From the NCBI RefSeq assembly GCF_003334255.1, contig NZ_QOWU01000024.1: DNA of 64,000 nucleotides; one strand, 5' to 3'. Below the pieces are notes generated by a model that saw only the letters and a list, made by a program, of their open reading frames with translations, was not told the origin of the DNA and did not search any database. Positions 1 to 64,000 of the stretch are shown piece by piece (positions within the stretch are counted from its first letter, which is position 1; the number at the start of each line of letters is the position of its first letter). The position numbers were made by a program, and so were the translations under genes. The DNA comes from Escherichia coli. Lineage in GTDB: Bacteria > Pseudomonadota > Gammaproteobacteria > Enterobacterales > Enterobacteriaceae.

Positions 1-76
1 ACGCGAGGCATCGTCTTAACGAGGCACCGAGGCGTCGCATTCTTCAGATGGTTCAACCCTTAAGTTAGCGCTTATG
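1..76. mobile_element. Right terminus of an IS186-like insertion sequence (partial; window begins inside the element). Positions 54-76 read caacccttaagttagcgcttatg, the reverse complement of the terminal inverted repeat I recall for IS186 (CATAAGCGCTAACTTAAGGGTTG).
   Basis: Recalled IS186 terminal repeat seen at 54-76; immediately flanked by GGGAGTAATCCCC (77-89), which fits the GC-rich GGG(N6)CCC-type target preference of IS186. No transposase ORF falls within the 76 bp present. Confidence 0.55.
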
Positions 77-186
77 GGAGTAATCCCCGCATATCCGGTT
101 GTCAGGTCAGGATGGTAAGGCACCTGCTTTACACTTTCGCCCGTGGTCAGTGATGGCTGCGGGCGAATCGTACCAGATGTTGTCAA

Positions 187-816
187 TTAATCGTGTTGGC
201 ACAGCGTTATGACTATCTTTTCTTTTATCTGCCAGTGCACAGCAAACATCTCATTCTCACGATGAATGATGACCTGCTGTTTATTCCAGCTAATTATCTG
301 ATAGTCCAGAAAACCTGCATCAGTTTGGATCTCACTTGCCTTAAATGCGCTCTCTTTGGCGGAAAATGCCAGTGTCAGCGCCAGAGAAAAGGCTAAACCG
401 CAGTCTGCGAGTCGCTCGTGTTCCGCTGGTGTAATAATGTTGTCTGTCAATTCTCTTGCGGTTTGTACAGAAAAAATTTCTTCTATATCAATGCCAATCG
501 GTTGACGAGATACCACGGCTAATGCCGTAGTCCCACAGTGGCTAATACTGCCGTATACCTCCGCAGGCCAGACAGGTTGGCGTAGCTCGCCGATTGCGGG
601 CACACATTTATAGCCATATTCCCGCAAAGCATAAACAGCAGCGATCCGTCCGGCTAAATGCTCTGTTTTACGTTTACGTCCAGCGTGTTGCAGTTGTGCG
701 TAGTGCGGCAGCCAGAGTAAATCCTGCTCACAAAAATTCGCCGGATCGAACTCAACAAAATGCAGCGTATGTCCGGCAAAGGGGAGGGAGGTATGCGTAG
801 TTTTCATATCGACCAT
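187..816 (-). CDS. entD: Enterobactin synthase component D, 4'-phosphopantetheinyl transferase
   Basis: Translation MVDMKTTHTSLPFAGHTLHFVEF... recognised as EntD. Track ORF extends to 957 but the first 47 codons run across REP elements; start set at ATG 816 (alternative ATG at 807). Confidence 0.9.
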   Translation of the reverse strand: MVDMKTTHTSLPFAGHTLHFVEFDPANFCEQDLLWLPHYAQLQHAGRKRKTEHLAGRIAAVYALREYGYKCVPAIGELRQPVWPAEVYGSISHCGTTALAVVSRQPIGIDIEEIFSVQTARELTDNIITPAEHERLADCGLAFSLALTLAFSAKESAFKASEIQTDAGFLDYQIISWNKQQVIIHRENEMFAVHWQIKEKIVITLCQHD

Positions 817-844
817 ATTCGAGACTGATGACAAACGCAAAACT

Positions 845-873
845 GCCTGATGCGCTACGCTTATCAGGCCTAC
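845..873. repeat. REP (repetitive extragenic palindromic) unit
   Basis: gcctgatgcgctacgcttatcaggcctac: typical E. coli REP palindrome in the fepA-entD intergenic region. Confidence 0.7.
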
Positions 874-907
874 ATGGTCCTGCAATATATTGAATTGGCA
901 AGATTTT

Positions 908-943
908 TGTAGGCCGGATAAGGCGTTCACGCCGCATCCGGCA
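908..943. repeat. REP unit, opposite orientation (BIME-like pair with 845-873)
   Basis: gtaggccggataaggcgttcacgccgcatccggcatg: canonical REP sequence; the same 36-mer core recurs at 22841-22880. Confidence 0.7.
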
Positions 944-981
944 TGAACGACGCGCACTTTGTCAACAATCTGACGTTAGCA

Positions 982-3222
982 TCAGAAGTGGGTGTTTACG
1001 CTCATATACCACGTACGTCCCGGCTCGTTATAGGTATACGCCCCGGCACCGGCGATATAGTTGGCCCCTGCCAAATCGCCCGTGGTCTGGGCATTACCCG
1101 CACGCCACAAACGTTTGTCGAACAGATTGTCCACGCCGCCGGTCAGACTGACATTCTTCGTCACATCCCAGGTCGCGCTCAGGCCAACAATGCTGTAAGG
1201 ACTAATTTCTTTGGTTTCCGGTCCAACCGCTGGCTGACCTTTATAGTTGTACTTCTTCGGCTGCTGCTTGCCGTACCAGGTGAAGGTCGTTTGCATCGAC
1301 AAATCTTCCCGTGCCTGCCAGCTCAGCGTTGAGTTCAACGTATACTCCGGGATGATCGACAAACGGTCGCCCGTGGTTTTGTTTTCACTCTTCAGCATAT
1401 AAGTGATGTTATTGGTCCACATCACCGTTTCGCTAACCGGTACGTTTAACGATCCTTCCAGACCTTCAACCACCGCTTTCGGCACGTTATCCCACTGATA
1501 GAGATCGGTGCCGACTGCGTTTTGCCCTACAGCCACATAGCCCGCTTCAATCTTATTGCGATAATCGTTACGGAACCAGGTGACGCCCGCCAGCCACCCG
1601 TCGCGTTTGAACTCCAGACCAATCTCTTTGTTGATGCTGGTTTCTGCTTTCAGGTCATCGTTACCTTGCAGATAGCAGCCGCCCGCGCTGGCATAGCAAC
1701 CCTGACCTTTACTGTAGAGAATGTAGTTCGGGTTAGTCTGGTACAGGCTCGGCGCTTTATAAGCACGGGCGATGCCCATTTTCAGCGTGAAGTCATCGCC
1801 TAAACCTTGCGATATGTTCAGCGCCGGGCTCCAGTTATTGCCGACAATACTGTGATGATCGAAACGCAGCCCCGGCGTTACGATGGTGCTGTCAGTCAGC
1901 TCCATGTTGTTTTCGGCAAACAGCGAGAAAATTTCTGCTTTTGAATACGGGCTACGGTCGGTGGTACTCACGCCATCAATAGCGCCACCGGTATTCGTTC
2001 CGGTCAGTGCCTGGGTGTTGGAACTTAAGTCCTTCATCCGTTGCTGATTCCACTCCGTACCCAGCGTCAGCGTCTGGTTAACGAGGAAATCAATCGGCAG
2101 GTTAACTTCGCTGTGCAGCATCACGTCATCAAGATCGATATCGACGAAATCCTGTGTCGCTTTTTCGTTAAATTTCCCTTCGGTACCGCCCGCCAGACCT
2201 TCCGGAATACGCGAGTTACGGGTGTGTTCGTACTGCACCCAGTTGCTGGTGGTCACGCCGTTATCCCAGCCACCGTTCCAGGTCAGCGCGTAGTTCTGGC
2301 GATACAGACGGTTGGTTTCATCGCCATATTTCGAGCGGGTATAGGAATCGGAGTTGGTATTCTGGGTGTCGCCCGCATACAGGTTACCCTGGCGGCTGTA
2401 ACCTGCTTCCAGTTCCAGCGATTGCAATGGCGCGAAATCCCAGCGCACCACGCCATTAATATCTTTGTTGATTACCCCTTCGCGCCCGGCTGGTAACGTC
2501 GTGGCATACGTTCCGGCACGCGCGGACTGATGGCCCTGGTTGATATCCCACGCGTCAGCCTGGGTTTTGTCGAGGTTGCCATACAAACGGAAGCTGAATT
2601 CGTCGCCCAGCGGACCGGTCAGGCTAAAGTTAGTGCGTTTGGTGGCACCTTCCTCTTTATGTTCTGGCGCATTGAAATATGCGTCCCAGGAGCCGTGCCA
2701 CTCGCCGCTGCCTTTTTTGGTAATGATGTTAACCACGCCGCCCGCCGCGCCGTTGCCATAACGCGCAGCTGCCGGACCACGCAGAACTTCAATACGTTCA
2801 ATCATTTCAGGTGGCACCCAGGAAGTATCACCACGGGTATCGCGCTCGCCACGCCAGCCCTGACGCACCGAGTTACGGCTGCTTACCGGCTTGCCGTCAA
2901 TCAAAATCAGCGTGTTTTCCGGACCCATACCGCGAATATCAATCTGTCGGTTATTCCCACGCTGACCACTGGTGGAGTTACCGGTCAGGTTAACGCCTGG
3001 CATGGTACGGATGATCTCCGACACATCGCGGGCAACCGGGTTTTTGCGGATTTCATCTGCGGTGATGGTCGAAACGCCAGGCGCCTGTAAGTTCTGCTCG
3101 GCGGCGGTAACGACAATAGTATCGTCATGTGAAACAGGAGTATCGGTCGGCTCTTGTGCCTGCGCTACCCCATAAATCCCCAGATTGACCAACAAGGCCA
3201 GGGAATGAATCTTCTTGTTCAT
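982..3222 (-). CDS. fepA: Ferric enterobactin TonB-dependent outer membrane receptor
   Basis: Translation from MNKKIHSLALLVNLGIYGVAQA (signal peptide) recognised as FepA, 746 aa, ending in the C-terminal aromatic residue (…NTHF) typical of beta-barrels. Track ORF extends 20 codons further upstream. Confidence 0.95.
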   Translation of the reverse strand: MNKKIHSLALLVNLGIYGVAQAQEPTDTPVSHDDTIVVTAAEQNLQAPGVSTITADEIRKNPVARDVSEIIRTMPGVNLTGNSTSGQRGNNRQIDIRGMGPENTLILIDGKPVSSRNSVRQGWRGERDTRGDTSWVPPEMIERIEVLRGPAAARYGNGAAGGVVNIITKKGSGEWHGSWDAYFNAPEHKEEGATKRTNFSLTGPLGDEFSFRLYGNLDKTQADAWDINQGHQSARAGTYATTLPAGREGVINKDINGVVRWDFAPLQSLELEAGYSRQGNLYAGDTQNTNSDSYTRSKYGDETNRLYRQNYALTWNGGWDNGVTTSNWVQYEHTRNSRIPEGLAGGTEGKFNEKATQDFVDIDLDDVMLHSEVNLPIDFLVNQTLTLGTEWNQQRMKDLSSNTQALTGTNTGGAIDGVSTTDRSPYSKAEIFSLFAENNMELTDSTIVTPGLRFDHHSIVGNNWSPALNISQGLGDDFTLKMGIARAYKAPSLYQTNPNYILYSKGQGCYASAGGCYLQGNDDLKAETSINKEIGLEFKRDGWLAGVTWFRNDYRNKIEAGYVAVGQNAVGTDLYQWDNVPKAVVEGLEGSLNVPVSETVMWTNNITYMLKSENKTTGDRLSIIPEYTLNSTLSWQAREDLSMQTTFTWYGKQQPKKYNYKGQPAVGPETKEISPYSIVGLSATWDVTKNVSLTGGVDNLFDKRLWRAGNAQTTGDLAGANYIAGAGAYTYNEPGRTWYMSVNTHF

Positions 3223-3390
3223 TGTTTTATTCCTGCATTTTTGCCACGAATTGCAACTGTCGGGCATGGTCGTCATCAACACGACGCATCCCGCTACCGC
3301 GAAAACCTTTGATCCTGAAAGACACGCAGTGCAGTTGGTTAATTAATGTCCGCGCTTCCCACGGCGCGCCATTACGCTATTGCAAATGCA

Positions 3391-3418
3391 AATAGTTATC
3401 AATAATATTATCAATATA
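3391..3418. promoter_or_regulatory. Fur box in the divergent fepA / fes-ybdZ-entF promoter region
   Basis: aatagttatcaataatattatcaatat resembles the Fur consensus GATAATGATAATCATTATC; location between divergent iron-regulated genes. Confidence 0.6.
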
Positions 3419-3464
3419 TTTCTGCAATCAATGAAAAATTGCACAGTAAACATGGGGTTATGGT

Positions 3465-4667
3465 GTGACGGCGTTAAAAGTAGGAAGTGAGAGCTGGTGG
3501 CAGTCGAAACATGGCCCGGAATGGCAGCGTCTGAATGACGAAATGTTTGAGGTCACTTTCTGGTGGCGTGATCCCCAAGGTTCTGAAGAATACTCGACGA
3601 TAAAGCGCGTATGGGTCTACATCACTGGTGTGACCGATCACCATCAGAACAGCCAGCCCCAGTCGATGCAGCGAATTGCAGGCACTAACGTCTGGCAGTG
3701 GACGACACAACTCAATGCCAACTGGCGCGGCAGCTACTGCTTTATTCCCACCGAACGCGATGACATTTTTTCTGTACCATCCCCCGATCGCCTCGAATTG
3801 CGCGAAGGCTGGCGAAAACTATTACCCCAGGCGATAGCCGATCCGCTGAACCTACAAAGCTGGAAAGGCGGGCGAGGGCACGCTGTTTCTGCACTCGAAA
3901 TGCCGCAAGCGCCTCTGCAACCGGGATGGGATTGTCCGCAAGCGCCAGAAATACCTGCCAAAGAAATTATCTGGAAAAGTGAACGGTTGAAAAAGTCACG
4001 GCGTGTATGGATTTTTACCACCGGCGATGCAACAGCAGAAGAACGCCCGCTGGCAGTTTTGCTCGATGGCGAATTTTGGGCGCAAAGTATGCCCGTCTGG
4101 CCAGTGCTGACTTCGCTGACCCATCGTCAGCAACTTCCTCCCGCCGTGTATGTGTTGATCGACGCTATCGACACCACGCACCGCGCCCACGAACTGCCGT
4201 GTAATGCGGATTTCTGGCTCGCAGTACAGCAAGAGTTATTACCCCTGGTGAAAGCTATTGCCCCTTTTAGCGATCGTGCCGATCGCACCGTGGTTGCCGG
4301 GCAGAGTTTTGGTGGGTTTTCCGCGCTGTATGCCGGACTGCACTGGCCTGAACGCTTTGGCTGTGTATTAAGCCAGTCAGGATCGTACTGGTGGCCGCAT
4401 CGGGGCGGGCAGCAAGAGGGCGTGTTACTTGAAAAGCTAAAAGCTGGTGAAGTTAGCGCCGAAGGTCTGCGCATTGTGCTGGAAGCGGGTATTCGCGAGC
4501 CGATGATCATGCGGGCCAATCAGGCGCTGTATGCGCAATTACACCCCATAAAAGAATCCATTTTCTGGCGTCAGGTTGACGGCGGACATGATGCGCTTTG
4601 TTGGCGCGGTGGCTTGATGCAGGGGCTAATCGACCTCTGGCAACCACTTTTCCATGACAGGAGTTGA
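3465..4667 (+). CDS. fes: Enterochelin (ferric enterobactin) esterase
   Basis: 400 aa ORF with GTG start; translation MTALKVGSESWWQSKHGPEWQRL... recognised as Fes; GQSFGG serine-hydrolase motif present. A shorter downstream start is possible. Confidence 0.9.
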   Translation: MTALKVGSESWWQSKHGPEWQRLNDEMFEVTFWWRDPQGSEEYSTIKRVWVYITGVTDHHQNSQPQSMQRIAGTNVWQWTTQLNANWRGSYCFIPTERDDIFSVPSPDRLELREGWRKLLPQAIADPLNLQSWKGGRGHAVSALEMPQAPLQPGWDCPQAPEIPAKEIIWKSERLKKSRRVWIFTTGDATAEERPLAVLLDGEFWAQSMPVWPVLTSLTHRQQLPPAVYVLIDAIDTTHRAHELPCNADFWLAVQQELLPLVKAIAPFSDRADRTVVAGQSFGGFSALYAGLHWPERFGCVLSQSGSYWWPHRGGQQEGVLLEKLKAGEVSAEGLRIVLEAGIREPMIMRANQALYAQLHPIKESIFWRQVDGGHDALCWRGGLMQGLIDLWQPLFHDRS

Positions 4668-4669
4668 AT

Positions 4670-4888
4670 ATGGCATTCAGTAATCCCTTCGATGATCCGC
4701 AGGGAGCGTTTTACATATTGCGCAATGCGCAGGGGCAATTCAGTCTGTGGCCGCAACAATGCGTCTTACCGGCAGGCTGGGACATTGTGTGTCAGCCGCA
4801 GTCACAGGCGTCCTGCCAGCAGTGGCTGGAAGCCCACTGGCGTACTCTGACACCGACGAATTTTACCCAGTTGCAGGAGGCACAATGA
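4670..4888 (+). CDS. ybdZ: MbtH-like protein, accessory to EntF adenylation domain
   Basis: Translation MAFSNPFDDPQGAFYILRNAQGQFSLWPQQCVLPAGWDIV... (72 aa) is MbtH-like; begins 3 nt after the fes stop and overlaps the entF start by 4 nt. Confidence 0.9.
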   Translation: MAFSNPFDDPQGAFYILRNAQGQFSLWPQQCVLPAGWDIVCQPQSQASCQQWLEAHWRTLTPTNFTQLQEAQ

Positions 4889-7800
4889 GCCAGCATTTAC
4901 CTTTGGTCGCCGCACAGCCCGGCATCTGGATGGCAGAAAAACTGTCAGAATTACCCTCCGCCTGGAGCGTGGCGCATTACGTTGAGTTAACCGGAGAGGT
5001 TGATTCGCCATTACTGGCCCGCGCGGTGGTTGCCGGACTAGCGCAAGCAGATACGCTGCGGATGCGTTTTACGGAAGATAACGGCGAAGTCTGGCAGTGG
5101 GTCGATGATGCGCTGACGTTCGAACTGCCAGAAATTATCGACCTACGAACCAACATTGATCCGCACGGTACTGCGCAGGCATTAATGCAGGCGGATTTGC
5201 AACAAGATCTGCGCGTCGATAGCGGTAAACCACTGGTCTTTCATCAGCTGATACAGGTGGCGGATAACCGCTGGTACTGGTATCAGCGTTATCACCATTT
5301 GCTGGTCGATGGCTTTAGTTTCCCGGCCATTACCCGCCAGATCGCCAATATTTACTGCACATGGCTGCGTGGCGAACCAACGCCTGCTTCGCCATTTACG
5401 CCTTTCGCTGATGTAGTGGAAGAGTACCAGCAATACCGCGAAAGCGAAGCCTGGCAGCGTGATGCGGCATTCTGGGCAGAACAGCGTCGTCAACTGCCGC
5501 CGCCCGCGTCACTTTCTCCGGCACCTTTACCGGGGCGCAGCGCCTCGGCAGATATTCTGCGCCTGAAACTGGAATTTACCGACGGGGAATTCCGCCAGCT
5601 GGCTACGCAACTTTCAGGTGTGCAGCGTACCGATTTAGCCCTTGCGCTGGCAGCCTTGTGGCTGGGGCGATTGTGCAATCGTATGGACTACGCCGCCGGA
5701 TTTATCTTTATGCGTCGACTGGGCTCGGCGGCGCTGACGGCTACCGGACCCGTGCTCAACGTTTTGCCGTTGGGTATTCACATTGCGGCGCAAGAAACGC
5801 TGCCGGAACTGGCAACCCGACTGGCAGCACAACTGAAAAAAATGCGTCGTCATCAACGTTACGATGCCGAACAAATTGTCCGTGACAGCGGGCGAGCGGC
5901 AGGTGATGAACCGCTGTTTGGTCCGGTACTCAATATCAAGGTATTTGATTACCAACTGGATATTCCTGATGTTCAGGCGCAAACCCATACCCTGGCAACC
6001 GGTCCGGTTAATGACCTTGAACTGGCCCTGTTCCCGGATGTACACGGTGATTTGAGTATTGAGATCCTCGCCAATAAACAGCGTTACGATGAGCCAACGT
6101 TAATCCAGCATGCTGAACGCCTGAAAATGCTGATTGCCCAGTTCGCCGCGGATCCGGCGCTGTTGTGCGGCGATGTCGATATTATGCTGCCAGGTGAGTA
6201 TGCGCAGCTGGCGCAGCTCAACGCCACTCAGGTTGAGATTCCAGAAACCACGCTTAGCGCGCTGGTGGCAGAACAAGCGGCAAAAACACCGGATGCTCCG
6301 GCGCTGGCAGATGCGCGTTACCTGTTCAGCTATCGGGAAATGCGCGAGCAGGTGGTGGCGCTGGCGAATCTGCTGCGTGAGCGCGGCGTTAAACCAGGGG
6401 ACAGCGTGGCGGTGGCACTACCGCGCTCGGTCTTTTTGACCCTGGCACTCCATGCGATAGTTGAAGCTGGAGCGGCCTGGCTACCGCTGGATACCGGCTA
6501 TCCGGACGATCGCCTGAAAATGATGCTGGAAGATGCGCGTCCGTCGCTGTTAATTACCACCGACGATCAACTGCCGCGCTTTAGCGATGTTCCCAATTTA
6601 ACAAGCCTTTGCTATAACGCCCCGCTTACACCGCAGGGCAGTGCGCCGCTGCAACTTTCACAACCGCATCACACGGCTTATATCATCTTTACCTCTGGCT
6701 CCACCGGCAGGCCGAAAGGGGTAATGGTCGGGCAGACGGCTATCGTCAACCGCCTGCTTTGGATGCAAAATCATTATCCGCTTACAGGCGAAGATGTCGT
6801 TGCCCAAAAAACGCCGTGCAGTTTTGATGTCTCGGTGTGGGAGTTTTTCTGGCCGTTTATCGCAGGGGCAAAACTGGTGATGGCTGAACCGGAAGCGCAC
6901 CGCGACCCGCTCGCTATGCAGCAATTCTTTGCCGAATATGGCGTAACGACCACGCACTTTGTGCCGTCGATGCTGGCGGCATTTGTTGCCTCGCTGACGC
7001 CGCAAACCGCTCGCCAGAGTTGCGCGACGTTGAAACAGGTTTTCTGTAGTGGTGAGGCCTTACCGGCTGATTTATGCCGCGAATGGCAACAGTTAACTGG
7101 CGCGCCGTTGCATAATCTATATGGCCCGACGGAAGCGGCGGTAGATGTCAGCTGGTATCCGGCTTTTGGCGAGGAACTGGCACAGGTGCGCGGCAGCAGT
7201 GTGCCGATTGGTTATCCGGTATGGAATACGGGTCTGCGTATTCTTGATGCGATGATGCATCCGGTGCCGCCGGGTGTGGCGGGTGATCTCTATCTCACTG
7301 GCATTCAACTGGCGCAGGGCTATCTCGGACGCCCCGATCTGACCGCCAGCCGCTTTATTGCCGATCCTTTTGCCCCAGGTGAACGGATGTACCGTACCGG
7401 AGACGTTGCCCGCTGGCTGGATAACGGCGCGGTGGAGTACCTCGGGCGCAGTGATGATCAGCTAAAAATTCGCGGGCAGCGTATCGAACTGGGCGAAATC
7501 GATCGCGTGATGCAGGCGCTGCCGGATGTCGAACAAGCCGTTACCCACGCCTGTGTGATTAACCAGGCGGCTGCCACCGGTGGTGATGCGCGTCAATTGG
7601 TGGGCTATCTGGTGTCGCAATCGGGCCTGCCGTTGGATACCAGCGCATTGCAGGCGCAGCTTCGTGAAACATTGCCACCACATATGGTACCGGTGGTTCT
7701 GCTGCAACTTCCACAGTTACCACTTAGCGCCAACGGCAAGCTGGATCGCAAAGCCTTACCGTTGCCTGAACTGAAGGCACAAGCGCCAGGGCGTGCGCCG

Positions 7801-8766
7801 AAAGCGGGCAGTGAAACGATTATCGCCGCGGCATTCTCGTCGTTGCTGGGGTGTGACGTGCAGGATGCCGATGCTGATTTCTTCGCGCTTGGCGGTCATT
7901 CGCTACTGGCAATGAAACTGGCAGCGCAGTTAAGTCGGCAGGTTGCCCGCCAGGTGACGCCGGGGCAAGTGATGGTCGCGTCAACTGTCGCCAAACTGGC
8001 AACGATTATTGATGCTGAAGAAGACAGCACCCGGCGTATGGGATTCGAAACCATTCTGCCGTTGCGTGAAGGTAATGGCCCGACGCTGTTTTGTTTCCAT
8101 CCTGCGTCCGGTTTTGCCTGGCAGTTCAGCGTGCTCTCGCGTTATCTCGATCCACAATGGTCGATTATCGGCATTCAGTCACCGCGCCCCAATGGCCCCA
8201 TGCAGACGGCGGCAAACCTGGATGAAGTCTGCGAAGCGCATCTGGCAACGTTACTTGAACAACAACCGCATGGCCCTTATTACCTGCTGGGGTATTCCCT
8301 TGGCGGTACGCTGGCGCAGGGTATTGCGGCGCGACTGCGTGCCCGTGGCGAACAGGTGGCATTTCTTGGCTTGCTGGATACCTGGCCGCCAGAAACGCAA
8401 AACTGGCAGGAAAAAGAAGCTAATGGTCTGGACCCGGAAGTGCTGGCGGAGATTAACCGCGAACGCGAGGCCTTCCTGGCAGCACAGCAGGGAAGTACTT
8501 CAACGGAGTTGTTTACCACCATTGAAGGCAACTACGCTGATGCTGTGCGCCTGCTGACGACTGCTCATAGCGTACCGTTTGACGGTAAAGCGACGCTGTT
8601 TGTTGCTGAACGCACACTTCAGGAAGGTATGAGTCCCGAACGCGCCTGGTCGCCGTGGATAGCGGAGCTGGATATCTATCGTCAGGATTGTGCGCATGTG
8701 GATATTATCTCTCCAGGGACGTTTGAAAAAATTGGGCCGATTATTCGCGCAACGCTAAACAGGTAA
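4885..8766 (+). CDS. entF: Enterobactin non-ribosomal peptide synthetase (C-A-PCP-TE), serine-activating
   Basis: Translation from MSQHLPLVAAQPGIWMAEKL... (1293 aa). Motifs seen: HHLLVDG (condensation), FTSGSTGRPKG and YRTGD (adenylation), GGHSL (PCP), GYSLGG (thioesterase). Track ORF starts 46 codons upstream, overlapping ybdZ. Confidence 0.95.
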   Translation: MSQHLPLVAAQPGIWMAEKLSELPSAWSVAHYVELTGEVDSPLLARAVVAGLAQADTLRMRFTEDNGEVWQWVDDALTFELPEIIDLRTNIDPHGTAQALMQADLQQDLRVDSGKPLVFHQLIQVADNRWYWYQRYHHLLVDGFSFPAITRQIANIYCTWLRGEPTPASPFTPFADVVEEYQQYRESEAWQRDAAFWAEQRRQLPPPASLSPAPLPGRSASADILRLKLEFTDGEFRQLATQLSGVQRTDLALALAALWLGRLCNRMDYAAGFIFMRRLGSAALTATGPVLNVLPLGIHIAAQETLPELATRLAAQLKKMRRHQRYDAEQIVRDSGRAAGDEPLFGPVLNIKVFDYQLDIPDVQAQTHTLATGPVNDLELALFPDVHGDLSIEILANKQRYDEPTLIQHAERLKMLIAQFAADPALLCGDVDIMLPGEYAQLAQLNATQVEIPETTLSALVAEQAAKTPDAPALADARYLFSYREMREQVVALANLLRERGVKPGDSVAVALPRSVFLTLALHAIVEAGAAWLPLDTGYPDDRLKMMLEDARPSLLITTDDQLPRFSDVPNLTSLCYNAPLTPQGSAPLQLSQPHHTAYIIFTSGSTGRPKGVMVGQTAIVNRLLWMQNHYPLTGEDVVAQKTPCSFDVSVWEFFWPFIAGAKLVMAEPEAHRDPLAMQQFFAEYGVTTTHFVPSMLAAFVASLTPQTARQSCATLKQVFCSGEALPADLCREWQQLTGAPLHNLYGPTEAAVDVSWYPAFGEELAQVRGSSVPIGYPVWNTGLRILDAMMHPVPPGVAGDLYLTGIQLAQGYLGRPDLTASRFIADPFAPGERMYRTGDVARWLDNGAVEYLGRSDDQLKIRGQRIELGEIDRVMQALPDVEQAVTHACVINQAAATGGDARQLVGYLVSQSGLPLDTSALQAQLRETLPPHMVPVVLLQLPQLPLSANGKLDRKALPLPELKAQAPGRAPKAGSETIIAAAFSSLLGCDVQDADADFFALGGHSLLAMKLAAQLSRQVARQVTPGQVMVASTVAKLATIIDAEEDSTRRMGFETILPLREGNGPTLFCFHPASGFAWQFSVLSRYLDPQWSIIGIQSPRPNGPMQTAANLDEVCEAHLATLLEQQPHGPYYLLGYSLGGTLAQGIAARLRARGEQVAFLGLLDTWPPETQNWQEKEANGLDPEVLAEINREREAFLAAQQGSTSTELFTTIEGNYADAVRLLTTAHSVPFDGKATLFVAERTLQEGMSPERAWSPWIAELDIYRQDCAHVDIISPGTFEKIGPIIRATLNR

Positions 8767-8783
8767 ATTAATATTATTTATAA

Positions 8784-8820
8784 ACCCATAATTACAGAAA
8801 ATAATTATGGGTTTTTTATT
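8784..8820 (+). terminator. Rho-independent terminator after entF
   Basis: Stem cccataatt / aattatggg with 11-nt loop followed by tttttta. Confidence 0.7.
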
Positions 8821-8981
8821 TGTTTGATTTATAGGTTTGATGAATATTTCTCTTAAATAGAGTGAATGTTGCATTCAGTGGAAGGAATTTACAAACTTCA
8901 GCTTCGGATAATTATCACCAACTGGTAAAGTGAGCGCCGTGGAGATTTCCCCCTATTGGACTCATTTTCAGGTTATACCCC

Positions 8982-10115
8982 ATGTCATCACTGAATATTA
9001 AACAGGGAAGTGACGCTCATTTTCCCGATTATCCTCTGGCGTCGCCCAGTAATAATGAAATTGATTTACTTAATCTAATCTCAGTTTTATGGCGGGCCAA
9101 AAAAACGGTCATGGCGGTCGTTTTTGCGTTTGCCTGCGCAGGCTTGCTGATCTCTTTCATCCTGCCGCAAAAATGGACCAGCGCGGCGGTTGTCACGCCT
9201 CCAGAACCTGTTCAGTGGCAAGAGTTGGAGAAATCATTCACTAAGCTTCGTGTGCTGGATCTGGATATCAAAATTGATCGTACAGAAGCATTTAACCTGT
9301 TTATCAAGAAGTTTCAGTCGGTTAGCTTGCTGGAAGAGTACCTGCGTTCATCACCTTATGTGATGGACCAATTAAAAGAGGCGAAAATCGACGAACTGGA
9401 TTTGCATCGCGCAATTGTCGCATTGAGCGAAAAAATGAAAGCGGTTGATGACAATGCCAGTAAGAAAAAAGATGAACCGTCACTGTATACCTCCTGGACG
9501 CTAAGTTTTACCGCGCCAACCAGTGAAGAGGCGCAGACCGTTTTGAGCGGGTATATCGATTATATCTCTACGTTGGTGGTGAAAGAGTCGCTAGAAAACG
9601 TCCGTAATAAACTGGAGATCAAAACCCAGTTTGAAAAAGAAAAACTGGCTCAGGATCGCATTAAAACGAAAAATCAACTTGATGCAAACATTCAGCGCCT
9701 CAATTATTCACTCGACATTGCCAACGCGGCAGGAATTAAAAAGCCCGTTTACAGTAATGGTCAGGCCGTTAAAGATGACCCCGATTTTTCTATTTCTCTC
9801 GGTGCAGACGGTATTGAACGCAAACTGGAAATAGAAAAAGCGGTCACTGACGTTGCGGAACTGAACGGTGAATTACGTAATCGGCAGTATCTTGTCGAGC
9901 AATTAACAAAAGCACATGTCAACGATGTGAATTTTACGCCGTTTAAATATCAGTTAAGCCCGTCATTGCCAGTGAAAAAAGACGGTCCGGGTAAGGCGAT
10001 TATTGTGATCCTTTCCGCGTTGATCGGCGGGATGGTGGCTTGTGGTGGCGTGCTGTTGCGCTATGCGATGGCATCCAGAAAACAGGATGCCATGATGGCA
10101 GACCACTTAGTTTAA
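8982..10115 (+). CDS. fepE: Wzz-like polysaccharide chain-length regulator
   Basis: 377 aa, recognised as FepE; N- and C-terminal hydrophobic segments flank a periplasmic coiled region. Confidence 0.9.
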   Translation: MSSLNIKQGSDAHFPDYPLASPSNNEIDLLNLISVLWRAKKTVMAVVFAFACAGLLISFILPQKWTSAAVVTPPEPVQWQELEKSFTKLRVLDLDIKIDRTEAFNLFIKKFQSVSLLEEYLRSSPYVMDQLKEAKIDELDLHRAIVALSEKMKAVDDNASKKKDEPSLYTSWTLSFTAPTSEEAQTVLSGYIDYISTLVVKESLENVRNKLEIKTQFEKEKLAQDRIKTKNQLDANIQRLNYSLDIANAAGIKKPVYSNGQAVKDDPDFSISLGADGIERKLEIEKAVTDVAELNGELRNRQYLVEQLTKAHVNDVNFTPFKYQLSPSLPVKKDGPGKAIIVILSALIGGMVACGGVLLRYAMASRKQDAMMADHLV

Positions 10116-10927
10116 CTATTTGCGGTTGAAGGTGCCGTTCGTCCGAGCGGCACCACAAGCGGCGTTCCGGCAACTGGATCGTCAATGATCATGCAGCGCA
10201 GACCATAAATGCGCTCAATCAGTTCAGCAGTGACAATCTCCTTCGGCGCTCCCTGAGCAACAATTTTCCCTTCCCGCAATGCAATCAAATGGCTGGCGTA
10301 ACGACAGGCCTGATTAAGATCGTGCAGCACCGCCGCCAGGGTATAGCCTTTTTCGCGGTTCAGTTCGCTTAACAACTCCAGCAAATCAATCTGATGACTG
10401 ATATCCAGCCAGGTCGTGGGTTCGTCGAGCAGCATAATTGCCGTTTCCTGGGCCAGCACCATCGCGATCCACGCTCGCTGGCGTTGTCCGCCAGAAAGGG
10501 TATCCACGCTTTGATCTGCCAGATGAGTTATTCCCGTGGCCTGCATTGCTTTCGTTACCGCTTCTTCATCCTCTTTGCGCCAGCGGGTAAACAGCGGTTG
10601 ATGCGGATAACGTCCACGCGCCACCAGCTCCTGCACGGTGATATCGCCCGGCGTGGTAGCATTTTGCGCCAACAGACCAATCCGGCGTGCAACCTCTTTA
10701 CTGGCGTAATGTTGAATGTGCTCGCCATCCAGCCAGACATGCCCATGAGCAGGCGTCATCAGGCGGCTTAAGGTACGCAGTAACGTGGATTTACCGCAGC
10801 CATTTGGCCCGATAATTGCCGTGAAGTGACCATCAGGTATTTCTACAGTCAGATTTTCCGCAACGGTATATTTGCCATATCCCAGGGTTAACTGTTCGCC
10901 GCGCAAACGGGCTACTGATTCGGTCAT
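10112..10927 (-). CDS. fepC: Ferric enterobactin ABC transporter ATP-binding protein
   Basis: Translation from MTESVARLRGEQLTLGYG... (271 aa); Walker A GPNGCGKST, ABC signature LSGGQRQR, Walker B MLLDEP. Track ORF extended upstream into fepG. Confidence 0.95.
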   Translation of the reverse strand: MTESVARLRGEQLTLGYGKYTVAENLTVEIPDGHFTAIIGPNGCGKSTLLRTLSRLMTPAHGHVWLDGEHIQHYASKEVARRIGLLAQNATTPGDITVQELVARGRYPHQPLFTRWRKEDEEAVTKAMQATGITHLADQSVDTLSGGQRQRAWIAMVLAQETAIMLLDEPTTWLDISHQIDLLELLSELNREKGYTLAAVLHDLNQACRYASHLIALREGKIVAQGAPKEIVTAELIERIYGLRCMIIDDPVAGTPLVVPLGRTAPSTANS

Positions 10928-11916
10928 TTTTTGCGAGACTCCTGAATTAACAAGACGATAAGGTAAATACCGCCGAGGCTGACGGTAACGACGCCAACCG
11001 GAAGTTGATACGGCATAAACAGTTGTTGGGCGCAGAGATCGGCCGCCAGCAGTAACAGCGCCCCGCATAGCGCCGCCTGGGTTAGCCCCCAGCGAGCGGT
11101 GCCGCTAATGCGTCGGGCAATGTGCGGTGCGACTAAAGCAATAAAGGAAATCGGCCCGGCAAGCGCTGTTGCCGCAGCGGTAAGCACCACTGCAACCAGC
11201 ATCATTAACAGACGCGAACGTTCGACGCTGACGCCCAGCGCACACGCGGTATCATCGCCCATTTCCAGCAAGCGCATCCGGCGTACCAGTAAGGCGGCGG
11301 CAATGAGCATCAATATAATGATGGGTGCGGAAGGCGAGGTTTTTGCCCACGTCAGGCCGTTGAGCGATCCGGCATTCCACAAACCTGCTGTTAGCGCCGT
11401 TTCTAAAGACGCTTTCAGCAACAGCCAGGTATTAAAGGCCACCAGCATGGCGCGAACGCCGATACCGATAATAATCAACCGAAAGGTGTCGATGCCGTTG
11501 CGCCAGGCGAGCAGCCAGACCAGCAGCGAAGTGACAATGCCGCCCACCATTGCTGACAGCGCGATAGCCGTCAGGTCCTGACCAAACAGCACCATCGCCA
11601 CCAGCACGCCGCTCCACGCCCCGGTGTTAAAGCCCATTACGTCAGGGCTGCCGAGCGGGTTACGCATCAGCGACTGAAAAATCGCGCCACTGACGCCCAG
11701 TGCTGCGCCAATCAACAGCGCCATCAGCACGCGTGGTAAACGCCATTCGGTGACCACCATCGTCATACTGCGCGGCGCATCGCCCATCAGCGCGGCGAAT
11801 ACCTGCGAGGTTTCCAGCGTGACGGCACCGCTGCGTAATCCCCAGATACCTGCAACCACACAGGCGGAAACCAGCAGCAAACAGGTGATGAGTAATCGGC
11901 GAGAGACGTAAATCAT
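10924..11916 (-). CDS. fepG: Ferric enterobactin ABC transporter permease
   Basis: 330 aa polytopic membrane protein recognised as FepG; 4-nt overlap (ATGA) with fepC start. Confidence 0.93.
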   Translation of the reverse strand: MIYVSRRLLITCLLLVSACVVAGIWGLRSGAVTLETSQVFAALMGDAPRSMTMVVTEWRLPRVLMALLIGAALGVSGAIFQSLMRNPLGSPDVMGFNTGAWSGVLVAMVLFGQDLTAIALSAMVGGIVTSLLVWLLAWRNGIDTFRLIIIGIGVRAMLVAFNTWLLLKASLETALTAGLWNAGSLNGLTWAKTSPSAPIIILMLIAAALLVRRMRLLEMGDDTACALGVSVERSRLLMMLVAVVLTAAATALAGPISFIALVAPHIARRISGTARWGLTQAALCGALLLLAADLCAQQLFMPYQLPVGVVTVSLGGIYLIVLLIQESRKK

Positions 11917-12917
11917 GCACCACCTCGCGTTTTACGTCGCACGAGGAAGATCAGCACCGGTGCACCAATAAACGCACTGACCACAGAAACGCGCAGTTCG
12001 CCGGGCACAATCACCCGCCCGATGATATCGGCAAACAGCAGCAGGGCAGGGGTAGCAAGTAGCGTGACGGGCAGCGACCAGCGATGATCGGCACCCACCA
12101 GCCAACGCGCCATATGCGGCATCATCAGGCCAATAAAGGCAATCGGGCCAACTATTGCCGTCGCACTACCACAAAGCACGGTAATCGCCAGCAGACCAAT
12201 CAACTGTGTGCGCGCCACGCGACTGCCCAGCGCCGTCGCGGTGTCGCTGCCGAGGCTCAAACTGTTCAGCGCGCGACTCAGTAATAGCGCAGTTGCTCCG
12301 GCGATCAGCACCGGGATCAGCACCACTTTTAAGGTATGTAGATTGCGAATATCCAGCGAACCGGCTTGCCAGAAACGCAACTGATCGTAGACGTCAGGAT
12401 TAAGCAGGGCGATGCCGCTGGTCAGTCCTTCCAGCACCGCCGCCAGCGCCACGCCCGCCAGGGTTAAACGCACCGGACTTAACTGCCCGCCGCCCTGACT
12501 GCCGGTAAAGGCAACAATCAATGAGGCCACCAGCGCCCCGGCGAAGGCCATCGCCAGTTGTTCCTGCGCGGAAGAGTAACCAAACAGCGCCGCACCCAGC
12601 ACAATGGCAAAGCTGGCTCCGGCGTTCACGCCAAGCAAGCCGGGGTCGGCAAGTGGGTTTCGGGTGAGGGTTTGCATTAACGCCCCGGCAAGGCCAAGCG
12701 CGCCGCCTGCCAGTAAACCGGCAAGGGTACGCGGCAGCCGCGCGTCGAGCACGATGGTGCAGTCGGCGCTCTGGCAGGTGCCGGAGAAGGCCTCCAGCAC
12801 TACGGAAGCGGGGAGTGATTTTGCCCCAATGAGCAGGCTTAATGCCGTCGCGATAATCAGTAATAACAGCAATCCGGGCACGGCAATGGCGCGTGTCACG
12901 GCAACAGAACCAGACAT
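11913..12917 (-). CDS. fepD: Ferric enterobactin ABC transporter permease
   Basis: Recognised as FepD (MSGSVAVTRAIAVPGLLLLL...); track ORF starts 4 codons upstream at 12929, true start uncertain by a few codons. Confidence 0.92.
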   Translation of the reverse strand: MSGSVAVTRAIAVPGLLLLLIIATALSLLIGAKSLPASVVLEAFSGTCQSADCTIVLDARLPRTLAGLLAGGALGLAGALMQTLTRNPLADPGLLGVNAGASFAIVLGAALFGYSSAQEQLAMAFAGALVASLIVAFTGSQGGGQLSPVRLTLAGVALAAVLEGLTSGIALLNPDVYDQLRFWQAGSLDIRNLHTLKVVLIPVLIAGATALLLSRALNSLSLGSDTATALGSRVARTQLIGLLAITVLCGSATAIVGPIAFIGLMMPHMARWLVGADHRWSLPVTLLATPALLLFADIIGRVIVPGELRVSVVSAFIGAPVLIFLVRRKTRGGA

Positions 12918-12928
12918 ACGAACTTCCA

Positions 12929-12955
12929 TGATAATGAAATTAATTATCGTTATCG
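12929..12955. promoter_or_regulatory. Fur box in the divergent fepDGC / entS promoter region
   Basis: tgataatgaaattaattatcgttatcg: tandem GATAAT / ATTATC hexamers typical of Fur sites. Confidence 0.65.
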
Positions 12956-13027
12956 ATCTTATTTGGATATGTTAGCATGTGCAGCCTAAGAATAGGTATT
13001 TAAAATATTTGATGGCAAGGCATTGTA

Positions 13028-14278
13028 ATGAATAAACAATCCTGGCTGCTTAACCTCAGCCTGTTGAAAACGCACCCGGCGTTTCGCGCAGTATTCCTCG
13101 CTCGTTTCATCTCAATTGTGTCTCTGGGTTTGCTCGGCGTCGCGGTGCCGGTGCAGATCCAGATGATGACACATTCCACCTGGCAGGTGGGGCTTTCGGT
13201 GACGCTGACCGGCGGCGCGATGTTTGTTGGCCTGATGGTCGGCGGTGTGCTGGCGGATCGCTATGAGCGCAAAAAAGTGATTTTGCTGGCGCGCGGCACC
13301 TGTGGCATTGGCTTCATTGGACTGTGCCTTAATGCACTGCTGCCGGAGCCGTCATTGCTGGCAATCTATTTACTTGGTTTATGGGATGGTTTTTTCGCAT
13401 CGCTTGGCGTTACGGCGCTATTGGCGGCGACACCAGCACTGGTAGGGCGTGAAAACTTAATGCAGGCCGGGGCGATCACCATGTTGACCGTGCGTCTGGG
13501 GTCGGTGATTTCGCCCATGATTGGCGGTTTATTGCTGGCGACCGGTGGCGTAGCCTGGAACTACGGGCTGGCGGCGGCGGGCACGTTTATTACCTTGCTA
13601 CCGTTGTTAAGCCTTCCGGCGTTGCCACCGCCACCGCAGCCGCGTGAGCATCCGTTGAAATCATTACTGGCAGGATTTCGTTTTCTGCTTGCCAGCCCGC
13701 TGGTGGGCGGGATTGCGCTGCTGGGTGGTTTATTGACGATGGCGAGCGCGGTGCGGGTACTGTATCCGGCGCTGGCTGACAACTGGCAGATGTCAGCGGC
13801 ACAGATTGGTTTTCTCTACGCGGCGATCCCGCTCGGCGCGGCTATTGGTGCGTTAACCAGCGGGAAGCTGGCACATAGTGCGCGACCAGGGTTATTGATG
13901 CTGCTCTCCACGCTGGGATCGTTCCTCGCCATTGGTCTGTTTGGCCTGATGCCGATGTGGATTTTAGGCGTGGTTTGTCTGGCGCTGTTCGGCTGGTTGA
14001 GTGCGGTCAGCTCGTTGCTGCAATACACAATGCTGCAAACGCAAACCCCGGAAGCGATGTTAGGGCGGATTAACGGTTTGTGGACGGCGCAGAACGTGAC
14101 GGGCGATGCCATAGGCGCGGCGCTGCTGGGTGGTTTGGGCGCGATGATGACACCGGTTGCTTCCGCAAGCGCGAGCGGTTTTGGTTTGTTGATTATCGGC
14201 GTGTTGTTATTGCTGGTGCTGGTGGAGTTGCGACATTTTCGCCAGACGCCGCCGCAGGTGACAGCGTCCGACAGTTAA
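13028..14278 (+). CDS. entS: MFS enterobactin exporter
   Basis: 416 aa, about 12 predicted TM segments, recognised as EntS (YbdA). Confidence 0.93.
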
Positions 14279-14281
14279 TGC

Positions 14282-15238
14282 TTAAAACAGCGCCTTAAGC
14301 CTATCCAGCACTTGCATGGCGCTGTAGTAATCCAGACGGAACGTCTCGGTTCCCAGCGCATAAACCTGCTTGTTTTGTACTGCAGGCAGGTGCGCGAGCA
14401 GCGGATTAGCATAAATAGCATCGGCATCTTTCTGATCACCGGCGAACAGGAATAGTGACTCGCCATTTAACCCTGCAGCCAGATTTTCCCCACCAAGCTG
14501 AATGATGTCATGGCGTTTACCCTGACTTTGGCTGGCATTTAACCCTGCGGGTAACTTCGCCAGCGTAAAGCCGAGTTGTTCCAGCATCTGCCCTTGTGCT
14601 GATTCTGGCGTCCAGAGATTGGCACTGTGTGCAGCGGCAGTATAGACAATGGCAGTGACCGGCTGCGGCGGTAATTTGATTTGCTCTTTCGCCGCCGCCA
14701 GTTGCTTATCAAACTGCGCAATCCGCTCTGCCGCTTGTTTCTCATGCCCGGTAATTTCGCCAAGTTGCGTTAACAGCGACTGCCAGCTTTTGTCGTCGTA
14801 ATTGATGATTAATGTCGGGGCGATGGTGGAAAGCTGATCATACAGTGCCAGCGCCGAATCCCCGCCGGTTGCGCTAATTAAAATCAGATCCGGCATTTGC
14901 GCGGCAACGGCTTCGGCGCTCGGTTCGCCGATATAGAGCCGTTGCAGTTTGCGTTCTTTCGCCACCTTGCTCCACTGGCGTAAAAAGCCCTGGTCATCCG
15001 CGACGCGGTTATTCGGCGTGGTCGCGCCGCTGGCGATCACCGGAGCATCAATCGCCAGCAGTGAGCCGGTCAGGGTGACGCTGGTGGAAACAATACGCTG
15101 CGGCTGGCTTTCCAGTGTATGTGTGCCACGGCTGTCAGTAATCTGACGCGGCCAGTCAGCGGCCTGAACTGCGGCTATTCCTGAAAGCAAAAGTCCTGTT
15201 AATAGAAGGGCGTTGCGGTAGAGCGGGGCGAGTCTCAC
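14282..15238 (-). CDS. fepB: Periplasmic ferric enterobactin-binding protein
   Basis: 318 aa, GTG start, signal peptide [26 protein letters not shown]; recognised as FepB. Confidence 0.93.
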
Positions 15239-15304
15239 AAATCAGCTTCCTGTTATTAATAAGGTTAAGGGCGTAATGACAAATTCGACAAAGCGCACAA
15301 TCCG

Positions 15305-15412
15305 TCCCCTCGCCCCTTTGGGGAGAGGGTTAGGGTGAGGGGAACAGCCAGCACTGGTGCGAACATTAACCCTCACCCCAGCCCTCACCCTGGAAGGGAG
15401 AGGGGGCAGAAC
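15305..15412. repeat. GC-rich palindromic repeat units (boxC/RIP-like) within the fepB 5' leader region
   Basis: cccctcgcccctttggggagaggg ... ttagggtgagggg ... aaccctcacccc ... gggagaggggg: nested inverted repeats of CCCTC/GAGGG-type motifs; a related unit recurs at 22770-22825. Confidence 0.5.
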
Positions 15413-15444
15413 GGCGCAGGACATCACATTGCGCTTATGCGAAT

Positions 15445-15470
15445 CCATCAATAATGCTTCTCATTTTCAT
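15445..15470. promoter_or_regulatory. Fur-box-like site (fepB side)
   Basis: catcaataatgcttctcattttcatt; partial match to Fur consensus. Confidence 0.4.
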
Positions 15471-15564
15471 TGTAACCACAACCAGATGCAACCCCGAGTT
15501 GCAGATTGCGTTACCTCAAGAGTTGACATAGTGCGCGTTTGCTTTTAGGTTAGCGACCGAAAAT

Positions 15565-15585
15565 ATAAATGATAATCATTATTAA
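15565..15585. promoter_or_regulatory. Fur box upstream of entCEBAH
   Basis: aaatgataatcattattaaag: near-perfect match to GATAATGATAATCATTATC. Confidence 0.75.
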
Positions 15586-15612
15586 AGCCTTTATCATTTT
15601 GTGGAGGATGAT

Positions 15613-16788
15613 ATGGATACGTCACTGGCTGAGGAAGTACAGCAGACCATGGCAACACTTGCGCCCAATCGCTTTTTCTTTATGTCGCCGTACCGCAGTT
15701 TTACGACGTCAGGATGTTTCGCCCGCTTCGATGAACCGGCTGTGAACGGGGATTCGCCCGACAGTCCCTTCCAGCAAAAACTCGCCGCGCTGTTTGCCGA
15801 TGCCAAAGCGCAGGGCATCAAAAATCCGGTGATGGTCGGGGCGATTCCCTTCGATCCACGTCAGCCTTCGTCGCTGTATATTCCTGAATCCTGGCAGTCG
15901 TTCTCCCGTCAGGAAAAACAAGCTTCCGCACGCCGTTTCACCCGCAGCCAGTCGCTGAATGTGGTGGAACGCCAGGCAATTCCGGAGCAAACCACGTTTG
16001 AACAGATGGTTGCCCGCGCCGCCGCACTTACCGCCACGCCGCAGGTCGACAAAGTGGTGTTGTCACGGTTGATTGATATCACCACTGACGCCGCCATTGA
16101 TAGTGGCGTATTGCTGGAACGGTTGATTGCGCAAAACCCGGTTAGTTACAACTTCCATGTTCCGCTGGCTGATGGTGGCGTCCTGCTGGGGGCCAGCCCG
16201 GAACTGCTGCTACGTAAAGACGGCGAGCGTTTTAGCTCCATTCCGTTAGCCGGTTCCGCGCGTCGTCAGCCGGATGAAGTGCTCGATCGCGAAGCAGGTA
16301 ATCGTCTGCTGGCGTCAGAAAAAGATCGCCATGAACATGAACTGGTGACTCAGGCGATGAAAGAGGTACTGCGCGAACGCAGTAGTGAGTTACACGTTCC
16401 TTCTTCTCCACAGCTGATCACCACGCCGACGCTGTGGCATCTCGCAACTCCCTTTGAAGGTAAAGCGAATTCGCAAGAAAACGCACTGACTCTGGCCTGT
16501 CTGCTGCATCCGACCCCCGCGCTGAGCGGTTTCCCGCATCAGGCCGCGACCCAGGTTATTGCTGAACTGGAACCGTTCGACCGCGAACTGTTTGGCGGCA
16601 TTGTGGGTTGGTGTGACAGCGAAGGTAACGGCGAATGGGTGGTGACCATCCGCTGCGCGAAGCTGCGGGAAAATCAGGTGCGTCTGTTTGCCGGAGCGGG
16701 GATTGTGCCTGCGTCGTCACCGTTGGGTGAGTGGCGCGAAACAGGCGTCAAACTTTCTACCATGTTGAACGTTTTTGGATTGCATTAA
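15613..16788 (+). CDS. entC: Isochorismate synthase
   Basis: Translation from [23 protein letters not shown]... (391 aa) recognised as EntC. Confidence 0.95.
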
Positions 16789-16797
16789 GGAGCGAGG

Positions 16798-18408
16798 ATG
16801 AGCATTCCATTCACCCGCTGGCCGGAAGAGTTTGCCCGTCGCTATCGGGAAAAAGGCTACTGGCAGGATTTGCCGCTGACCGACATTCTGACGCGACATG
16901 CTGCGAGTGACAGCATCGCGGTTATCGACGGCGAGCGACAGTTGAGTTATCGGGAGCTGAATCAGGCGGCGGATAACCTCGCGTGTAGTTTACGCCGTCA
17001 GGGCATTAAACCTGGTGAAACCGCGCTGGTACAACTGGGTAACGTCGCTGAATTGTATATTACCTTTTTCGCGCTGCTGAAACTGGGCGTTGCGCCGGTG
17101 CTGGCGTTGTTCAGCCATCAGCGTAGTGAACTGAACGCCTATGCCAGCCAGATTGAACCCGCATTGCTGATTGCCGATCGCCAACATGCGCTGTTTAGCG
17201 GGGATGATTTCCTCAATACTTTCGTCACAGAACATTCCTCCATTCGCGTGGTGCAACTGCTCAACGACAGCGGTGAGCATAACTTGCAGGATGCGATTAA
17301 CCATCCGGCTGAGGATTTTACTGCCACGCCATCACCTGCTGATGAAGTGGCCTATTTCCAGCTTTCCGGTGGCACCACCGGCACACCGAAACTGATCCCG
17401 CGCACTCATAACGACTACTACTACAGCGTGCGTCGTAGCGTCGAGATTTGTCAGTTCACACAACAGACACGCTACCTGTGCGCGATCCCGGCGGCTCATA
17501 ACTACGCCATGAGTTCGCCAGGATCGCTGGGCGTCTTTCTTGCCGGAGGAACGGTTGTTCTGGCGGCCGATCCCAGCGCCACGCTCTGTTTCCCATTGAT
17601 TGAAAAACATCAGGTTAACGTTACCGCGCTGGTGCCACCCGCAGTCAGCCTGTGGTTGCAGGCGCTGATCGAAGGCGAAAGCCGGGCGCAGCTTGCCTCG
17701 CTGAAACTGTTACAGGTCGGCGGCGCACGTCTTTCTGCCACCCTTGCGGCGCGTATTCCCGCTGAGATTGGCTGTCAGTTGCAGCAGGTGTTTGGCATGG
17801 CGGAAGGGCTGGTGAACTACACCCGACTTGATGATAGCGCGGAGAAAATTATCCATACCCAGGGTTACCCAATGTGTCCGGATGACGAAGTATGGGTTGC
17901 CGATGCCGAAGGAAATCCACTGCCGCAAGGGGAAGTCGGACGCCTGATGACGCGCGGGCCGTACACCTTCCGCGGCTATTACAAAAGTCCACAGCACAAT
18001 GCCAGCGCCTTTGATGCCAACGGTTTTTACTGTTCCGGCGATCTGATCTCTATTGATCCAGAGGGTTACATCACCGTGCAGGGGCGCGAGAAAGATCAGA
18101 TTAACCGTGGCGGCGAGAAGATCGCTGCCGAAGAGATCGAAAACCTGCTGCTGCGCCACCCGGCGGTGATCTACGCCGCACTGGTGAGCATGGAAGATGA
18201 GCTGATGGGCGAAAAAAGCTGCGCTTATCTGGTGGTAAAAGAGCCGCTGCGCGCGGTGCAGGTGCGTCGTTTCCTGCGTGAACAGGGTATTGCCGAATTT
18301 AAATTACCGGATCGCGTGGAGTGTGTGGATTCACTTCCGCTGACGGCGGTCGGGAAAGTCGATAAAAAACAATTACGTCAGTGGCTGGCGTCACGCGCAT
18401 CAGCCTGA
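16798..18408 (+). CDS. entE: 2,3-dihydroxybenzoate-AMP ligase
   Basis: 536 aa; adenylate-forming motifs [13 protein letters not shown] and YCSGD; recognised as EntE. Confidence 0.95.
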
Positions 18409-18421
18409 AGGAGAGAACACG

Positions 18422-19278
18422 ATGGCTATTCCAAAATTACAGGCTTACGCACTGCCGGAGTCTCACGATATTCCGCAGAATAAAGTTGACTGGGCCTTTG
18501 AACCGCAACGTGCCGCGTTGTTAATCCATGATATGCAGGACTATTTTGTCAGCTTCTGGGGCGAGAACTGCCCGATGATGGAGCAGGTGATCGCGAATAT
18601 TGCTGCGCTGCGCGACTACTGCAAACAGCACAATATCCCGGTTTATTACACCGCCCAGCCGAAAGAGCAGAGCGATGAAGATCGGGCGCTGTTGAATGAT
18701 ATGTGGGGGCCGGGCCTGACCCGCTCGCCGGAACAGCAAAAGGTGGTGGATCGCCTGACGCCAGATGCCGACGACACGGTGCTGGTGAAGTGGCGCTACA
18801 GCGCGTTTCATCGTTCTCCGCTGGAGCAAATGCTGAAAGAGAGTGGACGTAACCAGCTGATTATTACCGGGGTATATGCCCACATTGGCTGTATGACCAC
18901 CGCAACCGACGCATTTATGCGCGATATTAAACCGTTTATGGTGGCGGATGCGCTGGCCGATTTCAGCCGTGACGAGCATTTGATGTCGCTGAAATATGTG
19001 GCCGGACGTTCTGGCCGGGTGGTGATGACTGAAGAATTACTGCCAGCACCTATCCCCGCCAGCAAAGCGGCGCTGCGTGAGGTGATCCTGCCGTTGCTGG
19101 ACGAGTCCGATGAACCGTTCGATGACGACAACCTGATCGACTACGGTCTGGATTCGGTGCGCATGATGGCGCTGGCGGCGCGCTGGCGCAAAGTGCATGG
19201 TGATATCGACTTTGTCATGCTGGCGAAAAACCCGACCATCGACGCCTGGTGGAAGCTACTCTCCCGCGAGGTGAAATA

Positions 19279-19279
<1 letters not shown>
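18422..19279 (+). CDS. entB: Isochorismatase / aryl carrier protein
   Basis: 285 aa; N-terminal isochorismatase fold and C-terminal carrier domain (GLDSVRMMAL); recognised as EntB. Confidence 0.95.
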
Positions 19280-20441
<1,162 letters not shown>

Positions 20442-20483
20442 ACCCGACAGAATTAGATGAGATTGCAGGAAAACTCGGTTAAC

Positions 20484-20505
20484 GGAGTGATCGAGTTAAC
20501 ATTGT
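20484..20505. promoter_or_regulatory. Candidate CRP site in the cstA promoter
   Basis: gagtgatcgagttaacattg approximates TGTGA-N6-TCACA; cstA is known to be cAMP-CRP dependent. Exact site not verified. Confidence 0.4.
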
Positions 20506-20621
20506 TAAGTTAAATATTGGTTTCAACTCCGATTTACATGGTTGCTGTGTTGTTAAATTGTACAAAGATGTTATAGAAACAAAATGTAACATCTCTATGG
20601 ACACGCACACGGATAACAACT

Positions 20622-22727
20622 ATGAACAAATCAGGGAAATACCTCGTCTGGACAGTGCTCTCTGTAATGGGAGCATTTGCTCTGGGATACATTGCTTTAA
20701 ATCGTGGGGAACAGATCAACGCGCTGTGGATTGTGGTGGCGTCGGTCTGTATCTATCTGATCGCTTACCGTTTTTATGGGCTGTATATCGCCAAAAATGT
20801 GCTGGCGGTTGACCCGACGCGTATGACGCCAGCGGTGCGCCATAACGACGGGCTGGACTATGTGCCGACGGACAAGAAAGTGCTGTTCGGTCACCATTTT
20901 GCGGCCATTGCCGGAGCAGGTCCGCTGGTGGGGCCGGTACTGGCGGCGCAAATGGGCTACCTGCCGGGGATGATCTGGCTGCTCGCTGGGGTGGTTCTCG
21001 CCGGTGCGGTGCAGGATTTCATGGTGCTGTTTGTTTCTACGCGCCGTGACGGTCGCTCGCTGGGTGAGCTGGTCAAAGAAGAGATGGGGCCAACCGCCGG
21101 GGTGATTGCGCTGGTGGCCTGCTTTATGATCATGGTCATTATCCTTGCAGTGCTGGCGATGATCGTGGTGAAAGCCCTGACTCATAGCCCGTGGGGAACA
21201 TATACCGTTGCGTTCACCATTCCGCTGGCGCTGTTTATGGGGATCTACCTGCGCTATCTGCGTCCGGGGCGTATTGGCGAAGTGTCGGTCATCGGTCTGG
21301 TATTCCTGATTTTCGCCATTATCTCTGGCGGCTGGGTGGCAGAAAGTCCGACCTGGGCACCGTACTTTGACTTTACCGGCGTGCAGTTGACCTGGATGCT
21401 GGTGGGTTACGGTTTTGTGGCGGCGGTGCTGCCGGTGTGGTTACTGCTGGCCCCGCGTGACTACCTCTCTACCTTCCTGAAAATCGGGACTATCGTCGGT
21501 CTGGCGGTAGGCATTTTGATTATGCGCCCGACGCTGACCATGCCTGCGCTGACCAAATTTGTCGATGGCACTGGCCCGGTATGGACCGGTAACCTGTTCC
21601 CGTTCCTGTTTATCACCATCGCCTGTGGCGCGGTGTCTGGCTTCCATGCGCTGATCTCTTCTGGGACCACGCCGAAGATGCTGGCGAACGAAGGGCAGGC
21701 GTGCTTTATCGGCTACGGTGGGATGTTAATGGAATCCTTCGTGGCGATTATGGCGCTGGTTTCCGCCTGTATCATCGATCCGGGCGTGTATTTTGCCATG
21801 AACAGCCCGATGGCGGTGCTGGCTCCGGCAGGGACGGCGGATGTGGTCGCTTCTGCCGCGCAGGTGGTGAGTAGCTGGGGCTTTAGCATTACACCAGATA
21901 CGCTAAACCAGATTGCCAGCGAAGTGGGTGAACAGTCGATCATTTCCCGTGCGGGCGGTGCGCCGACGCTGGCGGTGGGGATGGCCTACATTCTGCACGG
22001 CGCGCTGGGCGGCATGATGGATGTGGCGTTCTGGTATCACTTCGCCATTTTGTTTGAAGCACTGTTTATTCTGACGGCGGTGGATGCAGGTACGCGTGCT
22101 GCGCGCTTTATGTTGCAGGATCTGCTGGGCGTGGTGTCTCCTGGCCTGAAGCGGACCGATTCACTGCCTGCTAACCTGCTGGCAACAGCGCTGTGCGTAC
22201 TGGCGTGGGGCTACTTCCTCCATCAGGGCGTGGTCGATCCGCTGGGCGGCATTAACACTCTGTGGCCGCTGTTTGGTATTGCCAACCAGATGCTGGCAGG
22301 GATGGCGCTGATGCTCTGTGCCGTGGTGTTGTTCAAGATGAAACGTCAACGTTACGCCTGGGTGGCGCTGGTACCAACGGCCTGGCTGCTGATTTGTACC
22401 CTGACCGCAGGCTGGCAGAAAGCGTTTAGCCCGGATGCGAAAGTCGGCTTCCTGGCCATTGCTAATAAGTTCCAGGCAATGATCGACAGCGGCAATATTC
22501 CGTCGCAGTATACTGAGTCACAGCTGGCGCAACTGGTGTTCAACAACCGTCTGGATGCCGGGTTAACCATCTTCTTTATGGTGGTCGTGGTGGTTCTGGC
22601 ACTGTTCTCGATTAAGACGGCACTTGCGGCATTGAAAGATCCGAAGCCAACGGCGAAAGAAACGCCGTATGAACCAATGCCGGAAAATGTCGAGGAGATC
22701 GTGGCGCAGGCAAAAGGCGCACACTAA
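20622..22727 (+). CDS. cstA: Carbon starvation protein A (peptide/pyruvate transporter family)
   Basis: 701 aa polytopic membrane protein recognised as CstA. Confidence 0.95.
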   Translation: MNKSGKYLVWTVLSVMGAFALGYIALNRGEQINALWIVVASVCIYLIAYRFYGLYIAKNVLAVDPTRMTPAVRHNDGLDYVPTDKKVLFGHHFAAIAGAGPLVGPVLAAQMGYLPGMIWLLAGVVLAGAVQDFMVLFVSTRRDGRSLGELVKEEMGPTAGVIALVACFMIMVIILAVLAMIVVKALTHSPWGTYTVAFTIPLALFMGIYLRYLRPGRIGEVSVIGLVFLIFAIISGGWVAESPTWAPYFDFTGVQLTWMLVGYGFVAAVLPVWLLLAPRDYLSTFLKIGTIVGLAVGILIMRPTLTMPALTKFVDGTGPVWTGNLFPFLFITIACGAVSGFHALISSGTTPKMLANEGQACFIGYGGMLMESFVAIMALVSACIIDPGVYFAMNSPMAVLAPAGTADVVASAAQVVSSWGFSITPDTLNQIASEVGEQSIISRAGGAPTLAVGMAYILHGALGGMMDVAFWYHFAILFEALFILTAVDAGTRAARFMLQDLLGVVSPGLKRTDSLPANLLATALCVLAWGYFLHQGVVDPLGGINTLWPLFGIANQMLAGMALMLCAVVLFKMKRQRYAWVALVPTAWLLICTLTAGWQKAFSPDAKVGFLAIANKFQAMIDSGNIPSQYTESQLAQLVFNNRLDAGLTIFFMVVVVVLALFSIKTALAALKDPKPTAKETPYEPMPENVEEIVAQAKGAH

Positions 22728-22769
22728 AGTCAGAGTGAGGGGGGGATGTTGGCGAATGTTGGCTTAGTG

Positions 22770-22825
22770 CCCAGGGTTCCCTCTCACCCTAACCCTCTCC
22801 CCGGTGGGGCGAGGGGACTGACCGA
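22770..22825. repeat. GC-rich boxC/RIP-like palindromic unit
   Basis: cccagggttccctctcaccctaaccctctccccggtggggcgaggggactgacc; related to the 15305-15412 units. Confidence 0.5.
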
Positions 22826-22840
22826 GCGCGTTGATAGCAT

Positions 22841-22880
22841 TTGTAGGCCGGATAAGGCGTTCACGCCGCATCCGGCACTC
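22841..22880. repeat. REP unit
   Basis: tgtaggccggataaggcgttcacgccgcatccggcactc; same 36-mer core as the REP at 908-943. Confidence 0.7.
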
Positions 22881-22909
22881 TTTCAGCAACATGGTTAGCG
22901 GAGGCCAAG

Positions 22910-23107
22910 ATGTTTGATTCACTGGCAAAAGCCGGAAAATATTTAGGTCAGGCGGCGAAGCTGATGATTGGTATGCCTGATTACGACAACTATGTCGAAC
23001 ATATGCGGGTTAACCATCCCGATCAAACGCCGATGACCTACGAAGAGTTTTTCCGTGAGCGGCAGGACGCGCGCTACGGTGGAAAAGGCGGCGCGCGCTG
23101 CTGCTAA
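22910..23107 (+). CDS. ybdD: Small DUF466-family protein, CstA partner
   Basis: 65 aa [58 protein letters not shown]...; recognised as YbdD. Confidence 0.88.
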
Positions 23108-23116
23108 ATTTGTACG

Positions 23117-24205
23117 TCAGGCTTTAAACGATTCCACTTTTTTGAACGCTGCACGCAACGTATCTGGTGTCAGCGTGACTGGCAGGTAATGAATGGACTC
23201 CACCGGACGCAGGGTGTGGGCAATCACTTTGTCGATCTCCGCCTGATTATTGATATCCACTTCCAGCTCCGCCAGTGTAGTCGGCAGATGAAAACGCTGA
23301 TACGCTCCAGTTAATTGCGCCAGCACATCATCCTGACCCAGCAAGGCGCTTTGCACCAGAATTCCGTAGGCGACTTTGGTGCCGTGGAGAAACTTCTCGG
23401 TTTGCGGCAGCACGGTCAGACCGTTATGCACGGCATGAGCTGCCGCCACACGCGTAAAACGATCGCCCAGACCACCAACCATCCCACCACCAGCAATAAT
23501 AGCATCCACCACATCGCAAAATGATTGCGTTAACTGTTGATTTTGCTGATCGCTCAGCGCCTGTTCGCTACTGTTTAACAAGACGTCGCGAATGGCTTGC
23601 GCATTATTGATCCCCAGTCGCACGGTTAGCGGCAACGTTTCTGGTTGCGGAGCCAGCACCACCGCTTCATACCATTTCGCCAGCGTGTCACCGATCCCCG
23701 CCAGCAGATATTGTTGCGGTGCATTGAGGATAATCTCCGGTTCCACCAGCACCATAAAATTGGCGTCGTCGAAAATCTCATAATGCAGCGCCTGTCCGGC
23801 ATCATTATACCAGACGGAGAGCGGTGTCCAGGCGGCGCAGGTGGCGGCGATCGTCGGAACGGCAACAAACGGCAGACCGAGACGGCGGGCGAGGGCTTTC
23901 GCGGTGTCGAGCAGTGCACCGCCACCGACGCCAATCACCACGCTGCGGTCGTCACCGGACTCAGCCGCCAGTTGTTGTACATCGCTTTCGCTGCAATGAC
24001 CGCGAAACAAAATATGCTTTGCCCCTGGCAGTCCAAACGCTGGCGGAAGTTTGGTTTGCGCCGCAGCAATGGCGCGTTTGCCGTAGATCCACACCGCGCG
24101 AGAAAGTTGTTCATCAGTGAAAAAATCGTGCAGGTGATTGAAACTTCCTGGATGTGAAAAGTAGTTAGCCGGGCCGACGACCACGCGGATAGGATTGTGA
24201 GGCAT
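23117..24205 (-). CDS. ybdH: Iron-containing (glycerol-dehydrogenase-like) alcohol dehydrogenase family protein
   Basis: 362 aa; GGGALLDTAK-type NAD-binding motif of the group III ADH family; recognised as YbdH. Confidence 0.88.
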   Translation of the reverse strand: MPHNPIRVVVGPANYFSHPGSFNHLHDFFTDEQLSRAVWIYGKRAIAAAQTKLPPAFGLPGAKHILFRGHCSESDVQQLAAESGDDRSVVIGVGGGALLDTAKALARRLGLPFVAVPTIAATCAAWTPLSVWYNDAGQALHYEIFDDANFMVLVEPEIILNAPQQYLLAGIGDTLAKWYEAVVLAPQPETLPLTVRLGINNAQAIRDVLLNSSEQALSDQQNQQLTQSFCDVVDAIIAGGGMVGGLGDRFTRVAAAHAVHNGLTVLPQTEKFLHGTKVAYGILVQSALLGQDDVLAQLTGAYQRFHLPTTLAELEVDINNQAEIDKVIAHTLRPVESIHYLPVTLTPDTLRAAFKKVESFKA

Positions 24206-24313
24206 GTTGTGTTGTCCTTATTGTTTTATTTAGACATCTAAACGTCTTGATTGCCAAATACTAGCATCGTGTTATAGTGCCTTCAACACGCAACTTCGTC
24301 AGGTACAATAAAA

Positions 24314-25474
24314 ATGACAAATAACCCTCTGATTCCACAAAGCAAACTTCCACAACTTGGCACCACTATTTTCACCCAGATGAGCGCGCTGGCGCAGCAA
24401 CACCAGGCGATTAACCTGTCGCAAGGCTTTCCTGATTTTGATGGTCCGCGCTATTTACAGGAGCGGCTGGCGCACCACGTTGCACAGGGGGCAAACCAAT
24501 ACGCGCCCATGACCGGCGTGCAGGCCTTGCGCGAGGCGATTGCTCAGAAAACGGAACGTTTGTATGGCTATCAACCAGATGCCGATAGCGATATCACCGT
24601 AACGGCAGGGGCGACGGAAGCGTTATACGCGGCGATTACCGCACTGGTGCGCAATGGCGATGAAGTGATTTGTTTTGATCCCAGCTATGACAGTTACGCC
24701 CCCGCCATCGCGCTTTCTGGGGGAATAGTGAAGCGTATGGCACTGCAACCACCGCATTTTCGCGTTGACTGGCAGGAATTTGCCGCATTATTAAGCGAGC
24801 GCACCAGACTGGTGATCCTCAACACTCCGCATAACCCCAGTGCAACTGTCTGGCAGCAGGCTGATTTCGCCGCTTTGTGGCAGGCGATCGCCGGGCACGA
24901 GATTTTTGTCATTAGCGATGAAGTCTACGAGCACATCAACTTTTCACAACAGGGCCATGCCAGTGTGCTGGCGCATCCGCAGCTGCGTGAGCGGGCAGTG
25001 GCGGTTTCTTCATTTGGCAAGACCTATCATATGACCGGCTGGAAAGTGGGTTATTGTGTTGCGCCAGCGCCCATCAGCGCCGAAATTCGCAAGGTACATC
25101 AGTATCTGACCTTTTCGGTGAATACCCCGGCACAGCTGGCGCTTGCTGATATGCTACGTGCAGAACCTGAGCATTATCTTGCGTTACCGGACTTTTATCG
25201 CCAGAAGCGCGATATTCTGGTGAATGCTTTAAATGAAAGCCGGCTGGAGATTTTACCGTGTGAAGGTACATACTTTTTGCTGGTGGATTACAGCGCGGTT
25301 TCTACCCTGGATGATGTTGAGTTTTGCCAGTGGCTGACGCAGGAGCACGGCGTAGCGGCGATTCCGCTGTCGGTGTTTTGCGCCGATCCCTTCCCACATA
25401 AACTGATTCGTCTCTGTTTTGCCAAGAAGGAATCGACGTTGCTGGCAGCAGCTGAACGCCTGCGCCAGCTTTAG
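24314..25474 (+). CDS. ybdL: PLP-dependent methionine aminotransferase
   Basis: 386 aa class I/II aminotransferase; SFGKTYHMTGWKVGY contains the PLP lysine context; recognised as YbdL. Confidence 0.9.
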   Translation: MTNNPLIPQSKLPQLGTTIFTQMSALAQQHQAINLSQGFPDFDGPRYLQERLAHHVAQGANQYAPMTGVQALREAIAQKTERLYGYQPDADSDITVTAGATEALYAAITALVRNGDEVICFDPSYDSYAPAIALSGGIVKRMALQPPHFRVDWQEFAALLSERTRLVILNTPHNPSATVWQQADFAALWQAIAGHEIFVISDEVYEHINFSQQGHASVLAHPQLRERAVAVSSFGKTYHMTGWKVGYCVAPAPISAEIRKVHQYLTFSVNTPAQLALADMLRAEPEHYLALPDFYRQKRDILVNALNESRLEILPCEGTYFLLVDYSAVSTLDDVEFCQWLTQEHGVAAIPLSVFCADPFPHKLIRLCFAKKESTLLAAAERLRQL

Positions 25475-26104
25475 CTATTTAACCGTCCAGGCGCGGGAAT
25501 ATTGACGGTCGGCAAACAACTCTTGCAGGCCGTTAATTTGCTTCAGGCGCAGCACTTCGTCGCTGTCCATTCCCAGCTCTTTGCCAATTTTATTATCGTC
25601 CCATCCCAACTGGCTAAGTTCACGGACGATTTCCGACATGGCGGTGATTTGATGGCGTCCACGAGCGCGATTATGACGAATAGTCGCGGCGATGCGTTGA
25701 TTACGCGTACCTTCCAGACAGGTCACCGGCAAATAACCTTTTAAGCGTAATTTTAATGATGATGAGCCTTTACCAATTTCATGGCGGTGAAAACCATCCA
25801 CGATTTCCATGGCATTTTTATCCGTATGTGTGACCACAATGGGTTGGGTAAAACCATCTATTTCAATGGATTTTTGCAGCAGTTTTTTTTCGGGTGGTGC
25901 CACGTTGTTTGGGTTGTAATCATTAGGCATAAGTTGGCTGTTTTTAACCCACAGAACGCAATCCACTGGCTCTTCACGAAAGGGGCTAACCTGATGGATC
26001 GCCATGCGGATTTCATTAATCGCTTTGATGCGATCATCTTCCGGCAAGCTGGCGAGAAATTGCGTTAAATCCTGCGTTAATCGTTGTTGCATAGTATCCC
26101 CCAT
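25475..26104 (-). CDS. ybdM: ParB/sulfiredoxin-like (DGxHR) domain protein, IbrB-like
   Basis: 209 aa; motif IVVTHTDKNAMEIVDGFHRHEIG (ParB N-terminal / Srx-like DGxHR) and a basic RHNRARGRH segment; recognised as YbdM. Confidence 0.85.
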   Translation of the reverse strand: MGDTMQQRLTQDLTQFLASLPEDDRIKAINEIRMAIHQVSPFREEPVDCVLWVKNSQLMPNDYNPNNVAPPEKKLLQKSIEIDGFTQPIVVTHTDKNAMEIVDGFHRHEIGKGSSSLKLRLKGYLPVTCLEGTRNQRIAATIRHNRARGRHQITAMSEIVRELSQLGWDDNKIGKELGMDSDEVLRLKQINGLQELFADRQYSRAWTVK

Positions 26105-27297
26105 TCCTGACGTTTTCCTTTTATCCGTTCGTTATAACGCTGATAGTTCTTCGATTTTGTGGGGCTAAATGATAATGCCCGACACCAGTAATCGTTATTG
26201 AGTAAAACTTTGCATATCCGCCGCCAGGAGGGGATATCTTTCGCGCCAATGTCCCCTTGCTGGGTTTGTGGAACCTCGATGCCTTTTTTCTGATACCAGT
26301 GCAAATAAATGGCGATTTTATTGCGGTAATGCTCAGCTGTTTTTTCCGGCATGCTATTGAGCAGCAATAATGCATATTCTTGCCAGTCTAAATGTTCTGG
26401 CTTGAGGATTTTCCGATGCCCATAGAAATGATTGTCATGTCCGGCGTAAATGCCGCCACTTTTTACCCCGCTGACTCGTGCGCACATAGCAGCCCAGCGA
26501 TCCGGTTCGATAACGTGATAGAGCCATAATCCTTGTCGTTGCTCCGGGCCAAAAGGTTCGCAAATTCGCATATGACGCAGAGGAACGCCTGCCTGATACA
26601 TTAGGTTATACAGAGGGTTGCAGAGACTTTGATGATTTGCATACCAGGTCCAGATATCAGCCACTTTCCAGTCGTAAATGGGGTAAATGTACCAGCTATG
26701 ACCGCCTGGTGCGGCCGTAGTCCAGGGTTTATCGTCGGCAAAACGTTGTTTATTTAAACTGGCGATGGCGACAAAACGGTTGTAGGACTCATCCGCACGG
26801 ATGCCGATCATCATCGCCGCCGGACGTTTTTGTGAAAACCATTCGGCAAACTCACGTACAAATTGTTCGAAGGTCATGCCTGGCTGGTAAAAGGAGAAAA
26901 AGTCAGGGTCGGTTATCGCATCTTGGGGAGGTTGACGTACCCATTCGACATCAGGTTCCCAGCACTGCCATTCGGGTTGGTATTGTGAAAGGGAATTTTG
27001 CGTCGTAAGCGGGAGCGCAACCCAGTAAAACTCTTCGATGACATCGGTGTACAACTCGCGCAGGGACTGAACATAGTTAATGGTGCAAGAGAATTGCGCC
27101 TCCCAGTCGATAAACAAAACGCAGATTTTTTTGCCCATTTGTCGGGCAAGTTCGGCTGTCAGATGCAGCATTAAACCAGAGTCTTTGCCGCCAGAAAATG
27201 AGACACAAACGCGGGGTAGGGTGTTGAGTGTCCAGGTAATACGCTCTCGTGCAGCTTCCAGAATATTGAGCGGAAGAGGAATTTTATAAATAGACAT
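26077..27297 (-). CDS. ybdN: PAPS-reductase-like PP-loop ATP pyrophosphatase family protein, IbrA-like
   Basis: 406 aa; PP-loop motif VCVSFSGGKDSGLMLHL near N-terminus; recognised as YbdN; 3' end overlaps ybdM start by 28 nt. Confidence 0.85.
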   Translation of the reverse strand: MSIYKIPLPLNILEAARERITWTLNTLPRVCVSFSGGKDSGLMLHLTAELARQMGKKICVLFIDWEAQFSCTINYVQSLRELYTDVIEEFYWVALPLTTQNSLSQYQPEWQCWEPDVEWVRQPPQDAITDPDFFSFYQPGMTFEQFVREFAEWFSQKRPAAMMIGIRADESYNRFVAIASLNKQRFADDKPWTTAAPGGHSWYIYPIYDWKVADIWTWYANHQSLCNPLYNLMYQAGVPLRHMRICEPFGPEQRQGLWLYHVIEPDRWAAMCARVSGVKSGGIYAGHDNHFYGHRKILKPEHLDWQEYALLLLNSMPEKTAEHYRNKIAIYLHWYQKKGIEVPQTQQGDIGAKDIPSWRRICKVLLNNDYWCRALSFSPTKSKNYQRYNERIKGKRQEWGILCNND

Positions 27298-27443
27298 CTG
27301 AAGACGCTCTCTGAACGTTACAGGGTGATCAGTGAGATAAGTCTGTTAATTATAAAGTAAACACTGTAAAGCAGAGTGTTTTATTTTTCATTCGCGCTGT
27401 GAATAAATAGATGAAAGTTATAGTAGCTGTCTGTAGTTATATA

Positions 27444-28346
27444 TCAAAAACTCTCATTTAGACGGTCAATAAATCGGGAGAACACCAAATTATTTAAAGA
27501 AGATTTATTATAGGAAATGTAAAGCTTTATTGAAGGTAACGGATGTTCTAGTTTTATCTCTTTTAAGTTAAGAAAGTCACGGTAGGAATTATAAAGTTCA
27601 TAGGGGACTATTCCCAGTAAATCTGTAACTGCAATGCTATTAATGATTGTCAGCAAAGAGGAACCACGAAATGAGATTTTGCGATTCATAAATCTCTCGT
27701 CTATTTCCATTTGAATATCATCAACCCCTGCTGATTTAGATATTAATTGGGTGAACTCTTCTGCCATAATTTGTTCATAAGTGCTATTGTCAGTAATTCG
27801 TGGATGCCTATTACTACAAATTAGAGTATTGCGAATCGTATGCAATGGCATGCAAATGACGGAACGGCTGATCACTGGCATTTGGGTGATCACCAGATCG
27901 GCTTTGCGGTGAACCAACAGTTCTTCAGCATTCTCTGCTGACATGAGGATATCATGGCACTCAATCTCGACAGAGGAATCTTGCCGTAGGCAGCGGATCA
28001 GCATACTATTATTAGAGCAAGAAATGAGCTGAGGGCCGTAGATAATAAAGTTTTTCTTTAGTTCGGACTTATTGACTATATTAATTGTTTGTTCAAGGCC
28101 TCTGAGATTTTTCTCAAGATGGTGATGCAGATTTAACCCTGTTGTCGTCGGCGCGATACCTTTTCCTGAGCGAATGAATAAAGGGTCATTAAATTGCGCA
28201 CGTAAGCGTTGTAACGACTGGCTCACGGCTGATGGGGTGATATATAGTGATTCAGCAGCTTTGCTAATGCTTAAATGCTGGTAAATACACTCAAATATGA
28301 CAAGAAGATTTAAGTCGAACTTTTTCAAGTCGTAGAGATTGGCCAT
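27444..28346 (-). CDS. ybdO: LysR-family transcriptional regulator
   Basis: 300 aa; N-terminal HTH (SISKAAESLYITPSAVSQSLQRLR); very AT-rich coding sequence. Confidence 0.88.
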   Translation of the reverse strand: MANLYDLKKFDLNLLVIFECIYQHLSISKAAESLYITPSAVSQSLQRLRAQFNDPLFIRSGKGIAPTTTGLNLHHHLEKNLRGLEQTINIVNKSELKKNFIIYGPQLISCSNNSMLIRCLRQDSSVEIECHDILMSAENAEELLVHRKADLVITQMPVISRSVICMPLHTIRNTLICSNRHPRITDNSTYEQIMAEEFTQLISKSAGVDDIQMEIDERFMNRKISFRGSSLLTIINSIAVTDLLGIVPYELYNSYRDFLNLKEIKLEHPLPSIKLYISYNKSSLNNLVFSRFIDRLNESF

Positions 28347-28554
28347 ACACTACTCCGGTTATATTTTTCTTCCATGATATATTCACTTAATCAATGTTTT
28401 TTGCGTATATATTTTTATTGATTATGTTTTTTTGCTTAACTCAGGATTAAGTTTTTCTAAAATAGCACAGCCACTTAGGGCAGAGCGAGCAATTCATGCT
28501 TTTTTAGGATGGTTGAAAAGCAGGGATATAGTTCAACCATCCATGAATTACCTT

Positions 28555-29301
28555 TTATTTATTCCCCATAATGATATTAAGCGTTTTCTGATCGGGCAAC
28601 CCCACGGCCTGTTGTAGCGTATTTTCCTTACTCATGTAATAGATAGCCGGCGTGACATTTGCCCCCAGATCGTCCATCAGTTTCTCATTGTCACTTAACA
28701 CTTTCATTTGCTCTGTACTTACGTTTGCAGGCACGTTTAGCTTAAGCTTGCCACCAGAGGCTTCATATTGTTGCCAGGTTTTTGCGGGATCTTTGGAGGC
28801 AAGAATTGCCGCTGCTGTCGCCGGGCTTTCTGGCTTGATAACCCCAACCAACAATGTTCTTAATTGCACTTTGCCAGAATCTACCCACGGGCGCGCCTGC
28901 TGCCAGAACTGTTTACAATATGGGCAGAACGGATCGGCGAAGACGTAGACAATGACCGGCGCATCTTTTTTACCGTCGAGGAGCCAGTGGGATTGTTCCA
29001 TCCGTTGCCACATTTCGCGTCCGGCTGGTGCGTAAATTTCTTTTTCGATAAGTGTGTTACTCAGGTTTTCACCTTTCTCGTTGTACATGTAACCAGAGAT
29101 AGCGTGCTTACCATCTGGAGTCAGGTAGATGGTGACGCCCATATCCTGATACTTTCCGAGATAACCTTTCATTCCTCCGGGGGCATCGAATGTTTTGATG
29201 ATTGTAATGCCCTGTTTTTCAATCGCTTTTACTGGAGCAGGAAGTTCCTCTGCGAAGACGATTGCAGGAAGCAGAGCCAGTAAAAGTATCTTTTTTAACA
29301 T
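28555..29301 (-). CDS. dsbG: Periplasmic thiol:disulfide interchange protein
   Basis: Translation from [17 protein letters not shown] (248 aa precursor); CPYC active site; track ORF extended 20 codons upstream. Confidence 0.93.
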
Positions 29302-29672
29302 TAATTTGTCCTTTTCAGTCAGTGCAAAAGTCGAGTAAAAGGCATAACCTATCACTGTCATAGGTAAGAGCTTAGATCAGGTGATTGCCCTTTGTTTATG
29401 AGGGTGTTGTAATCCATGTCGTTGTTGCATTTGTAAGGGCAACACCTCAGCCTGCAGGCAGGCACTGAAGATACCAAAGGGTAGTTCAGATTACACGGTC
29501 ACCTGGAAAGGGGGCCATTTTACTTTTTATCGCCGCTGGCGGTGCAAAGTTCACAAAGTTGTCTTACGAAGGTTGTAAGGTAAAACTTATCGATTTGATA
29601 ATGGAAACGCATTAGCCGAATCGGCAAAAATTGGTTACCTTACATCTCATCGAAAACACGGAGGAAGTATAG

Positions 29673-30236
29673 ATGTCCTTGATTAACACCAAAATTAAAC
29701 CTTTTAAAAACCAGGCATTCAAAAACGGCGAATTCATCGAAATCACCGAAAAAGATACCGAAGGCCGCTGGAGCGTCTTCTTCTTCTACCCGGCTGACTT
29801 TACTTTCGTATGCCCGACCGAACTGGGTGACGTTGCTGACCACTACGAAGAACTGCAGAAACTGGGCGTAGACGTATACGCAGTATCTACCGATACTCAC
29901 TTCACCCACAAAGCATGGCACAGCAGCTCTGAAACCATCGCTAAAATCAAATATGCGATGATCGGCGACCCGACTGGCGCCCTGACCCGTAACTTCGACA
30001 ACATGCGTGAAGATGAAGGTCTGGCTGACCGTGCGACCTTCGTTGTTGACCCGCAGGGTATCATCCAGGCAATCGAAGTTACCGCTGAAGGCATTGGCCG
30101 TGACGCGTCTGACCTGCTGCGTAAAATCAAAGCAGCACAGTACGTAGCTTCTCACCCAGGTGAAGTTTGCCCGGCTAAATGGAAAGAAGGTGAAGCAACT
30201 CTGGCTCCGTCTCTGGACCTGGTTGGTAAAATCTAA
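29673..30236 (+). CDS. ahpC: Alkyl hydroperoxide reductase, peroxiredoxin subunit C
   Basis: 187 aa [23 protein letters not shown]...; peroxidatic Cys in FTFVCPTEL; highly biased codon usage. Confidence 0.97.
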
Positions 30237-30480
30237 ATTTCCTTCGTCTTTCACGCCATAGCGGCGTTGGCGTCGCCCGCTCACCCCGGTCACTTACTTG
30301 TGTAAGCTCCCGGGGATTCACAGGCTAGCCGCCTTGCTCTGACGCGAAATACTTCGGAAATTCACCTAATTCTTCGGGTGCTGCGGCACCCGATTTTCTT
30401 CCCCGCACCATGATGCAAGCTGCATCCAGGTAGCCGCAGAGGCCGCTTGCATGATGATGTTTAAAGCCCAGGAGATAAAC

Positions 30481-32046
30481 ATGCTCGACACAAATATGAA
30501 AACTCAACTCAAGGCTTACCTTGAGAAATTGACCAAGCCTGTTGAGTTAATTGCCACGCTGGATGACAGCGCTAAATCGGCAGAAATCAAGGAACTGTTG
30601 GCTGAAATCGCAGAACTGTCAGACAAAGTCACCTTTAAAGAAGATAACAGCTTGCCGGTGCGTAAGCCGTCTTTCCTGATCACCAACCCAGGTTCCAACC
30701 AGGGGCCACGTTTTGCAGGCTCCCCGCTGGGCCACGAGTTCACCTCGCTGGTACTGGCGTTGCTGTGGACCGGTGGTCATCCGTCGAAAGAAGCGCAGTC
30801 TCTGCTGGAGCAGATTCGCCATATTGACGGTGATTTTGAATTCGAAACCTATTACTCGCTCTCTTGCCACAACTGCCCGGACGTGGTGCAGGCGCTGAAC
30901 CTGATGAGCGTACTGAACCCGCGCATCAAGCACACTGCAATTGACGGCGGCACCTTCCAGAACGAAATCACCGATCGCAACGTGATGGGCGTTCCGGCAG
31001 TGTTCGTAAACGGGAAAGAGTTTGGTCAGGGCCGCATGACGTTGACTGAAATCGTTGCCAAAATTGATACTGGCGCGGAAAAACGTGCGGCAGAAGAGCT
31101 GAACAAGCGTGATGCTTATGACGTATTAATCGTCGGTTCCGGCCCGGCGGGTGCAGCGGCAGCAATTTACTCCGCACGTAAAGGCATCCGTACCGGTCTG
31201 ATGGGCGAACGTTTTGGTGGTCAGATCCTCGATACCGTTGATATCGAAAACTACATTTCTGTACCGAAGACTGAAGGGCAGAAGCTGGCAGGCGCACTGA
31301 AAGTTCACGTTGATGAATACGACGTTGATGTGATCGACAGCCAGAGCGCCAGCAAACTGATCCCAGCAGCAGTTGAAGGTGGTCTGCATCAGATTGAAAC
31401 AGCTTCTGGCGCGGTACTGAAAGCACGCAGCATTATCGTGGCGACCGGTGCAAAATGGCGCAACATGAACGTTCCGGGCGAAGATCAGTATCGCACCAAA
31501 GGCGTGACCTACTGCCCGCACTGCGACGGCCCGCTGTTTAAAGGTAAACGCGTAGCGGTTATCGGCGGCGGTAACTCCGGCGTGGAAGCGGCAATTGACC
31601 TGGCGGGTATCGTTGAGCACGTAACGCTGCTGGAATTTGCGCCAGAAATGAAAGCCGACCAGGTTCTGCAGGACAAACTGCGCAGCCTGAAAAACGTCGA
31701 CATTATTCTGAATGCGCAAACCACGGAAGTGAAAGGCGACGGCAGCAAAGTCGTTGGTCTGGAATATCGAGATCGTGTCAGCGGCGATATTCACAACATC
31801 GAACTGGCCGGTATTTTCGTCCAGATTGGTCTGCTGCCGAACACCAACTGGCTCGAAGGCGCAGTCGAACGTAACCGCATGGGCGAGATTATCATTGATG
31901 CGAAATGCGAAACCAACGTGAAAGGCGTGTTCGCAGCGGGTGACTGTACGACGGTTCCGTACAAGCAGATCATCATCGCCACTGGCGAAGGTGCCAAAGC
32001 CTCTCTGAGTGCTTTTGACTACCTGATTCGCACCAAAACTGCATAA
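30481..32046 (+). CDS. ahpF: Alkyl hydroperoxide reductase, flavoprotein subunit F
   Basis: Translation from [17 protein letters not shown] (521 aa); CHNC and CPHCDG redox motifs, FAD GSGPAG motif. Confidence 0.96.
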
Positions 32047-32075
32047 GAAGAAGTAAGATTCACCTGCAATTGCTT

Positions 32076-32108
32076 AGCCGCCGGGGTCAAACCTGGCGGC
32101 TTTTTTAT
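32076..32108 (+). terminator. Rho-independent terminator after ahpF
   Basis: agccgccgggg...cctggcggc followed by ttttttat. Confidence 0.7.
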
Positions 32109-32166
32109 GGCATTAAAAAGCCCCGCCGGGATGGCTCCGGGCAGAGCGGGATACTTATTCTGGCAA

Positions 32167-32595
32167 TTAACGCACAACCAGCACCGGCAGATTGGCGTGG
32201 CGGATCACGCTCGAGGCGTTAGAACCTAACAGATGGGTCGAAATCGATGGGTTGCGAGAACCAATAACTACAACATCAGCCCCCAGTTCTTCTGCCAACT
32301 CATTGACTTCATCCCGCACGCTACCAAAACGGACATGTTGTTTAATGCGGGAAGGATCGATGGTGAAGTGGCTGACCATCGTTTGCAGACGTTCTTGTGC
32401 TTCATGTTGCAGATGCTCTTCAAAACGACGCACATCAGCGGCAAAACGGTGCAGGCTCAGGCTGGCTGACCCGGGTAGTACGTGAAGTAGATGAATAACT
32501 CCGTCATCCTGGGCGAGGAATTCAGCGTGGCGAACAGCTTTGTCGCTCAATTCCATTTCAAATACATCAACTGGCATAATGATTGTCTTATACAT
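32167..32595 (-). CDS. uspG: Universal stress protein G
   Basis: 142 aa [26 protein letters not shown]... recognised as UspG (YbdQ). Confidence 0.92.
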
Positions 32596-32815
32596 AACCC
32601 TTTCTCCCTGTTAATCATGAACAAATCATTCGCCATGATTATAATATTTATCCCTGATATTTGTCTGGTTCTTTTTCCTTACGAACTGTTTCTGTGATGA
32701 ATATATTCTCACTGAACACCAGGAATTCTCCCAAAACCTGTGGTACCGCCCGTTTTCCCGCTGTGATAGCTACCCTTAAAGACTGACTCTTTTTTGAACT
32801 GTCTCTGGAGGTTGC

Positions 32816-34054
32816 ATGAAAGCATTGACTTATCACGGCCCACATCACGTTCAGGTAGAAAATGTTCCCGATCCGGGCGTTGAACAGGCAGATGATATTA
32901 TTCTGCGTATTACGGCAACGGCGATCTGTGGCTCTGACCTCCATCTTTATCGAGGCAAAATACCTCAGGTTAAACATGGCGATATTTTTGGTCATGAATT
33001 TATGGGGGAAGTAGTTGAAACCGGAAAGGACGTAAAAAATTTGCAAAAAGGCGACCGAGTGGTAATTCCGTTCGTCATTGCTTGTGGCGACTGTTTTTTC
33101 TGTCGATTGCAACAATATGCCGCCTGCGAAAATACCAATGCGGGTAAAGGCGCTGCGCTCAATAAAAAACAGATACCAGCTCCAGCGGCATTGTTTGGTT
33201 ATAGTCACCTGTATGGCGGCGTTCCTGGTGGGCAGGCGGAATATGTCCGCGTCCCTAAAGGGAATGTGGGGCCGTTTAAAGTACCGCCTTTGCTTTCAGA
33301 TGATAAAGCGCTTTTCCTTTCTGATATTCTGCCAACGGCATGGCAGGCAGCAAAAAATGCGCAGATCCAACAAGGTTCAAGCGTTGCAGTCTATGGTGCT
33401 GGTCCTGTGGGATTGTTGACAATCGCCTGTGCACGGTTGCTCGGTGCGGAACAGATTTTTGTTGTTGATCATCATCCCTACCGCTTGCATTTCGCCGCCG
33501 ACCGCTACGGCGCGATCCCGATTAATTTTGATGAAGACAGCGATCCGGCACAGTCAATTATTGAACAAACGGCAGGTCACCGGGGCGTGGATGCAGTAAT
33601 AGACGCCGTCGGTTTTGAAGCGAAAGGCAGCACCACGGAAACGGTGCTGACTAACCTGAAACTGGAGGGCAGCAGCGGTAAAGCGTTGCGTCAGTGTATT
33701 GCGGCGGTCAGGCGTGGCGGCATTGTTAGCGTACCGGGCGTCTACGCTGGATTTATTCACGGTTTCCTGTTTGGCGACGCCTTTGATAAAGGGTTGTCGT
33801 TTAAAATGGGACAGACCCACGTTCACGCATGGCTGGGAGAATTATTACCGTTAATTGAGAAAGGATTACTGAAACCAGAAGAAATTGTTACCCACTATAT
33901 GCCGTTTGAAGAGGCCGCCCGGGGATATGAGATTTTCGAAAAACGTGAAGAGGAGTGCCGTAAGGTGATTCTGGTACCCGGTGCACAAAGCGCAGAGGCG
34001 GCGCAGAAGGCGGTTTCAGGTCTGGTGAATGCGATGCCGGGGGGAACAATATGA
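32816..34054 (+). CDS. ybdR: Zn-dependent alcohol dehydrogenase family oxidoreductase
   Basis: 412 aa; GHEFMGEV Zn-binding region and GAGPVGL Rossmann motif; recognised as YbdR. Confidence 0.9.
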
Positions 34055-34284
34055 TCGTCAGGAGTGGTTTTCGAGGTAAAGGACAGCCATGACGATAATC
34101 GCCGCCATAATCAGAAATCCTATCAGGATGTAAAATGCTTCTGCCATGGTTATTCCCACAAACGAAACGGAATAATTTTGCAGCAAAAGTGAACAGTGAG
34201 AACCAGGAAAAATTGCTGATTTTGCGTAAAGAGGATGCGAGTGCATCCTCTGGGCAAAGCGAGTTATCGCTTGTGCAGATGGGA

Positions 34285-34695
34285 TTAAAGCAGGTAGTCG
34301 CCAGCAGCTTCTGGCTGGTATTCGAGTTCCAGCACTTCAAGGTGGGTTGCAACGCCGCCCGGAAGTTCCCAGTGAATGGAATCGCCAACGCGCAGCCCCA
34401 GCAGTGCGGCACCTACCGGAGCCATAACGGAAAGCTGAGTATTGCTATCGGTCATTTTTGCCGGATACACCAGCGTGCGCACACGCACTTCGCCATCGCT
34501 AAGATTGCGGAATTTAACCCGGCTGTTCATTGTCACCACGTCGTGTGGCATCTCTTCTGGCGAACACATTTGGGCGCGATCCAACTCTGCGTTTAACGCG
34601 TCGGCGATTGGCAAACCAGCATAGGCGGGTTGCTCCAGCAGAATATCGATGCGTTCGGCATCCAGGTCGTTAATGATGATAGTTGGTCTGGACAT
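34285..34695 (-). CDS. rnk: Regulator of nucleoside diphosphate kinase (GreA/GreB-like C-terminal domain)
   Basis: 136 aa [22 protein letters not shown]... recognised as Rnk. Confidence 0.92.
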
Positions 34696-34924
34696 TTTTA
34701 CTCCATGTCGTCGGTGCTGCGAGTGTCGCAGATAAACATACCCAAAAGAAAACCCTCACCGTCAGGCGGCGAGGGTTTAACTCACATGATGATACTGACT
34801 GTTGCTCACTCTTTGAAGTGATTTGCGTCACATTCAGGGAATTCCTCAATGCAGCGCATTATGTATAAATCTTAATCGCCTTGGTTTATGGAAGACGAAT
34901 TAGCGTGTTTTGTAAATCAGATGA

Positions 34925-35731
34925 TTAATAACCCGCTTTATCAATCACAAAGGTTTTGCCACAGTTACCTGGGTGAGGTTGTGGCAAGAATGAGTTTGCA
35001 GAAAGCGGAGCGTTGATGGCGTCAGCTTTGATCGAGATCTGAATTTCAGTCAAATACGCAGGGTTACCCTGGCACGTTAGCTTAACTGCTTTCACGTTCT
35101 CTTTTCCCCAGCTTTTGGCAAAGGCGGCGTCAAAGTCACGGCGGCTCACTGTTTTACCGTAATTATCCGCAAGGAATTTTCCGGCTTCGCTCTCTTTAAT
35201 TTCTTGATTCAGGCGTACCATCGTACCGAAGTATGCGTCCGGATCAAAACCAAAGCAGGCACCGTGTTTGGCATATTCGTAGCGTTCCAGGCAGGAACGT
35301 CCGCCAGCTCCTGGCATGACTTCACTTAGTTTAGCGGCCGTTTCCAGTGATAATCCGGTTTCCGGCGATGAACACATTCGGCTGGCGCGCGCTTCTGGTA
35401 GATTCGGGATTGGGCGAGTAGCGCAACCGAAGCGCATCCAGCGGCGTTCATCAACACCACGGGCAGCAACCGATTTAGGCAATCCTGGCCACAGACCATG
35501 TACGGTCAGAAAATCAGCTTTGTTGGTCGTTTCGGTTTGCAGGCGACATTCATCTCGTTCGTTACGATTTCGATCGTGTTGACTCTGGCAAAATCCGGTT
35601 TGCCAGGAGAGGGCCAGGACATAGCGATCAAAATCGCCATACTGTTTTGCCTGCAACGCTAAGGCGTTGGCAGAAGAGAAGGGAAGCAGAGAAACCGCGA
35701 GCAACGCGGCGTTACGCCAGAATGCTTTCAT
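34925..35731 (-). CDS. rna: Periplasmic ribonuclease I (RNase T2 family)
   Basis: Translation from MKAFWRNAALLAVSLLPFSSANA (268 aa); track ORF starts 6 codons upstream. Confidence 0.92.
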   Translation of the reverse strand: MKAFWRNAALLAVSLLPFSSANALALQAKQYGDFDRYVLALSWQTGFCQSQHDRNRNERDECRLQTETTNKADFLTVHGLWPGLPKSVAARGVDERRWMRFGCATRPIPNLPEARASRMCSSPETGLSLETAAKLSEVMPGAGGRSCLERYEYAKHGACFGFDPDAYFGTMVRLNQEIKESEAGKFLADNYGKTVSRRDFDAAFAKSWGKENVKAVKLTCQGNPAYLTEIQISIKADAINAPLSANSFLPQPHPGNCGKTFVIDKAGY

Positions 35732-35780
35732 AATGGGTGTGGAACTCATACATACACTGAATACTATCTATTAAATCATA

Positions 35781-35815
35781 AAAAAGCCCGCCAGGTGGGC
35801 TTACCTGGCGGGCGT
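35781..35815 (-). terminator. Rho-independent terminator downstream of citT (minus strand)
   Basis: gcccgccaggtgggcttacctggcgggc hairpin; on the minus strand it is followed by a T-run (ttttttatgattt). Confidence 0.7.
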
Positions 35816-35844
35816 GATGATTTATTCAGCGTTTGGCGAACGTA

Positions 35845-37308
35845 TTAGTTCCACATGGCGAGAATCGGCCAGCCAACCAACAGCAACATAGAGATGTAAA
35901 TCACCCCGAAGATTGCGCCAAGACGCCAGTAATCTTTTGATTTCACATAGCCACAGCCGTAAATAATCACCCCAGGACCGGTTGCATACGGCGTCAGACA
36001 GCCCATGATACCGATAGACAGCACCAGCAGGATACACAGTTGTTCCATTGGTACGCCCGGAATACCTTTACCGACGGCCAGAATAACCGGCAGCATGGTT
36101 GCGGTGTGCGCAGACAGGCTGGCAAACAGGTAGTGTGCAAAGTAGAACACCAGAACCAGTACAATCACCGTTGCGTTTGGTGAGAATCCTTCCAGGTGCG
36201 TACTCATGGTACCGGCGAACCAGTCAATAAAACCAGAACGAGTCAGGCCGTTAGCCATCACAACCAGAGTTGCCAGGTTGACCAGTGTGTTCCATGCGCT
36301 GTTATAGCGGGTAATGTCTTTCCAAGGCACAACGTGCAGGGCCAGCATTAGCGAAACTGCCAGCAGACCAACCGCAGTAGCATTAATGACTTCACTGCCA
36401 AATACCCACAAACCTAAGCTGAGCAATACAAGGCCAATCAGTGTCCACTCTCTGCGTGTCAGCGCACCCATGGTTTTCAGTTCATCACCCGCCCAGGTTG
36501 CCACTTCTTCACTGTGTGTGATTTCCGGTTTGTACAGCACGTAGGAAAGCCACGGCGCAATGATAAGCAAGATAACCCCAACCGGCAGGAAGCAGAGGAA
36601 CCACTGCAACCAGCTAATCTGGATACCGGCAATTTTGCTGACGAACTCCAGACCCAGCACGTTTGGTGCCGCACCGGTGACAAACATGGACGAACTCAGA
36701 CTGGTACTAATGACCATCATCCACATCAAATAGCCGCCAATACGACGCGCGGACGGATCGTTCGGGAATGATTTAAACAACGGCGGCAGGTTTTTAATGA
36801 CCGGAAAAACCGTACCCCCGGTACGCGCGGTGTTGGAAGGTGTAAACGGTGCCAGCAGAATGTCGATAATGACAATCGCATAACCCAACGTCAGCGTGCG
36901 TTTGCCCATGAATTTCACCAGGAAAAGGGCAATGCGACGACCTAACCCGGAAACTTCATACCCTAATGCAAAAATAAATGCGCCAAATACCAGCCATACC
37001 GTGGTGCTGGAAAAACCAGCCAGGCCCCATTTCAGCGCCTGTTTTTGCGCATTAAACGCTGGGTCAGCTAATTCTTTGGCATCAAAGAGCAGGTAATTAC
37101 TGCCAATAACGCAAATAGTAACCGCAATAAAACTGATCGCTGTTGCCGGAATTGGCTCGAGGATCATGCCGACAATCATTGCCACAAACACAGCGAAGTA
37201 ATGCCATGCCTGCGGCGGCATACCGTCGGGGACAGGGATAAGAAACATGACACCCATCACCACCAGTGGGGCCAATAGTTTCCATATATTATCTTTTGCT
37301 AAAGACAT
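35845..37308 (-). CDS. citT: Citrate:succinate antiporter
   Basis: 487 aa polytopic membrane protein recognised as CitT. Confidence 0.93.
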   Translation of the reverse strand: MSLAKDNIWKLLAPLVVMGVMFLIPVPDGMPPQAWHYFAVFVAMIVGMILEPIPATAISFIAVTICVIGSNYLLFDAKELADPAFNAQKQALKWGLAGFSSTTVWLVFGAFIFALGYEVSGLGRRIALFLVKFMGKRTLTLGYAIVIIDILLAPFTPSNTARTGGTVFPVIKNLPPLFKSFPNDPSARRIGGYLMWMMVISTSLSSSMFVTGAAPNVLGLEFVSKIAGIQISWLQWFLCFLPVGVILLIIAPWLSYVLYKPEITHSEEVATWAGDELKTMGALTRREWTLIGLVLLSLGLWVFGSEVINATAVGLLAVSLMLALHVVPWKDITRYNSAWNTLVNLATLVVMANGLTRSGFIDWFAGTMSTHLEGFSPNATVIVLVLVFYFAHYLFASLSAHTATMLPVILAVGKGIPGVPMEQLCILLVLSIGIMGCLTPYATGPGVIIYGCGYVKSKDYWRLGAIFGVIYISMLLLVGWPILAMWN

Positions 37309-37358
37309 ACGGGTTCTCCGAAAATTAATATTTCCAAATTTATCAAGTGCTTAAATAA

Positions 37359-38763
<1,405 letters not shown>

Positions 38764-38766
38764 GGC

Positions 38767-40299
38767 TTATTCCTTCACCTGATGCACAACATCGATCACC
38801 GAGCCATCGCGGTAACGCACAACGGCAACGACGCGGTCTGTGAATTCAATCGGCTGTGGTTCACCGGTCAGCAGACGCGCACGTTCGCGCAGCCACTCAA
38901 TGGAAACCACTTTAATGCCCGCTTCCTGCAGACGTTCTGCCAGTTCCGGACGTGCCGGGTTAACTGCGATACCGTGGTCTGTGACCAGAATATCGACACT
39001 GGAGCCTGGGGTGATGCAGGTCAGTACGTTATCCACCAGAGTCGGAATACGACCGCGTACCAGCGGCGCGACGATGATGGAAAGCGCAGAGGCAATCGCG
39101 GTATCGCAGTGACCACCGGAAGCACCACGCAGTACGCCGTCAGAGCCGGTCAGCACGTTAACGTTGAACTGGGTGTCAATTTCCAGCGCGCTCAGTACCA
39201 CCACGTCGAGACGATCAACCGATGCGCCTTTCGAACCCCAGTTAGCGTACTGGTTGGCGCTGATTTCGATGTGATTGGGGTTACGGGCCAGCGATTGCGC
39301 AGCATGGCTGTCAAAGCTCTGCACATCCAGCAGTTTGCGGATCAGACCTTTTTCGTGCAGGTCAACCATCGTCGCGGTAATACCGCCAAGGGCGAAGTCG
39401 GCGCGAATATCGCGGCTACGCATTTTGTCTTCCAGGAAACGGGTTACCGCCAGCGATGCGCCGCCGGTGCCGGTTTGCATGGAGAAACCTTCTTTGAAGT
39501 AGCCAGAGTTGACAATCACATCCGCAGCGCTACGGGCAATAAGCAGTTCGCGCGGGTTAGTGGTCATACGGGTCGCGCCAGCGCCGATTTTTGCAGCATC
39601 GCCAACGCGGTCAACTTTGACGATCAAATCAACCTGATCTTGCTCAATGCTTGCCGGATTATGCGGATAAGGCAGCAGTTCTTCGGTAAGCATCACGACC
39701 TGTTTTGCGTTGTCGGCATCAACCATTGCATAGCCGAGGGAGCCGCAGCAGGCTTTACCGGTGTAGCCGTTGGCATTACCGAATTCATCACAGGACGGGA
39801 CGCCGAGGAAAGCCACGTCGATATTCAGTTCGCCGCTCTGTACCAGATGCACACGACCGCCGTGAGAGTGGATCTGCACCGGTTCTGCCAGCAGACCACG
39901 GGAGATCTCTTCCGCCAGTGGACCACGCAGGCCGGAGGTATAAATGCGGGTAACCACGCCCTGGCGAATGTGTTCTACCAGCGGCGCATGGCAATCACTC
40001 AGGGAGCTGGACGCCAGGGTCAGGTTTTTAAAGCCCATCTTCGCGATGACGTCCATCACCATATTGACGGTCAGGTCACCGCCACGGAAAGCGTGATGGA
40101 AGGAAACCGTCATGCCGTCCTGTAAACCAGAGCGACGAATCGCTTCTTCCAGGTTGGCGCACAGTTTGCGATCGCGCGCTTTTTCAGCCTGGTAGGTTTG
40201 CTTTGGCGAGTTCTGGAAAGCGGCAAGATCGCATTCAGCGCGACGATTCCAGGCCGCTACCCGTTCTTGTCGTTGAGATTGTTCAATTTTCTGCGTCAT
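38767..40299 (-). CDS. citF: Citrate lyase alpha subunit (citrate CoA-transferase)
   Basis: Translation from MTQKIEQSQRQERVAAW (510 aa); track ORF starts 14 codons upstream. Confidence 0.93.
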   Translation of the reverse strand: MTQKIEQSQRQERVAAWNRRAECDLAAFQNSPKQTYQAEKARDRKLCANLEEAIRRSGLQDGMTVSFHHAFRGGDLTVNMVMDVIAKMGFKNLTLASSSLSDCHAPLVEHIRQGVVTRIYTSGLRGPLAEEISRGLLAEPVQIHSHGGRVHLVQSGELNIDVAFLGVPSCDEFGNANGYTGKACCGSLGYAMVDADNAKQVVMLTEELLPYPHNPASIEQDQVDLIVKVDRVGDAAKIGAGATRMTTNPRELLIARSAADVIVNSGYFKEGFSMQTGTGGASLAVTRFLEDKMRSRDIRADFALGGITATMVDLHEKGLIRKLLDVQSFDSHAAQSLARNPNHIEISANQYANWGSKGASVDRLDVVVLSALEIDTQFNVNVLTGSDGVLRGASGGHCDTAIASALSIIVAPLVRGRIPTLVDNVLTCITPGSSVDILVTDHGIAVNPARPELAERLQEAGIKVVSIEWLRERARLLTGEPQPIEFTDRVVAVVRYRDGSVIDVVHQVKE

Positions 40300-40309
40300 T
40301 TTGATTGCC

Positions 40310-41218
40310 TTATTCTTCGCGGATGCCGGAAAGTTCTGCACGGGAGAGCACCAGACGGGCGCGATCGATAACCGGACCGTCCACCATCTTGCCGTTCAGG
40401 GAAACCACGCCGAGGCCTTCGCGAGCGGCGGCTTCAGCGGCTTCTACGACGCGGCGGGCGTGATCCACTTCTTTCTGGGTCGGTGCGTAGAGGTTGTGCA
40501 GCAGATCAATCTGACGCGGGTTGATCAGCGATTTGCCGTCAAAGCCCAGCTGTTTGATGTGGGCGGCTTCTTGCAGAAATCCGGCTTCGTTGTTAGCGTC
40601 GGAATAGACGGTATCGAACGCCTGAATACCCGCAGAGCGCGCGGCCTGCAAAATGGAACAGCGTGCGAACAGCAGTTCAGTTCCTTCCGGGGAGCGTTCT
40701 GTACGCAGGTTGCGCACATAGTCTTCTGCACCGAGGGCGATACCGATCAAACGCTCGGAAGCGTGAGCGATTTCCACTGCGCGGGTAATCCCCAGCGGAG
40801 ATTCAATCGCCGCCAGCAGGCCGGTGCTGCCGGGTTCACGACCACAGGCTTTTTCGATACGCAGGATCTCTTTTTCAATATCCAGAACATCCTGAGCGGT
40901 ATCGGTTTTCGGCAGACGCACAACGTCCGCACCACCGCGAACGACGGCTTCCAGGTCGTTAACACCCCATTCGGAATCCAGCGCGTTGACACGCACAATG
41001 GTTTCAATATCGCGATACAGCGGATGTTGCAGCGCGTGGTAAACCATGCGGCGGGCGGTGTCTTTTTCACGCAATGCTACGGAGTCTTCGAGGTCAAACA
41101 TCAGGGCATCAGCCGGGTAGATGAAGGAGTTGCTGACCATCGCGGCATTGGCACCAGGCACAAACAACATGCTGCGGCGGGTGCGAGTTTTACGTTGTTG
41201 CAGCGAAGCGGAAATCAT
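40310..41218 (-). CDS. citE: Citrate lyase beta subunit (citryl-CoA lyase)
   Basis: Translation from [22 protein letters not shown] (302 aa). Confidence 0.93.
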
Positions 41219-41511
41219 TGGCAATCCTCCCATGGCAGAGCCGGGATACCGCTGGCGCGTGCCAGCAGGGCTTCCAGTCGTGCACGTAAAATGCAGTCCA
41301 GTGCGCCTTTGTCATCGACATTCAGCTGTACGCCGCGCACGTTGTAGCGGGCGAGAACGTCCAGAATGGTGGTGCGAATTGCATCGCCAAACTGTTTCTC
41401 AACGCTGCTATTGATTTGCAGGTCGATATCCTGCGTATCGAGTGGGGCGATGCGTATCATCACATCCCCAGACTCAAGGGTGCCTGCAACGGCGGGCTGG
41501 TTTATTTTCAT
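41215..41511 (-). CDS. citD: Citrate lyase acyl carrier protein (gamma subunit)
   Basis: 98 aa [24 protein letters not shown]...; 4-nt overlap with citE. Confidence 0.93.
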
Positions 41512-41525
41512 TTTTCACCTGTTTC

Positions 41526-42584
41526 TCATGCGGGGGTCTTTTGACGAGCTGCCGCGTCCTGGCGGGAGTGCTCAAGCAGGTTCTGCAAATAATGCAGCGT
41601 GACTGCAGGGACCAGCGGCGCGATAGCCGTGAGATCGTTTTTCGCCAGCAGTTGACGTACCCGGGAAGCGGATATCGGCATCTCCTGGTAACGCAGCCGC
41701 TCAATTTCAACCAGTTCGATGGGCGGTGCGGAGATAGTCGGCGTTTCCAGCCAGTAGCGCATATCCTGGTTGTACTGGGCGGTAACGCGACAAAAGGGTT
41801 CAGTACCGACAAAGCGGTGAGTTACACCCAGCGCGGGAGCGAGGTACTGACGGAAAATCTTCAGATCAATTTCGGTGTAACAATGGTTAATGACGCTCTG
41901 TTCTTTAATGAAGTAGCAAGGGAACGTAGCGCGGGAGATGATGTATTCGGAGCCACGATGCACAGTCAGGCGTGGAATATCGGCGGTGCCTTTTAACACC
42001 AAATCCAGCCGGTCTTCATAGGGGAAGCGTGAAGAATCTTCTTTGACTAAAAACAGATGCAACCAGTCGCACTGTGCCGCAGCCTGTTGAATCAGATAAC
42101 GGTGACCATTCGTAAAGGGATTGGCGTTCATCACAATGCAGCCAATCTTGTTCCCTGGATGACGAAATTTTTTCAGCGATTCGGCATAGCGTTTCAGTCG
42201 CGTGGCGCTGTTTTCCATCAGCACCATCACGCCGGGTACGCTGGTCAGCGTGGAAAAACCGCACTGGCGGAACAGCGCCTCGTATTCGGTTTTGGTATAA
42301 ATAAACAGATGCGTGCTGTGCCGCTCATAGGCGAGGTTTATCAATTCAGTGGCTAATGTCAGCGCCAGTCCTTCACCGCGGACGGATTCACTGATAGCAA
42401 CGCATTTAATAATATTTCCGGCAATTCCACCGCACGCGATAAGCTTTTCATCGCGGGTTACGGTAATAAATACTTCGACTGTGGTGTCAACGCTCAAATC
42501 ATTTTCATGCAGGAATTGGGCGATTTCCGCCATTTTTTTATTTTCTGAACGTTTTACGCGGGTGAAAATATCATTGCCGAACAT
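41526..42584 (-). CDS. citC: [Citrate (pro-3S)-lyase] ligase
   Basis: Translation from MFGNDIFTRVKRSENKKMAEIAQF (352 aa); track ORF extends 29 codons upstream into the AT-rich control region. Confidence 0.9.
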   Translation of the reverse strand: MFGNDIFTRVKRSENKKMAEIAQFLHENDLSVDTTVEVFITVTRDEKLIACGGIAGNIIKCVAISESVRGEGLALTLATELINLAYERHSTHLFIYTKTEYEALFRQCGFSTLTSVPGVMVLMENSATRLKRYAESLKKFRHPGNKIGCIVMNANPFTNGHRYLIQQAAAQCDWLHLFLVKEDSSRFPYEDRLDLVLKGTADIPRLTVHRGSEYIISRATFPCYFIKEQSVINHCYTEIDLKIFRQYLAPALGVTHRFVGTEPFCRVTAQYNQDMRYWLETPTISAPPIELVEIERLRYQEMPISASRVRQLLAKNDLTAIAPLVPAVTLHYLQNLLEHSRQDAAARQKTPA

Positions 42585-42962
42585 AATAAATAGTATCCTG
42601 AAGGTGCATGTTGTTATCGATTTGCAACGAATGTTGTTCAATGTTGCAAACTGATAACCTTTTATTTTCACTTGGGAGAAAGGGGGTGATCGAGGTATAT
42701 CTTTTTCTCCTTTCGCTATACATCCTAAGGAGTATTTCGGCGTGAAATTTTGATTTATTTCACATAGAGTTAGTGGTTTTTTATTTATTTAATGATTTTA
42801 AGTTTTTTAATTAATGTAATTACGAAATGACTCGCAGGTTTAAGTGATTTAATTGATTTAATGAATAAAATTTGCCACGATCATAATTAATATCTATGTA
42901 TTTTGATTCAACATTTTAATTACATCCGTCAAAGAGGCTCGGGACAACCCGCAAGGAAAACA
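42585..42962. promoter_or_regulatory. Divergent citCDEFXGT / citAB control region (expected DpiA/CitB target region)
   Basis: AT-rich 378 bp between divergent operons; tandem direct repeat TGATTTAAT x2 at 42845-42862; inverted repeat GTGAAAT-N9-ATTTCAC at 42742-42764. Confidence 0.5.
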
Positions 42963-44621
42963 ATGTTGCAGCTTAACGAGAATAAACAGTTTGCATTTTT
43001 CCAAAGACTGGCATTTCCGCTGCGTATCTTTTTGCTGATTCTGGTGTTCTCAATATTTGTCATTGCAGCCCTGGCGCAATATTTTACGGCCAGTTTTGAG
43101 GACTATTTAACGCTTCATGTACGCGACATGGCAATGAATCAGGCGAAAATTATTGCCTCCAATGACAGTGTCATCTCTGCGGTGAAAACGCGTGACTACA
43201 AACGGCTGGCGACCATCGCTAACAAATTACAAAGAGATACCGATTTTGATTATGTGGTGATTGGGGACCGGCACTCGATCCGCCTTTACCATCCTAATCC
43301 GGAGAAAATTGGTTATCCTATGCAGTTCACCAAACAGGGCGCGCTGGAGAAAGGGGAGAGCTACTTCATTACCGGGAAAGGGTCAATGGGGATGGCGATG
43401 CGCGCCAAAACGCCAATCTTTGATGACGATGGAAAAGTCATCGGCGTGGTGTCGATTGGCTACCTGGTGAGTAAAATCGATAGCTGGCGGGCTGAGTTTT
43501 TATTACCGATGGCAGGTGTGTTTGTCGTGCTGTTAGGGATTCTGATGTTGCTGTCGTGGTTCCTGGCCGCGCATATCCGTCGGCAGATGATGGGCATGGA
43601 GCCAAAGCAAATCGCACGCGTGGTCCGTCAGCAAGAGGCGCTGTTTAGTTCGGTTTATGAAGGGCTGATTGCGGTGGATCCGCATGGTTACATTACCGCC
43701 ATCAATCGTAACGCAAGAAAGATGCTGGGGCTGAGTTCCCCCGGACGGCAATGGTTGGGTAAACCCATTGTTGAAGTGGTCAGGCCCGCCGATTTCTTTA
43801 CCGAACAGATTGATGAAAAACGTCAGGATGTGGTGGCGAACTTTAACGGTCTGAGCGTTATTGCCAACCGGGAAGCTATTCGTTCAGGTGATGATTTGCT
43901 GGGGGCCATTATCAGCTTTCGTAGTAAAGACGAAATTTCCACCCTCAATGCGCAACTGACGCAAATAAAACAATACGTTGAGAGCCTTCGTACATTGCGA
44001 CACGAGCATCTCAATTGGATGTCGACGCTCAATGGTCTGTTGCAGATGAAAGAGTATGATCGCGTGCTGGCGATGGTGCAGGGGGAGTCTCAGGCCCAGC
44101 AACAGCTTATTGACAGCCTGCGCGAGGCGTTTGCCGATCGCCAGGTGGCGGGGCTGCTTTTTGGTAAAGTGCAGCGCGCCCGGGAACTGGGGCTAAAAAT
44201 GATCATTGTCCCCGGTAGCCAGCTTTCGCAACTGCCGCCAGGACTGGATAGCACCGAGTTTGCAGCCATTGTGGGCAATTTACTTGATAACGCCTTCGAA
44301 GCCAGCCTGCGTAGCGATGAAGGAAACAAGATCGTTGAATTATTCCTCAGCGATGAAGGCGATGATGTGGTGATTGAAGTCGCCGATCAGGGCTGCGGCG
44401 TTCCAGAGTCTCTACGAGACAAAATATTTGAGCAGGGGGTCAGTACGCGTGCTGACGAGCCCGGTGAACATGGCATTGGGTTGTACTTGATTGCCAGCTA
44501 CGTAACGCGCTGCGGTGGTGTTATCACTCTCGAAGATAATGATCCCTGCGGTACCTTATTTTCAATCTATATTCCGAAAGTGAAACCTAATGACAGCTCC
44601 ATTAACCCTATTGATCGTTGA
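42963..44621 (+). CDS. citA: Citrate-sensing sensor histidine kinase
   Basis: Translation from MLQLNENKQFAFFQRLAFPLRIFLL (552 aa); two TM segments flanking a periplasmic domain, H-box LRHEHLN, ATPase G-boxes; also named dpiB. Confidence 0.93.
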   Translation: MLQLNENKQFAFFQRLAFPLRIFLLILVFSIFVIAALAQYFTASFEDYLTLHVRDMAMNQAKIIASNDSVISAVKTRDYKRLATIANKLQRDTDFDYVVIGDRHSIRLYHPNPEKIGYPMQFTKQGALEKGESYFITGKGSMGMAMRAKTPIFDDDGKVIGVVSIGYLVSKIDSWRAEFLLPMAGVFVVLLGILMLLSWFLAAHIRRQMMGMEPKQIARVVRQQEALFSSVYEGLIAVDPHGYITAINRNARKMLGLSSPGRQWLGKPIVEVVRPADFFTEQIDEKRQDVVANFNGLSVIANREAIRSGDDLLGAIISFRSKDEISTLNAQLTQIKQYVESLRTLRHEHLNWMSTLNGLLQMKEYDRVLAMVQGESQAQQQLIDSLREAFADRQVAGLLFGKVQRARELGLKMIIVPGSQLSQLPPGLDSTEFAAIVGNLLDNAFEASLRSDEGNKIVELFLSDEGDDVVIEVADQGCGVPESLRDKIFEQGVSTRADEPGEHGIGLYLIASYVTRCGGVITLEDNDPCGTLFSIYIPKVKPNDSSINPIDR

Positions 44622-45270
44622 GGACGAAACGCCGCTGGCAGAGATGCATGCGGAATATATTCGTCACATTCCCGGATTCAGTCAGATATTACTGGCGGGA
44701 AATCTGGCGCAGGCCCGAATGATGATCGAGCGTTTTAAGCCGGGGCTAATCTTGCTCGATAACTATCTTCCTGACGGTAGAGGGATTAATTTACTGCATG
44801 AACTGGTGCAGGCGCATTATCCCGGCGACGTGGTGTTTACCACTGCAGCCAGCGATATGGAAACGGTGTCTGAAGCCGTACGTTGTGGTGTATTTGATTA
44901 TCTCATTAAGCCCATTGCCTATGAACGGCTGGGGCAAACGCTAACCCGTTTCCGCCAGCGTAAACATATGCTGGAAAGTATTGATAGCGCCAGCCAGAAG
45001 CAAATTGATGAGATGTTTAATGCTTATGCTCGCGGTGAACCTAAGGACGAGCTACCGACCGGCATTGACCCCTTGACGCTAAACGCGGTGCGAAAACTGT
45101 TTAAAGAGCCTGGTGTGCAACATACGGCAGAAACGGTGGCGCAGGCACTGACCATCAGCCGCACCACTGCCAGGCGTTATCTTGAATATTGCGCCAGCCG
45201 CCATCTGATTATTGCTGAAATTGTTCACGGCAAAGTTGGCAGACCACAACGCATATACCACAGTGGGTGA
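44590..45270 (+). CDS. citB: Response regulator of citrate fermentation
   Basis: 226 aa MTAPLTLLIVEDETPLAEMHAEYI...; receiver domain plus C-terminal HTH; overlaps citA end by 32 nt; also named dpiA. Confidence 0.93.
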   Translation: MTAPLTLLIVEDETPLAEMHAEYIRHIPGFSQILLAGNLAQARMMIERFKPGLILLDNYLPDGRGINLLHELVQAHYPGDVVFTTAASDMETVSEAVRCGVFDYLIKPIAYERLGQTLTRFRQRKHMLESIDSASQKQIDEMFNAYARGEPKDELPTGIDPLTLNAVRKLFKEPGVQHTAETVAQALTISRTTARRYLEYCASRHLIIAEIVHGKVGRPQRIYHSG

Positions 45271-45310
45271 CATGATAAAGCCGGAGGAAACTTGCCTCCG
45301 GCATTACTAT

Positions 45311-46696
45311 TTACTTGCCTGTGACCGCTGCTGCCGTTCCTGGCACCATCAGCTCTGTAGCAACGATAACAATCACCAAACCAACAAGCACCGGTACCGA
45401 GGTGCGTTTTACGACTTCAAACGGCGAGATCTTCGCCATCCCGGCAACCGCAACGACTACGCCAGAAACGGGCGAAAGGGTACGGCCAAGGTTTGACGCC
45501 TGCAGCATCGGGATAGTCAAATACGCCGGGTTAATGCCGGAAGAGTGCGCCAGTTTCGGGATCATCTCAACAAACGCATAAAACGGCGCATTGCCTGAAC
45601 CGGTCGTGACTGCCGCCAGCATTGTCAGAATCACCAATACCAGCATCAGGATGATACTCGCCGAACCAAACGAGGTAGCGATAGAAATCAGACTTTGAAT
45701 AAAGCCGATGGTGCTAAGCCCCTGAGCGAATACCCCAGCGGCAACCAGCAGCATCACCACGTTAGCAAACGCATCTGCCATCCCGCGATAAGCCACTTCC
45801 AGACCAGAGAAAACTTTCTGGGTATTAAAGCTGCGGAGGAACTCCAGAATGGAGGCAATCAGCATACAAATCACCAGAATAGTGATGATGTGTAATTGCG
45901 GACCCCATTTACCGTCAAAAATCAGTACACCGATGATCGGCGTGAACGGCAAAATGGCATAAAACGCAGGAGCAGTGGTGGTGATTTCACTGACATCTAA
46001 CATTTCATGAGAGATGTGCTCTTTTTTATCCAGATAACGTTGCCAGAAGAAGTGGGCGATCGCCATGCCGATAATTGCAGCAATTGAGATAGGCAGCGTC
46101 GTTTTGAAGGCGAAGTCAATCAGCGACATTTCGGAAGCTTGCGCCGCCAGCACCACATCCCCTGAAGTCGGTGCGAGAATAATCGCCGCCGGGGAGGCAC
46201 AAATGGCAGCAGCTGCGCCACGACTGATACCAACGTTTACCATCACCGGAAATAGGGTTGCCATCAGCAAAACACCCAGACCGGTTGCGGAAGAGACGGC
46301 CAGAGACATCAGACAGGCGACAAAATAGGCGGCAATCATCAGCAGGTAAGGGGAGTTAATATACTGCAATGGTTTTGACGCCAGCTTGACCACCATATCA
46401 TTCGCGCCGATATGGGTCATGTAAGCGGCAAATCCACACAGCATCATAATCATCATGCCGAGGTCGCCGCCGCGGCTCATTAGTAATATTTTAACGTATT
46501 CAACGATATCCGTGGCGCTGTAGCCTGTTGAAGCCTGGCTGGACGGTAACACTTTGTGCCCCATAATGGCACTGATAATCAGCAATAACAGGCCACCGAT
46601 AAATAACACACCAGTGGCGGAATACCCTTTAATGATGTAGCGAGCTACACCCACAATAACCACAACCCCAATAAGGAGCTCAATGAATGTCAGCAT
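45311..46696 (-). CDS. dcuC: Anaerobic C4-dicarboxylate transporter
   Basis: 461 aa polytopic membrane protein recognised as DcuC; intact, not interrupted by any IS element. Confidence 0.93.
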   Translation of the reverse strand: MLTFIELLIGVVVIVGVARYIIKGYSATGVLFIGGLLLLIISAIMGHKVLPSSQASTGYSATDIVEYVKILLMSRGGDLGMMIMMLCGFAAYMTHIGANDMVVKLASKPLQYINSPYLLMIAAYFVACLMSLAVSSATGLGVLLMATLFPVMVNVGISRGAAAAICASPAAIILAPTSGDVVLAAQASEMSLIDFAFKTTLPISIAAIIGMAIAHFFWQRYLDKKEHISHEMLDVSEITTTAPAFYAILPFTPIIGVLIFDGKWGPQLHIITILVICMLIASILEFLRSFNTQKVFSGLEVAYRGMADAFANVVMLLVAAGVFAQGLSTIGFIQSLISIATSFGSASIILMLVLVILTMLAAVTTGSGNAPFYAFVEMIPKLAHSSGINPAYLTIPMLQASNLGRTLSPVSGVVVAVAGMAKISPFEVVKRTSVPVLVGLVIVIVATELMVPGTAAAVTGK

Positions 46697-47284
46697 AATT
46701 TTTCCTGTCTCCAGGCCCCAAAGTAAATAATAAAAAATTCCTAAAGCTTAAGGAAAAAATATGCCCAATAAATTGGCGATGAATGCTGATTAAAATCAAG
46801 AAAAACTGCCATTAAGACATTGAAGTTGCTGTTTTTATACATAGATAACAAAACGCATATTTAGCGGTTGGCAATTATCACATAATAATGTGTGCAAATT
46901 GATGGTGGATTGATGCAAATTTGTTAATTGCAATGGTGTTAGCTGCGGCTGTGCGCTCAAAAAATAATCTAATATGAGCATAGGTTGACGATATATATTA
47001 TATACTTCGTTAAGATGATTGTTGTATCTCGTTAAAAAATAAAATAATTTTTCCTTGATTGCATTTTGTCATCAAAAAAGACTTGGTTTTTCTTTTTTGA
47101 CTATTCCCATCGCAGAAAACGACGCATCATCTTTAATCGATGCGCGGAAATATTTAACTTGAACAAGCGGAAATAAATAGAGCAGCTATTCAGATTATTC
47201 TTTATGTTGGGTCTATTAAGGTTATGTTAATTGTAGCTTTGCTATGCTAGTAGTAGATTTTTGATAAATGTTTTATGGTCACAA

Positions 47285-47845
47285 ATGAACGTGAGTAAAT
47301 ATGTCGCTATCTTTTCCTTTGTTTTTATTCAGTTAATCAGCGTTGGTAAAGTTTTTGCTAACGCAGATGAGTGGATGACAACGTTTAGAGAAAATATTGC
47401 ACAAACCTGGCAACAGCCTGAACATTATGATTTATATATTCCTGCCATCACCTGGCATGCACGTTTCGCTTACGACAAAGAAAAAACCGATCGCTATAAC
47501 GAGCGACCGTGGGGTGGCGGTTTTGGCCTGTCGCGTTGGGATGAAAAAGGAAACTGGCATGGCCTGTATGCCATGGCATTTAAGGACTCGTGGAACAAAT
47601 GGGAACCGATTGCCGGATACGGATGGGAAAGTACCTGGCGACCGCTGGCGGATGAAAATTTTCATTTAGGTCTGGGATTCACCGCTGGCGTAACGGCACG
47701 CGATAACTGGAATTACATCCCTCTCCCGGTTCTACTGCCATTGGCCTCCGTGGGTTATGGCCCAGTGACTTTTCAGATGACCTACATTCCGGGTACCTAC
47801 AACAATGGCAATGTGTACTTTGCCTGGATGCGCTTTCAGTTTTGA
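47285..47845 (+). CDS. pagP: Lipid A palmitoyltransferase (outer membrane beta-barrel)
   Basis: Translation from [30 protein letters not shown] (186 aa); ends in the aromatic C-terminus RFQF. Confidence 0.93.
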
Positions 47846-48019
47846 GACAAATGAAGTTTTAGTAACTTCTTTAAAATCAATAGCTAAAATAAGTAACATC
47901 AAAAATAACGCGACTTTTATCACTTTTTAGTAAAGTTACACTGGACAAAGCGTACCACAATTGGTGTACTGGTAACCGACACAGCATTTGTGTCTATTTT
48001 TCATGTAAAGGTAATTTTG

Positions 48020-48229
48020 ATGTCTAAGATTAAAGGTAACGTTAAGTGGTTTAATGAGTCCAAAGGATTCGGTTTCATTACTCCGGAAGACGGCAGCAAA
48101 GACGTGTTCGTACACTTCTCTGCAATCCAGACTAATGGTTTTAAAACTCTTGCTGAAGGTCAGCGCGTAGAGTTCGAAATCACTAACGGTGCCAAAGGCC
48201 CTTCTGCTGCAAACGTAATCGCTCTGTAA
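48020..48229 (+). CDS. cspE: Cold shock-like protein E
   Basis: Translation [37 protein letters not shown]... (69 aa); RNP motifs KGFGFI and VFVHF. Confidence 0.97.
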
Positions 48230-48249
48230 GATACGTCAGCAAGAATTCA

Positions 48250-48277
48250 AAACCCGCTTAATCAGCGGGTTTTTTTT
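48250..48277. terminator. Bidirectional rho-independent terminator between cspE and crcB
   Basis: aaaacccgcttaatcagcgggtttttttt: stem cccgc/gcggg flanked by A-run and T-run. Confidence 0.8.
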
Positions 48278-48282
48278 GGTCT

Positions 48283-48666
48283 TTAGTGTGCGGTTGAGGC
48301 CGAAAACAGCCAGAATGCCAGTGCGGTCATGGCAAAAGACCCCAGAAGGTTGACGAAAACGTTCAGTAATGCCCAGCCAAAGCGGCCCTCTTGTAACAAA
48401 AACACCACTTCTGCCGAAAATGTTGAGAAGGTTGTTAGACCGCCACAAAATCCGGTGGTGATTAATACTTTCCACACTGGATCAATGTTCGTCATCCTGC
48501 TGAACCATGCGAATCCTATTCCTATGATGAATGCCCCAATCAGGTTTGCTGTCAGCGTCCCCAACGGAATCGCCTGATGCAGTGGGTTAAATCGCATACT
48601 TAACAGCCATCTCGCCACGCTTCCCGTACCACCGCCAATAAAAACTGCTAAAAGAAGTTGTAACAC
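48283..48666 (-). CDS. crcB: Fluoride channel (Fluc family)
   Basis: 127 aa [27 protein letters not shown]... recognised as CrcB/FluC. Confidence 0.93.
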
Positions 48667-48752
48667 TGCAAAATCCTGCTATTTGATTTGTATGAGTGAT
48701 AAGTGTAACGCCGAATAATCGTCGTTGGCGAATTTTACGACTCTGACAGGAG

Positions 48753-49546
48753 GTGGCAATGCTGGTTGCCGCAGGACAGTTTGCTGTTACATCTGTGTGG
48801 GAAAAGAACGCTGAGATTTGTGCCTCGTTGATGGCGCAGGCGGCGGAAAACGACGTATCGCTGTTTGTCCTGCCGGAAGCATTGCTGGCGCGCGATGATC
48901 ATGATGCAGATCTATCGGTTAAATCAGCACAGCTGCTGGAAGGCGAATTCCTCGGACTTTACGGCGAGAAAGTAAACGTAACATGATGACGACAATTCTG
49001 ACGATTCATGTTCCTTCAACGCCGGGGCGCGCATGGAATATGCTGGTGGCACTTCAGGCAGGAAACATCGTCGCCCGTTATGCCAAACTGCATCTCTATG
49101 ATGCATTTGCCATTCAGGAATCACGCCGTGTTGATGCTGGTAATGAAATCGCTCCGTTACTGGAGGTGGAAGGGATGAAGGTCGGTCTGATGACCTGTTA
49201 TGACTTACGCTTTCCAGAGCTGGCGCTGGCACAGGCATTACAGGGAGCTGAAATCCTGGTACTTCCTGCCGCCTGGGTTCGCGGGCCGCTCAAAGAGCAT
49301 CACTGGTCAACGTTGCTTGCCGCTCGTGCGCTGGATACCACCTGTTATATGGTGGCGGCGGGGGAGTGCGGGAACAAAAATATCGGTCAAAGCCGGATTA
49401 TAGATCCCTTTGGCGTCACCATTGCGGCAGCGTCAGAAATGCCTGCACTCATTATGGCGGAAGTGACGCCCGAACGTGTGCGTCAGGTGCGCGCGCAACT
49501 GCCCGTCTTAAACAACCGTCGCTTTGCGCCGCCGCAATTATTATGA
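48753..49546 (+). pseudogene. ybeM: C-N hydrolase (nitrilase superfamily) amidase gene split by a frameshift into 77-aa and 187-aa ORFs
   Basis: ORF 48753-48986 ends at TGA 48984-48986; the continuation ([12 protein letters not shown]... through [11 protein letters not shown]... and the conserved Cys region) lies in a different frame from 48983; the two pieces together resemble one ~260 aa C-N hydrolase. Confidence 0.75.
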
Positions 49547-49674
49547 TGTTTTTTTACTCGGCGCTTGATTCACCTTGTTACAGATTGCTATTGTGTGCGC
49601 GCGTCGAATGACCGTTAATATTCTCTGGTTTTTAAGGCGCGTTCTGTTGCCGGTTATATGTCAAGAAGGTATCT

Positions 49675-49878
49675 ATGGGTGAGATTAGTATTACCAAACT
49701 GCTGGTAGTTGCGGCGCTGGTCGTTCTGCTGTTTGGGACTAAGAAGTTACGTACGCTGGGCGGAGACCTTGGAGCGGCCATTAAAGGGTTCAAGAAGGCG
49801 ATGAATGATGACGATGCTGCGGCGAAAAAAGGCGCAGACGTTGATCTTCAGGCTGAAAAGCTCTCTCATAAAGAGTGA
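49675..49878 (+). CDS. tatE: Sec-independent protein translocase subunit (TatA paralogue)
   Basis: 67 aa [43 protein letters not shown]... Confidence 0.95.
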
Positions 49879-49918
49879 CGTGGCGAGCAGGACGCTCCCT
49901 CAATATCTTGTTCGATAC

Positions 49919-49950
49919 AAAAAACCCGCTTCAAAAAGCGGGTTTTTTAT
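49919..49950. terminator. Bidirectional rho-independent terminator between tatE and lipA
   Basis: aaaaacccgcttcaaaaagcgggttttttat. Confidence 0.8.
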
Positions 49951-49978
49951 CAGACAGATGTAAGTAATTATTACAGGA

Positions 49979-50944
49979 TTACTTAACTTCCATCCCTTTC
50001 GCCTGCAAATCGGCGTGGTAAGAAGAGCGGACAAACGGACCGCATGCAGCATGGGTAAAGCCCATCGCCAGCGCTTCGGCTTTCATTTCGTCGAACTCAT
50101 CCGGGCTAACGTAACGTTGAACCGGCAGGTGATGGCGGCTTGGCTGCAAATATTGCCCCAGCGTTAACATCGTCACACCATGACGGCGCAGGTCGCGCAT
50201 TACCTCAATAATTTCTTCATTGGTTTCACCCAGTCCCACCATCAGACCAGACTTGGTCGGGATTTCCGGATGCGCTTCTTTAAAGCGTTCCAGCAGCTTC
50301 AGCGACCAGTTGTAATCTGCACCAGGCCGTACCTGACGGTAAATACGCGGTACGTTTTCCAGGTTATGGTTGAACACATCTGGTGGCGTTGCAGTCAGAA
50401 TATCCAGAGCACGATCCATACGACCGCGGAAATCCGGCACCAGAGTTTCAATTTTGATTTGCGGGCTTTTTTCCCGAATGGCAGTAATGCAATCCGCAAA
50501 GTGCTGGGCACCGCCATCGCGCAGGTCATCACGGTCAACGGAGGTGATAACCACATAACGCAGCGCCATATCGGCAATGGTCTGCGCCAGTTTCACTGGT
50601 TCATTGGCATCAGGAGCTACCGGGCGACCGTGGGCAACATCACAGAACGGACAACGGCGGGTACAAATAGCGCCGAGGATCATAAACGTTGCTGTGCCGT
50701 GGTTGAAGCATTCCGCCAGGTTAGGGCAGGAGGCTTCCTCGCAGACAGAATGCAGGCCATTTTTGCGCATTGCGGCTTTGATGCCCTGGATACGTGTAGA
50801 GTCCGCTGGAAGCTTGATTTTCATCCATTCCGGCTTGCGCAGCAGGGCTTCGCGCTCTGTTGCCACGTTTTTAACCGGGATAAGGGCCATCTTATCGGCA
50901 TCGCGGTATTTAACACCGCGTTCCATCACAATGGGTTTACTCAT
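49979..50944 (-). CDS. lipA: Lipoyl synthase (radical SAM)
   Basis: 321 aa; Fe-S cysteine motifs [12 protein letters not shown] and CTRRCPFC; recognised as LipA. Confidence 0.96.
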
Positions 50945-51152
50945 AGCGTGCGTGTTCCAGTTGCGAATTACGAAGGAAAGCGTTTCAATTCAATAGATTG
51001 TTGTAATTATCAACTATTTTTGAATTAACGACTGGCAGTATATCATTGAAACGGACCTGAAAGCAGCCAAAGCGGTCGCGAAAATGTAAAATTGTTGTTG
51101 GATTGTGCCATTTTATCGTTCTGCGCTGTGATCTGGCTGTAACAATACTTTT

Positions 51153-52106
51153 TCAAAATGCATTACGGATAACATCTATTACTCCGTGCAGGATGGGATC
51201 ACGCAGGCTGAATTTGTTGTAGTGGATAGAGAAATCTATTTGCTCCTCATTTAAGGACGGAAAAGGCAGTTTTTCCAGCGGCCAGCAGCGGCTAAACAGG
51301 TTATAAAAACGGCTGGGAATAATCGCTAACATGTCACTGTTGGCAACCAGTGCAGCGATTGTCAAAATGTTGTAGCTGGTGAAATTGATTTGCCGGTCCG
51401 GAAACATTTCTTGAACTCTCTGCCGCAGACCGCTGAAATTTTGCTCTTCCGGTAACAGAAGTACATGCGCAGCGTTGTCGATAGTCTCTCTGTCATCTTC
51501 TAAAGAGAGTAGTGGATTTCCCTCGCGGCAAATTAACACCATATTGTCGGTGAACAGAACATGATGTTGCACCGTACGATTGGTGCAAAACATGTTATCG
51601 ATGATGAGATCGGTTTGAAACTGACTGAGTTGGTTTTCCGCGTCGCTGATGGGCGGGTTGCGCAGTAAAAGCTGCGGATAGTGAGTTTTAATCGCCCGAT
51701 AGATGACAGGAAGGACCAGTGCTCCGACCGAGGGAGTGGTCGCAATAGTTATCGTTCGTTGCTTATCATAGCTTCCTTCGATATCCAGCGCGCCAAGAAT
51801 GGACTCAAGGCCCTGACTGATATACTCATGTAGATGCATCGCAAATGCGGTAGGAGTGACACCCTGGCCTTTGCGAATAAACAATGGGTCAGGGAATATA
51901 ACGCGCAGTTTCTGAATAGACTGACTGATTGCCGAGGGGGTCAGATTAAGCACTTTCGCTGCATTAACGATCCCTTTATGTACATATACAGCTTCAAAAA
52001 TAGTCAGAAGGTTAAGATCAATATTTCGTAAGGTTGTAAATATTTGTGGTTTACCTTCTGACGACTTTCTGCTTAAACAGGGTTCAATTTGATTATTACT
52101 ATCCAC
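51153..52106 (-). CDS. ybeF: LysR-family transcriptional regulator
   Basis: 317 aa with N-terminal HTH (AAKVLNLTPSAISQSIQKLR); recognised as YbeF; true start may be downstream of the track start. Confidence 0.85.
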   Translation of the reverse strand: MDSNNQIEPCLSRKSSEGKPQIFTTLRNIDLNLLTIFEAVYVHKGIVNAAKVLNLTPSAISQSIQKLRVIFPDPLFIRKGQGVTPTAFAMHLHEYISQGLESILGALDIEGSYDKQRTITIATTPSVGALVLPVIYRAIKTHYPQLLLRNPPISDAENQLSQFQTDLIIDNMFCTNRTVQHHVLFTDNMVLICREGNPLLSLEDDRETIDNAAHVLLLPEEQNFSGLRQRVQEMFPDRQINFTSYNILTIAALVANSDMLAIIPSRFYNLFSRCWPLEKLPFPSLNEEQIDFSIHYNKFSLRDPILHGVIDVIRNAF

Positions 52107-52364
52107 GCACTTACTCCAATTTTATTCATGGAAAAATAATATTTAAAAAATTACAATAATCTTATGTCTAATTGGAACGGAACGCTTTTGCTCACCATAA
52201 TCAACTATTTCAATAGGTTAATCAATGGGGTGAGTTACGGAGCAAGGCGTGGCACCGCATTTCTGCAAGTGATAAAGAAAATATACAAACGCGAAGGAGA
52301 TGTAAAGCATTAGCAGATATTATGAGTAATGACCCAGTGTAAATTGGGCCATTGATGTATGGAA

Positions 52365-53006
52365 TTAAGCGGTAATATATTCGAAGTCCGGATTGTTTAG
52401 TAGCGCTAAAATATTTTCCAGTAAACGTGGAGCAATATTATTAGTCGTCGCTTCGGGTTTCCATTGTGATATTTTAGCCATTTCCATTCCGGCATACCCA
52501 CAAGGATTAATACGTAAAAATGGTGAAAGATCCATATTGACGTTTAATGCCAGACCGTGGAATGAACAACCGCGTCGAATACGTAAACCCAGTGAGCAAA
52601 TTTTCTTTTCCCCAACATAGACACCTGGCGCGTCAGCCCGAGGATGCGCTTCTATACCCAGTTCAGCCAGGGTATTCACCACTGTTTGCTCAAGCAAGGT
52701 CACCAGTTCACGCACACCGAGTTTACGGCGTTTCAGGTTAAGCAACACATACATCACCTGTTGCCCCGGCCCGTGATAAGTCACCTGCCCACCGCGATCG
52801 CTCTGGATCACCGGAATATCACCCGGCATTAAAATGTGCTCCGCTTTTCCTGCCTGACCTTGGGTGAATACCGGATAGTGCTCGACCAGCCAGATTTCAT
52901 CAAGGGTACTATCATCGCGGGTATCGGTGAATTCATGCATAGCCTGGGAGATTGGCTCGTAAGGCTGAAGACCGAGCTGGCGGACAAGAATTTTATCCTG
53001 ATACAA
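52365..53006 (-). CDS. lipB: Octanoyl-[ACP]:protein N-octanoyltransferase
   Basis: 213 aa [26 protein letters not shown]... recognised as LipB. Confidence 0.93.
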
Positions 53007-53106
53007 AACGGCATCTCCGTGGAGAATGAGTAAAAGTGGGGGAAAAGTATATCACAGCGAGGAGAGGGGAGTTACCCGACCAGGAGCCGGGTAACGGAGA
53101 AGCGAG

Positions 53107-53370
53107 TTACAGAACCATGCGGACAATATCGATTTTGCCCAGTTCTTCATACAGTGTTTCAACCTGCTCGATATGAGTGGCGTTGATAGTGATAGATACC
53201 GAGTGGTAGTTGCCTTTGCTGCTTGGTTTTACCGTTGGGGTGTAGTCACCTGGCGCATGGCGCTGTACCACTTCAACCACCTGATCAACCAGCTCAGGTA
53301 ACGCCTGCCCCATAACTTTGTAAGTAAAAGGAGTAGGGAATTCAAGCAGTTCGTTAAGTTTGGTTTTCAT
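53107..53370 (-). CDS. ybeD: UPF0250 family protein
   Basis: 87 aa [30 protein letters not shown]... recognised as YbeD. Confidence 0.92.
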
Positions 53371-53400
53371 GTCAGCTCCGGCGTAACGTAATTAAATAGC

Positions 53401-53429
53401 AACTCCCGCCAGAAGGCGGGAGTTTTTTA
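53401..53429 (-). terminator. Hairpin downstream of dacA (probable terminator)
   Basis: aactcccgccagaaggcgggagtttttt: stem ctcccgcc/ggcgggag; T-run on the + strand, A-run before and T-rich sequence after on the - strand. Confidence 0.5.
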
Positions 53430-53479
53430 CTGATGCTTAGTATATGGGGACGGAAATTACACTTTCAAGTGTTTAATTT

Positions 53480-54691
53480 TTAACCAAACCAGTGATGGAA
53501 CATTAATTTAATGTAATCAATGATTTTGCCGAAGAAGTTACCTTCCGGGATTTCTTGCAACACAACCAGCGGGCGTTGCTCGATCGTTTTGCCATCAAGC
53601 TGGAAGTTGATAGTTCCGACGACCTGATTCTTTTGCAGCGGCGCATGCAATTCACTGCTGTTCAGCACATAGCTGGCTTTCAGATCTTTCATGCGACCAC
53701 GCGGAATGGTCAGGTACACGTCTTTATCAACCCCTAACGAAGCGCGATCAGAATCACCAAACCAAACCGGTTCAGAGGCGAACTCTTTACCTACTTTCAG
53801 TGGGTTAACGGTTTCAAAGAAACGGAAGCCCCAGGTTAGCAGTTTTTTACTTTCGGCTTCACGGCCTTTAAAAGTACGTCCGCCCATTACCGCAGAAATC
53901 AAGCGCATCTGGCCTTCAGTCGCAGAAGCAACAAGGTTGTAACCTGCTTTGTCAGTGTGTCCGGTTTTGATGCCGTCGACATTCAGGCTGTTATCCCATA
54001 ACAGGCCGTTACGGTTCAGCTGGCGAATACCGTTAAACGTAAATTCTTTTTCTTTATAGATCGAGTATTCATTCGGTACGTCACGGATCAATGCCTGGCC
54101 GATCAGCGCCATATCTCGCGCGGAGCTGTACTGACCATCAGCATCCAGACCATGTACCGTCTGGAAGTGGGTATTTTTCAGGCCCAGTGCGTTAACGTAG
54201 CTGTTCATCAAGCCAACAAAAGCGTCCTGGCTACCAGCGGCAAAATCGGCCATGGCGACACAAGCATCGTTACCCGATTGCAGGTTAATACCGCGGATCA
54301 GCTGAGAAACCGGAACCTGCATGCCCGGTTTGAGGAACATCAGCGAAGAACCTTTAAACACCGGGTTACCGGTGGCCCATGCGTCGTTGCCGATAGTGAC
54401 TAAATCAGTTTCTTTAAATTTACCGGCTTTCATTGCCTGGCCGATAACGTAACTGGTCATCATTTTGGTCAGGCTGGCAGGATCGCGGCGGACATCTGCG
54501 TTCTGTTCGGCGAGCACTTTGCCGGAGTTATAGTCAATCAGGATGTAGGACTCCGCATCGATCTGCGGTACACCCGGGATCATAGTTTTGATATTCAGGT
54601 CATCGGCATGTGCAGCAGAGATAAAGGCTGTGCAAAGAGCCGTGGTGAGCGCCAGGCGCTTCATGATACGAGCGGAAAAAATGGTATTCAT
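53480..54691 (-). CDS. dacA: D-alanyl-D-alanine carboxypeptidase, penicillin-binding protein 5
   Basis: Translation from [29 protein letters not shown] (403 aa); SLTK active-site motif (in [10 protein letters not shown]), SGN and KTG motifs; track ORF starts 24 codons upstream. Confidence 0.95.
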
Positions 54692-54829
54692 GGTCTGAAC
54701 TACGACATCCGTGATGGAATTAAAAAAGTGCCCTACTATAGCAAATGCACTACCGGCAGGCATCTGACTTTCCGCGTGACTTTGTTAACGTCATTTACAG
54801 AAATTGACACATCAGATGCCTGCTTTACG

Positions 54830-55918
54830 CTACTGCGCGGTAGTAATAAATGACTGTAATTGGGCTTCGGTTTGCAAACGTTGCTGCAAGGTACTGGCTT
54901 CGGCTTTGCTGGCGAATGGGCCAAGCTGGATCCGCCAGACCGCGCCATTTTGAGTTACGCGACCGGGGACGCCGAACTTCTGTCCCAGTTGCTGTTGGTA
55001 CTGTTGCGCACGAGCCTGATCGCTTACGGCCCCGACTTGCACCATAAAGTTGCCGCTGGCGCTTTGCGAGACGGCTTGCGGTGTCACCATTGCAGGCGAG
55101 GTTGCAGGCGTTGTCGACGGAGCTGTAACAACGGGCTGTGGCGCAGGCGTCGGTTCGCTGCCTTCCAGTACACCAGGCGCTAAGGTCGTTGGTGCGCCGA
55201 GGAAACCGCTACTGGTTACCGGCGCGCCGGTCGGATCTTCGCTTTTTAGCGTCGAATTACTGACCGGAAGAATGTCACCCTGCGGGCCAGACACTGAACT
55301 TGTTCCCGCGCCACCGCTTAAATCGGGAGGTGCAGGCAGGGCGTAAGTCTGTTTGGCGACTGTGGTACAAGCCATACCAGGACCAGAAAGCGAACCATCC
55401 TGGGCAACAATAATCGGATCGATACGAACTTTGGTGTTGTTTGACGTGTTAAGACGGTCAGCTGCCGCGCGAGAAAGTGAAATAACGCGGTCGTTGCCGT
55501 AAGGGCCGCGATCATTAATGCGCACCACGATCATTCGCCCGTTAGCCAGGTTAGTGATTCTGGCGTAGCTGGGGATCGGAAGCGTTGGATGGGCTGCCGT
55601 CAGCTGTGTCGGATCGAATGCTTCGCCAGAGGCCGTCAGGTTACTGCCGGGTTCGGCATCATAGATTGCCGCCAGTCCCGCCTGGCTAAATCGAGACGGA
55701 TCCTGCACGATTTTGTAGCTTTTACCGTCGCGCTGGTAATCCTGATTTGCCGTCGCGTTCAGTGGTTCGAAACGCGGGTCCGCCCCGCTAATTTCAACTA
55801 TAGGGCCGTTACATACCGCAGGCTGCGGTACACTTACCGTCTGTTGCTGACCATCATCGCTTGTACATGCCGCGAGCATTCCTGCCGCGATGCAGATCCC
55901 GAGCCACTGCTTACGCAT
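54830..55918 (-). CDS. rlpA: Septal lytic transglycosylase / rare lipoprotein A (DPBB plus SPOR domain)
   Basis: 362 aa; lipoprotein signal AAGMLAAC; Pro/Thr/Ala-rich linker; recognised as RlpA. Confidence 0.93.
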   Translation of the reverse strand: MRKQWLGICIAAGMLAACTSDDGQQQTVSVPQPAVCNGPIVEISGADPRFEPLNATANQDYQRDGKSYKIVQDPSRFSQAGLAAIYDAEPGSNLTASGEAFDPTQLTAAHPTLPIPSYARITNLANGRMIVVRINDRGPYGNDRVISLSRAAADRLNTSNNTKVRIDPIIVAQDGSLSGPGMACTTVAKQTYALPAPPDLSGGAGTSSVSGPQGDILPVSNSTLKSEDPTGAPVTSSGFLGAPTTLAPGVLEGSEPTPAPQPVVTAPSTTPATSPAMVTPQAVSQSASGNFMVQVGAVSDQARAQQYQQQLGQKFGVPGRVTQNGAVWRIQLGPFASKAEASTLQQRLQTEAQLQSFITTAQ

Positions 55919-55928
55919 TGCGCACCTC

Positions 55929-57041
55929 TTACACGCTTTTCGACAACATTTTCCTGTGGGTGTGGATTGACATTACAATCCCGAACCCAGCCATCAGCAC
56001 AATTAGCGCCGATCCTCCATAACTGACCAGTGGGAGCGGAACCCCTACAACCGGCAGAATACCGCTTACCATACCAATATTTACGAAGACATAAACGAAT
56101 AATATCAGCATTAAGCCGCCAGCCATGACGCGACCAAAGGTGGTTTGCGCTCTGGCGGCTATCCACAGCCCGCGCATGATCAGCAGAATGTAGAGAGCGA
56201 GCAGAATCAGAATGCCCACTAATCCCAGCTCTTCCGCCAGTACCGCGAAGATAAAGTCAGTATGGCGTTCGGGGAGAAATTCAAGCTGTGACTGAGTGCC
56301 GTGCAGCCAGCCTTTGCCGCGTAATCCGCCGGAGCCAATAGCAATTTTAGACTGAATAATGTGATAGCCCGCGCCGAGTGGGTCTGATTCCGGGTCCAGG
56401 AGCATCATTACGCGCTGGCGCTGGTAATCATGCATCAGGAAGAACCACAGAATCGGAATGAACGCCGCTACCAGCACTACTGCGACGCCAATCAGACGCC
56501 AGCTAAGGCCAGAGAGGAACAGTACAAACAGACCGGAAAGCGCAACGAGGATTGATGTTCCCAGGTCAGGCTGTGCAGCCACCAGCAGCGTGGGCATAAA
56601 TATCAGCACCAGCGCGATGCCAGTGTTCTTCAACGATGGCGGGCAAACGTCGCGGTTGATAAAGCGCGCAACCATCAGTGGTACGGCTATTTTGGCAATT
56701 TCCGACGGCTGAAAACGAACAATACCGAGGTCCAGCCAGCGTTGAGCACCTTTAGAGATGGCACCGAAAGCATCTACCGCCACCAGCAAAATAATACAGA
56801 TGATATAGAGATAGGGGGCCCAGCCTTCATAAACGCGTGGAGGAATTTGCGCCATCACCACCATGATGACCAGACCCATCGCGATTTGGCCGATTTTACG
56901 CTCCATCATGCCAATATCCTGACCGCTGGCGCTCCAGATAACCAGGGCGCTGTAAACCAGCAATGCCAGTAAGATCAGCAGCATTGTGGGATCGAGATGG
57001 ACTTTATCCCAGAATGTTTTTTTATTCGGATTATCCGTCAT
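55929..57041 (-). CDS. mrdB: Peptidoglycan glycosyltransferase RodA (SEDS family)
   Basis: 370 aa polytopic membrane protein recognised as RodA. Confidence 0.95.
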
Positions 57042-57043
57042 GA

Positions 57044-58945
57044 TTAATGGTCCTCCGCTGCGGCAACCGCTGGATTTTCCGCAGGCAGATCGGTGTTGTT
57101 ATCACCCAGCATAATGTGGTCGAGGATCTGGCGCATCAGTGTACCAACCGCCGGACCCGCACCACCGTTCTCCAGAATCATGGCGACAGCCACTTGCGGA
57201 TTGTTGTATGGCGCAAAGGCGGTCATCAGTTTGTGGTCACGTAAACGCTCGGCAATTTTGTGCGCATTATAGGTTTCGTTCGCTTTCAGACCGAAGACCT
57301 GAGCGGTACCGGATTTCGCCGCAATTTTGTACGGTGCGCTAGCAAAGTATTTATGCGCCGTACCGTTAGGGCGGTTAGCAACACCGTACATACCGTCTTT
57401 CGCCAGCTCCCAGTAACCGGAATGAATATCGCCGACGGGCGGTTCATGCGGCTGTACCCATGGCACCTGTTTGCCGTCTTCGGCGGTGCTCATCAGCAAA
57501 TGAGGAACCTTCACGATACCGTCATTAATCAGGATCATCAGTGCCTTACTCATCTGGATTGGGGTCGCTGTCCAGTAACCCTGACCGATACCAACCGGAA
57601 TGGTGTCACCCTGATACCACGGTTTTTTAAAGCGTTTCTGTTTCCATTCGCGGGTAGGCATGTTGCCGGAACGTTCTTCCGCCAGGTCGATACCGGTGTA
57701 ATGACCATAACCGAATTTACCCATCCATTCGGAGAGGCGATCGATCCCCATATCGTAGGCCACCTGATAGAAGAAGGTATCCGCAGATTCTTCCAGCGAT
57801 CTTGTGACATTCAGACGCCCGTGGCCCCATTTTTTCCAGTCACGATAACGTTTTTCCGAACCTGGCAGTTGCCACCAGCCTGGGTCAAACAGCGTCGTAT
57901 TGCGCGTGATCACCCCGGCGCTCAATGCCGAAACCGCCACATAGGGTTTAACTGTAGACGCGGGAGGATAAACCCCCTGTGTGGCGCGGTTCACCAGCGG
58001 TGTATTCGGATCGTTCAACAAGGCGGAATAATCTTTGCTGGAGATACCGTCAACAAACAAGTTTGGGTCATAACTAGGCGTGGAAACCAGCGCCAGCACC
58101 CCACCTGTACGCGGATCGGTGACTACCACAGCTGCGCGGCTACCCGCCAGCAGCGTTTCAATATATTGCTGGAGTTTGAGATCCAGCGTCAGGTAAATAT
58201 CGTGTCCGGCTTGCGGTGGTACTTCTTTTAACTGGCGAATAACACGCCCACGGTTGTTAACTTCAACCTCTTCATAACCGGTCTGACCGTGCAGCACATC
58301 TTCATAGTAACGCTCAATGCCCAGCTTACCGATATCATGCGTTGCCGCATAGTTGGCCAGTTTGCCGTCATTATTCAGGCGTTCGACGTCTTTATCGTTG
58401 ATTTTCGACACATAGCCGATGACGTGGGTCAACGCCGAACCGTAAGGATAGTAACGACGTTTATAGCCTTTAACTTCGACACCCGGAAAACGGTACTGAT
58501 TGACGGCAAAGCGAGCTACTTGTACTTCGGTCAGGTTAGTTTTCACCGGAATAGAGGTGAAACGGTGTGAACGTGCGCGCTCTTTTCGGAATGCAGCAAT
58601 ATCGTCATCGGTCAGATCTACCACGCTGCGCAAAGCGTCCAGCGTTTGCTGCACGTTATCGACTTTCTCCGGCATCATTTCTATCTGGTAGATAGTGCGG
58701 TTGAGGGCCAGAGGGATACCGTTACGATCGTAGATAATGCCGCGGCTGGGCGCGATAGGCACCAGCTTAATGCGGTTTTCATTAGAGCGGGTCTGGTAGT
58801 CGGTAAAGCGAACAATTTGCAGATTATACAGGTTGGCGATAAGCACGCCGGTCAGCAGCAAAATCCCCAAAAAGGCGACCAGCGCCCGGCGCACAAACAG
58901 CGCGGACTCTGCCGTATAGTCGCGAAAAGAGTTCTGTAGTTTCAT
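57044..58945 (-). CDS. mrdA: Peptidoglycan D,D-transpeptidase, penicillin-binding protein 2
   Basis: 633 aa; transpeptidase motifs STVK and KSGTA; recognised as PBP2. Confidence 0.95.
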
Positions 58946-58975
58946 CCGCTGCGTTTTCTACTCAAAGCTCCCTTA

Positions 58976-59443
58976 TCACTCACGGTGATAAGGATGGTTG
59001 GTGGTGATGCTCCACGCCCGGTACAGACTCTCTGCGACCAGCACGCGAACCAGCGGATGGGGGAGGGTAAGCGCCGACAGCGACCAGCTCTGCTCAGCCG
59101 CCGCTTTACAGGCAGGCGACAACCCTTCAGGCCCGCCAATCAGTAGACTGACGTCGCGACCATCCAGCTTCCAGCGTTCCAGCTCAGCGGCTAACTGCGG
59201 CGTATCCCAGGGCTTGCCTGGAATATCGAGGGTGACAATGCGGTTTTTGCCTGCGGCCGCCAACATCTGCTCACCCTCTTTGTCGAGTATGCGCTTGATG
59301 TCCGCATTCTTGCCGCGTTTTCCGGCCGGAATTTCAATCAGCTCGAAGGGCATATCTTTCGGAAAACGACGCAGGTACTCGGTAAAACCGGTTTGTACCC
59401 AGTCCGGCATTTTCGTTCCCACGGCGACAAGTTGCAGCTTCAC
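58976..59443 (-). CDS. rlmH: 23S rRNA (pseudouridine1915-N3)-methyltransferase
   Basis: 155 aa [27 protein letters not shown]... recognised as RlmH (YbeA). Confidence 0.95.
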
Positions 59444-59446
59444 GCA

Positions 59447-59782
<336 letters not shown>

Positions 59783-60023
59783 TCAAATAGATAAAAATGG
59801 TCTGTCAGTATACCTGAACCAGAGGCGATTTCGGGACAATTGTCGCCGAATCGGCTTTCGAAAGTGGGCTATCATCCCACCCCGCGCCGCAGATTGCATC
59901 GCCATTTTTGTAAAACAATTTCTACAAAGTCGTGTCTGGCGGAAAAAGTCTGGCTGCGGAGAATATCAGCCTGCCCGGGTCTGTCAATGGTCGTTGCGGC
60001 TTACCCGTAAAAAAACAGAAAAG

Positions 60024-60635
60024 TCATGCATTCTCGACCCCGATGGCACGGCTATTGAGGACGCGTAGCGTCGCGAATTTTTGGTTGATATCAATGGCGC
60101 TCCAACACCCCTGGTCAACGCGAAAATGCCACATAGCCTCGGCAGGCATGCCAATTAAACGGGCGATTAACAGACTCAGTACACCCTGATGGCTGACGAC
60201 TAAAATATTCTGATAGTGCTGAAATTCACTAAGCCTTGCGATAAAGCGTTCCACACGTTGCGAAAATGCCTGAAATCCTTCACCGTTCGTGGGGATTGCA
60301 TGCTGCCAGTCATTGCACCACGCGCTATAGTTTTCGGCATCTTCTTGCATGAGGTCGCGATGATGTCGCATCTCCCAGTCGCCAAAAAACATTTCGTTGA
60401 GTTCAGGTATGATTTGCACGGGGAGCTGGCGGTCACTGAGAACCAGTCGCGCGGTATGCTGTGCCCGTTCCAGTTCACTGCATAAAACCAGATCAAAGGA
60501 AACACCATGTAGCAGCGTATGCAGATTTTGCGCTTGCTCAATACCGCGCGCGGTCAGGGGGGTGGGCGCATGACCGCTGTAAAGACCATCGATATTCGCT
60601 TGCGTTTCACCATGACGAATTAACCACAGTCGCAT
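60024..60635 (-). CDS. cobC: Adenosylcobalamin/alpha-ribazole phosphatase (histidine phosphatase family)
   Basis: Translation from MRLWLIRHGETQAN (203 aa; RHGE catalytic motif). Confidence 0.92.
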   Translation of the reverse strand: MRLWLIRHGETQANIDGLYSGHAPTPLTARGIEQAQNLHTLLHGVSFDLVLCSELERAQHTARLVLSDRQLPVQIIPELNEMFFGDWEMRHHRDLMQEDAENYSAWCNDWQHAIPTNGEGFQAFSQRVERFIARLSEFQHYQNILVVSHQGVLSLLIARLIGMPAEAMWHFRVDQGCWSAIDINQKFATLRVLNSRAIGVENA

Positions 60636-60658
60636 CATGCCCTCCGTAACGACAGGTA

Positions 60659-61300
60659 TCAGCGATACAAGCCTTGTTGGTTAATGTAAGTCAGTACCGG
60701 TTCCGGCAATAAATCCTCACATGATTCACCGTTTTGCAAACGTTCGCGGATGATGGTCGCCGAGATGTTAAACCACGGCGTTTCAGCCAGATAAATTTTA
60801 CCGGCAGGCTGAAGGTGAAGATCTTCCGGGTTATGTGTCAAATGATCTTCCAGCCATTGCTGGTATTGCGGTTGCGCCATTTCAAGTGGGTAACCTGGAC
60901 GCCGACAGACGATCAAATGTGCATTGTCGAGTATCGTTTCGTATTCGTACCAGGTCGGAAAGGTCAGCAGTGAATCCTGACCAATAATAAACGCCAGCGG
61001 CACGTCCGGTCCTTGTTCCTGCCGCCACTCTTTCAGTGTTTGCGCAGTGTAAGAGGGGGCATTGCGCTTTAGCTCGCGTTCATCAAGAGTAAATAATGGC
61101 TTGTCGGCAATCGCCAGTTCAAGCATGTGTTTACGCTGCACGCTGTTCGCTTCCGGCTGGGGACGATGCGGAGGAACATTATTAGGGATGATTGTGACCC
61201 GCGTCAGACCAATCAAATTCGCCAGCGTTTCCACGGGTTTTAGATGACCATAGTGCACCGGATCAAAGGTGCCGCCAAACAGAGCCTGTAAAGATTTCAT
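60659..61300 (-). CDS. nadD: Nicotinate-nucleotide adenylyltransferase
   Basis: 213 aa; [11 protein letters not shown] nucleotidyltransferase motif. Confidence 0.95.
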
Positions 61301-61301
61301 A

Positions 61302-62333
61302 TCAACCGTCGATAAATACGTCCGCCAGGGGTTTATGGCACAACAGAAGAGATAACCCTTCCAGCTCTGCCCACACTGACTGACCGTAATCTTGTTTGAG
61401 GGTGAGTTCCGTTCGTGTCAGGAGTTGCACGGCCTGACGTAACTGCGTCTGACTTAAGCGATTTAACGCCTCGCCCATCATGCCCCGGCGGTTCTGCCAT
61501 ACCCGATGCTTATCAAACAACGCACGCAGTGGCGTATGGGCAGACTGGCGTTTCAGGTTAACCAGTAACAACAGTTCACGTTGTAATGTGCGCAACAAAA
61601 TAACCGGTTCGCTGCCTTCCAGACGCAGTTGCTGAAGAATATGCAATGCGCGCTTACTTTTTCCCATCAACAAAGCATCAACCCAATGAAAAGGGGTGAA
61701 ATGCGCGGCATCATTCACCGCCTGTTCAACGCGCGGTAATGTCAATTTGCCGTCTGGCCAGAGCAGCGATAAACGCTCCAGTGCCTGAGCCAGCGCCAGC
61801 AGGTTACCTTCATAACAGTAGCAGAGCACCTGATTTGCCGCGTCATCCAGTTCTAAGTTGAGCTGTTTTGCGCGCGCAGCAACCCAGCGGGGAAGCTGAG
61901 CCTGCTCCGGTGTCTGACAGGTCACCTGCACGCTGCGATTCGCAAGCGCAGTAAACCAGGCGGCATTTTCTTGCGCTTTGCTTAATTTATTACCGCGGAC
62001 GATCAACAGCAGGTCGTCATGCAGAAGTCCGGTGAGTGTGAGAAGTTGCTCATTGATCGCCGCATTCGGTCCGTTTTCTGGTAACAACAGCAATAGCGTT
62101 TGTCGACTGGCAAACAGACTCATAGCCTGGCATAACGAAAAGATCGCATTCCAGTCAGTGTTGGGATCAATGGAAAAAGTGTGGTGTTCTTCGAATCCTT
62201 GTGCCGCAGCTACCTGACGAACAGCGTCCTGGCTTTCCTGCAATAACAGAGGATCGTTACCAAGTAAAAGATACGCCGCGCGCAGCCCTTCATTGAGCTG
62301 CGCGCGGAGTTGTTCCGGGTACAACCGAATCAT
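61302..62333 (-). CDS. holA: DNA polymerase III delta subunit
   Basis: 343 aa [31 protein letters not shown]... recognised as HolA. Confidence 0.95.
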
Positions 62334-62914
62334 CAGTTACCCAGCGTGGTGGAGACGCGTGCAGGCGTTGCCGGAGTATCCGTTGTGGTCGACGTCTGTT
62401 CTTCGTCGGAACGAATATCCGCAGCACGGATGCTTGGCAGCTTACGAATCAGCTGTTCGGCAGCACGGTCGTACATCTCTTTTACGATCATGTCTTGTTC
62501 GTTATCTTTCGCTAACGCCATTTGCGGGTTATCGAAGAACGAACGGAAGACTTTGGCGCTAATCGGGTAGATATCACGGCCGGGGATCAACACGGTCGCA
62601 TTAACCGTCATGATCATCTGATACTCTGCTGTTTGACCGTTACGGAATACCGATGCGGTATCTTTCGCGATGCTCACTTTACCCAAACGCAAGGATGGAA
62701 CGTCCTTACGCGTGGTTTCTTTATCAAGCAACTCGACACCATTCAGACGTAACTGGTTACGCACCGCACGGCTTAATGGCCCGTTCGGATCGCCTGAGTC
62801 CAGGATCATGACCTTCATAGTGGAAGGAACCTGCGTGGTATCACGCAGATGCCAGCCACACCCGGCGGTGATTAACACCGCCAGAGATAACAACAATGTT
62901 GCCAGATATCGCAC
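62333..62914 (-). CDS. lptE: LPS assembly lipoprotein
   Basis: 193 aa; lipoprotein signal [13 protein letters not shown]; recognised as LptE (RlpB); 1-nt overlap with holA. Confidence 0.95.
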
Positions 62915-62928
62915 GCTTCCTCCCGCGC

Positions 62929-64000
62929 TTAGCCAACGACCAGATTGAGGAGTTTACCTGGTACGTAAATCACTTTACGTACAGTAACGCCATCAAGATA
63001 TTTTGCTACCAGATGTTCCTGGCCAGCACGTTCGCGAACCTGTTCTTCCGTTGCGTCCACCGGAACGGTGATTTTGGCACGGACTTTACCGTTAACCTGC
63101 ACCACGACCAGCGTGGAGTCTTCCACCATCGCTTTTTCGTCAGCAACCGGCCACGGCGCGTTGTCGATATCGCCTTCGCCTTTCAGTTCCTGCCACAGCG
63201 TGAAGCAGATGTGCGGGGTGAACGGGTTAAGCATACGGACAACGGCCAGCAGTGCTTCCTGCATCAGAGCGCGATCCTGCTCGCCATCGGTTGGTGCTTT
63301 CGCCAGTTTGTTCATCAGCTCCATAATCGCCGCAATTGCGGTGTTGAAGGTCTGACGACGGCCGATATCATCGGTCACTTTAGCGATCGTTTTATGCACA
63401 TCGCGACGCAGCGCTTTCTGATTTTCAGTCAGCGCATCAACGTTCAGTGCCGCAACATCACCTTTTGCTGTGTGCTCGTAAACCAGTTTCCAGACACGTT
63501 TCAGGAAGCGGTTAGCCCCTTCCACACCGGATTCCTGCCATTCGAGAGTCATATCAGCCGGAGAAGCAAACATCATAAACAGACGAACGGTGTCCGCGCC
63601 GTAACGTTCAACCATCACCTGCGGGTCGATACCGTTGTTCTTCGACTTGGACATTTTGCTCATGCCGGTATAAACCAGTTCATGGCCTGCCGCATCTTTC
63701 GCTTTCACGATACGGCCTTTCTCGTCACGTTCAACGATAGCATCAACCGGGGAAACCCAGTTACGTTCGCCGTTTTCGCCAACATAGTAGAAGGCATCTG
63801 CCAGCACCATACCCTGACACAGCAACTGTTTCGCTGGTTCGTCAGAGTTCACCATGCCTGCATCACGCATCAGTTTGTGGAAGAAGCGGAAGTAGAGCAG
63901 GTGCATAATGGCGTGTTCAATACCACCAATGTAGATATCCACCGGCAGCCAGTAGTTAGCCGCTTCGGAATCCAGCATACCTTCTTTGTACTGCGGGCAA
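62929..64000 (-). CDS. leuS: Leucyl-tRNA synthetase, C-terminal part only (gene continues beyond the window end)
   Basis: Open frame to the window edge; translation ...[12 protein letters not shown]... contains the class I KMSKS motif and the C-terminal domain of LeuS. Confidence 0.95.

Follow-up and report, generated by a model that had tools for sequence, protein, structure and literature searches.

The dcuC–pagP intergenic region of Escherichia coli: a probable divergent control region with a hypervariable AT-rich core

Class II FNR-dependent promoters, as exemplified by those of the narG, dmsA, and FF-melR type, possess an FNR box that is centred at -41.5. AT-rich promoters which are silenced by H-NS and subject to counter-silencing include pagC or ugtL in Salmonella as well as gadA/gadE and bgl in E. 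coli. At the level of non-coding DNA, a "regulatory switching" of intergenic regions in E. coli by recombination was reportedly described by Oren and coworkers in PNAS in 2014. A further class is formed by promoters in which a PhoP box replaces the -35 hexamer (architectures I and II), such as crcA; they are composed of a direct hexamer repeat with an 11-bp period, located 12 nt upstream of the -10 hexamer, and they lack a -35 (Zwir et al. 2012). In PhoP-activated promoters generally, the box is in phase with the -10 hexamer at a distance of 12 or 21-23 nt. The pagP gene of E. coli is the orthologue of the PhoP-activated pagP gene of Salmonella, and according to citing work PhoP-dependent transcription of pagP/crcA and a PhoP footprint were described for E. 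coli itself (Minagawa 2003). In this study, we compare the region between dcuC and pagP with these systems. The term "window" designates the entire 64-kb stretch of DNA that was analysed, which is 100% identical to E. coli K-12.

The dcuC–pagP gap comprises 588 bp (46697-47284) and is bounded by the dcuC start at 46696 (- strand) and the annotated ATG of pagP at 47285; window positions were obtained from genome coordinates by subtraction of 609272. We consider it to be a divergent (back-to-back) transcriptional control region without a gene of its own, and we assign a probability of roughly 80% to this reading. An ORF-free, strongly AT-rich stretch of about 590 bp with homopolymeric A/T runs, one of the longest non-coding stretches of the window, had been described in the initial annotation of the sequence, and this description holds, with ORF-free taken in a practical sense. 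Based on the MG1655 annotation, the gap is the longest intergenic gap of the window, the next three measuring 378, 374, and 371 bp. Its GC content is 31.5% compared to 51.8% for the window, so that it is essentially the 588-bp stretch with the lowest GC content within the 64 kb (percentile 0.06%; with 31.0%, the stretch that starts at 46721, within the gap, has the lowest value), and it contains 12 runs of five to six A or T bases. The longest ORF encodes 48 amino acids and has neither a Shine-Dalgarno motif nor conservation. The MG1655 and W3110 records contain no annotated features inside the gap, and for the central 259 bp the feature is given as "none" in all 30 records listed, out of 5382 matching genomes.

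The start site of dcuC has been published. SMRT-Cappable-seq placed the TSS of b0621 at 656023 on the reverse strand, marked "same" as the known operon, which corresponds to position 46751 of the window and defines a 5' UTR of 55 nt (46697-46751, - strand) preceding the ATG at 46696. Relative to this TSS, the -10 hexamer CATATT covers positions -12 to -7 (46758-46763, - strand) and falls within the block AAAATrTGCC-AATAA, which is invariant in alignment A1; the dcuC promoter block is retained in all 46 related non-Escherichia loci. A motif scan revealed the FNR box TTGATTTTAATCAG at 46786-46799 (- strand), which reads TTGATtttaATCAg on the dcuC strand and agrees with TTGAT-N4-ATCAA at nine of the ten consensus positions, the single mismatch being located in the half-site ATCAG. 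The motif alone is not rare, with seven matches in the window compared to 2.6 expected. The half-sites of this box are invariant in alignment A1, and in 35 of 50 loci its exact form CTGATTnAAATCA occurs at a distance of 86-100 nt from the ATG of dcuC; one further locus has it with an insertion. The same 14-mer has been listed as a bound FNR PWM site (655281 in U00096.2) with an FNR ChIP peak and the flag "None" for overlap with nucleoid proteins, and dcuC was classified as "Activated" by FNR (category 1) with an aerobic/anaerobic expression ratio of 0.05, i.e. an approximately 20-fold higher expression under anaerobic conditions (Myers 2013). The entry for this peak bears the remark "TSS not in peak region". 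When the published TSS and the published ChIP/PWM site, which stem from two datasets, are combined, the centre of the box (46792.5) comes to lie 41.5 bp upstream of the dcuC TSS (-41.5). The FNR control that had been expected for the gap, and for which a motif scan had been proposed, is confirmed by this box and the published peak.

The dcuC promoter corresponds to class II FNR promoters with respect to a near-consensus box exactly 41.5 bp from a mapped TSS, a weak -10 hexamer, and the reported binding by FNR in vivo and anaerobic induction through FNR; there is nothing unusual about it apart from the one deviating half-site. In the proposed mechanism, which we regard as established for the left end of the gap, FNR at 46786-46799 would activate a class II sigma70 promoter by recruiting RNA polymerase to the CATATT hexamer, and dcuC would be transcribed from 46751 with the 55-nt leader. 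At about -160 to -177 from the dcuC TSS, a semi-conserved element, TTGATGCAAATTTGTTAAT (46910-46928), represents a candidate transcription-factor site. Its TGTTAAT part is invariant in alignment A1, and 11 of 50 loci, which belong to Escherichia, some Citrobacter, and one Enterobacter, carry the motif [AT]TGATGC-N5-TGTTAAT in a comparable place.

On the pagP side, the -10 hexamer TATGCT (47243-47248, + strand) aligns with the mapped -10 hexamer TATTAT of Salmonella, and the genera compared all share its T, A, and final T. A published ChIP-seq peak of sigma70 (655742 in U00096.2) falls at approximately position 47247, on this hexamer, and rises from 37 to 366 anaerobically. From the promoter sequence, the TSS was placed at about 47254-47255, which would give pagP a 5' UTR of about 30 nt. 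Of the two divergent promoters that had been predicted for the gap, that of dcuC is represented by its published TSS and that of pagP by the -10 hexamer with its sigma70 peak. At 47214-47230 (+ strand), 12 nt upstream of the -10 hexamer, a putative PhoP box with the direct repeat TATTAA-GGTTA-TGTTAA (TATTAAGGTTATGTTAA) is located. The first hexamer (TATTAA) is degenerate in K-12, whereas O157:H7 carries the perfect repeat TGTTAA-GGTTA-TGTTAA (TGTTAAGGTTATGTTAA). The K-12 repeat is the sole match to TGTTAA-N5-TGTTAA with at most one mismatch in the 64 kb, 0.27 being expected; it shows three mismatches to the strict consensus (T/G)GTTTA-N5-(T/G)GTTTA and also resembles an ArcA direct repeat. A motif scan indicated TCTTTAtgttgGGTCTA at 47199-47215 as an alternative or additional PhoP box.

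The arrangement of pagP resembles that of the promoters in which a PhoP box substitutes for the -35 hexamer, with respect to the 11-bp period of the hexamer repeat, the 12-nt distance to the -10 hexamer, and the missing -35. The centre of the box is 32 bp away from the putative TSS, in agreement with the distance given for the crcA site by Minagawa et al. (2003) as cited by Harari (2010). Salmonella pagP differs from E. coli pagP in that its footprinted box is positioned 23 nt from the -10 hexamer (architecture IV) and a second box is present at -126; in the alignment, the E. coli box is shifted downstream by one helical turn relative to the footprinted one. The pagP promoter possesses no usable -35, and the direct repeat at 47214-47230 would take over this role for a start near 47254. 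The PhoP-type control anticipated in the initial annotation, together with the motif scan suggested for it, is supported by this repeat and its spacing, as far as can be judged from sequence.

For pagP, regulation by H-NS, SlyA, PhoPQ, EvgAS, and RcsB-GadE has been reported; published genetics describe derepression in hns mutants and activation by SlyA and RcsB-GadE. In an arcA mutant, expression of pagP was decreased 2.8-fold and that of dcuC 4.1-fold, and the spacer contains a predicted ArcA PWM site. The roughly 400 bp in the middle of the gap are most likely AT-rich upstream DNA to which nucleoid proteins and accessory regulators would bind. Repression by H-NS and counter-silencing by SlyA and RcsB-GadE are reported for pagP, and for both genes an anaerobic induction that depends on ArcA. 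With 31.5% GC overall, 20-26% GC in the core, and its A-tracts, the gap has the composition of H-NS-silenced DNA, and it resembles H-NS-silenced promoter regions in its long upstream stretch at 31% GC and in the genetically determined hns derepression of pagP. Unlike horizontally acquired islands, pagP is ancestral and its synteny conserved. When the H-NS peaks tabulated by Myers 2013 were searched by gene name, no entry for dcuC/pagP was retrieved. Within the gap, matches to the H-NS nucleation motif occur at chance level, no GAD box was found at up to three mismatches, and scans for CRP, NarL, EvgA, RcsB, SlyA, and Fis motifs yielded nothing convincing. A sigma54 scan gave fewer matches than in shuffled sequences; the matches listed lie ahead of the gap.

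Several short palindromes had been noted in the gap, in particular one able to form a hairpin near 47122-47146. This hairpin, cgcatcatctttaatcgatgcg, is real and located at 47123-47144; it is weak and not conserved in the other Escherichia sampled. As + strand RNA it forms 6 bp, and as - strand RNA 8 bp including two G-U pairs. The + strand RNA folds to -10 kcal/mol with z = -2.4, which is a modest excess in view of the many windows tested. The hairpin was flagged as terminator-like on the - strand only. On the + strand, the sequence after the stem is GGAAAUAUUU, which is not a U-tract, and on the - strand it is just CGUUUUCUG. The 5' arm of the hairpin varies among E. coli strains, and the element could not be aligned in E. 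whittamii or Escherichia sp. E1V33. One-sided base changes in the 5' arm were considered as evidence for an RNA stem and rejected, since three of four in-stem transitions retain G-U pairing on the + strand, which is about the chance level. A second palindrome, consisting only of A and T (TCAAAAAAGAC...TCTTTTTTGA, 47072-47101), is predicted to form 10-11 A-U pairs (-7.4 to -8.8 kcal/mol) and does not remain intact in the haplotypes of O157:H7 and B2. Neither of the two elements has the G+C-rich hairpin followed by a U-tract that characterizes intrinsic terminators, and no Term-seq 3' end was found near 47123-47144.

The most AT-rich part of the gap, at 46961-47100, is a hypervariable core. At least five discrete haplotypes exist in E. 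coli, the types named being K-12, O157:H7, B2, 23CRST032, and PapM, with a diversity of 1-4% within and 9-22% between types. The genealogy of the core is uncoupled from that of the flanking genes: the divergence of K-12 from O157:H7 amounts to 0.4% in the flanking genes and 20% in the core, that of O157:H7 from G47-1 to 1.8% in the flanks and 1% in the core. In the comparison of K-12 with O157:H7, only one other 140-bp window of the 64 kb is more divergent than the core. The discreteness of the haplotypes, the uncoupled genealogy, and the rank of the divergence, as well as the control of pagP by H-NS and counter-silencers known from the literature, speak in favour of the view that the central 140 bp constitute a regulatory cassette that is specific to lineages and exchanged through recombination of short patches, which would set the responsiveness to H-NS, SlyA, or RcsB and lead to lineage-specific expression of pagP (or dcuC). 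We consider this view rather unlikely, as the divergence of the core in deep comparisons such as that of K-12 with B2 is only about 1.3-2 times that of the 4-fold sites of the flanking genes and hence compatible with neutral drift plus recombination; moreover, no known regulator motif was found in the core, the GAD box and H-NS scans included, and the gene-name search of the H-NS peaks gave no hit. The spacer shares with regulatory switching (Oren et al. 2014) the discrete, strongly divergent intergenic alleles that are uncoupled from their flanks; it differs in that both core promoters are conserved and lie outside the switched patch, only about 140 bp of upstream spacer being exchanged. An origin of the centre as a repeat or mobile-element remnant was rejected, because it is present as a single copy in 5382 genomes. 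Positions 46937-47176 have no detectable similarity outside Escherichia, as judged from 46 non-Escherichia loci. Long spacers in other genera consist of unrelated material that is not homologous to the E. coli centre; the spacer of Kosakonia contains apparent fragments of efflux-pump genes, according to a reading of its ORF translations.

Being missing from other genera and existing in E. coli in several very different haplotypes, the spacer appears to tolerate rapid turnover, and this turnover together with the divergent haplotypes fits spacer or regulatory DNA under weak constraint and not a gene for an RNA or a protein. The length of the gap had been thought to leave room for an unannotated small RNA or small ORF, but the data support neither: the added length is Escherichia-specific, its core is hypervariable even within E. 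coli, and no Rfam match, structure signal, conserved ORF, Term-seq 3' end, or + strand Cappable-seq TSS was found. The only hint of a small RNA is Ssr31 of Shigella flexneri 301, a computational promoter-plus-terminator prediction of 295 nt in the pagP/dcuC spacer, drawn in the direction of pagP and scored "Yes" by RT-PCR only; Northern blots and RACE were carried out on other candidates of that study (Wang et al. 2016; PMC4782007). Its E. coli counterpart might be transcribed from about 46920-47214 in stationary phase or under stress and either end at the hairpin at 47123-47144, which folds to -10 kcal/mol and is terminator-like on the - strand, or run towards pagP. The published primers delimit an amplicon at 47026-47214, the F primer matching exactly at 47195-47214 (- strand) and the R primer being placed by eye at about 47026-47045, where the length of an A-run differs. 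Although Ssr31 and the gap share the same spacer, neither a size nor ends nor strand proof nor a function were given for it by experiment, and in our assessment the strandless RT-PCR makes a small RNA, read-through, and DNA carry-over indistinguishable. The amplicon also overlaps the hypervariable core, and the polymorphic 5' arm, the restriction to part of the genus, and the missing + strand U-tract detract from the hairpin as an RNA end. An Rfam search of 45000-49000 at a permissive E-value produced only noise within the gap (a plant snoRNA model with E = 3.4 and RT-8 with E = 6.8), folding of 42 sliding windows on both strands gave z-scores between -2.2 and +0.9 and thus no structure signal, and the + strand of the gap yielded no sigma70-like promoter. 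As to the TSS and Term-seq data proposed at the outset, published Term-seq names no 3' ends for dcuC/pagP and none at 655900-656499 in LB and M63 cultures, and no + strand TSS is listed by published Cappable-seq between 653077 and 656393 (U00096.2), an interval spanning the whole gap. The cultures used for Term-seq and Cappable-seq were presumably aerobic and high in Mg, conditions under which pagP is not induced, and SMRT-Cappable-seq selects for long transcripts and would miss a small RNA. These conditions, together with the confinement of the Cappable-seq start list to the + strand, leave some room for the small RNA, which on balance we regard as very improbable. One laboratory inserted a cat-Mu SGS cassette into the dcuC–pagP spacer and obtained a viable strain that was used further. 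It is extremely unlikely that the gap encodes a translated small protein or a leader peptide regulating pagP or dcuC. Several short ORFs are indeed present, e.g. the longest one at 46835-46981 (- strand, ATG, 48 amino acids), which is broken in O157:H7 and B2 strains, and one at 47072-47110 (- strand, ATG, 12 amino acids), which all five E. coli strains of alignment A2 have retained; however, a Shine-Dalgarno motif is missing from every ORF of at least 12 codons in the gap, and none of these ORFs stays intact throughout the seven Escherichia sequences. The short 5' UTRs of dcuC (55 nt) and pagP (putatively about 30 nt) contain no upstream ORF, and neither pagP nor dcuC is named in the main text of a study on small proteins induced by Mg2+ starvation.

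The dcuC–pagP gap is an ordinary one, as both promoters and their regulators are already found in the literature. What has been gained is the exact placement at -41.5 of the dcuC FNR box, a position which the FNR study had left open, and the recognition that K-12 and O157:H7 diverge more strongly in the spacer core than in all but one of the other 140-bp stretches of the 64 kb. A more far-reaching proposal, which we judge to be unlikely, is that 46961-47100 forms a recombining lineage-specific cassette, perhaps with a condition-specific transcript similar to Ssr31, and that K-12/B1, O157:H7, and B2 consequently differ heritably in the silencing or induction of pagP and hence in the palmitoylation of lipid A. 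If the haplotypes did change the expression of pagP, the exchange of non-coding alleles would be linked to the remodelling of the outer membrane and to the interaction of E. coli with its host.

The dcuC-pagP spacer extends from the ATG of dcuC (46696, minus strand) to the annotated ATG of pagP (47285, plus strand), which is followed by cspE and crcB. At 588 bp (46697-47284), it is the longest intergenic gap in the window according to the MG1655 annotation, the next being those of citC-dpiB (378 bp), fepB-entC (374 bp), and dsbG-ahpC (371 bp), and with a GC content of 31.5% vs 51.8% for the window it essentially coincides with the lowest-GC 588-bp stretch of the 64 kb. The longest ORF within it comprises 48 aa, and a palindrome at 47123-47144 has a folding energy of -10 kcal/mol as plus-strand RNA (z = -2.4); the initial annotation had thus described the gap accurately as a long, AT-rich, hairpin-containing region. 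No feature is annotated within the gap in MG1655 or W3110, and none in its central 259 bp in the 30 records listed of 5382 matching genomes. Over 46600-47400, the sequence matches E. coli K-12 MG1655 and W3110 with 100% identity, and of 5426 complete E. coli genomes, 5420 contain this segment. About 45 of the latter cover less than 80% of the segment and two matching places were seen in 37, a pattern compatible with sporadic insertions or deletions in the spacer. One laboratory has placed a cat-Mu SGS cassette in the spacer, and the strain is usable. NC_000913.3 coordinates correspond to window coordinates plus 609272, and the offset from U00096.2 to U00096.3 in the dcuC-pagP region is +777, as set by the coordinate of the FNR 14-mer of Myers et al. 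(2013).

The expected divergent promoters are present: motif scans located an FNR box upstream of dcuC and a PhoP-type repeat upstream of pagP, an assignment that is already known. The single FNR-like box in the gap, TTGATTTTAATCAG, is located at 46786-46799 on the dcuC strand. The motif alone is unremarkable (seven matches in the window vs 2.6 expected); the box is made solid by three independent lines, namely the transcription start site (TSS), a ChIP and site listing, and conservation. Relative to the dcuC operon TSS determined by SMRT-Cappable-seq (656023, reverse strand; window 46751), the box is centered exactly at -41.5 and a hexamer CATATT occupies -12 to -7. The identical 14-mer, CTGATTAAAATCAA (655281, U00096.2), is listed among the FNR-bound sites and has an FNR ChIP peak, and dcuC was classified as directly FNR-activated, its expression increasing about 20-fold without oxygen (Myers et al. 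2013). All 46 non-Escherichia loci with a preserved dcuC-pagP arrangement show detectable conservation of the stretch 46697-46800, the cross-genus alignment shows no variation in the FNR half-sites, and 35 of 50 loci have the exact form CTGATTnAAATCA at a distance of 86-100 nt from the dcuC start codon. The leader comprises 55 nt, and RNA folding revealed nothing unusual in it. These features are those of a textbook class II FNR promoter. Further upstream, about 160-177 bp from the dcuC TSS, TTGATGCAAATTTGTTAAT (46910-46928) represents a candidate site for a transcription factor: 11 of 50 loci (Escherichia, several Citrobacter, and one Enterobacter) carry the pattern [AT]TGATGC-N5-TGTTAAT at a comparable position, within DNA that otherwise lacks conservation. 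An ATTGATG direct repeat with 11-bp spacing lies at 46898-46915.

On the pagP side, a block TGTTAAGGTT..ATT.A followed by the -10 element is conserved in the alignment across Escherichia, Citrobacter, and Salmonella; within the -10 element (TATGCT in K-12; 47243-47248, plus strand), the positions T, A, and the final T are invariant. In Salmonella, mapping and footprinting of the pagP promoter have identified a -10 element TATTAT, a PhoP box CTGTTTATAGTTTGTTAAG 23 nt upstream of it, and a second PhoP box further upstream. The E. coli sequence aligns with the Salmonella -10 element and the second hexamer, and the best direct repeat, TATTAA-GGTTA-TGTTAA (47214-47230, plus strand), is 12 nt from the -10 element, in contrast to the 23 nt in Salmonella. 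No other site in the 64 kb matches TGTTAA-N5-TGTTAA with one mismatch or fewer (0.27 expected). According to Harari et al. (2010), the PhoP site of crcA (= pagP) is 32 bp away from the TSS in E. coli, compared with 44 bp in Salmonella; with the E. coli box centered at 47222, we infer a pagP TSS near 47254, six bases past the -10 element, and hence a 5' UTR about 30 nt long. A sigma70 ChIP-seq peak at 655742 (U00096.2), which converts to about window position 47247, rises from 37 to 366 anaerobically, and pagP expression is about 3.4-fold higher under these conditions. In an arcA mutant, pagP is down 2.8-fold and dcuC 4.1-fold. The ArcA site predicted in the spacer lacked a ChIP peak (Park et al. 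2013). Since the repeat at 47214-47230 also resembles an ArcA-type repeat (GTTAA-N6-GTTAA, one mismatch), pagP induction is reported to be anaerobic and ArcA-dependent, and the sigma70 peak at its -10 element increases 10-fold without oxygen, this repeat might serve two OmpR-family regulators. According to published genetics, pagP is in addition repressed by H-NS and activated by SlyA, EvgAS, and RcsB-GadE.

The suggestion that the gap leaves room for a small RNA or small ORF found no support. Rfam yielded no match in the gap better than E = 3.4, folding z-scores of 100-nt windows on both strands (-2.2 to +0.9) were at chance level for 42 tests, and the ORFs of at least 12 codons in the gap all lack a Shine-Dalgarno motif, none of them being intact in all seven Escherichia sequences. 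The hairpin at 47123-47144 has no U-tract on the plus strand and a poor one on the minus strand, E. coli strains differ in its 5' arm, and the hairpin could not be aligned in E. whittamii or Escherichia sp. E1V33; in the O157:H7 and B2 haplotypes, the neighboring A/T-only palindrome (47072-47101) is disrupted. The complete Term-seq tables for cultures in LB (two densities) and M63 assigned no 3' ends to pagP or dcuC and none to 655900-656499 (Adams 2021), and plus-strand Cappable-seq detected no start between 653077 and 656393 (U00096.2), hence none in the gap (Ettwiller 2016). Within the reach of plus-strand TSS and LB/M63 data, the proposed search for other RNA ends thus speaks against a hidden RNA. 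The SMRT-Cappable-seq protocol selects long RNAs, and none of the Term-seq, Cappable-seq, and SMRT-Cappable-seq cultures is known to induce pagP. The one positive hint is Ssr31, a 295-nt candidate drawn in the pagP direction in the pagP/dcuC spacer, which was among the 57 sRNAs that promoter and terminator predictions suggested for S. flexneri 301 and was scored positive in RT-PCR; Northern blotting and RACE were confined to Ssr1 (Wang et al. 2016, PMC4782007). One Ssr31 primer matches exactly at 47195-47214 (minus strand), the other at about 47026-47045 (placed by eye; the A-run length differs). In our view, RT-PCR alone is strand-blind and does not distinguish an sRNA from read-through or DNA carry-over, and we consider a genuine sRNA of this type in the gap very improbable. 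Downstream, at 47835-48277, the leader and coding region of cspE score 124 bits with the Rfam cspA thermoregulator model RF01766 (gathering score 78). A very strong plus-strand Cappable-seq start at 656590 (U00096.2) would convert to a position inside cspE and does not coincide with the SMRT-Cappable-seq TSS of cspE (657249).

Between the core promoters, at about 46751-46800 and 47199-47255, lie roughly 400 bp. The Klebsiella/Raoultella group has a spacer of 281-307 bp, S. enterica arizonae one of 403 bp, most Citrobacter one of 411-465 bp, and Escherichia one of 558-588 bp, and similarity to 46937-47176 was undetectable in every non-Escherichia locus compared; the extra Escherichia length therefore represents a lineage-specific gain rather than a conserved element. 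An origin of the spacer middle as a repeat or mobile-element remnant was rejected, as it is single copy. In Kosakonia oryziphila and Silvania confinis (loci L054, 1977-3000, and L059, 2076-2994), the spacer measures 0.9-1.0 kb, and ORFs in the former resemble, judged from translations, RND/CusA-type efflux pump gene fragments. DNA seems to have inserted and decayed repeatedly in the dcuC-pagP spacer.

Among E. coli strains, the two promoter ends of the gap hardly vary. The central 140 bp of the gap (46961-47100) differ by 20-22% between K-12 and O157:H7, vs 1.1-1.3% at fourfold sites of dcuC and pagP and 1.7% across the 64 kb, making this core the second most divergent 140-bp window. Thirteen strains carry at least five discrete core haplotypes (K-12, O157:H7, B2-like, 23CRST032-like, and PapM-32-1), with 1-4% diversity within and 9-22% between them, where the flanking genes differ by 0.3-2.8%. 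The genealogy of the core haplotypes is uncoupled from that of the flanks: the divergence of O157:H7 from AUSMDU00014361 is 0.3% (flanking genes) and 21% (core), and from G47-1 it is 1.8% and 1%, respectively. This pattern argues against a conserved gene in the core and suggests that old alleles have been exchanged through short-patch recombination, as opposed to hypermutation that is still under way. The most divergent 140-bp window (62561-62700, 21%) lies inside lptE (62333-62914, minus strand), where 30 of 39 nucleotide differences between K-12 and O157:H7 fall at gene positions 222-338, with nine amino-acid changes in all; the cluster resembles a patch exchanged by recombination in this essential gene of LPS assembly. 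Scans of the core for the H-NS motif and the GAD box found no regulator motifs, and a gene-name search of the H-NS peak table in the supplement of Myers et al. (2013) gave no dcuC or pagP entry. With a probability of roughly 0.15, the core may be a recombining regulatory cassette that exerts lineage-specific effects on pagP, possibly together with a condition-specific transcript.

Follow-up and report, generated by a model that had tools for sequence, protein, structure and literature searches.

The window, by which we mean the whole 64-kb stretch of DNA that was analyzed, carries between crcB and tatE two neighbouring open reading frames (ORFs) which a preliminary description had taken for a disrupted ybeM gene. 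The ORF list of the window gives them exactly as described, on the plus strand and in different frames (phases 0 and 2): a 77-aa ORF with a GTG start (ORF1, 48753..48986) and a 187-aa ORF with an ATG start (ORF2, 48983..49546). The two ORFs overlap in the tetranucleotide ATGA at 48983–48986, and as the frame of ORF2 is open from 48923, just after an upstream TAA, both frames can be read over 64 nt (48923–48986). RefSeq annotates identical DNA in strains 300709, JME67, an MG1655 derivative and G1/2 as 'deaminated glutathione amidase', a pseudogene flagged 'frameshifted', and starts it at the ATG at 48759, which shortens ORF1 to 75 aa. The GTG at 48753 was therefore ruled out as the ybeM start; the ATG used by RefSeq is the one preceded by AGGAGG. 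Beyond crcB and tatE, pagP and cspE are found upstream of ybeM and lipA downstream. The RefSeq annotation, these neighbours and the profile matches given below all agree with the earlier naming of the gene as ybeM. The coordinates of the features are collected in Table 1, together with the RNA families detected elsewhere in the window.

Table 1. Features of the ybeM locus and RNA families in the window, in order of position
Feature	Position	Strand	Basis or remark
ES036 sRNA	866–907	−	Rfam gathering threshold, 40.5 bits
STnc70 sRNA	29435–29528	+	Rfam gathering threshold, 42.7 bits
rnk leader	34741–34849	−	Rfam gathering threshold, 125 bits
cspA thermoregulator model over cspE leader and gene	47835–48277	+	Rfam gathering threshold, 124 bits
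crcB	48283..48666	−	Neighbour of ybeM
Shine-Dalgarno AGGAGG	48748–48753	+	Sequence reading; 5 nt upstream of ATG 48759
ybeM pseudogene (deaminated glutathione amidase, CN_hydrolase family), one base short of complete	48759..49546	+	RefSeq annotation of identical DNA; profile scores of the repaired translation
N-terminal fragment ORF, 75 aa, 'YbeH'-type	48759..48986	+	Residues 1–66 authentic; catalytic Glu40 at 48876–48878
1-bp deletion site, in the Arg codon CGT (codon 67 of the intact gene)	48957..48958	+	DNA alignments with intact alleles
C-terminal fragment ORF, 187 aa, 'YbeM' of K-12	48983..49546	+	Authentic from 48958; Lys110 at 49085–49087, Cys147 at 49196–49198
tatE	49675..49878	+	Neighbour of ybeM

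Profile searches assigned the two ORFs to successive parts of one protein. ORF1 matched positions 2–65 of the NCBIfam model NF033621 (deaminated glutathione amidase, 260 positions) with an E value of 4e-24 (85.3 bits), and ORF2 matched positions 76–260 with an E value of 3e-103 (344.6 bits). Because these matches follow one another in order and without overlap on a single family model, chance is excluded as their cause. Both fragments as encoded fall short of the curated cut-off of the model (355 bits), whereas the intact allele of strain YPE3, which equals the translation of the window once repaired, scored 452 bits over the whole model; with the fragments below the cut-off and the repaired protein above it, the locus is classed as a pseudogene of the NF033621 family and not as a functional member. 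Likewise, residues 3–245 of the intact allele correspond to positions 2–255 of the 256 positions of PF00795 (CN_hydrolase; E 9.4e-41), a span that the ORF1 and ORF2 fragments of the window cover only jointly. The suggestion that the pair together resemble one nitrilase-superfamily amidase of ~260 aa was thus borne out by the colinear matches and by a repaired protein of 262 aa, and the possibility that the ORFs encode unrelated proteins can be set aside, as they are halves of one.

The best solved relative of the intact protein is the Caenorhabditis elegans NitFhit protein (1ems, E 3e-29), followed by yeast Nit2 and mouse Nit2, and the alignments to these Nit-type structures run unbroken across the frameshift region. 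Glu40, Lys110 and Cys147 of YbeM align (positions counted by hand) with Glu54, Lys127 and Cys169 of NitFhit 1ems, which we take to be the catalytic triad of that enzyme. With a full-length PF00795 match and the triad in place, the repaired protein belongs to the nitrilase superfamily. All three triad codons are present in the window, although they are split over two frames, Glu40 lying in ORF1 and both Lys110 and Cys147 in ORF2. YbeM therefore shares the CN_hydrolase fold family and the Glu-Lys-Cys triad with the Nit1-type eukaryotic enzymes (NitFhit 1ems, yeast Nit2 4h5u, mammalian Nit1), but these are distant homologues (E 3e-29 and weaker), and the copy in the window appears to be inactivated.

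The names given in databases (NCBI, UniProt) suggest that intact E. coli YbeM functions as a deaminated glutathione amidase; one source names the repaired 262-aa sequence 'Deaminated glutathione amidase ... YBEM_ECO57'. The enzyme name reportedly originates with Peracchi et al. in 2017, whose work is said to present Nit1 as an amidase that repairs metabolites by acting on deaminated glutathione. One paper, in which Peracchi et al. are cited, reports mammalian Nit1 and its yeast orthologue (the NIT2 gene) as deaminated-glutathione amidases (PMC5714238).

Alignment against intact ybeM alleles, which had been proposed as the way to place the indel, located it at a single base. Over the 794 nt of 48753–49546, one gap is the sole difference between the window and YPE3, for which RefSeq gives an intact 262-aa CDS (WP_000959109.1). 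YPE3 has GGACGTTTAC at the site and the window has the deleted form GGACTTTAC; that is, intact alleles read GGAC-G-TTTAC where the window reads GGAC-TTTAC, and the G missing between 48957 and 48958 belongs to codon 67. The same G is found in CFT073, MS20655 and JNE21-003, all of which differ from the window elsewhere. Intact versions in related genomes, which the preliminary description had asserted, are accordingly found in YPE3, CFT073 and MS20655. When the G was re-inserted at 48957/48958, a single 262-aa ORF resulted, with a translation identical to the YPE3 protein and with the start codon and neighbours of the intact gene.

The lesion thus lies at 48957/48958, 26 nt upstream of the ATGA overlap, and not at the boundary between the ORFs; the join formerly placed at 48983–48986 is correct for the overlap but not for the lesion itself. 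Owing to the shift, ORF1 ends in nine residues, LYGEKVNVT (48957–48983), that are out of frame and replace RLRRESKRN, and they are followed by the stop codon TGA at 48984–48986. The ATGATG found at 48983 encodes Met75-Met76 of the intact protein. The locus combines what is looked for in a frameshift pseudogene, namely single-ORF orthologues, an indel that explains the change of frame, and a lesion that is real.

The frequency of the deleted allele was determined in 5,425 complete E. coli genomes with a 70-nt query centred on the site (48923–48992). The exact deleted 70-mer was present in 860 of them (about 16%, or about one in six). A further 4,563 genomes matched it at 95–99%, and every one of the 49 records sampled evenly from this band spans 71 nt, the extra base being present. 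Each non-carrier allele that was fetched forms a single ORF with an intact CDS annotation, and ybeM is flagged 'frameshifted' by RefSeq in all five carrier records fetched, one of which (UTME-9) is a low-quality assembly. If all genomes with the K-12 haplotype have the deletion, the carriers divide into ~365 of K-12 type and roughly 495 others, the latter representing about 10% of the remaining genomes. Carriers include derivatives of K-12 MG1655 as well as isolates from human stool (Mozambique), the faeces of healthy humans (Germany), other faeces, river water, a farm environment and human clinical sources. The lesion had been called strain-specific, and this has to be abandoned: the identical deletion occurs in at least 860 of the 5,425 genomes, so that it is a common allele of E. 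coli, both overall and outside the K-12-type genomes, and no peculiarity of K-12 or of a single strain.

These counts also bear on whether the base is missing merely through a sequencing or assembly error, the gene being intact. No assembly error is commoner than a single-base indel, and the poor UTME-9 assembly has frameshifts in every gene of the region, but the deletion recurs identically in 860 independent complete assemblies, among them several K-12 sequences and W3110 entries. The site (GGAC|TTTAC) moreover lies outside any homopolymer, so that a platform-specific indel error offers no explanation. We regard an error at this position as scarcely credible. As for UTME-9 itself (NZ_CP157110.1), pagP, cspE, crcB, ybeM, tatE and lipA are all annotated as frameshifted over 3 kb; this almost certainly reflects an indel-rich assembly and not biology, and pseudogene counts drawn from such records call for caution.

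The preliminary description had left open whether the locus is a pseudogene or a gene that needs programmed frameshifting. The first option is favoured by the 1-bp deletion and the RefSeq flag, while the second found no slippery heptamer and no structure to rest on. Within 48923–48986, a programmed −1 ribosomal frameshift (or slippage during transcription) would yield a near-full-length enzyme, and a −1 (or +2) shift anywhere in this interval would indeed join both frames, a layout that the window shares with dnaX and the IS1/IS3 transposases (programmed −1), where overlapping same-strand frames can likewise be joined by a −1 shift. Unlike these systems, however, the window has neither a slippery heptamer nor a stimulatory structure nor a conserved two-frame layout. 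Scanning 48923–48986 retrieved neither an X XXY YYZ heptamer nor a run of four or more identical bases, the sole slip site in the overlap being a weak single-codon one, A AAC at 48974. For the RNA of 48960–49060 (101 nt) the folding energy is −21 kcal/mol, less stable than the average of its shuffles (−24.1 kcal/mol; z +0.99), and 171 of the 200 shuffles are at least as stable. The counts given above indicate that most genomes have a single frame here, and, since the sequence is identical to intact YPE3 apart from the missing G, no dedicated recoding signal has evolved. Programmed frameshifting is accordingly held to be extremely improbable. Slippage by +1 (prfB-like) on the CTT TAC found where the base was lost was also considered and rejected as being in the wrong direction, as the frames need −1 or +2.

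The ATGA at 48983–48986, where the stop codon of ORF1 and the ATG of ORF2 share bases, is a classic arrangement for translational coupling. It could in principle permit re-initiation and the production of a 187-aa fragment, and the two ORFs might then be translated separately, to form an active split amidase or to give the 187-aa fragment a function of its own. The persistence of the deleted allele in roughly 495 non-K-12 genomes would be in keeping with this reading. On the other hand, ATGATG already encodes Met75-Met76 in intact alleles, which makes the overlap an incidental result of the frameshift, and reading of the sequence before 48983 revealed no good Shine-Dalgarno. A split product would furthermore be without the nine residues RLRRESKRN, and ORF2 alone both stays below the NF033621 cut-off (344.6 against 355 bits) and is without Glu40. 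Finally, K-12 later gained two nonsynonymous changes beside Glu40, as expected if constraint was relaxed. Taken with the arguments on both sides, a functional split gene seems very unlikely.

The two changes in K-12 emerged from a base-by-base comparison of MG1655 with the window over 3,070 bp, in which these were the only differences. Both are T>C in K-12, at 48856 (V33A) and at 48868 (V37A), 12 nt apart, nonsynonymous, and located in the N-terminal fragment next to the catalytic Glu40. The bit-score deficit of K-12 relative to exact matches over 20 kb is consistent with about two mismatches. The differences at 48856 and 48868 rule out that the window is K-12. Over 20 kb it matches the isolates G1/2, G6/7 and G8 from human faeces without a difference, and on this sequence evidence it belongs to a close relative of K-12 and not to K-12 itself. 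The haplotype with both changes occurs in 365 genomes, those sampled being laboratory strains.

Both codons encode Val in the window and in intact alleles, which is the ancestral state, and V33A and V37A must for that reason postdate the shared frameshift. They would fit relaxed constraint, though two sites are few, and one clustered mutation event may instead have produced both. Among intact alleles pN/pS is 0.06–0.15, which indicates purifying selection on ybeM where it is intact. Since nothing else separates the allele of the window from the intact one of YPE3, the deletion arose recently on this background, and a single origin is probable. The ancestral state is a single ORF, because E. 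coli as distant as CFT073 and the eukaryotic Nit homologues align straight through the site; the alternative that the two-ORF layout is ancestral does not hold, orthologues in other lineages being single-ORF.

With high confidence, therefore, though judging from sequence comparison, we interpret the region as E. coli ybeM, a gene for a 262-aa nitrilase-superfamily amidase that was probably inactivated by the loss of one G at 48957/48958, the broken form being a young inherited allele. By database naming, the intact product would be a Nit1-type metabolite-repair enzyme. Ribosomes starting at the ATG at 48759 would translate 66 right codons and nine wrong ones before stopping at the TGA at 48984–48986, and the predicted 75-aa product would hold about a quarter of the fold and, of the three catalytic residues, Glu40 only. 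Lys110, Cys147 and most of the fold are encoded in the other frame. With the triad split over two frames, no active enzyme is expected from the locus, and amidase activity has presumably been lost. The deleted allele is common to a set of close relatives that includes K-12 and many natural isolates.

In the strain of the window the broken allele is otherwise undecayed, and it is present in the non-K-12 genomes counted above. It may not be neutral debris: it could have been maintained since loss of the amidase was advantageous in the lineage, or ATGA-coupled fragments or rare −1 slippage could keep some activity. We consider this unlikely and give it only a slim chance. The pseudogene reading is also the one under which the locus is on record. 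The ybeM frameshift pseudogene is already known for the K-12 lineage and its relatives, and the K-12 ybeM/ybeH pseudogene resembles that of the window in its crcB-tatE locus, in the 1-bp deletion at the same position and in an identical 187-aa ORF2, but differs from it in having the additional V33A (48856) and V37A (48868) in the N-terminal fragment. For the exact 187-aa sequence the entry reads 'PUTATIVE PSEUDOGENE: Putative protein YbeM [Escherichia coli K-12]' (UniProt name 'Putative protein YbeM'), and for the K-12 form of the 75-aa ORF it reads 'Putative protein YbeH' (UniProt name).

As the re-discovery of an annotated pseudogene, the finding in itself matters little. Studies of glutathione damage repair based on K-12 would, however, be carried out without this Nit1-type enzyme, which most E. 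coli have. The ybeM of MG1655, which two papers term a pseudogene, has served in them as a neutral chromosomal site for the insertion of tetA/tetR (PMC4788846, PMC7242477). In CFT073, where ybeM is intact, an NsrR ChIP signal was reported at ybeM and the gene was down under nitric-oxide stress (PMC5320621); NsrR binding was reported also in K-12, where ybeM is broken (PMC5320621). The promoter and regulatory input of ybeM thus seem to persist at the pseudogene.

Several minor observations were made in and around the gene. A 56-aa out-of-frame ORF lies inside ybeM at 49008–49178 (plus strand), in the frame of ORF1 and seven codons past its stop. In a UTI89 library screen with pBAD24, a 29-bp ybeM fragment encoding the opening peptide of this 56-aa ORF led to filamentation (PMC6206680). 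The crcB-ybeM divergent intergenic region (48667–48758) gave no Rfam match at the gathering threshold for a fluoride riboswitch. A sigma-70-like site for crcB, TTGCCA-16-TAAAAT, on the minus strand at 48759..48732, overlaps the ybeM start and its Shine-Dalgarno; it is a consensus match only, and shuffles also give one such site.

Over the 64-kb window as a whole, no tRNA genes were found. Insertion sequences were noted in the corresponding stretches of three other strains. In JNE21-003 (E. coli O166:H15), an IS21-like ISEc62 (istA/istB) lies near the 3' end of ybeM (3362–5328 of its stretch), and the gene has been disrupted independently, with a 241-aa CDS body and the last 99 nt left as a separate remnant. 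An IS1 insertion cuts ybeF in YPE3 (4955–5902 of its stretch), and in G1/2 IS1 insertions cut a hypothetical gene and the ybeR-djlC region (1467–2514 and 42144–43656 of its stretch).
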